From positions 3,596,001 through 3,660,000 of the forward strand of contig JBLDXI010000029.1 in NCBI GenBank assembly GCA_047495785.1: a DNA stretch of 64,000 nucleotides. Reading direction: 5' to 3'. Made by a program: the position numbers and the translations under genes. The notes under the pieces were generated by a model. The model was not told the origin of the DNA. It saw only the letters and a program-made list of their open reading frames with translations, and made no database searches. Positions 1 to 64,000 of this stretch are shown here, in pieces (position 1 is the first letter of the stretch; the number at the start of each line of letters is the position of its first letter). Source of the stretch: Lepidodermella squamata (taxonomy: Eukaryota; Animalia; Gastrotricha).

Positions 1-178
1 TTAACTCTCGACGATCCGACACTCTCAAGTTAACTCAATGTTTTAAAACTAAGCCTAAGGAAAACTGACCATTTAATCTTTATTGAAAAAAATTCAAAAA
101 GGCTCACTACTCATCTCATCTCATGGCATAAGCCCTTAATTCTCACAGCTTCTGCTGACTGAGGTTCATCCGGCTCGT

Positions 179-544
179 CTACTTGACCCAGCTCGTGGCG
201 TCAATCCTCGCGGGCCCATTATGGCAACCATTCAGCAGGTAACACCTGCGCGCGGGTGTGCCCAAGACGGATTTCATGAACGTCAGGGCTTGACAGCCGG
301 GTTTTGTTGAGCACATAAGTTTGCAGACATCTTCAGTCAACTGCAATGCGCCGGTTATAAGCTGCACTAGATTGGACGGATTTATGTTCAAGTTTGTAGT
401 TGTTCGACAATCGCCCAAAGCTGCTTTGTAACCTTCACAAATCAAGAATCACTGTTTATTGCATGGCTATATTTCCCGATGACAGATAACTTACGTGCCG
501 ACGAAGAACGTCAAAGCTAAGGCGACTGCGAACTTGTTAGACAT
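179..544 (-). pseudogene. Small secreted PAN/apple-domain gene, copy 1 (exon 1 probably out of phase)
   Basis: Exon 1 MSNKFAVALALTFFVG (544-496) ends in phase 2 at GTAAGT, whereas paralogues end in phase 1 (short deletion). Exon 2 carries the C..CxxxC..C..CYL..C pattern. Confidence 0.6.
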
Positions 545-612
545 GGCTTGAGTTTATGATGAAAACGAATATCAAATTTGAAGAATGAAAAATTAAGCGA
601 TTAACGCCGTAA

Positions 613-618
613 TTTATA
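613..618 (-). promoter_or_regulatory. TATA box of PAN gene; promoter block repeated at ~3080, ~9900, ~10850 (orphan) and ~12400
   Basis: CCTATAAAT on the minus strand ~70-120 nt upstream of each PAN ATG, inside a shared upstream block. Confidence 0.5.
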
Positions 619-1037
619 GGCGTTTTATTGTCTGAGAACTCTTGCGCTAACTAATAACAGACAAAACGGCATACATGCGTGATGCAGCTGAAGCAATGAG
701 AGTTGAGTGGTACGTGACAAAAAATGCTTGCCGCTTAAGGGAAAATAGCGAAACGGTCTGCCAATTTTAATGAATATTACTTTATGAGTAATTTCTCAAG
801 TGTTCTACTTTGCATGAATTATAGCGAATCTTCATTGCAATAATAATAGAAAATGTTGCAGCTGATGCGACAGGCCCTGTAACCACCGAAAAATTTCCGT
901 AGTATGCGAAGGAGACATCGCCGCAAGGTTATGCTCCCGAAATAGCTAATTTAATTTTCATGAAATAAATTCAAGCAAGCTAATTCCCTTGTTCCTTCAA
1001 ATCGCGAATTATTACAGAGAGCCAACATCACCAAATT

Positions 1038-1905
1038 ATGGTCGAAGTTCGGTTGATCTTATTCCTAACAGCAACTCTCGGGTTATGCCAAGTCTAAGCT
1101 AGTTCCAACGACACAGCGAAAAGGCAGAAGAAGCCAATCCGACTTCTGATGCTGTCGTTACTAGTAATGACCGGGCATGAACTTAGGGGCAACATGACGT
1201 GTAAAGCTGCCCGAGAAATGGTTTTTCAAATGGTCAACGAACAGCAAGACTTTCTTTCCAGCTACTAAATCGAGCTCGATTTTCGAAACGAAGGTTTCTT
1301 AGGCGGACTATCCGTAAGAGAAACTATGGCATTTACACGGAGAATCGAAACTTCAACAGTCAAAATAGCCTCCCCAGTTTTAACTGGGCCATTTCTGTCG
1401 TCAGCATGCTGCCCAGTTGCGTCCAAAATTCGTATGTTCGAGTTTCCAGCGTGAATTCAGGCGATCCTCTGATGGCGCTTCGATTTCTGTGCCAATGCTT
1501 TAAATTCGGTATGAAAGTGTAACCGCTGGGTTCTTTATCCACAAGTCACTCTAGTATTCAACTCTACACTTTATTATCAGCAATTACAGTAATTGTTATA
1601 ACTTGACTCCAGCGATGCTACAGACTACGTGAACCACTAGCGGTGTAACAAAGGTGCATCTAAACCTGAGCTAACAAGACCACTTTGATCCTATCGATCC
1701 GTGGTATTTATATAGCATGAATTCTACATCTATTTGACCATACAAGGAAAGTCTATAGATCAGCAACATCGATTATCGTCAATTCAATCAATTATCTAGC
1801 GCGCTGAATCATCCGGTTATCATCATCAATAATAATATCATTAACAATCATTCAGCCGCTACAAAAGGACCAAGGTATTTGTTCATTTTTCAATTCGTAA
1901 CCTAA
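1038..1905 (+). pseudogene. Relic of class C GPCR gene (paralogue of 12878-15125)
   Basis: Colinear with 12878-13610. Keeps a signal-peptide-like start MVEVRLILFLTATLGLC but has in-frame stops, a large deletion and a solo LTR insertion. Confidence 0.8.
1518..1863. mobile_element. Solo LTR (346 bp), Gypsy-like
   Basis: TGTA...TACA termini and a 4-bp TSD AAAG (1514-1517, 1864-1867). Removing it restores colinearity with the GPCR paralogue near 13570. Confidence 0.75.
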
Positions 1906-2553
1906 GCATTCATTTCCCAACTACTTGGTTGGCGGGTGCAATTATTTGACTTCTAACTGCAAAAAGTGAGAAGCGATCAGCAGAAAAAGGTTGCCTATTT
2001 TGAAGGGGTAAAGGTAATAAAGTATAAAAGATCATAGCAAATGCAAGAGAACGCACGCGAGCGAATTTTTATTCCTTGTTCGCGTACCTTCGCTTACTTA
2101 ACTAGATGCACAGTACTTTTCTAATAAGAACTTTTTTCAGAAGTGCGAGTTCTTCCGCGACGAGTTGCCACTTGCCAATGGGCTCTACATTCGAAACATT
2201 CTTTCTGTGAAGAAGGAACAATCTGGCTTAGTCATAAAGATCGGCGCCATTTGCAGCGGTTATCTTAAATTCTTGAGCCAGATTTCCAAAGTAGCTCATA
2301 CACGGACGAAAGCTCCTGCTCTCCACCAACTGTTCTTTTTAACAGCCCGCTGATCAAAGGCATTGAACTTGTCCTTTTCCCTGAGGTTAGGTGCCAATTG
2401 ACGCCATTAAAAATAAAATCGAACGAACATCGATTTTCTTTAATTAAAATAACGCCAACGCAATTGGACCTATTAATCTTTATTTGAATCAAACTCTGAT
2501 AAGGCTCAGTACACATCTCATCCTATATGGTATTAGCTCTTCATTCTCACCGC

Positions 2554-2963
2554 TCACACGGCTCGGAGTGGTAGGATCCAGTTCTTGGTGCGATTCGTCG
2601 CGGGCCCAGTACCATAATAATAGCAACCTGTCAGCAGGTAGCACCTGCGATCGGTAGTGCCGACGGAAGTCGCGAACGTGACAGCATTACATCTTGATTT
2701 TAAAACGCAGAAGGTTCTGCAGGCTTCTTCATCCATCAGAGTAGCTGGGCGGGTCATAAGCTCGATTAGATTGGGTGGATTTATGTCTATGTTCGTATTG
2801 TTCGTACGTGAGCGACAATCGCCAGTCACAGCCGAGAAACCTTCACAAATCAAGAATATCGCATTTAATAACATGGCCATATTTCCCGATAAAAAAACTA
2901 ACCTGCCGAGCAAATGCCAGCCACGAACGTCAGAGCTAAGACGACTGCGAGCTTGTTAGACAT
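2554..2963 (-). CDS. Small secreted PAN/apple-domain protein, copy 2 (2 exons)
   Basis: Signal peptide MSNKLAVVLALTFVAGICSA, phase-1 GT-AG intron, then GDC...ACRTFCVLKSRCNAVTF...RCYLLTGC. Confidence 0.7.
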
Positions 2964-3554
2964 GGCTTGAATTCACAACGAAAACGAATATCAAATTTGA
3001 AGAATGAAAAGTTTGATAACCAGTTTTTTGGAATACAAACGGTTGATGAAGAATGAAAAATAAGCGATTAGCGCGATAATTTATAGGCGTTTCTTGTACT
3101 AAAACTCTTGCACTAACTAAGGACAGAGAAAACCGAATAGATGCGTGGTGCAGCTGAAGCAATGAGAGTTGGGCGGTACGTGACAAAACATGTTTGCCGC
3201 TTTAGGGAAATATAGAAAAGTTCTGCCAATTTCTATGAATTTTACTGGGTGACTACTTTCCCACGTGTTCTACCCCCTCCCCTTTCCCCTCCCCTTCCTC
3301 CCTGATCTTTAGTAAAAAACATTGCAGCTGATGCAACAGGCGCTATAGCCGGCGAAATTTGTTGTGTTATGCGAACAAAGGCGATGTAGGAAAATGTTCT
3401 GATCCCCTTTTATGTTTGAATTATATCTTGAGTGCAATGTGAAAGATAGAGGCAGGTAGAAATATAAACGTCATCGGGTAATTAGCCGGATGCTCCAGCA
3501 AATTTAATTATCGTGAAATGAATTTGTGCCACCTAATGCTATTCTCCATTCGTA

Positions 3555-3700
3555 CCAGTGCGCGAAGTAGGATCCTCGAACTGGGGGGTATTTTTGGGCC
3601 CAAATTTGAGCACCAAAGGGTCCCCCCTGTGGTTTTTTGGGGGATTTTCCTTTTTGGCCTTGCGAACTGGGGGTCCGATACCCCTCATAGCCGCTGCAAA
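3555..3700 (+). mobile_element. MITE-family fragment (CAGTG end), related to ~59930-60075 and ~36885-37000
   Basis: CAGTGCGCGAAGTAGGATCCTC...GGGTCCCCCCTGTGG resembles the reverse complement of the 59930-60075 segment. Confidence 0.55.
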
Positions 3701-4507
3701 ATGGACCGAAATGATGCCTTTCCTCGATCTCCAAATATAGCTTCAAGGAAAGGGGATAGTTTCTATAATATGCTGAATATGAATATGAGATGTCATGAAT
3801 CTAGGACATTTTTAGTTAAGTGCCAAAAATTGCTATTTTGATGACATATTAATTTCGATCGCTCTTGAGGTCAGTAACAAGTATCATGCGCCAGGATGAT
3901 GCGGTGACCACCAGTACCGCTTCTGGTTATAGCCAGCCTCAAGGCTTTACCTTACGCTTCTGTGCCAGTGAGGTTGACGCCTGGCGATTTCTTGCAGCAG
4001 CCGACACCAACGCTAACGGTGAAGCACATGTAATTTGTGTTTACATCAACTAGTATTGGTCCACAATAACATTCGATAACAAATTCGCATTGTCCATAAC
4101 GAACTGGAATGTGTGCCTCTGAAGACCAGACCGTATATACGATCCCCGTTGAAATATGTGATAATCTCCTATGTACTTCCTAAATGTTTTATTGTCTGAT
4201 TAGATTTCAGCTCAAAATGTTAAGAAGCAATATGCCAGTCGGCAGCCGCGCCCTGCTGAGACGAGTTAGCGGGCCTGAACCTCCACCTGCCCCCGGATAA
4301 GCTCAAGGTGGCTCCGATGTATTCCAATTATTGCGCGAGGGTGAGAAAATCCTGATGGTGAGTGATGTACCGCTACCCTCACCCCTGGCCCTCCGATACG
4401 AGGATGTGGACTTGAGGAGGAAAGGAGGACGAGGAAATCCCCGCACCGTCCCTTGCAGTCGAGCTTCACGCCGCGCCGGGCGTTGGAGAACTCGGTAGAG
4501 AACCCTG

Positions 4508-5011
4508 AGGGGTTTTTTTTATTCGCAACACTTCGAACAGTATGTACTGTATTTTGTGTATTGTCGTTCGAAAATAGCACTTTCTGCAAAAAATGCTAAA
4601 ATCATCTACGCATTCATAAATTCGCTATATTTTATACAGTACAAAGTGTATTTTTCCAGCACGTGATTTTTGAATCTGTACAAAATACGCAACCTTGTAA
4701 GTCAGCCGCAAATGCGACTTTGTTTACTAGGCGAAATTGATATGGAGGGTTCGGCTCCTCGTGGGGTCAAGCCATTTTTTTCTTATAATTTTCGTCTTGG
4801 CACTTTTTATGCGCACAAGCAGCCCCATTTCTACACTTTGCACACTTTTTCTGGCTGTATTACTTGTAGGAAAAATAGGGCTGTATTTTTTGTATTTTTT
4901 ATAAGAATCCGCAGAAAATGCAGTAGAAATACAGTATTTCTGTAGCGAATTTTCGAATGCAAAAATCTGTAGCTGTAGCTGTATTTCCTGTTGCGAATAA
5001 AAAAAACCCTC
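4508..5011. mobile_element. MITE with ~21-bp TIR (GGGTTTTTTTTATTCGCAACA)
   Basis: Inverted repeats at ~4510-4530 and ~4989-5009 with AT-rich non-coding interior; no clear TSD. Confidence 0.6.
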
Positions 5012-5271
5012 TGCGCCGCGCCCGATGGTCGATCGGAACCCTACGCCGCACCCGATGGATGGTCTGCGCTCCGCCCCGGACCAGGCGATCGACCAGCAGC
5101 CACCACCAAGCCGCCCGCTAACTGACCTGCTGCGGCCCCTATGAACAAGATAGGTCATTTTTTTCTGGACGCAAAAAATTCAAATGAAGACAAAAAGAAC
5201 ACGCTCGTTTATTCTAACTCTTAATTCATTAAAACTCAGCTACAACCTCTGTTTTATCCTCAAACAAAAAA

Positions 5272-6265
5272 ATGGCAAATGATTGGGATAATAAATAAAA
5301 TAAAGAAAAGGTATGGGCATTGAACCTGGAGCCAGTTGCGGAGTCGGCCGTGAAACAGCCCTGGAGCTGGTGAAATTAGGCGCAAGTTGTGTTATCATGT
5401 CGTAATTTTAAAGCTGGTCGAAATGCGGTCAAATACATTCGGGAAAAAGCCGGTGGCCGATGTCCACTACGAAGATGAGGTCGAACAACTAGCCCTTTGC
5501 CATCTCGATCTTGGCTCGCTAGAATCGGTTCGCAAAGTCGCAACACAGATTAATGATTAGGAAAGGAAGTTACATGTTCTTATCAACAATGCAGGCGTTT
5601 TCCCAGAAAGTTATATGAAAGGTTATACGGCTGATAGATTTGAACTTTGCTTTGGAACAAACAATTTGGACCATTTTCTGTTAACAAAACTGCTTCTCGA
5701 TCTTCTGAAAATTTAAGTTGCTGATAAGATGTGGAACTTGCTTTTTGTGGTAAAAATAAACTCTTCTCGAAAGATTAAGATCAGCCCCAGCTCGTGTTAT
5801 TGCGGTCTCAGCAACCGTACACGAATTCTCCTGGCCATTGATTTCACATTGACGATCCCAACTTCGAAAAATCATGGTACTTTAGCTTCCTGTCGTCCTC
5901 TCAGTCGAAACTCGCCACCGTTCTGTTCGCCTACGAACTCGACCGCCGTCTCCATTCTGGATCTCACCCACTGCTGTCACTACATTCAGCTTACACATAG
6001 GTGAAATAGAAACGTAACTTCACCGTTGACTTCACTCTCTGCTCTTCCCCCTGCGAAAACTGTGGTACTGAACCCCGATTCGGGGTGCAGCGACTACGGT
6101 TTGTTGCGCCACAAAACCAGGGATAGAAAAATACTCTGGGAAGTTATAGGGTTCGAAAATCTGATTTTTTTAATTTGGTTGTTTCCATGTTCAGAAAATC
6201 AGCAACTGAGGAAACGTTTGCGTTCGCCCATGATGACGTAGTCGCCACTCAATTGTGGGACGTTG
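5272..6265 (+). pseudogene. Degenerate RDH12-like SDR, subtype A
   Basis: Aligns by eye with intact copies (e.g. 28175) but has many frameshifts and stops. Confidence 0.85.
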
Positions 6266-6650
6266 GACATTTGACGATTGTGAAATCGACTGTTTCAAAT
6301 GCTGAAAATGAACAAAAATAAATCAATTTCACCCAATATTTAATATCTTGGGCTGACTTTTTTGATAAAAGTAGTTCAAAATATTGGTCCCGCGTCGATG
6401 GCAGATTCAAAACAACTATTGAACACGTCTATATACCATCGTTTCATTATTTGATGAATTTTTCATGCGAAAAGTGAATGTAACTGGAAGAACCAGTTGT
6501 TCTAGCGTGTAAATTAGGTCAATTTTTTCTGGACGCGGCGTCACATGCTTCATTGAATGAAGGAAAAGAAAAAAACCGCAAGCTCATGCATTCTGCCATT
6601 TGTTATTGAAAACCATACAACGAGTTTGCTCTAACACTCTGAATTTGATA

Positions 6651-7525
6651 ATAGCGACCGATTGGAATATCAAGGGCAAAGTTTGCATTGCAACTGGAGC
6701 CAACTGTGGCATCGGCCGTGAAACCGCTCTGGAACTTGTCCTACGAGGCGCTGGTCGTGTTATTCTCCCCTGCCGTAATTTAGAAGCCGGTCAAAATGCG
6801 GTCAAATACATTCGCGAAATAGCCGATGTCCACAGCGAAGATGAGGCCGAGCGACGCCAGGCCCTTCGTCATCTCGATCTCGGCTCTTTTGAATCGGTAC
6901 GCGAATTCGCGGCACAGATTAAGGCCGAGGAAAAGCAGCTGCAGCAGCAAATTTGACAAATTAATGAAGTATTTTCATCGATTGGCAGATCAGCCCCAGC
7001 TCGGGTTGTAGTGGTCGCTTCTCTTGTTCACAAGTTCTGCTGGCCTTGGGGCTTCCACATCGACGATCCAAATTACGAGACCTCATGGTACTTCGGCATC
7101 GCTTCTTACTGCCAGTCGAAACTTGCCAACGTGCTGTTCACCCACGAGCTCAATCGCCGTCTCAACTCTGAGTCACCGTCTGGCGTTACCGTATACAGCC
7201 TTCATCCTGGCGCCGTCAGCACGGAGCTAGCGCGAAACTCGCCTTGGATTTCATTTTTGACTGCTCCGCTTCGAAAGTGGTTCTTCCTCACCCCAACCCA
7301 GGGAGCGGCTACTACGCTTTACTGCGCTACAACACCCGGCATTGAGAAATATTCTGGCAAATATTTTTCGTAAGTGGAGATTAGAAAATCTTAATTTTAA
7401 CATGGCATTTTCCCATTTTTAGAAATTCGGCTGTGGAGGAAACATTTGCGTACGCTCATGATGACGTAGTTGCTACTCGTTTGTGGGACCTGAGTGAGAA
7501 ATTGATCGCTGAAAAGTCAAAGTGA
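6651..7525 (+). pseudogene. RDH12-like SDR pseudogene, subtype A
   Basis: Start codon ATG>ATA at 6651; 3' part of exon 1 and its donor deleted; exons 2-3 retain YCQSK. Confidence 0.8.
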
Positions 7526-7674
7526 GGCTAGTTTGAATATGAAATGTTTCGAAGTAATTTCTTGGATTCGAAGCGAGTTGACGAACTAAATACTAAATGA
7601 ACTATGTGTCGGGAATGAGGTCATTTTTGTTTCTCTCATATTTTATTTTCTTCATATATATAGAACTTTTAAAC

Positions 7675-8788
7675 ATGGATTCTGGAGATTGGACAATTAG
7701 AGGCAAGGTTTGCCTCGTAACTGGAGCTAATGTCGGCCTGGGCCGGGAGACTGTTCTCGAGTTGGTGAAGCAAGGCGCAAAACGAGTCATCATGGCGTGT
7801 CGAAACATGCAAACCGCCGCCGAAGCCGTTCAATACATCCGAGAAAAAGCTGGACTAACCGATGAAGAGGAAGCCGAACAGCGATTGTCACTTCGAAACC
7901 TGGACTTGGCGTCGATGGCTTCGATTCGTAAATTCGCCGCGGAAGTGAATGCCCAGGAACCGGAGTTGCATGTGTTGATCGAGAATGCAGCGGTTTACGG
8001 ACCGAGTGAAAAAGCGCTCACAGCTGATGGCTTCGAAATAAGCTTCGGGACGAACCATTTGGGCCATTTCCTGCTCACGCAACTCCTACTTGATCTGCTG
8101 AAAAAGTTTCTTTTCATAATTTAAGAAAAAATCTCGAAACCCCATAATATCGCCCTTTTTGCTGTCTAGAAAGACAAAATTTAGGATTGGAATAATTTTA
8201 ATCAACTTTAATCTGTTCAACACAACGTTCGTGCATTTAACGCAGGTCTGCTCCAGCTCGAATTGTGGTTGTTTCAGCTTTGGCTTACAAATTCTGCTGG
8301 CCATGGGGATTCCCAATTGATGATTTCAATTACGAACGAGGCTGGTTCAGCGCTTGGATTGCCTACAGCCGGTCGAAACTTGCCAACATTCTGTTTACTC
8401 GCGAACTCGAAAAACGGCTGAATGCAGGGGATCAAAAATCTGGCATCACCGTGTACTGCCTTCATCCAGGTATTATCCAGACCGAAATAGGGCGGCATCG
8501 TAACCAATGGCTTCAAGCAATAATGCGACCCATTGGTGCCTACTTTCGAAGTTCGGTTTCTGATGGCATTAAAACAACGATGCATTGCGCGACCCAGCCC
8601 GGAATCGAGAATTACTCCGGTCGATACTTCACGTGAGCATTTTTCTCGTTATTGAGAAATGCAATTTTCTGTACTATTTTATTGATTTCAGCGACTCGCA
8701 AGCTGTGGATGTTTGGGCTTTGGCAATGGATGACACCAAGGCAAAAGATCTGTGGGAACTTAGCGAGCGCTTGGTCTCCCAGAAATGA
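7675..8788 (+). CDS. RDH12-like SDR, subtype B; exons 7675-8105, 8246-8632, 8692-8788
   Basis: TGANVGLG Rossmann motif, LDLAS, TNHLGHF, catalytic YSRSK, LHPG; phase-compatible GT-AG introns. Confidence 0.9.
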
Positions 8789-9471
8789 ATGGAAACATTA
8801 TTAAATACGAGATAAATAGTGAAATAAAATTATTTCTATTTCTTACTTGAGTTCAGAGAGTTATGGAGATATCGAATCGAATGAGCCTTTATTTAGCGCA
8901 GTTGATATCTTCTAACATTCAAGACGGTGTAGTAATGAAAATGACAACATTGTGTTCGAGATGACGTAAGCAGGAATCTTTTACCAACTCAACTTATAGG
9001 CCCAACTTAACTTGCTTTTCAGCGATAAGAACAATCCGTTAGTTGAAAATCAGAGGCTAAGCCTGAGCGCCTACTGGGGGGACCGTTTATGTGCGCTTAC
9101 TCTGGTTTGAAGCCTGCTTTGTTGGGAACCCCTGGAAGTCGGTGAGTCGGGAGTCTCGACTTTGGAGAGTTTCCGAAGTTTGATGGAGAGTTTGCTTTCA
9201 ATAGAAGAAGAGCTATTTGAGAGCTATCTCGAAAAAACTCTAAATGTAACACTATGGAGCCCTGTGGATATAATCTATTTATTCAATATATAATATATAA
9301 AAATAAAATCGAAGGGAGATCGAGTCAATATTATTATCATAACGCCAAAGCAAAATGAAATAATTAATCTTTATTTTTATCAATCTCCGATAAGGCTCCC
9401 TACTCATCTCATCTTCTGGCATTAGCCCTGCATTCTCACCGCTTCTGCTGATTGAGGTTCATCAGGCTCGG

Positions 9472-9826
9472 CTACATGACCCAGCTCTTGGCGCCAATCG
9501 TCGCGGGCCCATTAGCGCAACTATTCAGCATGTAGCACCTACGCGGAGAATCCACGAGCGTGATGGCAACACAACCTTTTTGAAATATGCAGAGAGTTTC
9601 ACAGACCACTTCAAGCATGCGATCAGCTGCCTCCAAGTGGACTAGATTGGATGGATTCACTTTCAAGTCTGTGGATGTTCGACACTCGCCTGTCACTGCT
9701 TTGTAACCTTCACAAAACAAGAATCGGATTTAATAACATGGCTTTATTTCCGATGAAAAATAACATACCTGAGCAAACGCCAACGACGAACGCCAGAGCT
9801 AAAACAACTGCGAGCTTGTTAGACAT
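9472..9826 (-). CDS. Small secreted PAN/apple-domain protein, copy 3
   Basis: MSNKLAVVLALAFVVGVCS, phase-1 intron, then GYKAVTGEC...CETLCIFQKGCVAITL...RCYMLNSC. Confidence 0.75.
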
Positions 9827-11529
9827 GGCTTGATTTAAGAAAGAATACGAATATGCAATTTAAAGAATGTTATATCAAAAAATTGTCGATATGCGCCATT
9901 ATTTATAGGCCTTTCTTGTCCTCTTGCACTAACTAAAACAGACAAAACGGCAAACATGTGCGATGCAGCTGAAGAAATGTGAGGTCAGCAGTATGGAGAA
10001 AAACATGTTTGCCGCTTAAGGGAAAGGATCCGCCAATTTTAAAGAATTTTACTGGGCGAATAATTTCTCTATTGTTTCACCTCGCCGATCTTCAGTAAAA
10101 AAACTTAGCAGCTAAGGACGCTTTAGACAGTTAATGTCTATGGGCGCTAAGGTTTGCCAATTTTAATTAATTTTACCGGGTGAACAATTTCTCACGTGTT
10201 CCACAGTGAAAAACATCGCAGCTGTTGCAACAGGCGCTATAGCCGACGAAATTGCGAAAGGTTCTTAGCGCCATCTATGCTTATATTATATCTTGAGTGC
10301 AATGTGAAAGATAGCGGCTCTTAGTAATAAATATAAACGTCATCGGGGGAATAGCCGGGTGCTCCACCTAATTGACCGCAGCAAAGTGAAAAGTGTATCT
10401 TTGCGATTTTTAATTATTTTCAGCAGCCAGAAAAACAAGTCTCGGGGTCAACCAAGGCCGCTCTGGCTTCAACTACTAACCTTATGGAGTTTGAGTCGTA
10501 GATTCCGAATTTTGCATCTATAAATTCTCTATATCATCAAAGCATTAATTGGCGATTTTTTCCTACATTCGTACGCATTTTTTACGATGCAGACATCGAC
10601 ATTTGTGCACATTGAAAGTTTTGGCATTTTGCCGAAGTGCAATGAAAGCAAATGCCGCCCTAATTTTCCAACGCGCGCTTATTTGGCCCTACAACTGCAA
10701 CAGCCGTAATACAACCGGTCCTCGAAATCGCCACTCACTTCATTGTGTGCAATTGCTTTTTCTAACATTCCAAGGGTGAATTTGCATGGGCCTTACTATA
10801 AGAACACACTGGGGGATCGGAAATACCAGCCATAGGTCCTGAACTGCTAATTTATAGGCGCTTCTTGTACGAAAACTCTTGCACTAACTAAGGACAGAGA
10901 AAACGGAAAACATGCTTGATGCAGCTGAAGCAATGAGAGTTGGTCGGTACGTGAAATAAACATATTTGCCGCTTTAGGGAAATATCGAGAAGCTCTGCCA
11001 ACTGCCAATTTAAATAAATTTTACTGGGTGAATACTTCTCACTTGTTCTACAGTCTGGTTTATACAGTGTATATGAAGAGCAGTGCCTCGCAAATTTTTT
11101 CACCAACGGCATTTTTGGCGGCCGGAAAGCCTTTGCTTTGGTTGATACAATCAGCTGCAATGCCTTTCATCGGCCGCAAATTTTGTTTTCAGCTATACAA
11201 GCAACTGTTTTTCTTGACAAATTATCTTTCGCGAGAGTTCTATTGCGAAGGAGTTAATTAATGAGGCCTTTATAAGCAGATCGATTCCACAGGTCCCAAA
11301 AGTGAGCTTCAACTACCTAAACAGAAGTGACTCCTTCCTGTACTATTGGCACTTCTTGAGCGATCCTAATAGCCCACCACAGTTCTGACCGCGAATGATA
11401 ACCCTGCATAGCTACCGGGGTCTTAAATTCAATTAACGTACATAATTTGTTTTGCCGCTCCTCTTTACTAATCGATATATATGAGGAAAAATTCTCAAAA
11501 CTGGGAATGGACCCAGCAATACAGAGGTT

Positions 11530-11650
11530 GCTGATAAAGCCGAGTTTGCGGAGCACTAATGGCAGACGGCTTCAGTTAAAGCGATCAGCTGAATGCAGCT
11601 GGACTGGATTGGATGGATTCACTGTCAAGTTTGTAGAAGTTCGACTAAGG
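11530..11650 (-). pseudogene. PAN-gene exon 2 relic
   Basis: Short match to the NPSN/CRTST-coding segment of the paralogues; no intact frame or exon 1. Confidence 0.45.
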
Positions 11651-11961
11651 TGTGACAGCGCGGTGGTTAAGCTACACACTTATGTACCAGGTACATGCTA
11701 GAAGCTACATATCCATCTGGCATAATTGTAAGAATAACTTACCTGAAAGACTTCAGTTTACAGGAAAGATTCAAGCTGCAACGCCTTAAAAGCACATGAT
11801 GGGCGACTTTGAGTTCAATTCAATAAAGTAAAATAACCACGCCAAAGCAAAATTGACCAATAATTAATCTTTATTGTTATCATTCTCGAATAAGGCTCAC
11901 TGCTCATCTCATCTTATGGCATTAGCCCTTCATTCTGCTGGCTGAGGTTCACCAGGCTCGC

Positions 11962-12331
11962 CTACTTGACCCAGCTCGCGGCGCCATTCACCGCGGGCCC
12001 GTTAGCGCAACTATTCAGCATGTAGCACCTGCCCGCGGGTGTGACCAAGGCGGAATTTACGATCGTAATAGCATTACAATTTTCTTGAAATACGCAGAAA
12101 ACTTGGCAGACGCTTGGATTCATGATCTTGCCCGTTAGCAGCTTGACTAGATTGGATGGATTGACGTTCAAGTCTGTAGATGCTCGACAATCGCCTGCCA
12201 CAGAACTGTAACCTTCACAAATCAAGAATCCCATTTAATAACATGGCTATATTTCCAATGAAAAATAGCTTACCTGAGCAAACGCCAACGACGAACGCCA
12301 GAGCAAAGGCAACTGCGAGCTTTTTTGACAT
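11962..12331 (-). CDS. Small secreted PAN/apple-domain protein, copy 4
   Basis: MSKKLAVAFALAFVVGVCS, phase-1 intron, then GYSSVAGDC...CQVFCVFQENCNAITI...RCYMLNSC. Confidence 0.75.
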
Positions 12332-12877
12332 GGCTTGAGTTTATGATGAAAACGAATATCAAATTTGAAGAATGAAAAATTAAGCGATTAGCGCGATAAT
12401 TTATAGGCGTTTTTTGTACTAAAACTCTTGCACTAACTATCAACAGGCGAAACGGCAAACATGCGCGATGCAGCTGAAGCAATGAGAGCTTTGGGTAAAG
12501 GCCAAAAATGCTTGGCGCTTAAGGAAGCGGCTTTGCCAAGTTTTATGAATTTTAATGGGTGAATAATTTCACAATTGTTTTACTTGGCCGATCTTCAGTA
12601 AAAAACATCGCAGCTGATGCGATAGGCGCCATAGCCGGCGAAATGTGTGGTGTTAAGCAAACAAAGGCGACATTGTCAAAAGTTTTAAACGCGAATAATT
12701 GGTGAATTACATCTTGAGTGCAATGTGAAAGATAGAGGCAAATAGGCAAACGTCATCGGGTAATTTGATGCCCCAGCAAATTTAATTATCATGAAATGAA
12801 TTCGTGCGACCAAATTCCCTTCTTCATTCACATCGAACAGTATCGAACAGCCTACATCATCAAAATATGTTCGGCAA

Positions 12878-15125
12878 ATGAAGCCATTCAGACTACTGAT
12901 GCTGTCGTTACTAGTAATGACCGGGTACGACCCTAGGGACAACATGATGTGTAAAGCTGCTCAGGAAATGGTTGTTGAAATCGCCAACGAACGGCGCGAC
13001 TTTCTACCCAACTGCCATATCGAACTCGAATATCGAAATGAAGGTCCGTTCGGTGGACTCTCCGTACGAGAAACAATGGCTTTTACGCGGCGAATCGAAA
13101 ATTCAACTGACATAACCGCCTCCCCAGTTTTCACGGGCCCATTTTTGTCGTCAGCATGCCGCCCAGTTGCATCTATCGCCCATCATTTGAACATGGTCAT
13201 GGTAGCAGGGTCTTGTACTGGACCTACGCAAACTGCGAAGCGGAACCTCTACCCTAATATGTATAGAATCAGGTCAGCGGCTGACCTCTCAGTTTACGCT
13301 CGGACCTATTTCTTAGCGAAATTGGCGCGCATTCGCAAAATCGGAATTTTACTAAACGCTGCTCAGGCATTCAACTACGACACGGCTAGTTTGTTCTACC
13401 AGGCTGTTCTGATTACCGGTTTCCAAGTTCTCGCATTTGACGGGAGTTATGATTTCAACGATGATTTCATGTCGTCGCTAAAATCTAAGGATGTTCGAAT
13501 TTTCAGCATGGATTCAGGCGATCCTCTGATTGCGCTTCGGTTTCTGTGTCAATGCTTCACATTCGGAATGAAAGGGCCGCGGTATTTGTTCATTTTTCAA
13601 TTCGTAACGTTTATTGACGTTTATTCTCTACCTTTCAATATAACCCAAGGCTGCAATTGCACTACAATCATCGTTCAATTTGGATATTCGTATTTTATCG
13701 GAATTTCAGTGGAAGTTTTAAGGCCGGAAAAGACTAGGTCAGAATTAGGCCATTCCTATGAAGAATTCGAAGTCCTTTTCTCGAATTTTACGAAAAACAC
13801 CAAAACACCAGATTCAGACTTTCGATTCATTTGCTACGACCGAGTTTTAGCAGCTTTGATGGTCCTAAATGGCACTGAGGCAATCCTAAACCAGAAAAAT
13901 ATGACCCTTAAAGATTTCAAGGTGGATCCATACACCGTGATGTTAGCCGCTAATCAAAGTGCGGCCCGACTTGATTTCTTCAATTTACGCTACGGTAGGT
14001 TCAGATTTCAGATATTCGTCCCGCCTTGAATATGACTCCGAGCCTCAGGTCGTTGCATACTGGTCGCCACACCCACCAAATCACATCGGTTAAGGAGGAT
14101 TCATCTAATTTGAGCTCGTATTCAATAGAGGAGTTCAATCGGATTCAGAAATCTTTCCCGAAAGATTCAGCTTCACTTGAAATCCATGTAACGAAAATTT
14201 CCCCAGCAACAACTGCGAATGGAATTTGTCTGGCAACTGTAGTCGGCTTTACTCAAGTTTTGACTGGGATTCGTTTGTTCATGAAATCGGAAAGACGAAT
14301 AACTTTGCTTCTCTTCACTTTAGGCTTCGCCTCAAACGATTTCTCTTCATCATTTTTCGTTGTTCAGGGCAGCTCGCTGTTCTGCTCCGGTCAGATCGTC
14401 TTTCTAGTGGGCGGAGCTTCGTTATTTAACGTGTGTCTTACCGCGACATTGCTCGGCGTGCGTGACTTTATTCGAAATGAAAAACCGGCAGCAAAGTCTG
14501 GGATGGGTAGGTACCGGCGAAATTCGACAGTAATATGAAGATGGCCGTCTACGACAACCATAGTAATGACAACAAACCTGATCCAATTAGAGTGCCATTC
14601 AACGATTCGAAATCGGCCCGATGCGGAGCTAGCTGGAGCTTTAGTTTCGTCACCATTTCAATTTTCTGGATCATTTGGGACGGTGTTGACGAACACATTG
14701 AAAACATATCGGAGGCGGACGTTTATTACAATTCTGAATCTGATGTTAACTTCATTGAAAAGAGTACCTATTGCACGTCCCCAAACGCACTGGCCTTTGT
14801 TGGGGCGATTGTTAATCCAAATATCATCATTTCCCTCGCTGGGCTGCTGTTCAGTTTCAGCATTGATAACGCCACGAAAAAATGTAAAATCGCCAATTTA
14901 GCCGGGATTAAACCGCTACTACTGGCCTCAATCGCTTCATTTTCGCTGATATTGTTCGGTCTATTGGTCGAGGTTATTCTGTATTACGGAAATTACGCCA
15001 TTGTTCGAAATATTTCCATGTTTTGTGTCTTACCTTGCTGTATTCCCTGGCAATTGGTCTGGCCATTTTCTGGGCAGCGAAAAGTGATAATTGACAATTA
15101 TGATCGGGAACTCTCATTTTGGTGA
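12878..15125 (+). pseudogene. Class C GPCR (GABA-B-like; venus-flytrap/ANF domain + TM region), frameshifted
   Basis: AAQEMVVEIANERRDFLP, GPFLSSAC, YPNMYRI, LKSKDVRIF, CQCFTFGMKGPRYLFIF resemble GABA-B-type ectodomains. TM segments follow in two further frames; signal peptide missing; no evident introns. Confidence 0.7.
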
Positions 15126-15352
15126 ATCACTGACTAGTTACGATCAACCAGATTACGCATTTATTTGGGTTGTTTACATAAAAAAACTGACCGCAATTGA
15201 AAAGTGTGAAGTATTTTTTTCAGCAAACAATATAGGTCATTTTTTTCTGGACACAAGAAATTCAAATGAGGAAAAAAGAACACGCTCGTTTATTCTAACA
15301 CTTTATTCATTATAACTCAGCTACAACCTCTGTTCCATCTTAAAACAAAAAA

Positions 15353-15690
15353 ATGGCAAATGATTGGGATATTAAAGGCAAGGTGTGCATTATAACTGGA
15401 GCCAACAGCGGAATCGGCCGTGAAACTGCCCTGGAGCTGGTGAAATTAGCCGCTGGTCGTGTTATTCTCGCCTGTCGCAATTTGGAAGCTGGTCGAAATG
15501 CGGTCAAATACATTCGAGAGAAAGCCGGTATCCACAACGAAGATGAGGCCATCTCGATCTTGGCTCGCTGGAATCGGTTCGCAAATTCGCCGCACAAATG
15601 AGGAAAAGCAGTTACATGTTCTCATCAACAATGCAGGCGCATTACCGGAAAATTGAACGAAAGGTTATACAACTGATGGCTTTGCACCTT
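15353..15690 (+). pseudogene. Truncated RDH12-like SDR, subtype A
   Basis: TGANSGIG start, then deletions/frameshifts and loss of exons 2-3; upstream region matches ~5150-5290. Confidence 0.85.
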
Positions 15691-16512
15691 GTCTTATAAC
15701 GGCAGGTCAAAAAAAAAACTCTAGACCCCATTATGACAATTAGGACCGTTGGTCGAAAAATTATGACGAAATAGGCGCCGGCTCCTAATTTGTCATAATC
15801 GGTCTCTTGCGTCACAACACCTGCTGCCACACTCACAATCGGCATCGGGGTCGGATTTTTTCGACGGATTATCGAAGCCAAGACCCTAACTGAGGTCCCT
15901 GTCAAAAAAAATCAGGCCGGGACCCCTCAGGTGAGTTGATATCGGGCCTCGAAAAAAAGTAAGCGAAATTATGACACATTAGGTCACTTTACCCTACTGA
16001 AAAAGTATGTTTTAGATGATTCAACATGAAACGTTTTTAGGTTGAAATTAACGCCTGAAATTAACGCTAGGGCTGATCTCTCCTCAACATCCGCTAACAA
16101 CGGCTTACGTCCACCACCTTTAGTCCACTTGGCAATTTCAGGCGACGCAATTAGGACAGTTTCGTCCCCTCTCCGGCGCGCCACCTGCTTCGGACAAGGC
16201 ATGGCGTGGCTATTATTTATTTTTAAATGCTCAAAATAGCCGAAAATTTCTGGCTATTATTCGAGGGAGGCTATTAATCGATGAAATAGGTACGGTACCA
16301 ATAATTTATTATATGATGAATTTTTCATGCGAAAAGTGAATGCAGCTGGTTGAACCAGTTGTTTTAGTGTGTAAATTAGGTCAATTTGTTTTGGACGCGG
16401 CGTCACATGCTTCATTGAATGAATGAAAAGATAAAAACCGCAATCTCATTCATTCTGCCATTTGTTATTGAAAACTATACAACGAGTTTGCTCTAACACT
16501 CTGAATAAGATA

Positions 16513-17676
16513 ATGACGAGCGATTGGAATATTAAGGGCAAGGTTTGCATCGTAACTGGAGCCAACTGTGGAATCGGCCGTGAAACCGCTCTGGAGCTTG
16601 TTCAACGAGGCTGGTCGAAATGCAGTCGAATACATTCGGGAAAAATCGGGTATCGATGACGAAGATGAGGCCGAGCGACGCCTGGCCCTTCGCCATCTCG
16701 ATCTCGGCTCGCTTGAATCGGTTCGCAAATTCGCGGCGCAGATTAAAGCCGAGGAGAAAGAGCTGCACGTCCTCGTTGAAAATGCCGGCGTTTCCCCTCC
16801 CAACTTTGAGAAGTGCCTCACGGCTGATGGATTTGAAGTGGGATTTGGGACGAATCACCTTGGCCATTTTTACTTGACTAAGTTGCTGCTCGATCTTTTG
16901 AAAAAGTATTTAATTTTCAATTATTAGCTGTTTAAGACATTTTCAGAGATTAACCGCAATTTTAAAATTTCAAAATTGTTTCATAAAATAGTTTTTACCA
17001 ACCCAACTTGGCACATGACCGGGCCGGAATTGTTACAAAAGGGTTGGGATTTGCTACAAAACCCCGGCCCGATTATGGGTCAAATTGGGTTGGAGTAAAC
17101 GCTACCTTTTTCTGTTATTAAGCATTTCCATCAATTTGCAGATCAGCTCAAGCTCGTGTTGTTGTAGTCACTTCTCTTGTCTACAAAGCTGGCTGGCCGT
17201 GGGGCTTTCATATCGACGATCCCAACTACGAGACCTCATGGTACTTCGGCATCGCTTCTTACTGCCAGTCGAAGCTCGCCAACATTCTTTTCGCGCATGA
17301 ACTTGATCGCCGTCTCAACGCAGAAGCACCGTCTGGTGACACTGTTTACAGCCTTCACCCAGGTGCCGCCTACACGGACCTTACTCGCAACTAGCCTTGG
17401 TGTAAATACTGGACTGCTCCACTTCGAAAGTGGTTTCTCCTCACCCCAACCCAGGCCGCGGCTAATACGCTTTACTGCGCTTCAACGCCCGGCATTGAAA
17501 AATACTCCGGCAAATATTTCGCGTGAGTTGATATTTGAATATCTGTTAACCTGGGGTTTTCCATATATTTCAGACTTTCGGCTTTGGAGGAAACTTATGC
17601 GTCCGCGCAAGATGATGTAGTTGCTACTCGTTTATGGGACTTCAGTGAGAAATTGATCGCTGAAAATTCAAAGTGA
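16513..17676 (+). pseudogene. RDH12-like SDR pseudogene, subtype A
   Basis: Frameshifting deletion near 16610 and premature TAG at 17392-17394. Confidence 0.85.
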
Positions 17677-18830
17677 GGCTAGTTTGAAGATGAACTGTTT
17701 CGAATATGTTGGATCTAAAGCGAGTTCAGAGGCTTAAATTAATCACGTCTAAAATTTCTTGTTTCATTCTTGTTTCTCATTGCAGAAAAAGTTAATGTTT
17801 CAATTAGGCATTTTATTCATGGATTCTGGAGATTGGACTATTTCAGGCAAGGTTTGCCTCGTTACCGGTGCCAATGTTGGCCTGGGCCGGGAGACTGTTC
17901 TCGAGTTGGTGAAGCAAGGCGCAAAACGAGTCATTATGGCGTGTCGAAACATGCAAACCGCTGCAGAGGCTGTTCAATACATTCGAGAAAAAGCGGGAAT
18001 AATCGATGACGAGGAAGCCAAGCGGCGATTGTCCCTTCGAAACCTGGACTTGGCATCGATAGCTTCGATTCGTAAATTCGCCGCTGATGTGAATGAACAG
18101 GAGCCGGAATTGCATGTGCTGATCGAGAACGCGGCGGTTTACGGGCCGAGTGAAAAAACTCTGACAATTGATGGCTTTGAAATAAGCTTTGGGACGAACC
18201 ATTTGGGCCATTTCCTACTCACCCAACTCCTCCTTGAACTGCTGAAAAAGTTTGCTTTTATAACTTCGGCATAAATCCGAAAAAATATATCATGGTCTTT
18301 TTGCCTAACAAGACAAAATCAAGAATTGCAATAACATAATATTTTTGATCTTGTTAACAAAACGTTCTGAATTCATGGTAGGTCCACTCCAGCTCGAATT
18401 GTGGTCGTTGCAGCTTTGGCTTATAAATTTTGCTGGCCATGGGGGTTTCCCATCGATGATTTCAATTACGAACGAGGCTGGTTCAGTGCACTGTAAAAAA
18501 CAACTCATTTTGTAGCATGCTAGGTAGCAAGTTTCAATGCTCTTGGCGATACTTGCTATTTAATGAGTTTATTCGTGCTAAAGAAATTGGAGGTCATTAA
18601 AGAGCAAGTTGCCTTGTAGCAAGTATGTAGAAAGTCGGTTGCTACCCTGCTCGTTTTGTAGCGACCATTCCAACCTCGCCCGAACCACGCCTACAATAAT
18701 TAAAACGCGCCCAAAATGCCAGTAATCACATTTTATTGTCCATTTATCGCAATTGCGACGAGAATATAAAACAAAATCAGGCTTCAGAGCAGCCTAGCAA
18801 AGCTCAAATGTCGCGATTGTTCAGTTATAT

Positions 18831-21642
18831 TTACATTGCTTGAGGGTTGTGAGGCAAACAGTCAACAATGAGGTGCATGTGATCGTTGGAGTGAGGAATA
18901 ATTGGAAATGATCTTTTTACATGTAATTCCTTCCATGAAACTATAGAAATTTTTTTCATGTCACCGGTTACATGATAAGAGAAGTAGCGGCGGAAGAAGC
19001 GCTCGATGGTCAGTTCAACAACAACGAAAAAAACGTCATCATCAATAGAGTAAATGCACTCAATTTGGTGAAAAGTAGGTCGATTGGGACTATTAAACCA
19101 GCCGACACTCGGCTTCGAAGTAGTAATAGCCGAGCCGATTACAAAAAAAGCTCCTTTATAGCGAATCGAATTACGCACGACAGCTCTTTCAGGTAGACTC
19201 AAAGCAGAAACGTCAAGGTAGCTCAAATATTCGGTTAGATTTTTCTCTTTTCCTCCATCAATCAATTTCAGCGAATCAGTCGAATTCAAGAATCTTTTCG
19301 ATTGATATTTTGCACAGTTAAAAATTTGAGAAATGGGATTATGGTAATTTTTTGGTTCAATTTTACAGAGACCTCGCTCGAAGCCAAGAGACGAGTAGAA
19401 TCGCGCAGGTCCGTATTCACGCATTTGCTGCGGATAATGAACAAGGTTGTGAAGCTTTGTTACAACAAACGACTCGCCATAAGTTTCAACGGACAGTTGC
19501 AAGAATCGAAAGATCAAGTTTTCAAGGATAGGTACATCATCAAGAAACACAAAAGGCGAATAAATGAAAGATAAAATCTTGTGTAAAATCTGAAGCACAT
19601 GGTATTCCTTCGAATCAAAAAACATTGGTTTCTGTTTCAGACAAGTAAAATCTAGAATAAATCCTAGCCGGGTCATTAGAATTCGCATTTGCGTCGCCGT
19701 CTGATGACAGTGAATTTCGCCGGACGTCACCGTGAAATTCGGTGCCGGAATCGCCTCATGTTTGGCTGTGTCGTCGAAGTCGAATTGCTCGATTGCGTTG
19801 TTCATCGCGTCATCCGTCAGCCCGAAGCTGGTCTTGGCCTTAGTAAGGGCTCCGTTCAAAACGTAGACGCAGACACCCTCCAGTAGGTCATGGGCTGGCT
19901 CACTGACTACGCACGCTGGGAATCGCGGGCCCAGGTGCGGTGACTCGGCCAAGATAGAGAGTACGCCGCTCAACCCAGTTTCGGTCATCCTGATTCGAGA
20001 AAAATCAAAAATTTTAAGGAGGACGATTTTTCAACAATTTTCAACAACTTTTTCACATAATTAATGGAAAAAATTAATTAAATAAAATAAAATGAAAAAA
20101 TAAGGAAAAATTGATATAAGCTAATTTTTACTTTCAATCAGCAAATAATTCTAATTTTTTTTAATTTTGGAATAATTGACAATTTTTCTTTCAATTTGGA
20201 GGAAATTTATCTATATTCTAAAATAGAGCTGTGTCGGTTCTAATTCTAGATTCCCGGTCCGGTTCTGTTCAACGCTTCTGGAGGACCGGACCGAGTTAGC
20301 CGGGAGAACCGGCGGTTGACCATAATAACTGAAGTGTGCGAAAACTTGATGAAAATACTTACAACGCCCTCATCTCCGTAACATTCGGCGCATCTGAAAT
20401 CCTTCGCGATTGAACAACCATAGTTTCCGCGTTTCGTAGTTTCAGGTTCGTAGCTTCGAAAACGAGGCCGAATTGCCCGCGCGGTGTTTCACATTTCGAA
20501 CACGTGAGATGAGCCCGAAAACTTTCGAGCATGCCGATGATTTGATGCTGAGCCAAGTTATCGCCGAGAAAACTCACGACGATAATTCTAACTTCTTTGC
20601 CTTGGACGATGATGGTGGTTTCGAGATCTTTCTCAACCGCCTTGATGACTGAATTCAGGGCTGAGTAACAACAGGACTTGTATGACACGATTAGCTAATT
20701 CGGAAAAAAATTACCTGCTGTTTTTCTCGTTTCCTTAGGTAGCTCGCAGCTCTTCGAAGCGGCGAGTAGAAAATGGAATTCAGGGCTAAAAAATAGGGAA
20801 ATTAGAAAAAAAATTGAAAAAAATCGAAGGGTAGTCTCACATTTGTTCGAACATTCTGGCGATCATCTTCCATTCGAAAACGGCCAATTTTTGCTTCTTC
20901 ACGTAAGTTCCAAGAGCGGAAACCGATACGAACTCGTCAAAGAAGAGAAAAAGTGGGACAATAAAATCCTCATTAATATCGATGATAATTTCTCGAACTG
21001 CCGAGCCATCAAGAGGTGATGTTAAAAAGCCGTCGGATTCTTGTTGCAATAAACTCGTTTTGCTGAAAATTTGCAGTAAATCCGGCTTCGAGTTTAGAAA
21101 GTAGCTGATTTGTTTAGAAATCGGTAGGTACTGGAAGGTTTCGACGGCCTCAGGTTGACAAGGCGCCAAGACTGATAGTAATTTTCCGCGGTTGTGAGTC
21201 GAGAGCATATTTTTGAAAATGTTATCGAATGGAAGAGACCAAAATCCACCGATGTAGTGTTCCAGCAATTTTCGAACGCATTGGGCGAGGAAATCGACAA
21301 CAAAACAAACAAGAGTTTCAGTCGCCATGAAATCGAATTTTAACTTGAAAATAAACTCGAGAAGCGATGAATTCAAATTCTCAGTCAAAATATCTTCAAT
21401 ATCGAGCTTATGACGGACAGGCTCATCTTCCATTCATCAATCCCATCAACAACAGGCGCATGCGTTAAGATCGGCTGTTGGTCACATTTTCCGACTGGCG
21501 CACTTTCGTTCGAACGAGGCAAGCAAACGTGTTGGTTGAACATGTGTTGAGAGGTGAATGTAGCCTTGCAGTCACATATCCATTCAGCTTTTTTGACTCT
21601 TGTAAACGAAAATGAAGAAGCCATTCTAAACAAGAGAGTCAT
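18831..21642 (-). CDS. EnSpm transposase; exons ~21642-20841 (1-nt frameshift at ~21434), 20785-20715, 20660-20363, 19989-18831
   Basis: Motifs LFFDEF..SALG..KKQKL, GDNLAQHQIIG..ESF..CSKC, HDLLEGV, KLHNLVHYP..YGP..GFER; N-terminal C2H2-like CDC..F..H..H; phase-compatible introns. Confidence 0.85.
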
Positions 21643-21912
21643 GTTCTCATCAATTTATCATTTCATTTCTTCGAAATCGAGTTCACAATATTTTAAAACA
21701 AAATAGCAAAACGATACCGATAACAAAACTGAGGTATCGATGGAAACAATTACGTTGACTATTAACACAATTCCGTAACAACTCGAGGAATCCGAGAAAT
21801 TTCGAACAGATTCATGATTCAACTAAGTTGAGGCATAGTATAATCATCATTTGAAACGAAATGAGCGGTTTATCAACACGAAACAGGAAAAAAACTAGTA
21901 ACAATCAGACAG

Positions 21913-23661
21913 TTATTTATTGGCCGCGAGCCTTTGACCGAGGGTCTTTGCACGCTTGGTGCTGGTAGACTCCGTCGAATCGTCGTACGCCGGTCGGCGA
22001 TTTGAAGGGGCGAGAGGGGTTGAGGCAGACGTCGTAGCGGGCGTTGTAGCAACCGCTGTTTTCCGGGTATTCCGAGTTGCGGCTGGCGTAGTGGCCGTTG
22101 TAGGAGCACTCGGAGCCGCGGCCGGTGTTGACGCGGCAGTCGGTGCTGGCGTCGCAGGTGCGGTCGTCGGGGCGGGAGTGGCCGGCGCCGCTGTCGAATT
22201 CGTCGACGCAGCCGGGGTAGGCGGCAATTGGCCAGCTAGATCAACCGAAGAACCGTCATTCTGAAAAAACATCAAATTATGAAATAGTCAGAAAATATTC
22301 AATTTATAATATATATATAGGATAAAAATTATTGAATTTTTTGTGGAAACTTTTGAATTAAATTTCTAAATTGACATTTTTCCGAAATTCAAAGAAATTC
22401 AATAAAACTTTCAGTCAAATAAGTTTTCTAATATTTTTGCAGAATTTATCATCAAAATTGAAAATTTATTGAAATTTAAAAAAATTGCTAAAAAAATCAA
22501 GCTAAAAAAATAAATCAACTACTCACCGGGAGCGAGTTGCTGTCGGAGCCGCCATCGTCGGTGGAGGGCGGCTGATTTTCGCCGTTCAGGGCGTCGGCAT
22601 CCGGCGGAAGCTGCTGCCCGGCGGCCTTCTTCGCCTGCGCCTTCGCCTTGGCCTTCTTGTTGTTCAGGCATTTAGATACCCTCTCCTTGAACAGTGTCTG
22701 ATACAGAAGATAAATTATCACAAATTAGGATTAAAAAATTGCGAACAAACCTGCTGGTTCTCCCCAGGAAACAGAAGACCGGTCACCGCCGGGTTGGCCT
22801 CGTGGGTTATGCGCCATTCTCGTTCCACAAAGGCCAAGATGACCCCGTAGTCGCCTTTGCCGAACGGACGAACCGGATTTTGGTTGAGTGCAGTAATCGC
22901 CGAGAAGCGAACCAGGGTTTGAAAAGTTGTAATCAAAGCACCCGCGTCCCACTCGGAACCAAGCCGGCCGTCAAATTGGCGGAGAGTGAAGCGGGTAAAT
23001 TCAAACGTGATCTGCGCCTATTAAAATAAAATCACAGGAAAAATCAGTAATTAGCTATCAACGGAGTGAAGCAACACGCGAAAATTAAATAATAAATTTT
23101 CTTACCTTTTGAGGGGAAACGGCTACAACAACCGTTACAGCAGCAGCAGCAGCGACGGAAGCGGCTCGATTTTTAACGAAAGCCACAACGACTTCGCAAG
23201 CCTTTCGCAGGCCGAGCGAATTCGGAAACATTTCCCGAATGTCATCTTCCGTTAATGCAACCATAACGGCTTCGTACAACTGTTCCCCTATAATAGAACA
23301 TATTCGAATAAAATTCATTGAATAAAAATTCAGATCAAAAAATTATCGCAATATTTCAATAAACATAAAAATAATTCAATTAAAATTCAGATCAAAATCA
23401 GAAAATTATCGCAATATTTCAATAAAAATAAAAATAATACAATTTGAATTTAGAGCAAAATCAGAAAAATGGGAAGCCGATTTTCCAAGTATTATAATAT
23501 AAATTTGATTGAATGAAAAAATTTCGAAAAATCATAATTTTCACTACAATAATAAAATAAGGGAGCGAACCTGCAAATTTAGCCGACAGGCCATCGACGT
23601 GATCTTGGTTTGTAATGCCGGCTTCAGTAACGAGCTTGATTGCCTCCGTCAAATAATCCAT
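21913..23661 (-). CDS. EnSpm accessory protein (~352 aa); exons 23661-23571, 23287-23106, 23017-22751, 22697-22527, 22260-21913
   Basis: Five exons joined in frame by GT-AG introns; SAM-like segment LTEDDIREMFPNSLGLRK; basic stretch; Pro/Thr/Ala-rich tail. Confidence 0.7.
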
Positions 23662-26119
23662 CTTAACAAGAATTCTAAGGAAAAAATGTTTGAAAAATTG
23701 TGTAAAAAAAGTTGAGCGAGAACAGGGGCGAAGAAGTGGATTGGGCCAGGTAATTTTTCGCGATTTATGGTACCGAGGAGTACGAGCCGTGGGAAAATTC
23801 GAAAAATGGCTAATTTGGCTAGAATAGCCGGGGTTGACTAGGCCTGGATTGGGCCTATAAAATTAGGCGGAAAGGTATAAAACTGGAATAGAATGAAAAC
23901 AGCACTGACTTGAACGAAAAATTTAGAGGCGGTTTTATACCGGTTGGGTAGCGGTTGTAAAACATGGAGGCGACGAGCGGGAGATGTTATAGGCGCTAAA
24001 AACTTTGCGTGACGTGCAACGCAGTCAACCACGCAAAGGGAGGCGATGGTGCGTGCCTAGATCCCGAGGGTGAGACCCGAGGCGGTGACAACGTCGCGCT
24101 GCAGCTGTCAGGTGTTGACGCGGCAAGTTTTGAACGACGGCGTCAACTACGGTTTCAAAGGCTGTGATCACGCAAGGGCGAATAATAAACAACAACTAGT
24201 GTAGCGACAAGCCACAATGCCGCAAAAAATGGGCCGAGTATGCGCAATGAGCCCATAAATCAGCCTAGCTCAGAAATAACCTGATGATGAACAAAATTAA
24301 CGCGAAAAAAGTCTTGCGTTTAAGACGAAAGGCGCAAACAACAAAAAAGCCCGCCTTATGCGGTTCCCCAAAATTAACTGGATTGAAAAGTAAGGATGAA
24401 TCAAAAATTTCAGCCGATTATTCAAATTCTAACCTAGAACACCCGTTACTTGGAGCCTTATGGTAAACAAATCAAGCAGAAAAGTTGAAATTAACCAAAT
24501 TCGCTGCGAGAGATACCAAGCCGTTTTTCCGTGTTCGCCGTGAAATGCCGTTTTAAACGGCCGTAAAACTCATAAAAAGCGCAATTCAGGCAATATACAT
24601 TATCAGCGCAATGAAAATTTCACGATTTTCGCCGGCGTTGCAGTCTGTAGCATCTGACCTACTTTTTTATTGCCGCATAAGTGAAAAATCTAGTAACGCG
24701 TTTCTCGTAGTAAAAAAATCTATGAACGCAGCCATCATTAAACGATCTCACAAAAAACGGGTGTTTCGATGCCAGCCGCGCCGGTCGCCGGCATGACGAT
24801 ACCTGCCCGGTAAAATATAACTCAGCCACGCTAATCAGCCAACGACTGTAATAAAATAACCCTAATATCGTGAAAACCTGACGCTGCTTTTCAAAGATGG
24901 TAATTTATCTATGAAAAAGCGACGGCAATGGCTGAAGGCTGAATGGTGATAATTAACCTAGAAACGAAGCGCGGGTGAAGCGCCAGGCGGTTATTGACTG
25001 AACTGAGGCGCCTTCGGTTTGAACGTCAACTTGTGAAACGACAGAAAATTCATGTGCAAACGACGAGCAAAAAGCGACAAGTGCGCGCAGCGCTCAAATT
25101 GTCGTCCGCGCGCACACACTCACGAGTGACCTATTACGCATTATAAAGTTAACAATAAAAATTACTTCATCATGAGCGACGTGAGTTATCTAATGAGGTA
25201 CACGCTCAATGGTAAGCGCAATTTATTAGCACCTTTGCGCGCTATTCAGGTATCGCGTGAATTGAAAAGTGAGGTGACGAAGCAAGCAGGTTTTTACAGT
25301 GTGCTTGGCTTGCCTACAGCCGGTCGAAACTCGCCAACATTCTTTTCACTCGCGAACTTGAGAAACGGCTGAATGGAGGGGAGCACAAATCTGGCATCAC
25401 CGTGTACTGCCTTCATCCAGGTATTATCCAGACTGAAATAGGGCGGCATCGCAACCAATGGCTTCAAGCAATTATGCGACCCATTGGTGCTTACTTTCGA
25501 ACGTCGGTGGCCGACGGCATTAAAACAACGATGCATTGCGCGACACAGCCTGGAATCGAGAATTTCTCCGGTCGATACTTCACGTGAGAAATTTTTCTCG
25601 TTTTTAGCCGTACATCATTCTATACTATTTTATTGATTTCAGGGACTCGCAAGCTGTGGATGTTTGGGCTATAGCAAAAGATGACACGAAGGCGAAAGAT
25701 CTGTGGGAACTCAGCGAGCGCTTGATCTCCCAGAAATAATGAATAATGAAGAATGAAATAAATAGCCAAATAAAATTCTGTCTATTTCCTATCTGAGTTT
25801 TAGAGATATCAGACTTTCAATTACATTGAAACTACAAGTCTATAAGTCTTTAACACATTAACTGCCAAAAATACACTGCGAGATCTATATTTGGATCCAA
25901 ATCCTGGGTCTTTCAAATGTCCTTTTTCGGGTCAACGATGCGTCTTGTCCTAGGACGCCATTCACCGGCAATCAAGATATGGCTACTCAGCACGCAAAGC
26001 CTGGGGACCATGGCTCGACCATCAACCATGGGAATAGTTGACTCATAAGGCTTGTGATGATGTCTGATACCAAATGCTAAAGGTAACTTGGATAAATAAA
26101 GGGTATCAGTATCAGTATC

Positions 26120-26270
26120 AGTATCAGCTTCGCAAACAAAAACATTTTGGATGCCTTGAAATTTGAAAAGCTGTAATGCCAAAGAAATATTACTGCCGTC
26201 TGCCGTACCTTCAACTGAAATCAATTTGAACGTGTGATCTTCATAGCTTGTGCTAACTTACTAAATAACT
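26120..26270 (-). pseudogene. Relic 3' end of a LamG-EGF gene (6-nt microexon region)
   Basis: Similar to 32770-32890, including CAG|TTGAAG|GTAC. Confidence 0.45.
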
Positions 26271-26710
26271 TGCTAATAAATTCAGGTTCGGTCACAGCGA
26301 CGGAGGAAATACGAAATGTTATTTCATGTGCGTAAAGTACGAATGAATCATGCTTAACTTCTTAGTTGTTATGGCGTTTTTCTTTATATGTCGTGTATAA
26401 AGATGCCCATGTAAATAGATGTATTATTATTTTCATGCTTCAAATGATTTTCCCAAGTAAAAAATATAAACAGCTAATATTTAGGAAATTAATCCTATCT
26501 TTCCTGTACTAAAATTTTCTTACTGTTGTGAGATAGGCTGTTCATACAAGAGAACTTAAAGTCTCTTCATGCCACTAAAGGAGACGTAGGTGTAACAAAT
26601 GGGATATGCCGTCAGCCCACGCAGCCTGGAAACTCGAGAGGCTTGTTTTTAAAAACCAATTTTTGAGCTGGAGCATTCATAGTACTCTTGGATTCGAGCA
26701 CTAACTTAAT

Positions 26711-27752
26711 ATGTCGATTGATTGGGATATCAAAGGCAAGGTTTGCATCGTAACTGGAGCCAACTGTGGAATCGGCCGTGAAACCGCTCTAGAGCTTGTT
26801 CAACGAGGCGCTGGTCGTGTTATTCTAGCCTGTCGTAATTTGGAAGCTGGTCGAAATGCAGCTGAATACATTCGGGATAACGCTGGCATCCACGACGAAG
26901 GCCGCTTAGCTCTTCGCCATCTCGATCTCGGCTCGCTTGAGTCGGTTAGGAAATTTGCCGCGCAGATAAACGCGGAAGAGGAACAGTTGCATGTTCTTAT
27001 CAACAATGCGGGCGTTTTTCCTCCTGAATTGACCAAATGCTTAACCGGCGATGGTCATGAGCTGGCCTTCGGGACTAACCATTTGGGTCATTTCCTGCTC
27101 ACTAACCTGTTGCTGAATTTGTTAAAGAGGTAAAGGATTTATTCCAACAGAAATTATCAACAATTTACTCCATTTTTGCTTACAGGTCCTCCCCGGCTCG
27201 TGTTATTGTTGTCTCGTCCATTGTTCACAAGTTATGCTGGCCGTGGGGTTTTCACATCGACGATCCCAACTACGAAAATTCCTGGTATTTCGGCTCAGCT
27301 TCGTATTACCAATCGAAACTAGCCAATGTCTTATTCGCGCATGAGCTCCATCGCCGCCTCAATTCTGAGTCACCATCCGCGGTGACCGTCTACAGCTTAC
27401 ACCCAGGTGCAGTTAACACGGACCTTGTCCGCCAAACCCCATGGTGGCTGAAGATATTAAGCTTCCCCATTCGAAAACTGTTCTTCGTCAACTCGAGCCA
27501 GGGTGCGAAAACCACGATTCATTGCGCAACAGCACCAGGAATCGAAATCTATTCCGGGAAATATTTTTCGTAAGTTAAAATTTAACGCCTCAGGATTGGG
27601 TTAATGAATGTTTTTTCTCCTTCAGAAATTCAGCTGTTGAAGAAACGTTTGCTTTTGCTCATGATGACCAAGTGGCCGCTCGTTTATGGGAGTTGAGTGA
27701 GAGAATGGTTGCTGATAAATCGGACGCTGCAATTGCCAAAAACTGCACATGA
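26711..27752 (+). CDS. RDH12-like SDR, subtype A; exons 26711-27129, 27186-27569, 27626-27752
   Basis: TGANCGIG, NNAG, YYQSK, LHPG; introns at the same positions as paralogues. Confidence 0.9.
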
Positions 27753-28174
27753 TAGGAAAATGTGGAATGCTATTATTTGGACTAATACAAAATTCTTCAA
27801 CCTACTAACCTGTTTAGCGAAAATTGTCAAAGTTACCAATATGAATTGGCTGAATCCATGATTCCGTAAATGCAGTAGTAAATAAAAGCTAGCCTAATTA
27901 AAATTGATTATGCTAATTATCCGTTAAATAAATGCGATCGATTGCGATAAATACGCTGAAAAACGTGATTAGTTGTGAATTGTGAAAAACGTTTTTGAAT
28001 TAGGTCAATAATTTCTGGACAGCGTGGATAGTCACACGTCACACGCTACAACCGTGAATAAAATTGTATGAAAAAACCAAACACGCATAGCGCTCATATT
28101 AATGTGCCAGCTTCTACTTGTTGATACACAGCCGAAATCTCCGTTTCACTCACTAATTCTTCATTGAGGAAAAA

Positions 28175-29227
28175 ATGACAACTGATTGGAATATTAAAGG
28201 CAAAGTGTGCATAGTAACTGGTGCCAACTGCGGAATAGGCCGGGAAACCGCCCTGGAGCTGGTAAAATTAGGCGCAGGTCGTGTTATTCTCGCCTGTCGC
28301 AACTTAGAAGCAGGTCGAAATGCGGTCAAATACATTCGGGAAAAAGCCGGCATTCATAATGAAGATGAGGCCGAACGACGCCTGGCACTTCGGCAACTCG
28401 ATCTTGGTTCGCTGGAATCAGTTCGGAAATTCGCTGCTCAGTTAAATGCTGAGGAAAAGCAGTTGAATGTTCTTATCAACAATGCAGGCGTTTTCCCTAA
28501 AAACTTCACGAAAAGTCATACGGCTGATGGCTTTGAACTTGGCTTTGGGACGAACCATATCGGTCATTTCCTGTTAACAAAGCTGCTTCTGGATCTACTA
28601 AAAAAGTATGTTTTAGAATCTTTTTTAGAGTAAAAAATTAACTTTCGCTTGAAAAATTCAGATCAACCCCAGCTCGTGTTATTGCGGTCTCATCAATTGT
28701 TCACAAATTCTGTTGGCCGTGGGGATTTCACATCGACGATCCAAACTTCGAAAGATCGTGGTACTTGGGCTTCCTGTCGTACTCTCAGTCGAAACTCGCC
28801 AACATTCTGTTCGCTTACGAACTGGATCGCCGTCTTAATTCTGAGTCACCCTCAGGCGTCACTGCCTACAGCTTGCACCCAGGTGAAATTGAAACTGAGC
28901 TTCACCGCAACACGCCTTGGTTCCACTTTCTGCTCTTCCCGCTACGAAAACTGTGGTACCAAACCCCGACTCAGGGTGCCGCAACTACGGTTCATTGCGC
29001 AACAAAACCAGGCATTGAAAAATACTCTGGGAAGTATTTCTCGTAAGTTCTGCGCTTTAAAAATCTAATCATGCTAAGATGGAGTATCCGATTTTAGGAA
29101 ATCAGCTTTGGAGGAGACATTCGCGTTCGCCCATGATGACGTAGTCGCTACTCGTTTGTGGGAGATGAGTGAGAAAATGATTGCTGAAAAATCAAAGTGG
29201 GGCTCTTGGCGAGGAACTTGTTTCTAA
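28175..29227 (+). CDS. RDH12-like SDR, subtype A (3 exons, C-terminal extension)
   Basis: TGANCGIG, NNAG, YSQSK; paralogous TGA reads TGG here, so the stop is TAA at 29225-29227. Confidence 0.88.
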
Positions 29228-29439
29228 TTGTTTCTAATTCTGGAAAAAATGAACAATAAATTCATCCCTGAGGATATGTTCACCATCTATTATATATCGT
29301 GGTTGGCATTGTTTGGAAAAATTAGTCGATGCTAGATTTCAGAATCAGGAACATATCTTTTCCGCCATTTCATTATTATTCGATGAATTTTTCAGGCAAA
29401 TATTGAACGCGGCTAGAGAAACTACACGCTTCAGTGTGT

Positions 29440-29450
29440 AAATTAGGTCA
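29440..29450 (+). promoter_or_regulatory. Extended nuclear-receptor half-site AAATTAGGTCA upstream of SDR (also 6511, 16373; variants at 5147, 15229, 27997)
   Basis: TAGGTCA followed by a T-rich spacer and TGGAC recurs ~120-180 nt upstream of six subtype-A SDR starts. Confidence 0.4.
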
Positions 29451-29594
29451 ATATTATTTTTTTGGACGCGGTGTCACATGCTTCATTGAATGAATGAAAC
29501 CAAAAACCGCACGCTCATTCATTCTGCCATTTTTTATTTAAACTTAGCATTAAAAACTATACAACGAGTTTGCTCTAACACTCTGAATAAGATA

Positions 29595-30770
29595 ATGGCG
29601 ACCGATTGGAATATTAAGGGCAAGGTTTGCATTGTAACTGGAGCCAACTGTGGCATCGGCCGTGAAACTGCTCTCGAGCTTATCCAACGAGGCACTGGTC
29701 GTGTTATTCTAGCCTGTCGCAATTTGGAAGCTGGTCGAAATGCGGTCAAATACATTCGGGAAAAAGCCGGCATTAGCAACGAAGATGAGGCCGAAAAACG
29801 CTTGGCCCTTCGTCATCTCGATCTTGGCTCGCTGGAATCGGTTCGCCAATTCGCGGCGCAGATTAAAGCCGAAGAAAAGGAGCTGCATGTCCTCATTGAA
29901 AATGCTGGCGTTTCCCCTCCCAACTTTGAGAAGTGCCTTACGGCTGATGGCTTTGAACTTGGCTTCGGGACGAACCACCTTGGCCATTTCTTGCTGACCA
30001 AGCTTCTGCTCGATCTTTTGAAGAAGTAAATTTAAGATTTAATTTTTTAATTTTTAAAGGCATTTTCCAAGTACAAAATTCAAAAAACAAGGTTTTAACC
30101 AAAATTAGAAATTGAAATTTTGTTAACATCAGAAACCCGCAGGACTTAATTCCCTGAACAATTCTGTTTTCCGAAAACAAGTTTTATTGATAACTTCAAA
30201 AGATCTAATGAAGGGTTTTAATCGATTGGCAGATCAGCCCCAGCTCGAGTTGTAGTAGTCGCTTCTCTTGTCCACAAGTTCTGCTGGCCTTGGGGCTTCC
30301 ACATCGACGATCCAAATTACGAGACCTCATGGTACTTCGGCATTGCCTCTTACTGCCAGTCGAAGCTCGCCAACATGCTTTTCGCCCACGAGCTTGATCG
30401 CCGTCTCAACTCTGAGTCACCGTCCGGCGTTAGCGTCTACAGCCTTCATCCGGGCGCTGTCAACACGGAACTCACCCGAAATGCTCCCTGGTTTTATTAT
30501 TTGACTGCTCCGCTCCGAAAGATGTTCTTCCTAACCCCTACCCAGGGTGCGGCTACTACGCTTTACTGCGCTACAACGCCCGGCATTGAAATCTATTCTG
30601 GGAAATATTTTTCGTATGTTTTAATTTCAGAATCTTATTATTTAAAACTTGGATTTTCCTATTTCAGAAATTCGGCTGTGGAGGAAACATTTGCGTACGC
30701 TCACGATGACGTAGTTGCTACTCGTTTGTGGGACTTGAGTGAGAAATTGATTGCGGACAAGTCAAAGTGA
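29595..30770 (+). CDS. RDH12-like SDR, subtype A (3 exons)
   Basis: TGANCGIG, ENAG, YCQSK, LHPG; conserved intron positions. Confidence 0.9.
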
Positions 30771-30915
30771 GACTAGTTTGATGATGAAATGTTTCGAAGT
30801 CTGTTCGAGTTGAAGCGAGTTTAGAGACCTCAATAAATCACGTCTCGAGAATTTCTTGTTTCATTCTTCTTTCCAATTACTAAACAAGTTAATGCTTTAT
30901 TTAGAAATTTTATTC

Positions 30916-30981
30916 ATGGGTTCTAGAGATTGGACTATTAGAGGCAAAGGCTGCCTCGTTACTGGTGCGAATGTCGGCTAA
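30916..30981 (+). pseudogene. 5' stub of subtype-B SDR
   Basis: MGSRDWTIRGKGCLVTGANVG* followed by unrelated sequence. Confidence 0.75.
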
Positions 30982-31458
30982 TATGTAAAGTCTTAAAGTC
31001 GTTTTATATGTAAAGTCCATGGCACGAGCCACCTGAATCAGTTCGAATTAGACAAAGTCCGGACTAGCCAAAACGTACGGTACATTATAGCAGAGCCGAA
31101 AAAATTCACAATACTCATTCAATGTCCAAAGTTTCTTGTTGAATGTCGAATCAAATTTCACATGAAAGAAAAGCCTCATATAGATAAAGATATAGATAAA
31201 ATGAGCTTTACGTGCCAGTACGAGGTCAATATTTTTGACCGGTTAAGTGAATAAAAAGCGTGCTCATGCATAATATACCTGAGTATTTATATTTTCCATC
31301 CATTCATTCATAAATGGTCTTCTTTTGTCACTATGATTGCAAAGGTCGCCATTCTTTTCAGATTTTCGAAAATTTCAGAGTTTATTTATAATTAATCCCT
31401 GTATTCATTCCTGTATTTCTTTCAAGTAATTTATTAGGATACTATTTTTCGTTTCTTC

Positions 31459-32563
31459 ATGGATTCCGGGGAGTGGACTATTAGAGGCAAGGTTTGCCTC
31501 GTTACTGGTGCCAATGTCGGGCTGGGCCGGGAGACTGTTCTCGAGTTAGTGAGGCAAGGTGCAAAACGAGTCATTATGGCGTGTCGAAACATGCAAACCG
31601 CTGCAGAAGCTGTTCAATACATTCGAGAAAAAGCGGGAATAATCGATGACGAGGAAGCCAAGCGGCGATTGTCCCTTCGAAACCTGGACTTGGCATCGAT
31701 GGCTTCGATTCGTAAATTCGCCGCTGAAGTAATTGCCCAAGAGCCAGAGTTGCACGTGTTGATCGAGAATGCAGCGGTTTACGGGCCGAGTGAAAAAGCT
31801 ATGACAGCTGATGGCTTCGAAATAAGCTTCGGGACGAACCATTTGGGCCATTTCCTGCTCACCCAACTCCTCCTTGAACTGCTGAAAAAGTTTGCTTTTA
31901 TAACTTCGGCATAAATCCGAAAAATATATCATGGTCTTTTTGCCTAACAAGACAAAATCAAGAATTGCAATAACATAATATTTTTGATCTTGTTAACAAA
32001 ACGTTCTGAATTCATTGTAGGTCCACTCCAGCTCGAATTGTGGTCGTTGCAGCTTTGGCTTATAAATTTTGCTGGCCATGGGGGTTGCCCATCGATGATT
32101 TCAATTACGAACGAGGCTGGTTCAGCCCTTGGCTTGCCTACAGCCGGTCGAAACTCGCCAACATTCTGTTCACTCGCGAACTCGAGAAACGACTGAATGG
32201 AGGGGATCAAAAATCAGGCATCACCGTGTACTGCCTCCATCCTGGTGTTATACCGACCGAATTAAGCCGGCACCGCAGCCAATGGCTACAAGCAATTTTG
32301 CGACCAATCGCTCCCTATCTTCTAACGCCGGTTGCTGACGGCATTAAAACAACGATGCATTGCGCGACACAGCCTGGAATAGAAAATTACTCCGGTCGAT
32401 ACTTCACGTGAGCCTTCTTCTCGTTGTTGAGCCGTACAGCTTTCTATACTATTTTATTGATTTTAGCGACTCGCAAGCCGTGGATGTTTGGGCTATAGCA
32501 AAAGATGACACCAAGGCGAAAGAACTGTGGGAGCTAAGCGAGCGCTTGATCTCCCAGAAATGA
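31459..32563 (+). CDS. RDH12-like SDR, subtype B (3 exons)
   Basis: TGANVGLG, ENAA, YSRSK, LHPG; conserved introns. Confidence 0.9.
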
Positions 32564-32746
32564 ATGTGTGAAGATTAAGAATAAATTAGGTAGAGGTTGG
32601 CGAGAGATTCAGAGATAACGATTTTTCGATAACATTGAAATTGAAAGTCTACAAGTCTTTAGTTAGCGCATGTAACATCTTGAAGTATTCTCGGGGATGC
32701 GGTAATACGAATGTCCCAGTATAGGCGTCCAACTAGCCGTTATTTA

Positions 32747-34696
32747 CTATTTGCATCCATCGGCATCGCAAACTGAAAAATGTTGGTTGCCTTGAAATTT
32801 TATTGTAATGCCAAATAAATATTGTTGCAGTACCTTCAACTGGAATAAGCGTATGATTGAAGTTTTATTAATAGCTTGAACTAACTTACTTTTAGAGCAG
32901 TCGGGCCCGGTGAAACCCGCTTCGCAGATGCACGTGTTCGGGGCAATGCATTGGCCTCGAAGAAAACATCGCTTCTGGCACACAGCTTTTTAAAAGAGTA
33001 GAAATATATTATCAACAACGAAAATATAGTGCATGTTCTCAAATGTTGATGAAACATTTTAGGGGTTCTGGCTTCAGTATGTTAAAAATGCTGAAACTGA
33101 AGTGAGACTCGGAAATTCCACTAACGCGCGAGACAACCCGGCGGCTTCCAGTCCGACGTGCAGATGCATCGATTGGGACGAACACACGTTCCGCCGTTTG
33201 CACAACCAGCCGGGCAAACAGCTGAAGTAATTGATGATTGTTCGATACTCAAAATTCACATATAAAGACATTACGTGTGTCGCAAAGTCCGCCAGTCCAC
33301 CCTGGTGCACATGTGCAAACGTTGATAGCTGAGCAATTTCCTCCGATGCCACAGGCTGGAGCGCAAGTCGCTTCAAATTCGCGAGTAAATTTTCAAACGA
33401 TTTCATACGGAAAGAATTGTCCGAACTTACGCTTGCGGCAATCCCACCCAGTCCAGCCTGCTTGGCAAGTGCATTTGTAGCCACCACGTTGGGTCAGATC
33501 CCCAACACATGACCCAGGTTGGCAATTAGTGGCGCACGTGATTTCTGTTCAATTTTCGTGAACAAGGTTAAGAACATGGAGGCGGTGAGGAGAAGAGGAG
33601 GTGGACGAGTGATAAGCATCGCTCTATACTACATCCTCCCGGTTGTAGGTATTGATTAGAGTACTTACAATTTAAGTTCTCAGGAAATTACTCCAATCGA
33701 TATCTACAACCAAAGGTACCCCCATCCCTCCTGAATATCACACACTGGGTCGAATAATTTTCAAAGGCTTGAGAATATTTGTAAATCGCTGATTAAATAA
33801 AATATGGTGTTGTCAATTTTCATTTCCTCTCACAAATCGTTCTCTCGATAAAGCTCTGAATTTCCCTTACGATTGATAAGCTGGCACTGTTGTCGCAAGA
33901 TTGCCATTTGTCCGACGGATAAAGCAGCTTTGTGTATCGAAACACAGGCGTACTTCCTGTTGTAAGATGCAAGTTCATTCGGCCTGGAACACAATTCATA
34001 AAAGATAACTTTCAAATATTATCATAGTTAATGAATTCAACTGATACTAACCTTCTTCCCAAGGTCAAAAGTGAGCTGGTGGCTAGAGAGTTGCTGAAAC
34101 TTGGGCTGAATGCCGTATCACAAACACCGTAAATCGATGAGTTTGCAGCATTGTAAATGAGAGCAACAAATTGCCACGTCGCGTAATTACACGCAGTTTC
34201 CGTCCAGCTTACGTAACGACTAGCGCTGAGTAATATGTTGCTGAGTAAGGGTCATATCCCCTTCATTCGCCATACTATAACGCCACAAAGCAGTTCTCCA
34301 TGTTCCATTTGTACTCCATTCGAAAATCCCACCTCTTTGCGGGGCAATGACAAAACCAGCGATTGTGAACGAAGATGCACCCATGTCGATTCTAGTATCG
34401 TTTACTTCGATCCAACTTGTATTGTCAGCTTTGTTGGTCTCCCAAGCTGTTTTCGGGGCTCCGAACGGTCCCTGAGTCAATACACCCACATTAGTTTTGA
34501 AGACAGCGTCCAGCGAATTGCCAGATGCGTCTCGCGTGCCAAACAGTTCGTTGAACGGCCAAAACGCAACAACATTGGGAAAATTTACAACTTGATTTGT
34601 CTTAAATTGTGCGACGTAGGTCTGGCTATTCACTCGAAAGTGGGCTAGGCAAATGGCAAAAATTAAAATAGATCTGATCCTGTGAAAACTATACAT
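32747..34696 (-). pseudogene. Secreted LamG-like + 4 EGF gene, copy A (frameshift in exon 1)
   Basis: Signal peptide, VVAFWPFNE..DASGN; a short insertion near 34240 shifts the frame to TAG at 34220; EGF exons, microexon and last exon present. Confidence 0.75.
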
Positions 34697-34789
34697 TTTT
34701 GCACGAAAAATTTCTTTGAAAAATTAGGTATTCTTGGTGGGTAAAGAAATATCATTAATATTGAATGATTGCGCGCTCGGTCCGTTTCC

Positions 34790-34835
34790 GGGTTCCGGGC
34801 AACAAAAGCATTAATCAGTTTCGTGATCTACTGCT
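34790..34835 (-). promoter_or_regulatory. Conserved upstream motif of LamG-EGF genes (also ~38685, ~51433, ~62779)
   Basis: CGGGTTCCGGGCAAC(A/G)AAA...TGATCT (plus strand) lies ~95-135 nt upstream of four ATGs. Confidence 0.5.
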
Positions 34836-35931
34836 GCTAGCTGCTATGGATAAATATATCAGATTTTTCGACGGTGTAAGGCAGGCGAACATACATGCGT
34901 GTCGGTCGATTCGACTTACACGTGACTCGGGTATTTTTACACTCATACCAATATTTGTATACCTACGCTGTTTTGCGTTGATTTGGGAGTTTTCAGTGTG
35001 AAAATTGAACATTACAAATGCATGAGGTAAAATAAACAAAGATCTAGCTTGATAACAAGTGAATAGGTTGACGAATTTGGGGGTTTCAGAGGCTTTTCTT
35101 TATCTACAAAACATTGTGGACCAAGGGTCAAGGGAACCGTTCCATGTTTCGGCCGTGTTTAGATTTAAGTGAGATAAGTGAGCGCAGAGGCGGTTGCAGG
35201 TTGTTTTTAAGCTGGCCCTTCCCAAATTTGTAGATCAAAGCGCGAGATTTTCATAGTTGTCTCAAGTGACCGCTTTTCTCTTTTCTCTGCGATCTCGTAA
35301 CGGCCACAGTCTTCCACCGTTCCAATCTTTGACACTAGGGACTTTGCTGCCTCGTCGCTGCAAGTGAGGTTCTTGGACCACTAGAGCACTTGCTCCCCAC
35401 CTAAATAAATTGCGAGTGATTAAGGGGAAGGCGGAAGGCCTAACGTTACAGCATCAACAAGGAGAGCACGGCGTTATCGATACAGCGACGATGAACACCC
35501 ACCACTCGAAATGAGGTTCGTTATCATGCCCTCCCCTCCACTCTCCTCCATTCTCCCCTGCAACATGGCTCGTTGCGAATATTTATTTCTACTTCCATTT
35601 TAATCAAGCTCTCTTTTCCGGAACGCCTAATAAAAATAATTCGATACATGTTTATTTGACTTCTTTGTGACAGGATTAGTACGTTAAGGGTAACAGCATG
35701 AAACCTTGGCTGCTTAAATTTCTAGGGATACGGCCAAATATCTATAGGAGCCATGCGAACGTCCGATCTCGCATGAATAAACAAATGAAACATGACTCTT
35801 CGCCAGTTCAGGTACCTGTTAGTCGTTCAACGTGAATACATTCACAATTCTTTCTAAATCAATAAATCATATGGTTTTCCAGAAGCTGTAAATAGCTTGT
35901 AACTCCGGCTATAGCAGTATCCAATAAGTTG

Positions 35932-38550
35932 TTACTTGCATCCGTCGGCTAGACAAACTGAAAGCAATAAACCGTTTGGATCATTCGAAATGAAGTATCG
36001 ATGAAGAAAGGGCAGCACTAAATAGAAATATTGTTGCATACCTTCAGAACCTGAAATTCAAATTTAATGTATAAATTCATTACAGCGTGCCTAAGATTAC
36101 GTTGTGAACAGTCAGGACCGGTGAAACCCGTGTTACATTCGCACGTGTTCGGAGCGATGCACTGTCCTCGCAGAAAGCATCTCTTCTTGCAAATAGCTTT
36201 ACAAATAGAAATAACGTAATTAGTATTATTACGTATCAAATCATAAAAGATAAGGCTCTAGCCTCTGGCCAAAGTGGAATTTGTAGAGGAAAATTTGATA
36301 GGATGAACTTTTTCAAAACTATGAATGACTGACTAACGTGCTAGACAATCTGGTGGGTTCCAGTCCGACGTGCACATGCATCGATTTGGCCGCACGCAAG
36401 TTCCACCGTTGGCACAACCAGCGGAGCACATAGCTGTGGTAAGACAGGCCATTGATAATCATTCGATTCCTATATTGCAATATAAGATATTACGTGTGTC
36501 GCAAGGTACCCCAGTCCACCCTGGTGCACATGTGCAAACGTTGACAGCTGAGCATTTACCTCCGATGCCACAGGCTGGAGTGCAAGTAGCTGAAATAATT
36601 TATTGACGAAGATTCTAATAAAACTTTCACACCAGGGAAGATTCTTTCGAACTTACGCCTGCTACAATCCCACCCAGTCCAACCTGCTTGGCAAATGCAT
36701 TTGTAACCGCCAAGGCGGGTGAGATCCCCAACGCATGAGCTGGGTTGACAATTTGGAGCGCAGGAGATTTCTGTTCAAGGTAAGCGCACTGTTATACTGT
36801 TATATGTCTAATATTGTATCTAATATAAGCATTTTGTGTAAATCTGTCAAGAATTTGGCACCAGGCATTGTCATACATGTGCGAGTTTGGTGTGCGAAGT
36901 GCCAGGGGAAATCGAACCCCTCTCCCCCAGTTCGAAAGGCCAGTGTGGAAAATCCCCAAAAACAAAACACCACAGGGGGACCCTTTGTTCATGACATTTG
37001 AAAGTCACTGAGTGAAATTTTTCAGAACCGGATTTTCGTAAGCCCTAAACTGTATGACTTTGAGGTGCTCGATCAAAAATATGGACCCACGGCCTTTCTT
37101 TGCTAAAACCATAGACAAATAATAAGAGACTGGACACTCTTGCCTTTGCTGCCGAAATTATTCGAATTTACAATTTAAAATTCCTCCTTAAGCACATTCT
37201 TAAGGAAATTTACAAATATCAGCCCTCACTATATTCTGGCGTTGCAACGACAGTTTTCATCGGCTGTGTACGAGCCGTGGCCATAAAAGGCAGTAGCTCA
37301 CGCTCTATTCAACCATATAAATTTTGAAGCTGTATCATAAAAATCTCCTCGAAAATCAGGGCTTTAAAAACTTTGAGAGCCTGCCTTGCAATTTGCCCCA
37401 TCTCGGATTCCAGAATTTTATGAGCTTTCTTTTGATACCAAGATGATACCGAGATGGGGCAAATTGCAAGGCAGGCTCTCAAAGTTTTTAAAGCCCTGAT
37501 TTTCGAGGAGATTTTTATGATACAGCTTCAAAATTTATATGGCTGAATAGAGCGTGAAAAGTTGCCCTAGATCGTGAAACCTTATCTCTGCATCGTGAAA
37601 ACTCAAGGCACAATTAAAACACAAAGTCAGTTTTTGATTTCGGCAGTATGAAATAAGCGTGAGTGTCCAGTATCTTATTATTTGTCTATGGCTAAAACTT
37701 TTGCATCTCCAATTAATCCTCTTGCAAAATGCCCTATGGGGCGTCTGTCTTGTCCTTACGATTGATTAACTGGCATTGCTGTCTCAAAATCGCCATTTGG
37801 CCTATTGATAACGCAGCTTTGTGTATTGAAACGCAGGCGTACTTCGTGTTGTATGATGAAACGTCAAGATACCTGATAATTTATATAAATCTATCTATCT
37901 TTCTAATTTTAGCTAACTGATCCTAACCTTCGGCCCAGAGTCCACAGTGAGGAGGGAATCGCCTGAGGAGTTGGGGGAACCATAGGACTGATTCCAACAT
38001 CGCAGACAGCGTAATACGATGAGTTTGAAGCGTTATATATGAGTGCAACGAATTGCCACGTCGTGAAAGCGCATGCCATTTGCGTGTAGCTTGTGTTACC
38101 ATCGCCGATGTAAAGAACATTGGGAGTCATTGCTCCGTTGTTGTTACGATCGAAATGCCACAAGTGGCCCTTATATACTCCGTTATTACCATTCCACTCG
38201 AAGATGGATCCTCTTTTCGGAGCGAAAACGAAACCAGATATAGTGAATGAAGATAAGCCTGTGTCAACTCTAGTGTCGTTAACCTCGATCCAACTTGTAT
38301 TATCAGCTTTGTTCGTCTCCCAAGCTGTTTTTGGTACTCCAAATGGTCCCTGAGTCAAGACACCCACATTAGTTTTGAAGACAGCGTCCAGCGAATTGCC
38401 AGATGCGTCTCGCGTGCCAAACAGTTCGTTGAACGGCCAATACGCAACCACATTTGGAAAATTCACTACTAGGTTTGTTTTGAATTGAGCGATGTACATC
38501 TGACCATTCACTACGCACTGGAGCATGCAAATGAATGAGATTAATTTCAT
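35932..38550 (-). CDS. Secreted LamG-like (ConA/pentraxin-type) + 4 EGF protein, copy B
   Basis: Signal peptide; VVAYWPFNE..DASGN..SFTISGFV..TWQFVALIYN..LGRR; exon 2 ACVSIHKAAL; four 6-Cys EGF exons; 9-nt microexon; final exon CLADGCK*. Confidence 0.8.
37110..37690. mobile_element. MITE (581 bp), CATAG...CTATG ends, 8-bp TSD, internal 109-bp inverted repeat
   Basis: ~30-bp TIR CATAGACAAATAATAAGA(G/T)ACTGGACACTC; TSD GCTAAAAC at 37102-37109 and 37691-37698; inner arms 37298-37406 and 37449-37557. Confidence 0.9.
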
Positions 38551-41389
38551 ATTTCCTACGGAGGAAATTTAATGCATGGAAAGAATGCTTAATGCAACCT
38601 GCAACCCAAAAATTAAGAATTTTACGACCTGTATGTGTAGAGGAATGTCATGAATAATAAATGAATTCGAGCTCGGTCCGTTCTCGGGTTCCGGGCAACA
38701 AAAGCATAACTAAATTTCGTGATCTACTGCTGCTATATGATGGAAATTTCAAATCGCCTCATTTTTCCATGCGAATATTCTTACTTTAGACGCCGCTGCT
38801 ATGCGTCAATTCGAGAATTTCAATTGTGAGCGGTGAGCATTGGGCGTGTACCATCAACAAAAACAAAGCAAATAGCAAATGCCCGCAGGTAAAGTTAAGA
38901 ATGAAACATATGCATATAAATTTAAGGTGTTTTTGTGGCTTTTTGATCGATTTTGCGATGCGAACACCTTGATTTGGCTACCAAAACACGGCATCGATGT
39001 CTGTTACTCAATCACCAATCACCATCAATGCGCGCGCACACCCGCCTACTGGGGTTGGTGCTAAACAGTCCGATATCCCATTAGATTGGTATACCAGCAA
39101 ATCCCCCTATTGGGTGCTTCTTGCTTATTTTTCTAAACAATCGATTAGTTTCGGTCTATTTTACGCGATATTTCCTCGTCAACTTACGTCATCAAATATA
39201 AACCGCTGATCAATCGCTTTTTTGATTGAAATGGCAGATACCGCCCCGCCCATTTTCTATCGCAGCTGGCTGCATCGACGCCATGGTAGAACCTATACAC
39301 ATTGATATACATGGGTGCCGAGTCGATTTCAACGTGATTCGTGCATTTCGCACTCCCACCTTTAATTCCCACCCTGTTCTGCCGCGTTCAGTTAAGCATT
39401 TATTAGATGATATACTGACATGGCAACTGTTAGCGTAATAGTTAGTTCGGAACTTCGCTTGATGCAAATGTTATGAGAATGAGTATGAGTAAACTTTTAG
39501 AATGGATTACGAGTTTCGCAATCCCACCCAGCCCCATGAGACGTAGCTAGGACGCCGAAGCTAGAACCCTGCCATACAAACTGAAGTGTTGGCGTGTTGC
39601 ATACACGAATATTCTGAATAATTCGAAGGTTGAAATTTAAAAAATTTCAGGGTTTCTCAAGAAGAAAATAAATAAAAATTCATAAAATTATTTAAATAAA
39701 AAGGTGGAAATGTAAAGGGTGCCGGAGAGTTTCAGGTTCCATGGTTACCATGCTGGATCCAGGTTCCAGAAAATAATTGGTCAAGTTACGATGTTGCAAA
39801 GGATGGGCAAGGATTTCGAAATGCAAGTATTTGGGTTGATAAAACTATGTTATTGAGATATTTCTCATAAATTTCCACTTGACGTAATTATTAGTAGAAC
39901 TTTGTTGCGCAATGTCATGGGAACACAGGCTAAGTAAAAAGTAAAACGACTGCGTGCTGTTTTCAATGGTTCTAAATGCATCCACACATAATAGATTAGC
40001 ATTGGGAAATCCTCTCTTAAAAAACTGCCCTCTTATTAATGGGCCTTGGTAAGCTGATGGCGAGGTCAAGCAACGTCAGTCACTGGCAGGTTTGGCGATC
40101 GGCTCGAGCTATATGCAATAATGGCAATTCCCATGGAACCTTGGCTGAATGGCAACAGCTCAGCTATTTAATCGGCCGTTAATCACTGGAATATATTCGA
40201 GGAGAACTGAGCCAGAAGCCTGATGTTGGGATCAGGTTTGGATCAGGTTCATCGTAAAATCTGGACCTCGACCTGGAGCATCAATTTAATCCAACTCGCC
40301 TGGGCTGTTAGAATTGCAAATTTTCATTAATTCCACAATAGGTTATTATTATTTATTATTTATTCCACCTTAAATTTTTATCTGAAAAATGAAAAATGGG
40401 CGGGAGCTTCTGCCCGATTTTTCATTTTGGCAGAAAAGTTCTTATGTTTTCCTTTTCCTTTGCCCTTTAAAAACAACTTGAATGAAAAAATTGTTTCTCC
40501 CGAAAGGGGCGGCCGGAGGCTCTGCTCGATTTTTGAATTGCCAGTGATATTTATTTTCATCTAGCTGTTCTATGATTAAACATGCTACTTGTAATTTTGA
40601 AATTGTTTTTTCTGGCGGTCTTCCTCGGCGAGAATCCCCTGGCTTTGCTGAGTTTAGCGGGGCAAATCATTAGCCTTCTGGTCATCGTGTTGGCATTTTT
40701 ACTGCTAGTGGCTGGAGCGCAGCGTAGAAAGTAGGATTTTTGCCGAGGGGGGGATTGGGTTTTCCTTCCAAAAAAATTGCGCTCGCCAACGCTGCGCGTT
40801 CGCTCGCATGTATCATTATATTTATTTATTTTCATTTGCATTTTCTTATGTCATCCATCGTTTTTTCTTGCTTGAAAAATTTGGATTTCGCGACAAAATT
40901 TTCCATGGGAATAGCCTGAAATTACTAAAAAACAACCCCTTGGATACACCCCCAGCATTCAAAATTAGAATCATCGATGAATTAAATATTCCCTATTTTA
41001 TTTATGAAAAATGAGGTTTTTTGGGTTTTAAGAAATTCGATTTTTGATTCTTTTTAACTAAATATCACAAATGTTCGAAAAACATAACTTGATTCTAGAA
41101 AAAACTAGAGGATTTTTTCATAATTTGTTAACAATTTTGTCTTTATCATCGAATTGGCCATCGAATTCGAAGTGAAATTGATTGGAAATTGACCCTAATA
41201 ATTCGAAATATAGCGGAAATTCATTCCATAATTGATTTCATGGTGCATGGTGCATTATAGGTATGTAAACATTTTCAATATAAGAGCGCTACGTCTCACA
41301 GTCGCTCGCGCTCAACATTTAAAATTATCTCTATAATGCGCGCTTCTACTAAACATAGCCTCGAACCAGGCTTGCAGTTCGCAGTATTA

Positions 41390-41512
41390 GCGCGTGCGCA
41401 TCTGCAACACAATGCGCTCACTGACCACTGAGCGCGCGCGCACATGCAACACGACGCGCACATTATAGAGCGCGCGCAGCAGCCAATACGCGCACACAAC
41501 CATTATAAATAC
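41390..41512 (+). promoter_or_regulatory. Putative transposase promoter (GCGC-rich repeats + TATA box)
   Basis: Repeated GCGCGC/GCGCAC motifs followed by TATAAATA at ~41504, upstream of the first coding exons. Confidence 0.45.
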
Positions 41513-41865
41513 CTAAAAATGGGCCAATCAGCTCTCGAGATGGGTGCCATCCCGGGTGCGCGCCAATGCTGAGACCAGGATGAAGGCACATCCCCCCCGG
41601 GACGACGTTTCGTCCTCACCCAGCTAGGGACGGGGTCTTGCCGAGACTAGGATGATCCCCACCATCCCCCCCCCCCCCTACTTTCTACACTGCTGGAGCG
41701 GTAGTTCTGCTGTTTTGCGTCTTTTCATTCTCTGGAAAAAGAAGTTGGAGAAATGCGTTATTTTTCACCCTACTCTGCGCAGCGGGTAGAGACTTCGATT
41801 TCCTGGCAAATTCAACGAGCTGTATTGAAGATGATGTTCCATACCATGGTTCACATTGGGAGAAA

Positions 41866-44815
41866 ATGGTTTCGCATTGCTGTAGCTCGATTGATCGCGG
41901 GTAATTTGAGAGTGAATAATGACTTTGATCTTCCTAAATTTGCCAATCTTCACTTGAAGATGTTTCAGTTCCGACCCGTTCCATTATCATTTTATGAAAG
42001 CGACGTTGTTATTAAGAAGTGGCGATGTGAGTTTGATGGGAAAATGACCATAATTTAGTCTCTAAATTACCAATTTTAGGTTGAGTCGAATCCAGGCCCC
42101 GGAATAATGAAATTTACTTCGCTCGCAACTGGAAATAGCCTATCAAGTCAGTCTCGCACTACGCTACCTGGGAATGCTTCCTGGCAGGAGGATACAATTA
42201 TTCGGACGCCTCATATCCGCAAAATAAAGGACGAACCTAAGCCAGGTACATTATTGTTTCATTTCGATAGCCTGAAGTTGTACGAGAATTTTTTAGAAAT
42301 TCCCGAAAAACGCGGAAAAACAAGTGTGGAAGGACCGGCTCAATGTGTGGTTATCGTAAACCCGCGCTGTTCTAACAAGGGAATAAGCATAACTAATAAT
42401 TCAACGATTTCTCGACTTGGCACGCCCACAGTGTCTGAACTAAGAGCGGCTGGATTTTCTGGCAAACCCGCTGAAAATCTTCGAGTCGTCCGAGCTCCTA
42501 AAGTCAGAGTTAACAATTCAAATCAAACTTTGACACCTTGTAAATTAGGCTGTTCATCTGTTGTGAAAGAAAATGAAAGATTGCGAAGGGAAAATCGTTC
42601 TTTGATTAATACTTTAGCTGCTTATAGAAGCAGGTCAAAAATGAGAAAAATTAAGAAAAAATCCAAAAATATTCGGCGACGTAATACTAGCACTGGGACT
42701 CAGGCTGATATGCCTACCCAGGTGGTTCATGCTCCCAAACAGCATTTAACAAGTAATGAACTGCAAGACCTGCTATCTCTTCAGCACCGGCTTCGATCTA
42801 TTGAATCAGTCCATGCTATACGCTATTCAAGTAAAGCAGGCGAGGTTCTCATGAGGGTGGCGTTAACCATCCACTCCATTAGTTCGAAGGCTTACGAATT
42901 TCTTCGCGATTCAGGAATACTAATTTTACCTCACTCTTCAACCATAAACTCCGTTACACCAGTCGATTACGAACCAGGAATTTCTGAAAGCTGCCTTAAA
43001 ATGCTAGAAGAGCAGATAAAATCTTCTACTAAACCTGAAACCTATCGATTCGGCCTAATTTCTTTGGATGCTATGTCAATTTCTGGGGGCTTAGAGATCA
43101 TTGACAAAGGCAATACAATTGTTGGAATGTCTCTCGACGAGCCTGGAACACCGGCTACGCAGTGTTTGTCGATCGTACTCAAATTTGTAGAAAACATTAC
43201 TACCGTTAACATAGCTAATTTTCCCATGATAAACATGCCTGTAGATAGAATATCTCTGTTTCTGAAAAAAACTATTGAGAAACTGTATCAATTAGCTACC
43301 CCAGTTATTGTTATCGGTTGGGATGGAGCTGGGGAAAACTGGTCGTTGTACAACGGCCTGGTTAATCATTTCGGATCTGATGGCTTTCCGCATCCTTTCG
43401 CCGACGGCGTCAAGGTTCACCTGCTTTTTGACCCGCCTCACATTTTAAAAATCTGTCGAAATGCTATAATTCATAAAAAGGTCCGTAAATTTCATCTTTG
43501 AAATGAATGTTTTAAAGTTGTTTTATTTTCACAGCTGATCATCGATTTCGCGAAAGTGGACTGGCCGAAATACTCAGCAGTGATGGAGGAAAAGCTAATA
43601 AAAAAGTTTCCAACAACTGGCAAAGGACGAGTCAACTGGGCCTATATCGTCGAAATTTTTGAGCGTGATCGTAATCGCCTAGTTCAGCGGAGTACTAAAT
43701 TATCGCGTCATAGTGTGTACTCCGTTCAACGGAAAAATGCGCCACAGAAGATGAAGGTCTCATACGCGGCTCAAACTCTTTCTCGCTCGGTTGCCATTGA
43801 AATTCTTCTTACTCACCCTGACGATTTGGACGCAGCGGCTACGGCGTTTTTCTGCCTTTTAATTGACTGCTGGTTTGATTGCTTCAACGGTGAAAGCAAT
43901 TCCCAAGGTACTAGCAAGCCGGAGTCATACAGCTGGAAACCCAACCTCGCCCCTTACCAAAGCCCGAACGACAAAAGGTTGATTTGGCTGATAGATTCTT
44001 TTGTACCATTGATAAAACTGATAAATGCTGATAACAAATTTGACAAAACAACGCTATCATGGCAGGCAAATCGAGCATTAATCGAGACCTCCACCAACAT
44101 GGTTGCTCTCATTCGCTTCGCTTTATCGCAGGGTGTCAAGGAATTCTATCCAGCTAGAGCAAATCAAGATGCGAATGAAATGCTCTTTAATCAATTTCGG
44201 CGCGATGGGAATTCATCCAAATCGAATCCTACGTTTCGGGCGAACCAGCGCCGAGCCGGTACATTGCGAGTCGCCGGTGGTTACTGGGGCGTTTCTCGCG
44301 GGGGGAATGTCGAATCCAGGGGTGCCGTTGGATCTTTGGATCTCAAATGTGCTCGAAATTTGAAAAAACTGGCTTGGGACAAGGCGAAAATGTCAAATGT
44401 CCATCGAATTCACCTACCGAATCATTTGACTTTTGATCACAACACGGTAGCCTGGATTTCCGGCTTTATTACCAAAAAACTGGGCCTGAAACCAAGTGCA
44501 GCTTTCCATAGCGATTACGTCGAACTTCGATCGCGTGGCGGTGCCACCCAGCCTAATGGCGACGTTTTATGTGTTGTTAAGGTGGCTCTTTCTGGGTCCT
44601 ATCGTGATGACTTGATTACCTACAAAAACCTGGATGAAGTTGCGCTTCGTTTGGGCCATCAGGTTACAAAAATCAAAGATAAATCGATCATCCTACCAAT
44701 TTTATGTCGGCTGAAATATATCTTGGCCAGAAGAACTGTTCGTTTTTTCCGCGAAAAATTCGGCGCCTCCTCCGTTTCCCTACGATCAAGCTTGAAACAA
44801 TTCAAGAAGGACTGA
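41866..44815 (+). CDS. P-element-type transposase with N-terminal 2A-like peptide; exons (<=41866)-41900, 41960/41969-42026, 42080-43480 (possible in-frame intron 42246-42296), 43535-44815
   Basis: P-family motifs ALTIHSISSKAYEFLR..LPHSSTI, SLDAMSI, WDGAGEN, FDPPHILKICRN, KMKVSYAAQTLSRSVA, NQDANEMLF..NPT; phase-compatible introns; the true start codon is uncertain. Confidence 0.85.
41994..42100 (+). other. 2A/StopGo-like motif MKATLLLRSGD|VESNPGP split by intron 42027-42079
   Basis: GGC GAT|GTGAGT...TTTTAG|GTT GAG TCG AAT CCA GGC CCC; phase-0, 53-nt intron; in frame with transposase ATG 42107. Confidence 0.8.
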
Positions 44816-45297
44816 CCTAATCAGTTAATTAATGTTTTTCCTTTATTTCACTTTCATTGTCTCCAAATTGAACCTTTGTTACGAAACTTCATTAGCCTGA
44901 ACTTTGATTGCTTATTGTTTTCGATGTTTGTCAAGCTTTATTGGCCATTTTACAGCCAAAAATCATTCATTTTTTAAGTCGAGTGAATTTTTCCGTAAAT
45001 TCATAACACGAATTAATCCTTTACTTGCTTTGTCAATCGTCGATTTAGTTCCATGGTAATTATTGTGATTAATCATTATATTTTCGCCATTAAAATTTTA
45101 TTTCAACTCAAGACATAATAAAAAGTTTAATCTGCCTATCATGGTAGAACTGACTCGTTGCTATGACGATCCGCGCGAAAAGTTAATGAGATGATTCATC
45201 TCATTATTTTCAAAAAGTGACCTTTGACCCTAATTATTTCTGACAACACTTTTTTGTCGTAAACAACCCAGCTGCGGCGTCCTAGCTACGTCTCATG

Positions 45298-45545
45298 ACC
45301 CAGCCCAACCAGCCTGCCACGTGAATCTGTAACCACCTATACTCGTAAGATCGCCGACACAAGAGTCAGGTTGACACTTTGAGGGGCACGTGATCTCATA
45401 TAGACATTTCAGTGGGGGTTAGGCAGCCTAGAAAGAGTTACTCACGGTTGATAAGCTGACATTGCAAATCGCTAGTTCGCCCAGCGAAAGTGCAGATTTG
45501 TGAATCGATACGCAAGCATACTTGTTGTTGCAAGATTCCGAAGAA
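45298..45545 (-). pseudogene. LamG-EGF relic (exon 2 + first EGF exon); the EGF exon continues at 39534-39512 beyond the P-like element
   Basis: ACVSIHKSALSL exon with a small deletion; EITCPSKCQPDSCVGDL exon with Cys losses. Confidence 0.7.
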
Positions 45546-45772
45546 ACAATTATGGGAAAAATATCTGATTTATGGAAGTTCCAGGTGGATAGTGTACAAA
45601 CAGAAATGCAAGTATATGCTAGATCATAGGGGATCCTCATCGAGAATCTCCTCTTCGCTTCGTGAATATTTTATAGAATTGAGTATTTATTCCTCTTACA
45701 GTAGAACCCCGTCTGACACGACATCGGGACATGTTTAGGAGCGACTGGACCCACAAAGGGATCTCGTCAGGA

Positions 45773-45934
45773 CAGTGTGCGAAGTACAGGAGGGGGGGGG
45801 GGGGGGGGGTATACGTTATTCGTTACTCTCACCTCGAAAGAAAACCTCAAAAAAAACAGAGGGCCCTTTGGTCCAAAAAATACGGCGCCGGGAATACCGT
45901 AAGTACTCGCCAACTCGAGGTTCCTACTGCACTG
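45773..45934. mobile_element. hAT-type MITE (162 bp)
   Basis: CAGTG...CACTG termini; 8-bp TSD CGTCAGGA at 45765-45772 and 45935-45942. Confidence 0.8.
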
Positions 45935-46319
45935 CGTCAGGATTTTTGTTGAACTTCAAAATTATGCGATTTATTGAATTTTCGCAACCAAAGCCTGAAA
46001 ACTCTGGAAAATTAGATATGACGTGACCTGGAGACAGGTCTGCATGGGGGGGAAACATATACTGCCATTTTAGTGAACGTAAACATTTTAGTGTTTAACG
46101 CACGCTATTTTTTAAGATTTGTCGAGCACACGCCATTTCATCCAAAGATTCGTCAAATTGTCACAGGACGTAACAGAAAGTTAGACATTACAGCAGTGTC
46201 GGTTATTCTAGATTTTCATGCTTCTCAGGAACCGGCAGCATATTTGCTAACCTTGGACACCTTGGATAAAAATAAATGAAGGCATTACGAGAAATTGAGC
46301 CACGTGTGACTCACGTGTG

Positions 46320-47562
46320 AAACAATCCGACCCTGTCCAACCGGCATTGCACGTGCAATTTTGTGGAGCAGTGCAGATGCCTCGAAGGTAGCATTGTTGC
46401 ATGCCGCTAAAGAATGAATGTGTGGTGTAAGCGAAGCGAGATAAACTTCAACCCAACTCAGAGCGCGTTTAAATTTAAAAAAAAAGGTCGACATAATTAA
46501 AAAAAAAATGGGAGAAAGGGGAGGGGGGAAGGGTACCTAGGTTGGGTGTTTTCAGCCCCGAATTTATCTGACCAAAGGGTAAACCTTGTGGTTGTTTGGG
46601 TTTGGTTACCCCCCGTGCCCTTTCCCGACCCCCCTCTCCCGCACTACGCACACTGGTCTCCTATCGCGAGTCGCAAAGATGTAGTAGGTCTAACTTTTAG
46701 GTTTACTCACGGTTGATAAGCTGGCATTGTTGTCTCAAAATCGTCAGTTGGCTCAGCGACAAAGCAGCTTTGTGAATCGAAACGCAAGCATACTTATTGT
46801 TCCACGATGTAGTTGTAGCAATTCTTGAAGAAAACAAGTATATAGTAGTTATATTCTAAGTATGGAGGTTATAGCTAACCTCCTGCCAAGGGTAAAACTC
46901 GTGCCTGTTGGCGGTGGAGGCTGACCAGTTATCAAATAGGTGGCTGTATCGCAGACTACGATATATGAGGAGTTGGTAGCAACGTGAATGAGCGCCACAA
47001 ATTGCCATGTCGCGTAAGTGCACGGCATTTGCCAGTTGTTAGTCGAGCCGTCAGCTGCATAAAGATAATTTGGCGTTGTGTCTACATTGTTGTTGCTATC
47101 ATAACGCCACAAATGGGTTCCCACGGTTCCGTTCAAATTCCATTCGAATAGTCCACCTCTCTGCGGCGCGAAGACGAATCCAGCTATAGTGAAAGAAGAT
47201 GAGCCCATGCCGATTCTAGCATCGTTAATTTCGATCCAACTCGTGTTGTCTGCTTTGTTCGTCTCCCAAGCTGTTCTAGGTGCTCCGAAGGGTCCATCTG
47301 CCAGAACTCCCTGGTTCGTTTTGAATACTGCGTCGATAGAATTGCCTGAGACGTCTCTAGTCGCGAAAAGCTCGTTGAGCGGCCAATATGCGACTGGATT
47401 CGGTAAATTAACGGCTTGATTTAGCTGAAACTGAGCGATATACTCCTGGCCATTAGCTTTTAGGAGAAAGCAGAGAGCATTGAGGAAAAAGCCCGAAGTC
47501 GTGAATGAGTGCATTTTGGTGTAAAAAATCATTCTTCGTTGTTTGTGGATGTTATAAGGCAT
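46320..47562 (-). CDS. LamG-like gene, copy C (LamG + apparently only the last EGF exon; 3' end unresolved)
   Basis: Intact exon 1 (PVAYWPLNE...TWQFVALIH...LGRR), exon 2 ACVSIHKAAL, single EGF exon at ~46322-46408. Confidence 0.6.
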
Positions 47563-48204
47563 TGCAGGTCATGAATAATAAATGGATAAACTCAGCGTTT
47601 TCGCCAGTTTCCTCGCGACAAATCACGCCTATTACAGGCATTTTTTTGTCTTACTGCAGATTCTCAGTTGAGATTCCTGTTCTTAGTTCAATATTTACGT
47701 AGCTATAGTGTTTATAGCCCCTTGCGGTGAGAATTTATCGACATTTCATCAAATCAAACCTGTTGCGGGGCCAGTAAAATATTGAATTTCTCCAGCCATA
47801 GCCAGGATAAAAACGGGCGACGTTAAGCTCAAATAAAAGACATCACCTTATTCCGGACAAGGTAATTCGGGTAGCTTTGACGCAGAATCATTCGAACCCA
47901 ACAGATATGTTCGAAAATATCAGATAGAAAATTGGTAAACGTGTACACGGTTTACACAATAAACACACACGGGAATTGGCGCACACGCCTGTTACGCAAG
48001 TGTGTTTGCACTCGACTTTAGGCAGAAGCGAATAGACCCTTCGGAACACTAAAGCGAAACTTCGGTGACCTCATCAGTAGCTCGCCCTCAGCATGAGTCG
48101 TCCAATAAGGAAGATAGGGTAAAAAACCTCTGAGCGTAAAGGTGGAAAATCGTCGATTATGATGCTATGTTGGCCTTGAAAATTCTAGAGAAAAATTGCA
48201 TTCT

Positions 48205-48306
48205 CGGCTTTCTTCGTCTCCCAAACTGTATGATATGTGTCGACCGATGCCTGAATGAGTCAAGGCAACCACATTTGTTTTGAAAACAGCGGAATTGCCA
48301 GAAACG
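48205..48306 (-). pseudogene. LamG exon-1 relic
   Basis: Degenerate match to the SGNS..VFKTN..WETK-coding segment. Confidence 0.45.
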
Positions 48307-48308
48307 TT

Positions 48309-48452
48309 GATACGACCATCTAATGTGCCGACCGCGATCTATCAGTTGCCCTAAACAAGTTACAAGCTGATATCGATAAGGTCAGTAAATGGCTGGGCAA
48401 CAAAACAGCCTGATGGTTAATGCAAGGAAGTCTCAGCTTATGATACTAGGCG
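48309..48452 (+). mobile_element. LINE (CR1/L2/Jockey-like) reverse transcriptase relic
   Basis: Translates as DTTI*CADRDLSVALNKLQADIDKVSKWL/..LMVNARKSQLMILG, the segment following YADD in non-LTR RTs. Confidence 0.6.
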
Positions 48453-48801
48453 AAGAAGTCGTGACAGGTCTGCGGCTGCACTTTTTTTCTCTTGTAGAGC
48501 TTCCAAACTCCAAACCTGGATATCACGCTCTTTAAATAAAAAAATAAATAACAAATAAACGTGTTGTGTGTCGTGTGCAAAAGAGGTCGTCAAACCCAAA
48601 ATGGACCCAAATATGGAAAACTGATGGCTTGAATCGCATGTATGTCTGACCATTCACCCGGAAAATTGCAGCGGTGAAATTTATACCGAGTCTTCGTTTT
48701 CATCTTGAAAGTTGTTTATTGATATTTGAAAATGTGGCGCCTTGTGAGTAAAAAATGTCATAAATAGAGAATAAATCAGCGATCTTCAGGTTCGCTTAAT
48801 C

Positions 48802-48958
48802 CCAGACCGGCATCTACACAGACGAACAAGGGGGTGAAATCGATTTCACGTTTTTAGCAGCCGAACAACGCCGAGCAGAAAGTTTTAAAAATGTTTTCGC
48901 TGTTAAAAACGTGAAATCGATTTCAGCCCTTTGTTCGGCTGTGGAAATGCCGGCCTGG
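48802..48958. mobile_element. Palindromic MITE (~157 bp)
   Basis: ~55-60 bp imperfect inverted arms (CCGGCAT..ACAG..CGAACAA..GTGAAATCGATTTCACG); TSD unclear. Confidence 0.6.
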
Positions 48959-49482
48959 AATGCTGCTGCTGATTGTTATGCCGGAATTTGGGTGAGTTCC
49001 ATAGGAGTATTCTATGCCGACAAGATGCGTCAGCTTTTCACAGGAGATAACAGGAGATTTTTCTCAGGTTTTATAACGATAGGTTTAACTCTGGGAAATG
49101 CTATTGACAGTTAAGAAATAAGAATACCTAATTGTGTTTTCACGAGAAAATGTAAGAAGTTCGAAGTTGAAAACATTTGCTGGTCGTGCAACGACTAATA
49201 GATTAACAAAATAACGACCTTGTCCAGCCAGTTGCATGGTTTCAATCACTACGGCAGTTAATCCCATATTGGGCAACTGCGGCAGAAAATACAGGTTGCA
49301 AAACATGCAATGAATCACCCAACGTAAAGTCTCACGCCGGAGTCACAATAGCGATCAATTGACAAAACAGCTCGCTCGATAAAGTTCAACTTATAACTTG
49401 TTTAATAATGCCAATACGTAACTTCTTCACGGGAGAGATCGTTGAAGGCTCCGTGGCACATTTTGCTTATCCATATCTCGTG

Positions 49483-51304
49483 CTAAATGCAACCACTTAT
49501 TGGGCAGGCTTTGAAAAATATACGTAGATCAAGAAGCAATTTCTGAAAAAGTTTGCATACCATTAACACCTGTAAGTATAAGAGAAACATGTTTCGTATA
49601 TTTGTTCATTTCAGATCCACTCACGGGTTAAACAATCCGATCCCGTCCAGCCAGCATTGCACACGCAGTTTTGAGGACTCGTGCACTGACCGCGAAGGTA
49701 GCAACCTTTGTTGCATGCAGCTAAGAGATCAATGATATATAAAAAAATAAATAATGATCCAAACTCTTGAACGATTTCTGAGATTTCAGAAAGACACGAT
49801 TCACATTTTTAAGATGGCTCATCTATTGATTTATCTTAGATGACAGATGACTTACGAGCGATGCAATCTGGCGGCTGCCAGTCTGATGTGCAGCTACATC
49901 GGTTCGGGCGAATGCAGGTGCCGCCATTAGGGCAGCCAGATGGACAGATGGCTAAATGGGTCAATACAGTCATGTTGAGCTCTATTAGAGACGATGTACT
50001 TACGTGTATTGCAAAGCACACCAGCCCAACCCGGCGAACATGTGCATGTATTTGGAGCTAAGCAACTTCCGCCGATGCCACAGCCAGGATTGCAAGTTGC
50101 TAAGGATGCAAATTTTAGAACAATGAGTGTGAATTCACTTTTAGGTTGGCCTACGAATTTCGCAATCCCATCCAGCCCATCCGGCCTGGCACGTGCATCT
50201 GTAGCCACCGATGTTCGCCAGATCGCCAACGCATGAGCCAGGTTGGCACTTCGAGGGACACGTGATCTCTGTTAGGAAGAACCCATTTACATTTTGATTT
50301 GTCAGTTTTCGTCAAATTATTTGAGACACTGCGGCTGAACATGCTTCCATTAACTTCAAAGCAAAGTCGCTAATAGTTAATTTTTGTACTAGTTTTATGA
50401 ATTATGAGAATCAGATTGAATTAAAAATCGCAATATCCGTCGAATGCATTTCCATTCCAATCCCGCGCAAGCTATTCTCTTTTTCCTTACGATTTATAAG
50501 CTGGCATTGTTGCCTCAAAATTGTCATTTGAGCCATGGATAAAGCGGCTTTGTGTATTGAAACACAAGCGTACTTCCTGTTGAACGAATTATTGTCAGCT
50601 AGCCTGAACAATTTTATCAATATTAGCCATCATTTCTCGATCAGTGCAACTGATATAACTTACCTTCTTCCTAATGTCAAAAGTGAGCTCGTGTTCACTT
50701 TAGATGCACTTATACTTGGGCTGACAGCTGTATCGCAGACGGCGTAAAGTGATGAAGTTGAAGCTTTGTAAATGATCGCAACGAATTGCCACGTCGTGAA
50801 ACTACAAGCAACTTGCTGATTGCCCATGTTAGCATTCCCGAGGAATAGCACATTTGGCATGGGATCATTTCCGTCAGCGGGATTCAAACGCCATAAATGA
50901 TCCATTACAAACCCATTCGCGGTCCATTCCAAAATAGAACCTGTATTCGGAACGAAAACAAAACCAGCTATTGTGAACGAAGTTGCGCCCACGTCGACTC
51001 TGGCATCGTTAACTTCGATCCAACTTGTGCTGTCATTTTTGTTCGTCTCCCAGGACGTATTAGACGCCCCGAACGGTCCATCAGCCAGGACACCTGCATT
51101 CGAGTTGAAAACAGCGTCCAGCGAATTGCCTGATACGTCACGCAGGCCGAACAGCTGGTTGAATGGCCAAAAGGCAACCATATTTGGAAAATTTTCAATT
51201 TGATTATACTTGAATTGCGCAATGTACGTCTGACCATTTACTATCGAGTGGAGTAGGCAAATGGCTGAAATTAAATGTGATTTCATACGGAGAAATTTGC
51301 ACAT
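49483..51304 (-). CDS. Secreted LamG-like + 4 EGF protein, copy D
   Basis: Same exon series; 9-nt microexon 49561-49569; last exon CPISGCI*. Confidence 0.8.
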
Positions 51305-52487
51305 TTTTAGCCGAAATGAAAATGTTATGCAAAATCAGTTTTTATGCAAAATAAACGGATTTCCCACAATAGCATTAGAAAATTATGTCATGGTGTCATG
51401 AATATTGCATGAATCTGCGCACGGTGTGTTTTCGGGTTCCGGGCAACGAAAATATTATTCAGTTCCTTGATCTACTGCCGCTGGGATTTAAATAGCAGGT
51501 CCTGCTCACGCCCAATACTATTCAACGGTACAGCAGAACTGTGATACCTGTAGTTCGTATCGAACCTTTATGTAAGTCGAACATTTCACACCGATACCAG
51601 GATTTACGCGCTGTTGCCCTCATGGTTGCTTGTTTGATGAATTTTCCACCGAATTCGCATTTGAATTTGAATTTGCTGCGGTCTATTCTGCTGGCCAGCC
51701 GAAGAAGGGCCCCCTGTGTTTTTTCAAAAATCCTGTGATTGGCATCTCGAAGCTAAAACAAACATTTGTTGCACCCTGTACTTCACACCCTGAGCGAGGT
51801 GGTGAACTGCGCTGCGACCAGCGCCACGTTTGATCACGGCGGTCTCGCGCCTAAACTCAACATGTAAACCTTGAACATGGATATCCAACAATTCTGAGAT
51901 TTCTAGGTTCAGAGGTTCTACCGGCCACTTGCTGGAATGAAATAAAATGTGACAACAAATTGATGGGTTGAAGTGATACACACCTGCTTATTTAATTACT
52001 GACAGTTAACTCAAAAGAAGTAACTCGAAACGTGTTTGAATTTTGGGCAGATTATACAGGGTACAGGGTGTTCAAGAAATAATGGCTGGGCTATTTTAGG
52101 AGTTGACTTTGTCCAGACGTTGCAATACTTACAACGCAATTTTCCACCTGGGGTGTGTTTTTTTAGTTTAGTTTTGTGGGAGTTCAATAAGTTTCTTTTA
52201 TTCGAACGAAATGAGACTGTCTAATAGCGTCATGTGTTTAACGCGCTGAAAAGACTGAGAAGACCGTGGCTTCTCTGCTGCCTGAACCACATGTAGTTGA
52301 TACCTGATCTTTTGAAGAAGCAATTTGAAAGCTAATTTTATTTTATTTTATTTTATTTAAGGAATTAATTCTTAATGTTTGAAGTTTGGCATTCGAAACA
52401 GGTTTAAATGGCAAATCACTCGGTATGGGTAAATACCAAATTTAATTTAATTTTTGAATTGGAAATTAAAAACAATATGGCAAAATT

Positions 52488-52798
52488 GGTTCTATGCCAA
52501 TTTAGCAAACGAAAATTGAGCAACGAAAATAGAGCAAGGGCTTTTGAGCAACGATATTAGAGCAAACGAAATTAGAGCAAAACGACTTCTGAGCAAACGA
52601 ACGAACGAACAAAGAGCAAATGACTTTTGAGCAAAACGAGATTAGAGCAAAACGTTACGAGAGCAAATTTAATGATTAATTGCAGCTGTTATTTATTGTA
52701 AATAAAATTTGCTCTCGTTTTGCTCTAATTTCGTTTGCTCTAATATCGTTGCTCAAAAGCCCTTGCTCTATTTTCGTTTGCTCAATTGGCATAGAACC
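52488..52798. mobile_element. Foldback MITE with GAGCAAA subterminal repeats
   Basis: Termini GGTTCTATGCCAATT / AATTGGCATAGAACC, ~85-95 bp inverted arms of GAGCAA(A)CGA units; possible degenerate 9-bp TSD. Confidence 0.75.
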
Positions 52799-53807
52799 GC
52801 CAAATTTCCCTTGTTGGATTTTCAAAAATCTTAAGTTCTCAAGGGAAAATAATTTGGCAACTGAATGAAAAAATAAAACATGGCTGGTAAAATTAACCTA
52901 TAGATCACTCAACAAGAAGAAATCCCACTTACATGGCAAAAATTAAAAAAGGTTTGGCTAGGGTTCAGGATTAAGGTTAGGGTTAGTAATTTTCGAGTTT
53001 TGGGTTTCTACGAAGCTCGAATTTTGAGCCGCTGCGCTTCCCCAATAACCATTTTCATGCAGAAAAAAATGACTACGCTTTCGGAACCCAGTTTTCTTTT
53101 TCATAAACCGAAAACTAGTCTTCTGGCATTTCCCTAATGTTTTCAGCTTGAATTAAAAAAAAAATATGTATGAAAGTTCGCACCCGAAAAAATATCAAAT
53201 ACGGCGTGAAGCCTAATATAGCTGATGAATCATAAACCGGTGAATTATTTCATAAAGCCATTAAAAACACAGAGAAGCTGGATTTTAATCAACATGTTTA
53301 TATGACTACAATCGATATTAATCAAGCATTCCAAATATGCTAAAATTATTTCTCAAAACATCATAGATTTCGTGAAAATGAGAAGAAAGTACTAGCGCGC
53401 CTGAAATTACTGCACGTAATGGCGAGATGCTGCTTTTTTATTTGAAATATTTAATCGGCCATTTTTTGCTGTCACCGCGAAATCACGCGATCAAAAAGCA
53501 GTTTTTTGCAATCCGAATAATTTTGCATGGAGAAGATAGGGAGGGTCGGGTCCATCTACTATTAGTCCCAAGCCGAAAGCCTTTCGGAGACTGTCATCTA
53601 GAACATATGGCGGTAGGAACTGTCATGTTTGAATGGCGGTGTGAATCCCAAAAGCTTCATAGAAACAACTTTGAAAGGAAAATAGTTTATTGGGATTGAA
53701 AATGCCGTCACCAAACAGCCCCGTGATTCATTTTATTATAGTAAACCTTTTTTTAAATGTACAAATCAGAGATAAGGTTGATAGTCAAGGTTTAGAACTT
53801 GGGACTT

Positions 53808-54900
53808 TCATTTCAATTTTTCGGCGATCATTTTTTCGGTCTTGTCCCACAAACGAGAAGCCATAACGTCATCATGAGCGAACGGGTAAGTCTCCTCTTT
53901 AGCCGAATCCCTAAACAACAAAAAATCCTGAATTAACCTGGTTGAAGTGGTTGAAGTGGTTGAAATAGATAACTCACGAAAAATATTTGCCGGAATAAAT
54001 TTCGATGCCAGGCGTTGTCGCACAGTAGACTGACGTAGCCGCACCTTGGTTGGGATTACGAAACAACGTTTTGCGAATCAAATTCAAACCAGGTAAACTC
54101 CAGGGCGTGTTGTTGAGAATTTTCGTGTCAACAGCACCAGGGTTAACACTGTAAAACGCGACTCCAGAGGGCGTTGGATAGTTGAGGCGGCGATTGAGTT
54201 CGTGCACGAACAGAATGTTGGCGAGTTTCGATTGACTGTAAGACGCTAAGCCAAAGTACCACGATTTTTCGTAGTTGGGATCTTCGATGTTGAAACCCCA
54301 AGGCAAGCATAATTTGTAGAGCAGCGATGCGACAACGACAACACGAGCTGGGGCAGATCTATTGAAATGAAAAATTAGGAAAAAATTGAGAAAAAAACGA
54401 ATTTAAAATAAAGTAAGATAAATACAAAATGAAACGTTTTCGCAAGTTTTGTTTGTTCTAAAATGTTACTTTTTCAATAGGTCGAGAAGCAGCTTGGTGA
54501 GCAAGAAATGGCCCAGATAGTTGGTGCCGAATCCAAGTTCGAAGCCATCACGAGTTGTCTTTCTTGTGATATTCGGTGGATAAACGCCCGCATTGTTGAC
54601 CAGAAGATTTAACTGCTTCTCCTCGGCGATGATCTGCTCAGCAAATTTCCGAACCGATTCGAGCGATGCCAGATCGATATGGCGAACGGCAAGCCTTCGT
54701 TCGGCGTCTTCTTCGTTGTGAACATTGGCTTTCTCGCGAATGTATTTGACAGCATCACGACCGGAGTCCAAATTGCGGCAAGCGATGGTGACTCGACCAG
54801 CTCCCCGTTTGATCAGCTCGAGGGCGGTCTCACGGCCGATTCCGGAATTGCCGCCAGTTACAATGCAAACCTTGCCTTTGATATCCCAAAATTCTGCCAT
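53808..54900 (-). CDS. RDH12-like SDR, subtype A, inverted copy; exons 54900-54470, 54358-53978, 53910-53808
   Basis: TGGNSGIG, NNAG, YSQSK, VNPG; same intron positions as the array genes. Confidence 0.9.
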
Positions 54901-55312
54901 ATTGAACTTCAGGCGTTCTAAGAACGACCAGTTTTTGTTTTTAGATAAGGCTTGCTGCTGGGGATAATGTTAGGTTGGTCTTTTAATGCCATTTCACTGC
55001 ATAATAACCACGTGATCATCTAATTATTGGCGTGATTAATCCTTCTTTATCACAGCCTAATGTCGAATCTGTTAGGATCGAACTTGGTTCGGATTAGGAA
55101 TTCAAATTTATTACTTCAAAATAAGATGTTGTTACAGTAGACAGTAGTATGTTAGCAAAAGATATTTCCAGAGTGTAGAAAAAGTCATTTTCGTTTCGAT
55201 TGAGGACTGATTTTTGCGGTTTGAGAAAGTCGGAATTGGTCAAACTTTATAATTTTTAACGTTGCTGAGATCTCTATAGGCTCGGTGGCACATTTCGCTT
55301 ATCCATATTCTG

Positions 55313-57344
55313 CTAAATGCAGCCACTCACCGGGCAGGCTTTGAAAATAATGTAGATAAAAATGCAATTTCTGAAAGAGTTTTCATACCGTTAGTACCTG
55401 AATATAGCAAAACAACATAAGCATTTCTCGTTTTTAGTTCATTTCAGATCAACTCACGGGTTGAACAATCCGATCCCGTCCAACCAGCATTGCACACGCA
55501 GTTTTGAGGACCCTTGCACTGACCGCGAAGGTAGCAACCTTTACTGCATGCAGCTAAAAGATGAAACAAATAAATAATGATTCAAACTCTTGAGCCTTTT
55601 CTGACACTTCAGAAAGACATGATTCACATTTTTAAGATGGCTCATCTATTGATTTATCTTAGATGGCAGATGACTTACGAGCGATGCAATCTGGCGGCTG
55701 CCAGTCTGAAGTGCAGCTACATCGGTTCGGCCGGATGCAGGTGCCGCCATTAGGGCAGCCAGATGGACAGATGGCTGAATGGGTCAATACAGTTATTGTA
55801 ATGAGTTCCATTTGTCGATTTCAGACGACTATACTTACGCGTATCGCAGAGCGTACCGGCCCAACCTGGTGAGCATGTGCAATTATTCGCAGTCAAGCAA
55901 CTTCCGCCGATGCCACAACCAGGATTGCACGTTGCTTCGGAAACATAAGAATATAAACAATAACAGAGAAAGCGTTTGTTCAGCTTACGGATGCTGCAAT
56001 CCCAACCTGCCCAGCCGGCTTGGCATGTGCATCTGAAGCCACCCATGCTCGTAAGATCACCGACGCATGAGCCATTTTGGCACTTCGAGGGGCACGTGAT
56101 CTCTGTCACGATGAAAAGCTTTAGACGATAGTTATAAGGTATAAGCTTGCTCATCTAATGATTGATACTTAGAAGACCTGGCTTTGATAGGTCTCCGATA
56201 TAGGGGCCGAGGAAGCTGGATCATGGATAATATTTACTATCTTCCATATACTATTTGTTCTGAGTGTTTCCTTACCGTTGATAGTTGATAGAGCCTATTA
56301 GAACAATTTTTCAGCCTTTGAATTCCTAGCATCAGGGAGAAAGGGGAGGTGGAAAGGGTACCTAGGTTGGGTATTTCAGCCCCGAATTTTCAGCAGAAAC
56401 CCCGAGCAGAAACAACCTGTTGCCCTTACAGATGAAACAAATATGTTTCTCTCCCTATGGCATGAAGCAGATAAAATGATCGCGCTAAAGCGAACAAGCC
56501 TTCTCTCCATTAGAAAGACAAGACGTAGTTACTAACGGTTAATAAGCTGGCATTGTTCTCTCAAAATTGCCATCTGGGCCAGGGATAAAGCAGCTTTGTG
56601 TATTGAGATGCAGGCGTATTTTCGGTTGTACGATGCCTGTTCGACAACCCTGAAAGACAATGTCATTTATCATTTTCTCAATGCATCTGCTAGATATGGT
56701 AACCTCCGTCCAAAGGTCAAAATTGAGCTAGTCACGGCTGGAGTGTTGGTAAAACTTGGGCTGACAGCTGTATCGCAAACACCGTAAACTGATGAGTTTG
56801 CAGCGTTGTAAATCATCGCAACGAATTGCCAAGTCGTGTAATTACACGAGACTTCCGTCATGTTCGCGTTTGGATTACCCACGTGTAGTATATTGGGCGT
56901 CTGATCACCGGGATTTTGTTTACTATAACGCCATACATTACCTCTGTATGTTCCAGGTAAGCTCCATTCCCAGAGAGAACCAATACGCGGGGCAAAGACA
57001 TATCCGGCGATTGTGAACGAAGATGAGCCCATGTCGATTCTAGTATCGCTAACCTCGATCCAACTCGAATTGTCAGCTTTGTTTGTCTCCCAAGCTGTAT
57101 TTGGTGCCCCGAAAGGTCCATCAGCTAAAACAGCTCTGTTCGTTTTGAAAACAGCATCCAGCGAATTGCCAGATACATCACGCGTGCCGAACAGCTCATT
57201 CAACGGCCAAAACGCAACAACATTCGGAAAATTGATGGCTTGATTCGCGTTGAATTGTGCAACGTACGCCTGGCCGTTCACCAGGCAGTGAAACAAGCTA
57301 GCGGCAAGGATGAAATGTTTGTAAAGAAAATTGCTCATGCTCAA
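55313..57344 (-). CDS. Secreted LamG-like + 4 EGF protein, copy E
   Basis: Same exon series; microexon 55389-55397; last exon CPVSGCI*. Confidence 0.8.
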
Positions 57345-58779
57345 CCTTCAACCTACAAAGAAAATTGCATTGATGTTCGAGAATTTTGCGCTTTGCGAGT
57401 GAAACATGCCATAAAAAATTAATGAAACTGCGCTCGGTTCGCCTCCAGGATTCAGCAGCACGAAGCTATGAGTGATAATTCTGAGCGCGCTTACACCTGA
57501 AATGTTGGTATAAAAGGCGAGCCTTGCATTTTGGGCTTCTGCCTTTCACGCCGTTCTGCTTACTGCTACGATCTGTCGTGTGTCATATTAGATGAGTTTC
57601 ACTCTGATTTTATTGATAGCAGCGTGTTAAGAATGCATGGAAATAGCAATAGCCGTTGTTATAAGTTGGCAGTGTGATTTTTGTCATCGATTCTGCATGT
57701 TTCTTGTGGCATTGAAGAGACAAAGGCAGTTTTGCAATACCGCTCAATACTACGATACAGGAATACTGCGGTTTAAGGTTCAAGACGACTAAGAAAAATG
57801 CAAAACAGCTAATAGAAGACGGGTGTAAAAAGCTTGCGAAAAAGAACATTGTGGATAGTGGAAACATTGGTAAGTTAAACTTATGCGCGCATTCTGATTG
57901 GTCTATTTATCGTTGCTAATGACTCCGGAATGAGACAATTTTGTCGTGCGATCCACTTATAAATTATTCCATGTTTATGTAAAAAATGACCTTGCCACGC
58001 CCTCTGCACTAATTTCGCGAAATTCAAAAAGAATTCTGATTAGCTCAAACTGAAAATCAAATAAGATCCTAGTATTTCTCGGAATTTTTCGGCGTAAAAT
58101 GAATTATTGTACCGTCCTGAGAGACTCTTAAAATGGCAATTTTTCGTAAAAGTGACCAACTTTAAGAAAATGTTAAAAAAGTTAGAAAAAAACCGTCTCA
58201 TGAGACGGGACTCATTCGTTAGAGGAGCGCTTCTAGTATTCCGGAAAATGTCTCTGAAATTCGTGGGAAATGGAACATTTTCTCAGGGAATTTTATAAAA
58301 TAATTAAAAATCGGAAAAATTACAATGGGCGGATAGGGCGATGAGTGAATAAAAAGGAAGATCGCGTGCCCACTTTTTCACGTTTTGGTGTGAATTTATT
58401 TACTATAGGAGGATCGCCAGTTTCCGATCTGTATAGAGTTGTCTATGATAGGCATATTTGCGTCGAAACGGCCATCAAAAAATAAAAGTCAAAAAATTGA
58501 AAAGAGGAACAGGTTGATGAAAAAATCGCAGAGAAAAAGATGGGCTTGTCAATTCGTGAAACAGCTTGATTATTTTGTTTAGTTTCATTAGATATATCGG
58601 TGTCGGTGATTTGATTTGATTGATTCAATCCCATAAAAATGGGACAATGATTGATTCTGATTAATTGAAGGAGATCTATAATTTAAGCTATAACTCAAAT
58701 CAAATCAAATCCGAGGCTCCTGCAAACCGTAAGGGTAAAATAGGGTCAATTTTGGTAATAATAATAACTTAATAATGCC

Positions 58780-58935
58780 CAGTGCTCCGAGTACGAGGGG
58801 GAAGGGGGGTAAACATCCCCCCCTGGCGTTCGAAAATTTCTGAAAAACGTAAGGGTCCCCCCTGTTGATTTGCTAATTTTGGGCTCAAAATGGCTCTATT
58901 TACCCCCCTCAGAGCTGGACCTAGTCGGATCACTG
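58780..58935. mobile_element. hAT-type MITE (156 bp)
   Basis: TIR CAGTG(C/A)TCCGA; 8-bp TSD ATAATGCC at 58772-58779 and 58936-58943. Confidence 0.85.
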
Positions 58936-59039
58936 ATAATGCCCTTAGATCGAATTACATAAAATAAAAGTAACTAAGAACAATGATGGCAACAATGCAA
59001 CATAGTTGTTAATTGATATGGCAAACTGACATAAACAAC

Positions 59040-59525
59040 GCCGATTTCAGTCAGCCAATCAGCCGCAGTCGACAGAGCATTTGTAGTCACACTTATTATG
59101 CCCAAAAACCAGACAACCATTGATAATACTCCGTAAAAGGCTAACGCAGCACTTGTTGCAGCAACAAACGGAATAGCGCATAAGAAATAACATGGATCAT
59201 CTTCGCTTCTACATTTTTGGACGAAATATGTTGCGTTGCAGGTAAACCAGGATAGATAACTAAGAAGAGAGTAATTTAGTGATTCTGTAAAAGTTTCCGA
59301 AGGCTTGGAATCATCATCGTTAATGTTGCTGTTGTTGCTGTTGTTGCTGTTGTTGCTGTTGTTCAGCCGACGCGATCATAATACTGATAAAATGCTTATG
59401 GACATGACGATCATAGAAAAAAAGCCAAGATATATAAGCCAAATCCAATAACTTTGCAGTCGAAATTCGTATTCGAATTCTGCTTTGGGATTATTAATCA
59501 GCGATGTCTATTGATTGGAAGGCAT
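59040..59525 (-). pseudogene. Possible type II membrane protein relic with (NNS)n repeat
   Basis: One frame reads short tail, hydrophobic WIWLIYLGFFSMIVMSISILSVL, then an NNS repeat, with several in-frame stops. Confidence 0.3.
59324..59363. repeat. (TGTTGTTGC)n minisatellite
   Basis: About four tandem 9-nt units. Confidence 0.85.
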
Positions 59526-60882
59526 GAGCTTTACTGCTCTGGAAATTTAGGATCATCCTAATATTCACTAATATTTCATCAATCAATACCTGAAATCAGG
59601 ATCAATCGGTTGACGAATCGATAAATGCCCTGACCTATCCTTTGCTCCGATTGCCGAGTTCTTGAGCTCAAACTGCTCATAACAAAATTTTTAGTAATAA
59701 TTTACGGGCCCCATTGATATAGGCTGAAGAGATTTCATTGGGGGATGAAAAACACGGTTTTTGTGGGGTGTACGAAACATTATGCCCACCTAGTGTAATA
59801 GCGAGCAAAGCGAGATACCTCTAAGTTCAAGTCTGCAAATGCTTACAGCGGCTGCTCGGTTTTATTCCTCATTTTTTCCTAATTAAAGCGTGACCTAGGG
59901 TGATCGTAACTTACAAGGAGCTGGCTGAAAGGGGCATCATGAGGGGTATCGTACGCCCCAGTTGGGTAGGCCAAAGTGGAAAAAACCCAAAAATCCACAG
60001 GGGGTACCCTTTTGTCATAAAATTTGGTCCCGGAAATACCCCCCCTAGTTGGAGGATCCTCCTTCCGCGCACTGGATGAAAGGTATCTTGAAATGGGAAA
60101 AATAGTTCAGTTTGATTATTTCAGTTGTTCATGTTTTCATTCATTGTGACGCCGAAATTGCGTCTCAAGAAAAATCTGAATAACTTCCGGTGAATTTCCG
60201 GTGAATCCTTTTGCAACTTGCCCTTTGCAACCTCATCTTTCCTTCTTCTATCTTGTATATGATTGAGTTTTGTAATAAAAAATAAAACTTTGTAAAATAA
60301 AAATTAATCAACTCTAACCTCTAACTCAACCCATGATCATATGTACCTAGTATTGTCCACTGTTTATAAATTCAATTTTTGTAAAAATAATGTTGTAAAT
60401 GTTGTGTGGAAAACCGCCTTAGTGCGAATTCATGCACATACTGAACGGTTATCACGATCAAGCTGAGACCCAATATCATTTTTATAAGGTATTCCTTGTC
60501 ATTTTTAATGGCGGAAATAAGCTTTAAATAAATGTTCGTATACAGTATTTCATTTCTTGCACTAACATTCTCTCAGTCTGAATCGACGCATCAAATAAGA
60601 AAGATCAAACGGATTATCATTGATAGATTCAACTAGTAAAAGTTATGGATCATTAACAATAAGAAGAAACGTGTTTTCACTGCAAAAAAGGAAAAATCGA
60701 AAGTTGAAACAATTTAGTCGTGCAATCCGCAATGATAAATCAATAAAATAATGACATTTTCATGCCTGTTGCATTGCTTTTAATTACTACGGCAGAGAAA
60801 CGTTGCACTTGTTCCATAATGCTTAAACAAGATGCCTTATTTCTTCACAGGAGAGAATTGGTGGCCGCTTATCCAACTTGTG

Positions 60883-62676
60883 CTAATTGCCTAATGGGCA
60901 GGCGTTGACAAAATGGCGGTCAGGGTACAATTTCTACAATTCTAAAATTGCATACCGTCAACACCTGTAAGTTTATAATGCTAACATATTTCGTTTCTGT
61001 TAATTTTAGATCAACTCACGGGTTGAACAATCCGATCCCGTCCAGCCAGCAATGCATGTGCAGTTTTGAGGACTTGTACAGCGGCCGCGAAGGTAGCAAC
61101 CCTTGCTGCATATAGCTATAACATGAATGAAAAGATGACAAACAACTAAATAATCAATTTAAACTACTGAACCATTCAATAAACGTTTCAAAGGTGGCTC
61201 GAAATTATCAATTTATCTGAGCTGGCAGAAGACTCACGAGAAATGCAATCTGGCGGCTGCCAGTCTGACGTGCAGCTACATCGGTTCGGGCGAATGCATG
61301 TGCCGCCATTAGCGCACACAGATGGACACGTAGCTAAAATGGTCAATGCAGTTATTGTAATGAGTTCCGTTTGTCGATTTGAGACGATGTCGACTTACGT
61401 GTATTGCAAAGCGTACCGGCCCAACCCGGCGAACATGTGCATGTATTCGGGGCCAAACAACGTCCGCCGATGCCACATCCCGGGTTGCATGTTGCTGCCA
61501 AAGAAAGTGTTAAAACAAGCGAGTATTGGCAGACTTTAAGGTGACTTACGCGTTTCACAATCCCAGCCAGCCCAGCCGGCCTGGCACGTGCATCTGTAGC
61601 CACCCATGCTCGTAAGATCACCGACGCATGAGCCATTTTGACACTTCGAGGGGCACGTGATCTCTGCAAGGGAGGAGTTTTTTTTAAATTCGATTTCGAG
61701 TTTGATTAAATGTGGGTCGAATTAATTAGGTAACTGTTGCTGAGCATGACTCTATCCAATTTAAAGCAAAGACGCTGATTGAAACTTGAGAATACATCAA
61801 AAATCGAAATATCCGTCAAATGATGTTTCCATTCAATCCCTAACAGCCTAATCAAGTTTTCTTACGATTGATAAGCTGGCATTGTTGCCTCAAAATTGCC
61901 ATTTCTTCAAGGGATAAAGCCGCTTTGTGTAATGAAACACAGGCGAACTTCCTGTTGTACGAATTATTGTCAGCTGGCCTGAATAATGATATAAATATTA
62001 TGAGCAATCGTTCTCAACAGTAAACTGACACTGACCTTCTTCCAAATGTCAAAAGGGAGCTCGTGTACGCTGTAGATGTGCTGAAAACTGGGCTGACAGC
62101 TGTATCGCAGACGGCGTAAAGCGATGAATTCGCAGCGTTGTAAATTATCGCAAGGAATAGCCACGTTGTGAAATTACAAGCAACGTACTGATAGCCCGTG
62201 TTAGCATTCCCGAAATACAACACATTGGGTGTAGGATCGCCTCCAGCAGCAGGATTTAAACGCCATAGATGTACTTGTGGATTCCCATTCGCGGTCCATT
62301 CAAAAATGGAACCCATATTCGGAACGAAAACAAAACCAGCTATTGTGAACGATGAAGTGCCCATGTTGGCTCTGGCATTGTTAACTTCGATCCAACTTGT
62401 AGTGTCAGCTTTGTTCGTCTCCCAAGAAGTATTGGACGCCCCGAATGGTCCTTGAGCCAGGACACCTGCATTCGAGTTGAAAACAGCGTCCAGAGAGTTG
62501 CCAGATGCGTCACTTAAGCCGAACAGCTCATTGAACGGCCAATACGCAACTACATTTGAAAAATTGAACGCTTGATTTGTTTTGAATTGCGCTATGTACG
62601 TCTGGCCATTTACCATGGAGTAGAGTAGGCAAATGGCTGAAATTGAAATTGATTTTATACAGAGAAATTTGCGCAT
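60883..62676 (-). CDS. Secreted LamG-like + 4 EGF protein, copy F (last-exon acceptor appears mutated)
   Basis: Intact exon 1, exon 2, four EGF exons, microexon 60956-60964. Confidence 0.75.
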
Positions 62677-63234
62677 TTTTTGCTCTATATGAAAAATTAC
62701 GGATTTCCAACACTGTAGGTGGAAAAAATCATTTCATGGTGTCATGAATATTACATGAATCCGCGCACATTGTTTTCTCGGGTTCCGGGCAACAAAAGCA
62801 TTATTCAGTTTCTTGATCTCTACTGCCGCTGTGATCAAAGTAGCATATCGCGCTCACGCCCAATTTTATTCGACGTAATAGCACAAACTGATAACTGACA
62901 TACCTGTCGGTCGTATCGAACGTCGTATTAGTCGTACATTACACATTGATTTCAGTATTTATGCTGTTGTTGCTCTTATGACTGCTTGTTTGCTGGAATA
63001 TAATGTAGTTATATGTCTCAGAACTAGGATAACCCAATTTTTGATCATTTAAGGGGAGGCTCTTAAACGTTCCATACAACTAGTTCTTTAAGGAATGATC
63101 TGAAGAGGTGAAAACTATATGTTGAAGCAAAGGAGGTAAATGTTTATTCAGTTTTTCCAATCGCGAGCATGAAACTGATTCATTTCGGCAATTCATCGAA
63201 ATTTGACCTAGGTCAAGACGATTGATATTGGTGA

Positions 63235-64000
63235 TCAGGTTGTAGCAACTGGGCTGCTGCAGGACTTCGCCATACTGAACTGATGGTAGTAATCAAAATC
63301 GCAAAACTCGTGAACTTGGGTTGACAAATTAAGATACATAGCAACCTCGAGATATCGCAACGGCGCATCGCCCCAACGTTTCTCGTAAATTTGATACGAA
63401 TCGACCACTTCACGCGTGAAACTTTGAATCCCGAGATGATCACGGAATGTCGGCACATGCAGGACTTCGAAATTGTTGTAGTAAACTGGAATTTCGTAGT
63501 TTTCTCTCTCCTCCTCCGTCCGCGGAAATACAGGAAGCTGCGATGTGTGAATTGAGCTGCTGCTCTGCTTAGCTAAGTACCCCTCCGTAAATTCGACCAA
63601 GCCAGCAGTAACAATTGGGTAATCCGTAGTCACCAACCTATAGCCATACAAGTATCTCTTCTCTTTCATATATGCAAAAATGTCGTAGTTAATCGCTGAA
63701 TCTATCTCTGAGTCCGTGTCCAGTCTTAAGTAGTATTCTACGTCCTGCAAAGCAGGGTGTTTAAGAACTCGGTGGAACCAGAAATCGCACATATGCCGGT
63801 AACCTATCGGCCATCTGCTGCCATTTTCCAATGTATCAGGATTGTAAATCTTGAGGAAATTCTCCGGAATTTCAAATTTAACCTCAACAAACTGAATAAG
63901 TTCAGCTTCGTTTGGATGTAGCCATGAGTTAGTAAATTCGTCGAAAGTTTGCCGCTCAGACGACCCTTCGTGAAAAATTAGTATCGGATATCGGAACCTC
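63235..64000 (-). CDS. Glycosyltransferase family 15 (KRE2/KTR-like alpha-1,2-mannosyltransferase), 5'-partial
   Basis: Open frame from the window edge: YPILIFHE, GYRHMCDFW, YYLRLDTDS, YYNNFEV, RWGDAPLR, DYYH. Confidence 0.85.
   Translation of the reverse strand, partial: RFRYPILIFHEGSSERQTFDEFTNSWLHPNEAELIQFVEVKFEIPENFLKIYNPDTLENGSRWPIGYRHMCDFWFHRVLKHPALQDVEYYLRLDTDSEIDSAINYDIFAYMKEKRYLYGYRLVTTDYPIVTAGLVEFTEGYLAKQSSSSIHTSQLPVFPRTEEERENYEIPVYYNNFEVLHVPTFRDHLGIQSFTREVVDSYQIYEKRWGDAPLRYLEVAMYLNLSTQVHEFCDFDYYHQFSMAKSCSSPVATT

Follow-up and report, generated by a model that had tools for sequence, protein, structure and literature searches.

A class A 2A/StopGo-like motif, split by a predicted intron, was found to end a predicted 141-residue hydrophobic leader on the transposase of a P-type DNA transposon lacking a THAP domain. 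Judged from its sequence the arrangement appears to be a real feature, represented here by one damaged copy. The P element, including its 28-bp TIRs, spans 39535-45297 of the window (the whole stretch of 64,000 nucleotides analyzed). The left TIR (39535..39562, plus strand) begins with CATG and matches the right TIR (45270..45297, minus strand) at 27 of 28 positions, and the two are flanked by identical 9-bp target-site duplications (TSDs) at 39526..39534 and 45298..45306; TIRs with a 9-bp TSD were found at this one site. Between the ends lie an open transposase frame with its catalytic residues, the 2A motif, a hydrophobic piece that starts with ATG and a nested MITE. The gene, on the plus strand, would be joined by three predicted splices. 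Two other repetitive elements were found close by: a MITE-like element at 45773-46655 with CAGTG ends and G-runs, where a 7-10-bp duplication was sought and none found, and a foldback element at 37109-37691 with 31-bp TIRs, inner 109-nt arms that are 99% complementary and a repeated 6-mer at its flanks.

The motif becomes contiguous once a 53-nt intron (intron B, 42027..42079, phase 0, GTGAGT..TTTTAG) is removed. The predicted splice joins LLLRSGD in frame to VESNPGP at the head of the transposase exon, and the intron splits the 2A core between D and V. The original prediction had proposed this intron and the in-frame VESNPGP, and its coordinates and sequence were borne out, the splicing itself being predicted. 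The upstream half ends an exon at 41960..42026 (..MKATLLLRSGD, with an ATG at 41994), while VESNPG (42080-42097) opens an exon that extends to the N-half of the RNase H domain (42080..43480). Both strands of the window were scanned for D[VI]ExNPGP, allowing GT-AG introns of 40-150 nt and also seeking the unsplit core; 42079 was the sole acceptor to yield the motif, split or unsplit. Three candidate donors pair with this acceptor, and only donor 42027 supplies both GD and the Leu tract. After the predicted splice the sequence agrees with the class A core GD(V/I)ExNPG-P and has the Leu-rich tract upstream of it, with LLL at -13 to -11 and Arg at -10. By sequence the motif is a member of the class A 2A/StopGo peptides, with putative activity.

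We find it scarcely credible that the motif is a chance outcome of splice-site choice. It was noticed after the fact and all three donors give D|VESNPGP, but the chance expectation per window was between 2e-10 and 3.5e-4: in an order-3 Markov model, 3.5e-4 per 128 kb for any split core and 2e-10 per 128 kb for a split core preceded by LLLx[SACG]GD. The motif together with its Leu tract is far beyond chance. A scan of metagenome contigs for the split pattern, with Asp as GAT only and Val without GTG, returned 31 loci, none of which carried the Leu tract with GD or matched P proteins (tblastn). Loci related to the P element were found neither in viral nor in metagenome contigs.

Paralog families in the window supplied the host introns, a small set whose members are not independent. 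A tandem cluster of short-chain dehydrogenases at 6500-32400 and 53900-55000, presumably retinol dehydrogenase-like, served as the intron training set. Eighteen of 25 host introns were 53-60 nt long, and GTGAGT was the sequence of 5 of 29 host donors. When scored against this small and non-independent set, acceptor 42079 scored among the best 0.5% of all AG, and among all GT donor 42027 fell in the top 8.7%. The GC content of intron B was 0.30 compared to 0.39 and 0.42 for the flanking exons, and the three predicted introns had 0.26-0.32 compared to 0.39-0.47 for exons. The third of these, intron C (43481..43534, 54 nt, phase 0), keeps the frame and has a strong acceptor and a weak donor. Its ends are less certain, with two further in-frame pairings, and the similarity to the relative P0001 stops at the same codon as the predicted boundary.

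The original prediction also held that splicing of intron B could gate expression, with retention meeting a TAG at 42078-42079 at the latest. The stop comes earlier, at an in-frame TGA at 42045, and retention destroys the 2A core. Regulated retention that gates the transposase in the manner of the third intron of Drosophila P would agree with this stop and with a donor that is only moderate in its exonic context. However, an in-frame stop is expected in any such intron, and intron B matches ordinary host introns in GC content, in length and in having a GTGAGT donor and a strong acceptor. Moreover, the donor that scored weakest in this gene belongs to intron C, not intron B. Retention in Drosophila P yields a repressor-sized product, whereas here the product would be the truncated leader only. 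The proposed gate found no support; intron B looks like an ordinary constitutive host intron, and we consider regulated retention very unlikely.

With the nested MITE removed and the predicted splices made, the leader comprises 141 residues, starting at ATG 40582 and ending with the NPG of the 2A. Piece 1 (40582..40719) consists of the ATG and 46 strongly hydrophobic codons, with a GC content of 0.47. Its GRAVY was 2.28, a value that none of 2000 Markov resamples drawn from the 1.1-kb region attained, and its ATG has A at -3 and an in-frame stop just upstream. Residues 1-19 had a hydropathy of about 1.8, and hydropathy windows starting at residues 21-37 reached 2.5-3.3. These values suggest a signal-like segment and one or two membrane segments, and the leader is probably targeted to the membrane.

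The nested MITE (40720..41692, 973 bp) has CAG..CTG ends, 16-bp TIRs that match at 15 positions and a perfect 8-bp duplication (40712-40719 and 41693-41700). In its 8-bp TSD, its short CAG..CTG TIRs and its lack of coding capacity it agrees with hAT-type MITEs, a label that we assume from TSD and end rules. Contig depth was raised across the MITE, and no partner transposase was identified for it. It brings a stop at 40732 that ends the leader after 50 residues, and the window copy of the P element is therefore not intact. What had been described as an intact P-like transposase has an open frame and keeps six catalytic residues, but the gene is broken by the MITE in its leader. In this copy, translation from ATG 41866 or 41994 with a shortened leader, or from Met 42107, is possible.

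To the right of the MITE, the frame dictated by the TSD stays open over 67 codons, compared to 0 and 28 for the two remaining frames. Leader piece 2 (41701..41900) takes up 66 codons with an in-frame ATG at 41866, and the probability of such an open frame was about 0.035. Donor 41901 was the only one with an open in-frame path into the 2A exon by an intron of 45-80 nt. The resulting intron A (41901..41959, phase 2, GC 0.32) is 59 nt long, or 68 nt with the alternative in-frame acceptor 41968. Once the MITE is excised, the hydrophobic piece runs into the sole open frame. Splicing from there reaches the 2A frame and gives a predicted gene of 1029 codons without a stop, made up of the 141-aa leader and an 887-aa transposase. 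Homolog searches with leader piece 2 found no homologs of the leader.

Other ways of reading this region were considered and set aside. Splicing out the MITE with donor 40731 and acceptor 41968 would keep the phase, but the intron would be 1.2 kb long and piece 2 would be skipped, so this is not favoured. A leader of 17 aa, starting at ATG 41994, was set aside once the MITE and hydrophobic piece 1 had been linked. Taken as the leader, a 117-aa +1 ORF (41705-42058) had 0 of 10 changed codons synonymous, and its donor at 42005 yields neither GD nor the Leu tract. A 72-aa ORF on the minus strand (41765-41983) had five of ten changed codons synonymous, which is not clearly above chance.

The predicted transposase starts at Pro 42098, the predicted skip site, and belongs to the P superfamily. 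Exon 42080..43480 encodes, in this order, Pro 42098, Met 42107, an orphan N-terminal region, a coiled coil, a basic NLS-like stretch, a P-type HTH and the N-half of RNase H, while the last exon (43535..44815) contains the GTP-binding insertion domain, the catalytic Glu and the stop codon. Pfam matches above the cut-off were PF12017 (E 2e-6) and PF21787 (E 3e-7) in the former and PF21788 (E 4e-14) in the latter, and the Drosophila P transposase 6p5a was matched at E 0.003. The C-half of RNase H had no Pfam match among those listed, and no homolog of the last exon was found among longer proteins. A phmmer search returned 368 representatives, and the figures given here come from the best 150. The 59 of these that were 600-1000 aa long were made into a profile, which matched residues 139-812 of the 887-aa product at E 3e-90. 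HTH, RNase H and GTP-binding insertion of the P-type core are thus all present, as are the DDE triad and the D(2)H motif, since D324, D409, E676 and D445/H448 are the majority residues of their columns. The support was 59/59 for D324, D409 and D445, 58/59 for H448, 47/59 for D673 and 48/59 for E676. Among the matches listed the closest relative was P0001 (55-56% identity), which is without the N-terminal region; the others showed 23-42% identity.

A THAP (C2CH) domain gave no Pfam match in the P element. Thirteen of the 150 relatives listed have a THAP-like N-terminus, and an HMM built from these 13 sequences found nothing when the element was searched in six frames (best E 0.12); a THAP in upstream exons was accordingly rejected. 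The usual place of the THAP is occupied by the orphan region of about 140 aa; the first 139 residues of the transposase were covered by 0 of the 150 relatives listed. The sole lead for this region in the Atlas was an unnamed entry at 0.85, and single-sequence structure predictions had pLDDT values of 33 and 37, too low for use. By its sequence the element is filed as a THAP-less variant of the P superfamily, not as a canonical member.

The window contains other genes and gene remnants. Judged by gene content the host is a eukaryote, probably an invertebrate animal, and its introns are short. Fragmented transposase-like ORFs at 18834-22847 on the minus strand, which we take to resemble EnSpm/CACTA from their motifs, had no Pfam match at E 0.1, no clear TIRs and no 2A. 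A tandem family at 33000-62700 encodes secreted-looking proteins with an unannotated N-terminal domain of about 200 aa followed by EGF-like repeats; two members were tested and had no Pfam match above the cut-off. A Glyco_transf_15 mannosyltransferase (E 2e-20) was found at 63238-63999 on the minus strand. Glyco_transf_15 is mainly a fungal family, and its occurrence in an animal-looking genome could possibly reflect gene transfer.

Other copies of the P element were found on short contigs of one run, which may itself be where the window comes from. Eleven contigs lie over 41780-42260, of which eight were listed. Looking for the motif in these copies, as the original prediction had suggested, gave a divided answer. 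Read in the 2A frame, the two listed substitutions (42011 and 42015) are synonymous; they are on a single contig with five differing letters, only these two of which were listed. A 5-nt deletion at 42083 breaks the 2A core on one contig. A 1-nt deletion in two contigs falls within intron B. Donor 41901 and acceptor 41959 had no listed change, while the alternative acceptor 41968 appears lost. None of the three changed codons in leader piece 2 was synonymous. Similarity to the window starts only at 41806, where 30 loose letters, if adjacent, would encode an open hydrophobic stretch in the leader frame and have no match to the element. Leader piece 1 or a MITE-free site was seen in no other copy among the matches listed. 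A MITE-like loose end at 42188 resembles the terminus of the element at 45773-46655. This end and the 5-nt deletion suggest that the other copies are dead, and their changes therefore need not be selected. A second P subfamily in the same run, with about 83% DNA identity, covers 42855-43482, and none of the contigs over the 2A region was less than 90% alike.

The original prediction of a leader peptide plus a transposase that begins with Pro agrees with the anatomy of the gene and its 141-aa hydrophobic leader, but for the skipping itself the record of similar peptides is mixed. All three tested 20-mers ending in LLLRSGDVESNPGP, which is identical to the last 14 residues in the window, were classed as 'Nonskipping Only' in the accessible data of a reporter screen described in a preprint (PMC13405545). 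For 30 of the 31 LLRSGD 20-mers in that screen the class could be seen: 21 were non-skipping, 7 were in a skipping class and 2 showed fall-off only (PMC13405545). The same 14-mer is listed among predicted class A 2As in the available part of Table S2 of PMC12338488, where the near neighbours LLLLCGDVESNPGP and LLLISGDVESNPGP have scores of 0.55 and 0.13. We infer that skipping at NPG/P in the window element would be partial.

The 2A-like peptide could instead be real and selected but act mostly by stalling or lowering output, as a translational brake that leaves a low-abundance fusion. The three non-skipping peptides agree with this. In the accessible sections of PMC13405545, protein abundance was often lowered by retrotransposon 2A-like peptides (in 70% of cases for ORF1p and 59% for ORF2p), and the drop was linked to 3-6 leucines, a range that includes the 3 leucines of the window 2A. 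However, the three peptides were classed as 'Nonskipping Only' and not as 'reduced', and a transposase that always stays joined to its membrane leader fits poorly with the recent insertion suggested by the TIRs (27/28) and the perfect TSD, unless the element was moved in trans; we therefore consider a brake unlikely. We also find it improbable that the leader-2A is a captured but idle LINE 5' end or host gene piece, with the transposase made from Met 42107 or 41994. Met 42107, four codons into the predicted product and with A at -3, is in a fair start context, the leader is broken in the window copy and the 2A core in another contig, and the leader codon changes were all non-synonymous. Moreover, the 2A core was seen in 0 of the 150 P-type relatives listed, which are distant, mostly N-terminally cut and mostly single-exon calls, so that a split motif could not show. 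Against an idle fragment stands that four pieces over two introns and a MITE keep one open frame, and that a perfect consensus motif is fused exactly to the frame of the transposase; the codon changes come from copies that look dead and need not reflect selection.

We favour, at about even likelihood, a model in which a membrane-type leader is followed by a split 2A and the transposase is freed by skipping. It builds on the sea-urchin NLR precedent (PMC4981915) and on the N-terminal 2As of non-LTR elements (PMC3708506), and beyond the sequence anatomy its steps are conjectural. The element would encode a single polyprotein in which a leader of 141 residues, likely targeted to the membrane, is followed by a 2A-like motif and an 887-residue transposase. 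The hydrophobic leader would draw the ribosome to the membrane, and skipping at NPG/P would free part of the transposase during translation. Freed transposase, with its basic NLS-like stretch, could enter the nucleus, while the unskipped leader-transposase fusion would stay tethered to the membrane, so that skipping efficiency would cap the transposase dose. The leader-2A module probably derives by capture from a host gene or from a LINE that bears a 2A, and its introns may have been gained or kept inside the DNA element. With somewhat less confidence, we suggest that a P lineage lost its THAP and gained a LINE-like leader-2A to become a cut-and-paste polyprotein, in which the ribosome sets the free and tethered shares; its 2A, with an intron in the core, would be the first one seen of a class that six-frame and unspliced-ORF scans overlook.

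A full-text literature search, with subscription journals and Repbase Reports mostly outside its scope, found no 2A in a cut-and-paste transposon, P-type elements included, in line with the original prediction, which was aware of none in a P-type element; it likewise found no intron inside a 2A. The accessible part of a 2026 preprint (10.64898/2026.09.24.754024) describes StopGo elements as rare among cellular genomes, retrotransposons providing sporadic cases. Four rows mention 'transposase' in the available structural table of PMC13405545; two are curated LINE ORF1p and two are unknown, one with a Mos1 HTH match, and none is P-type. If our reading is true, 2A recoding would not be confined to RNA viruses and retroelements but would also include DDE cut-and-paste transposons, and transposase dose would be set by skipping and membrane tethering. 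Cellular 2As could then be split by introns and overlooked by six-frame and contiguous-ORF surveys. A further question is how the element ends are recognised by a P transposase that lacks a THAP.

The element resembles the P superfamily (Drosophila P and the repleta-group P/BuT5, as far as described in the accessible text of PMC3698922) in its HTH, its split RNase H with DDE and D(2)H, its GTP-binding insertion, its short TIRs starting with CATG and its intron-bearing gene. 9-bp TSDs are reported there for a divergent repleta-group Drosophila P element. It differs from the superfamily in that no THAP was found, an orphan region being in its place, and in that the transposase follows a hydrophobic leader and a 2A. 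With 2A-bearing APE-type non-LTR retrotransposons it shares a short N-terminal leader, a class A 2A and a mobility enzyme in one ORF (available parts of PMC3708506 and PMC13405545); in those elements the 2A lies about 40-80 aa from the N-terminus (PMC3708506). The enzyme here is instead a DDE cut-and-paste transposase. The leader-2A in the window is also unlike theirs in having two predicted spliceosomal introns; in a LINE, loss of such introns would be expected. A further parallel is found in the N-terminal 2As of sea-urchin NLRs, which likewise combine a hydrophobic N-terminus with a 2A and divide the product between the membrane or secretory route and the cytosol. There, the 2A doubling as a signal sequence was shown to set localisation (PMC4981915, accessible part). 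Unlike that 26-aa peptide on an immune gene, the leader predicted here is 141 aa long and is carried by a transposase.
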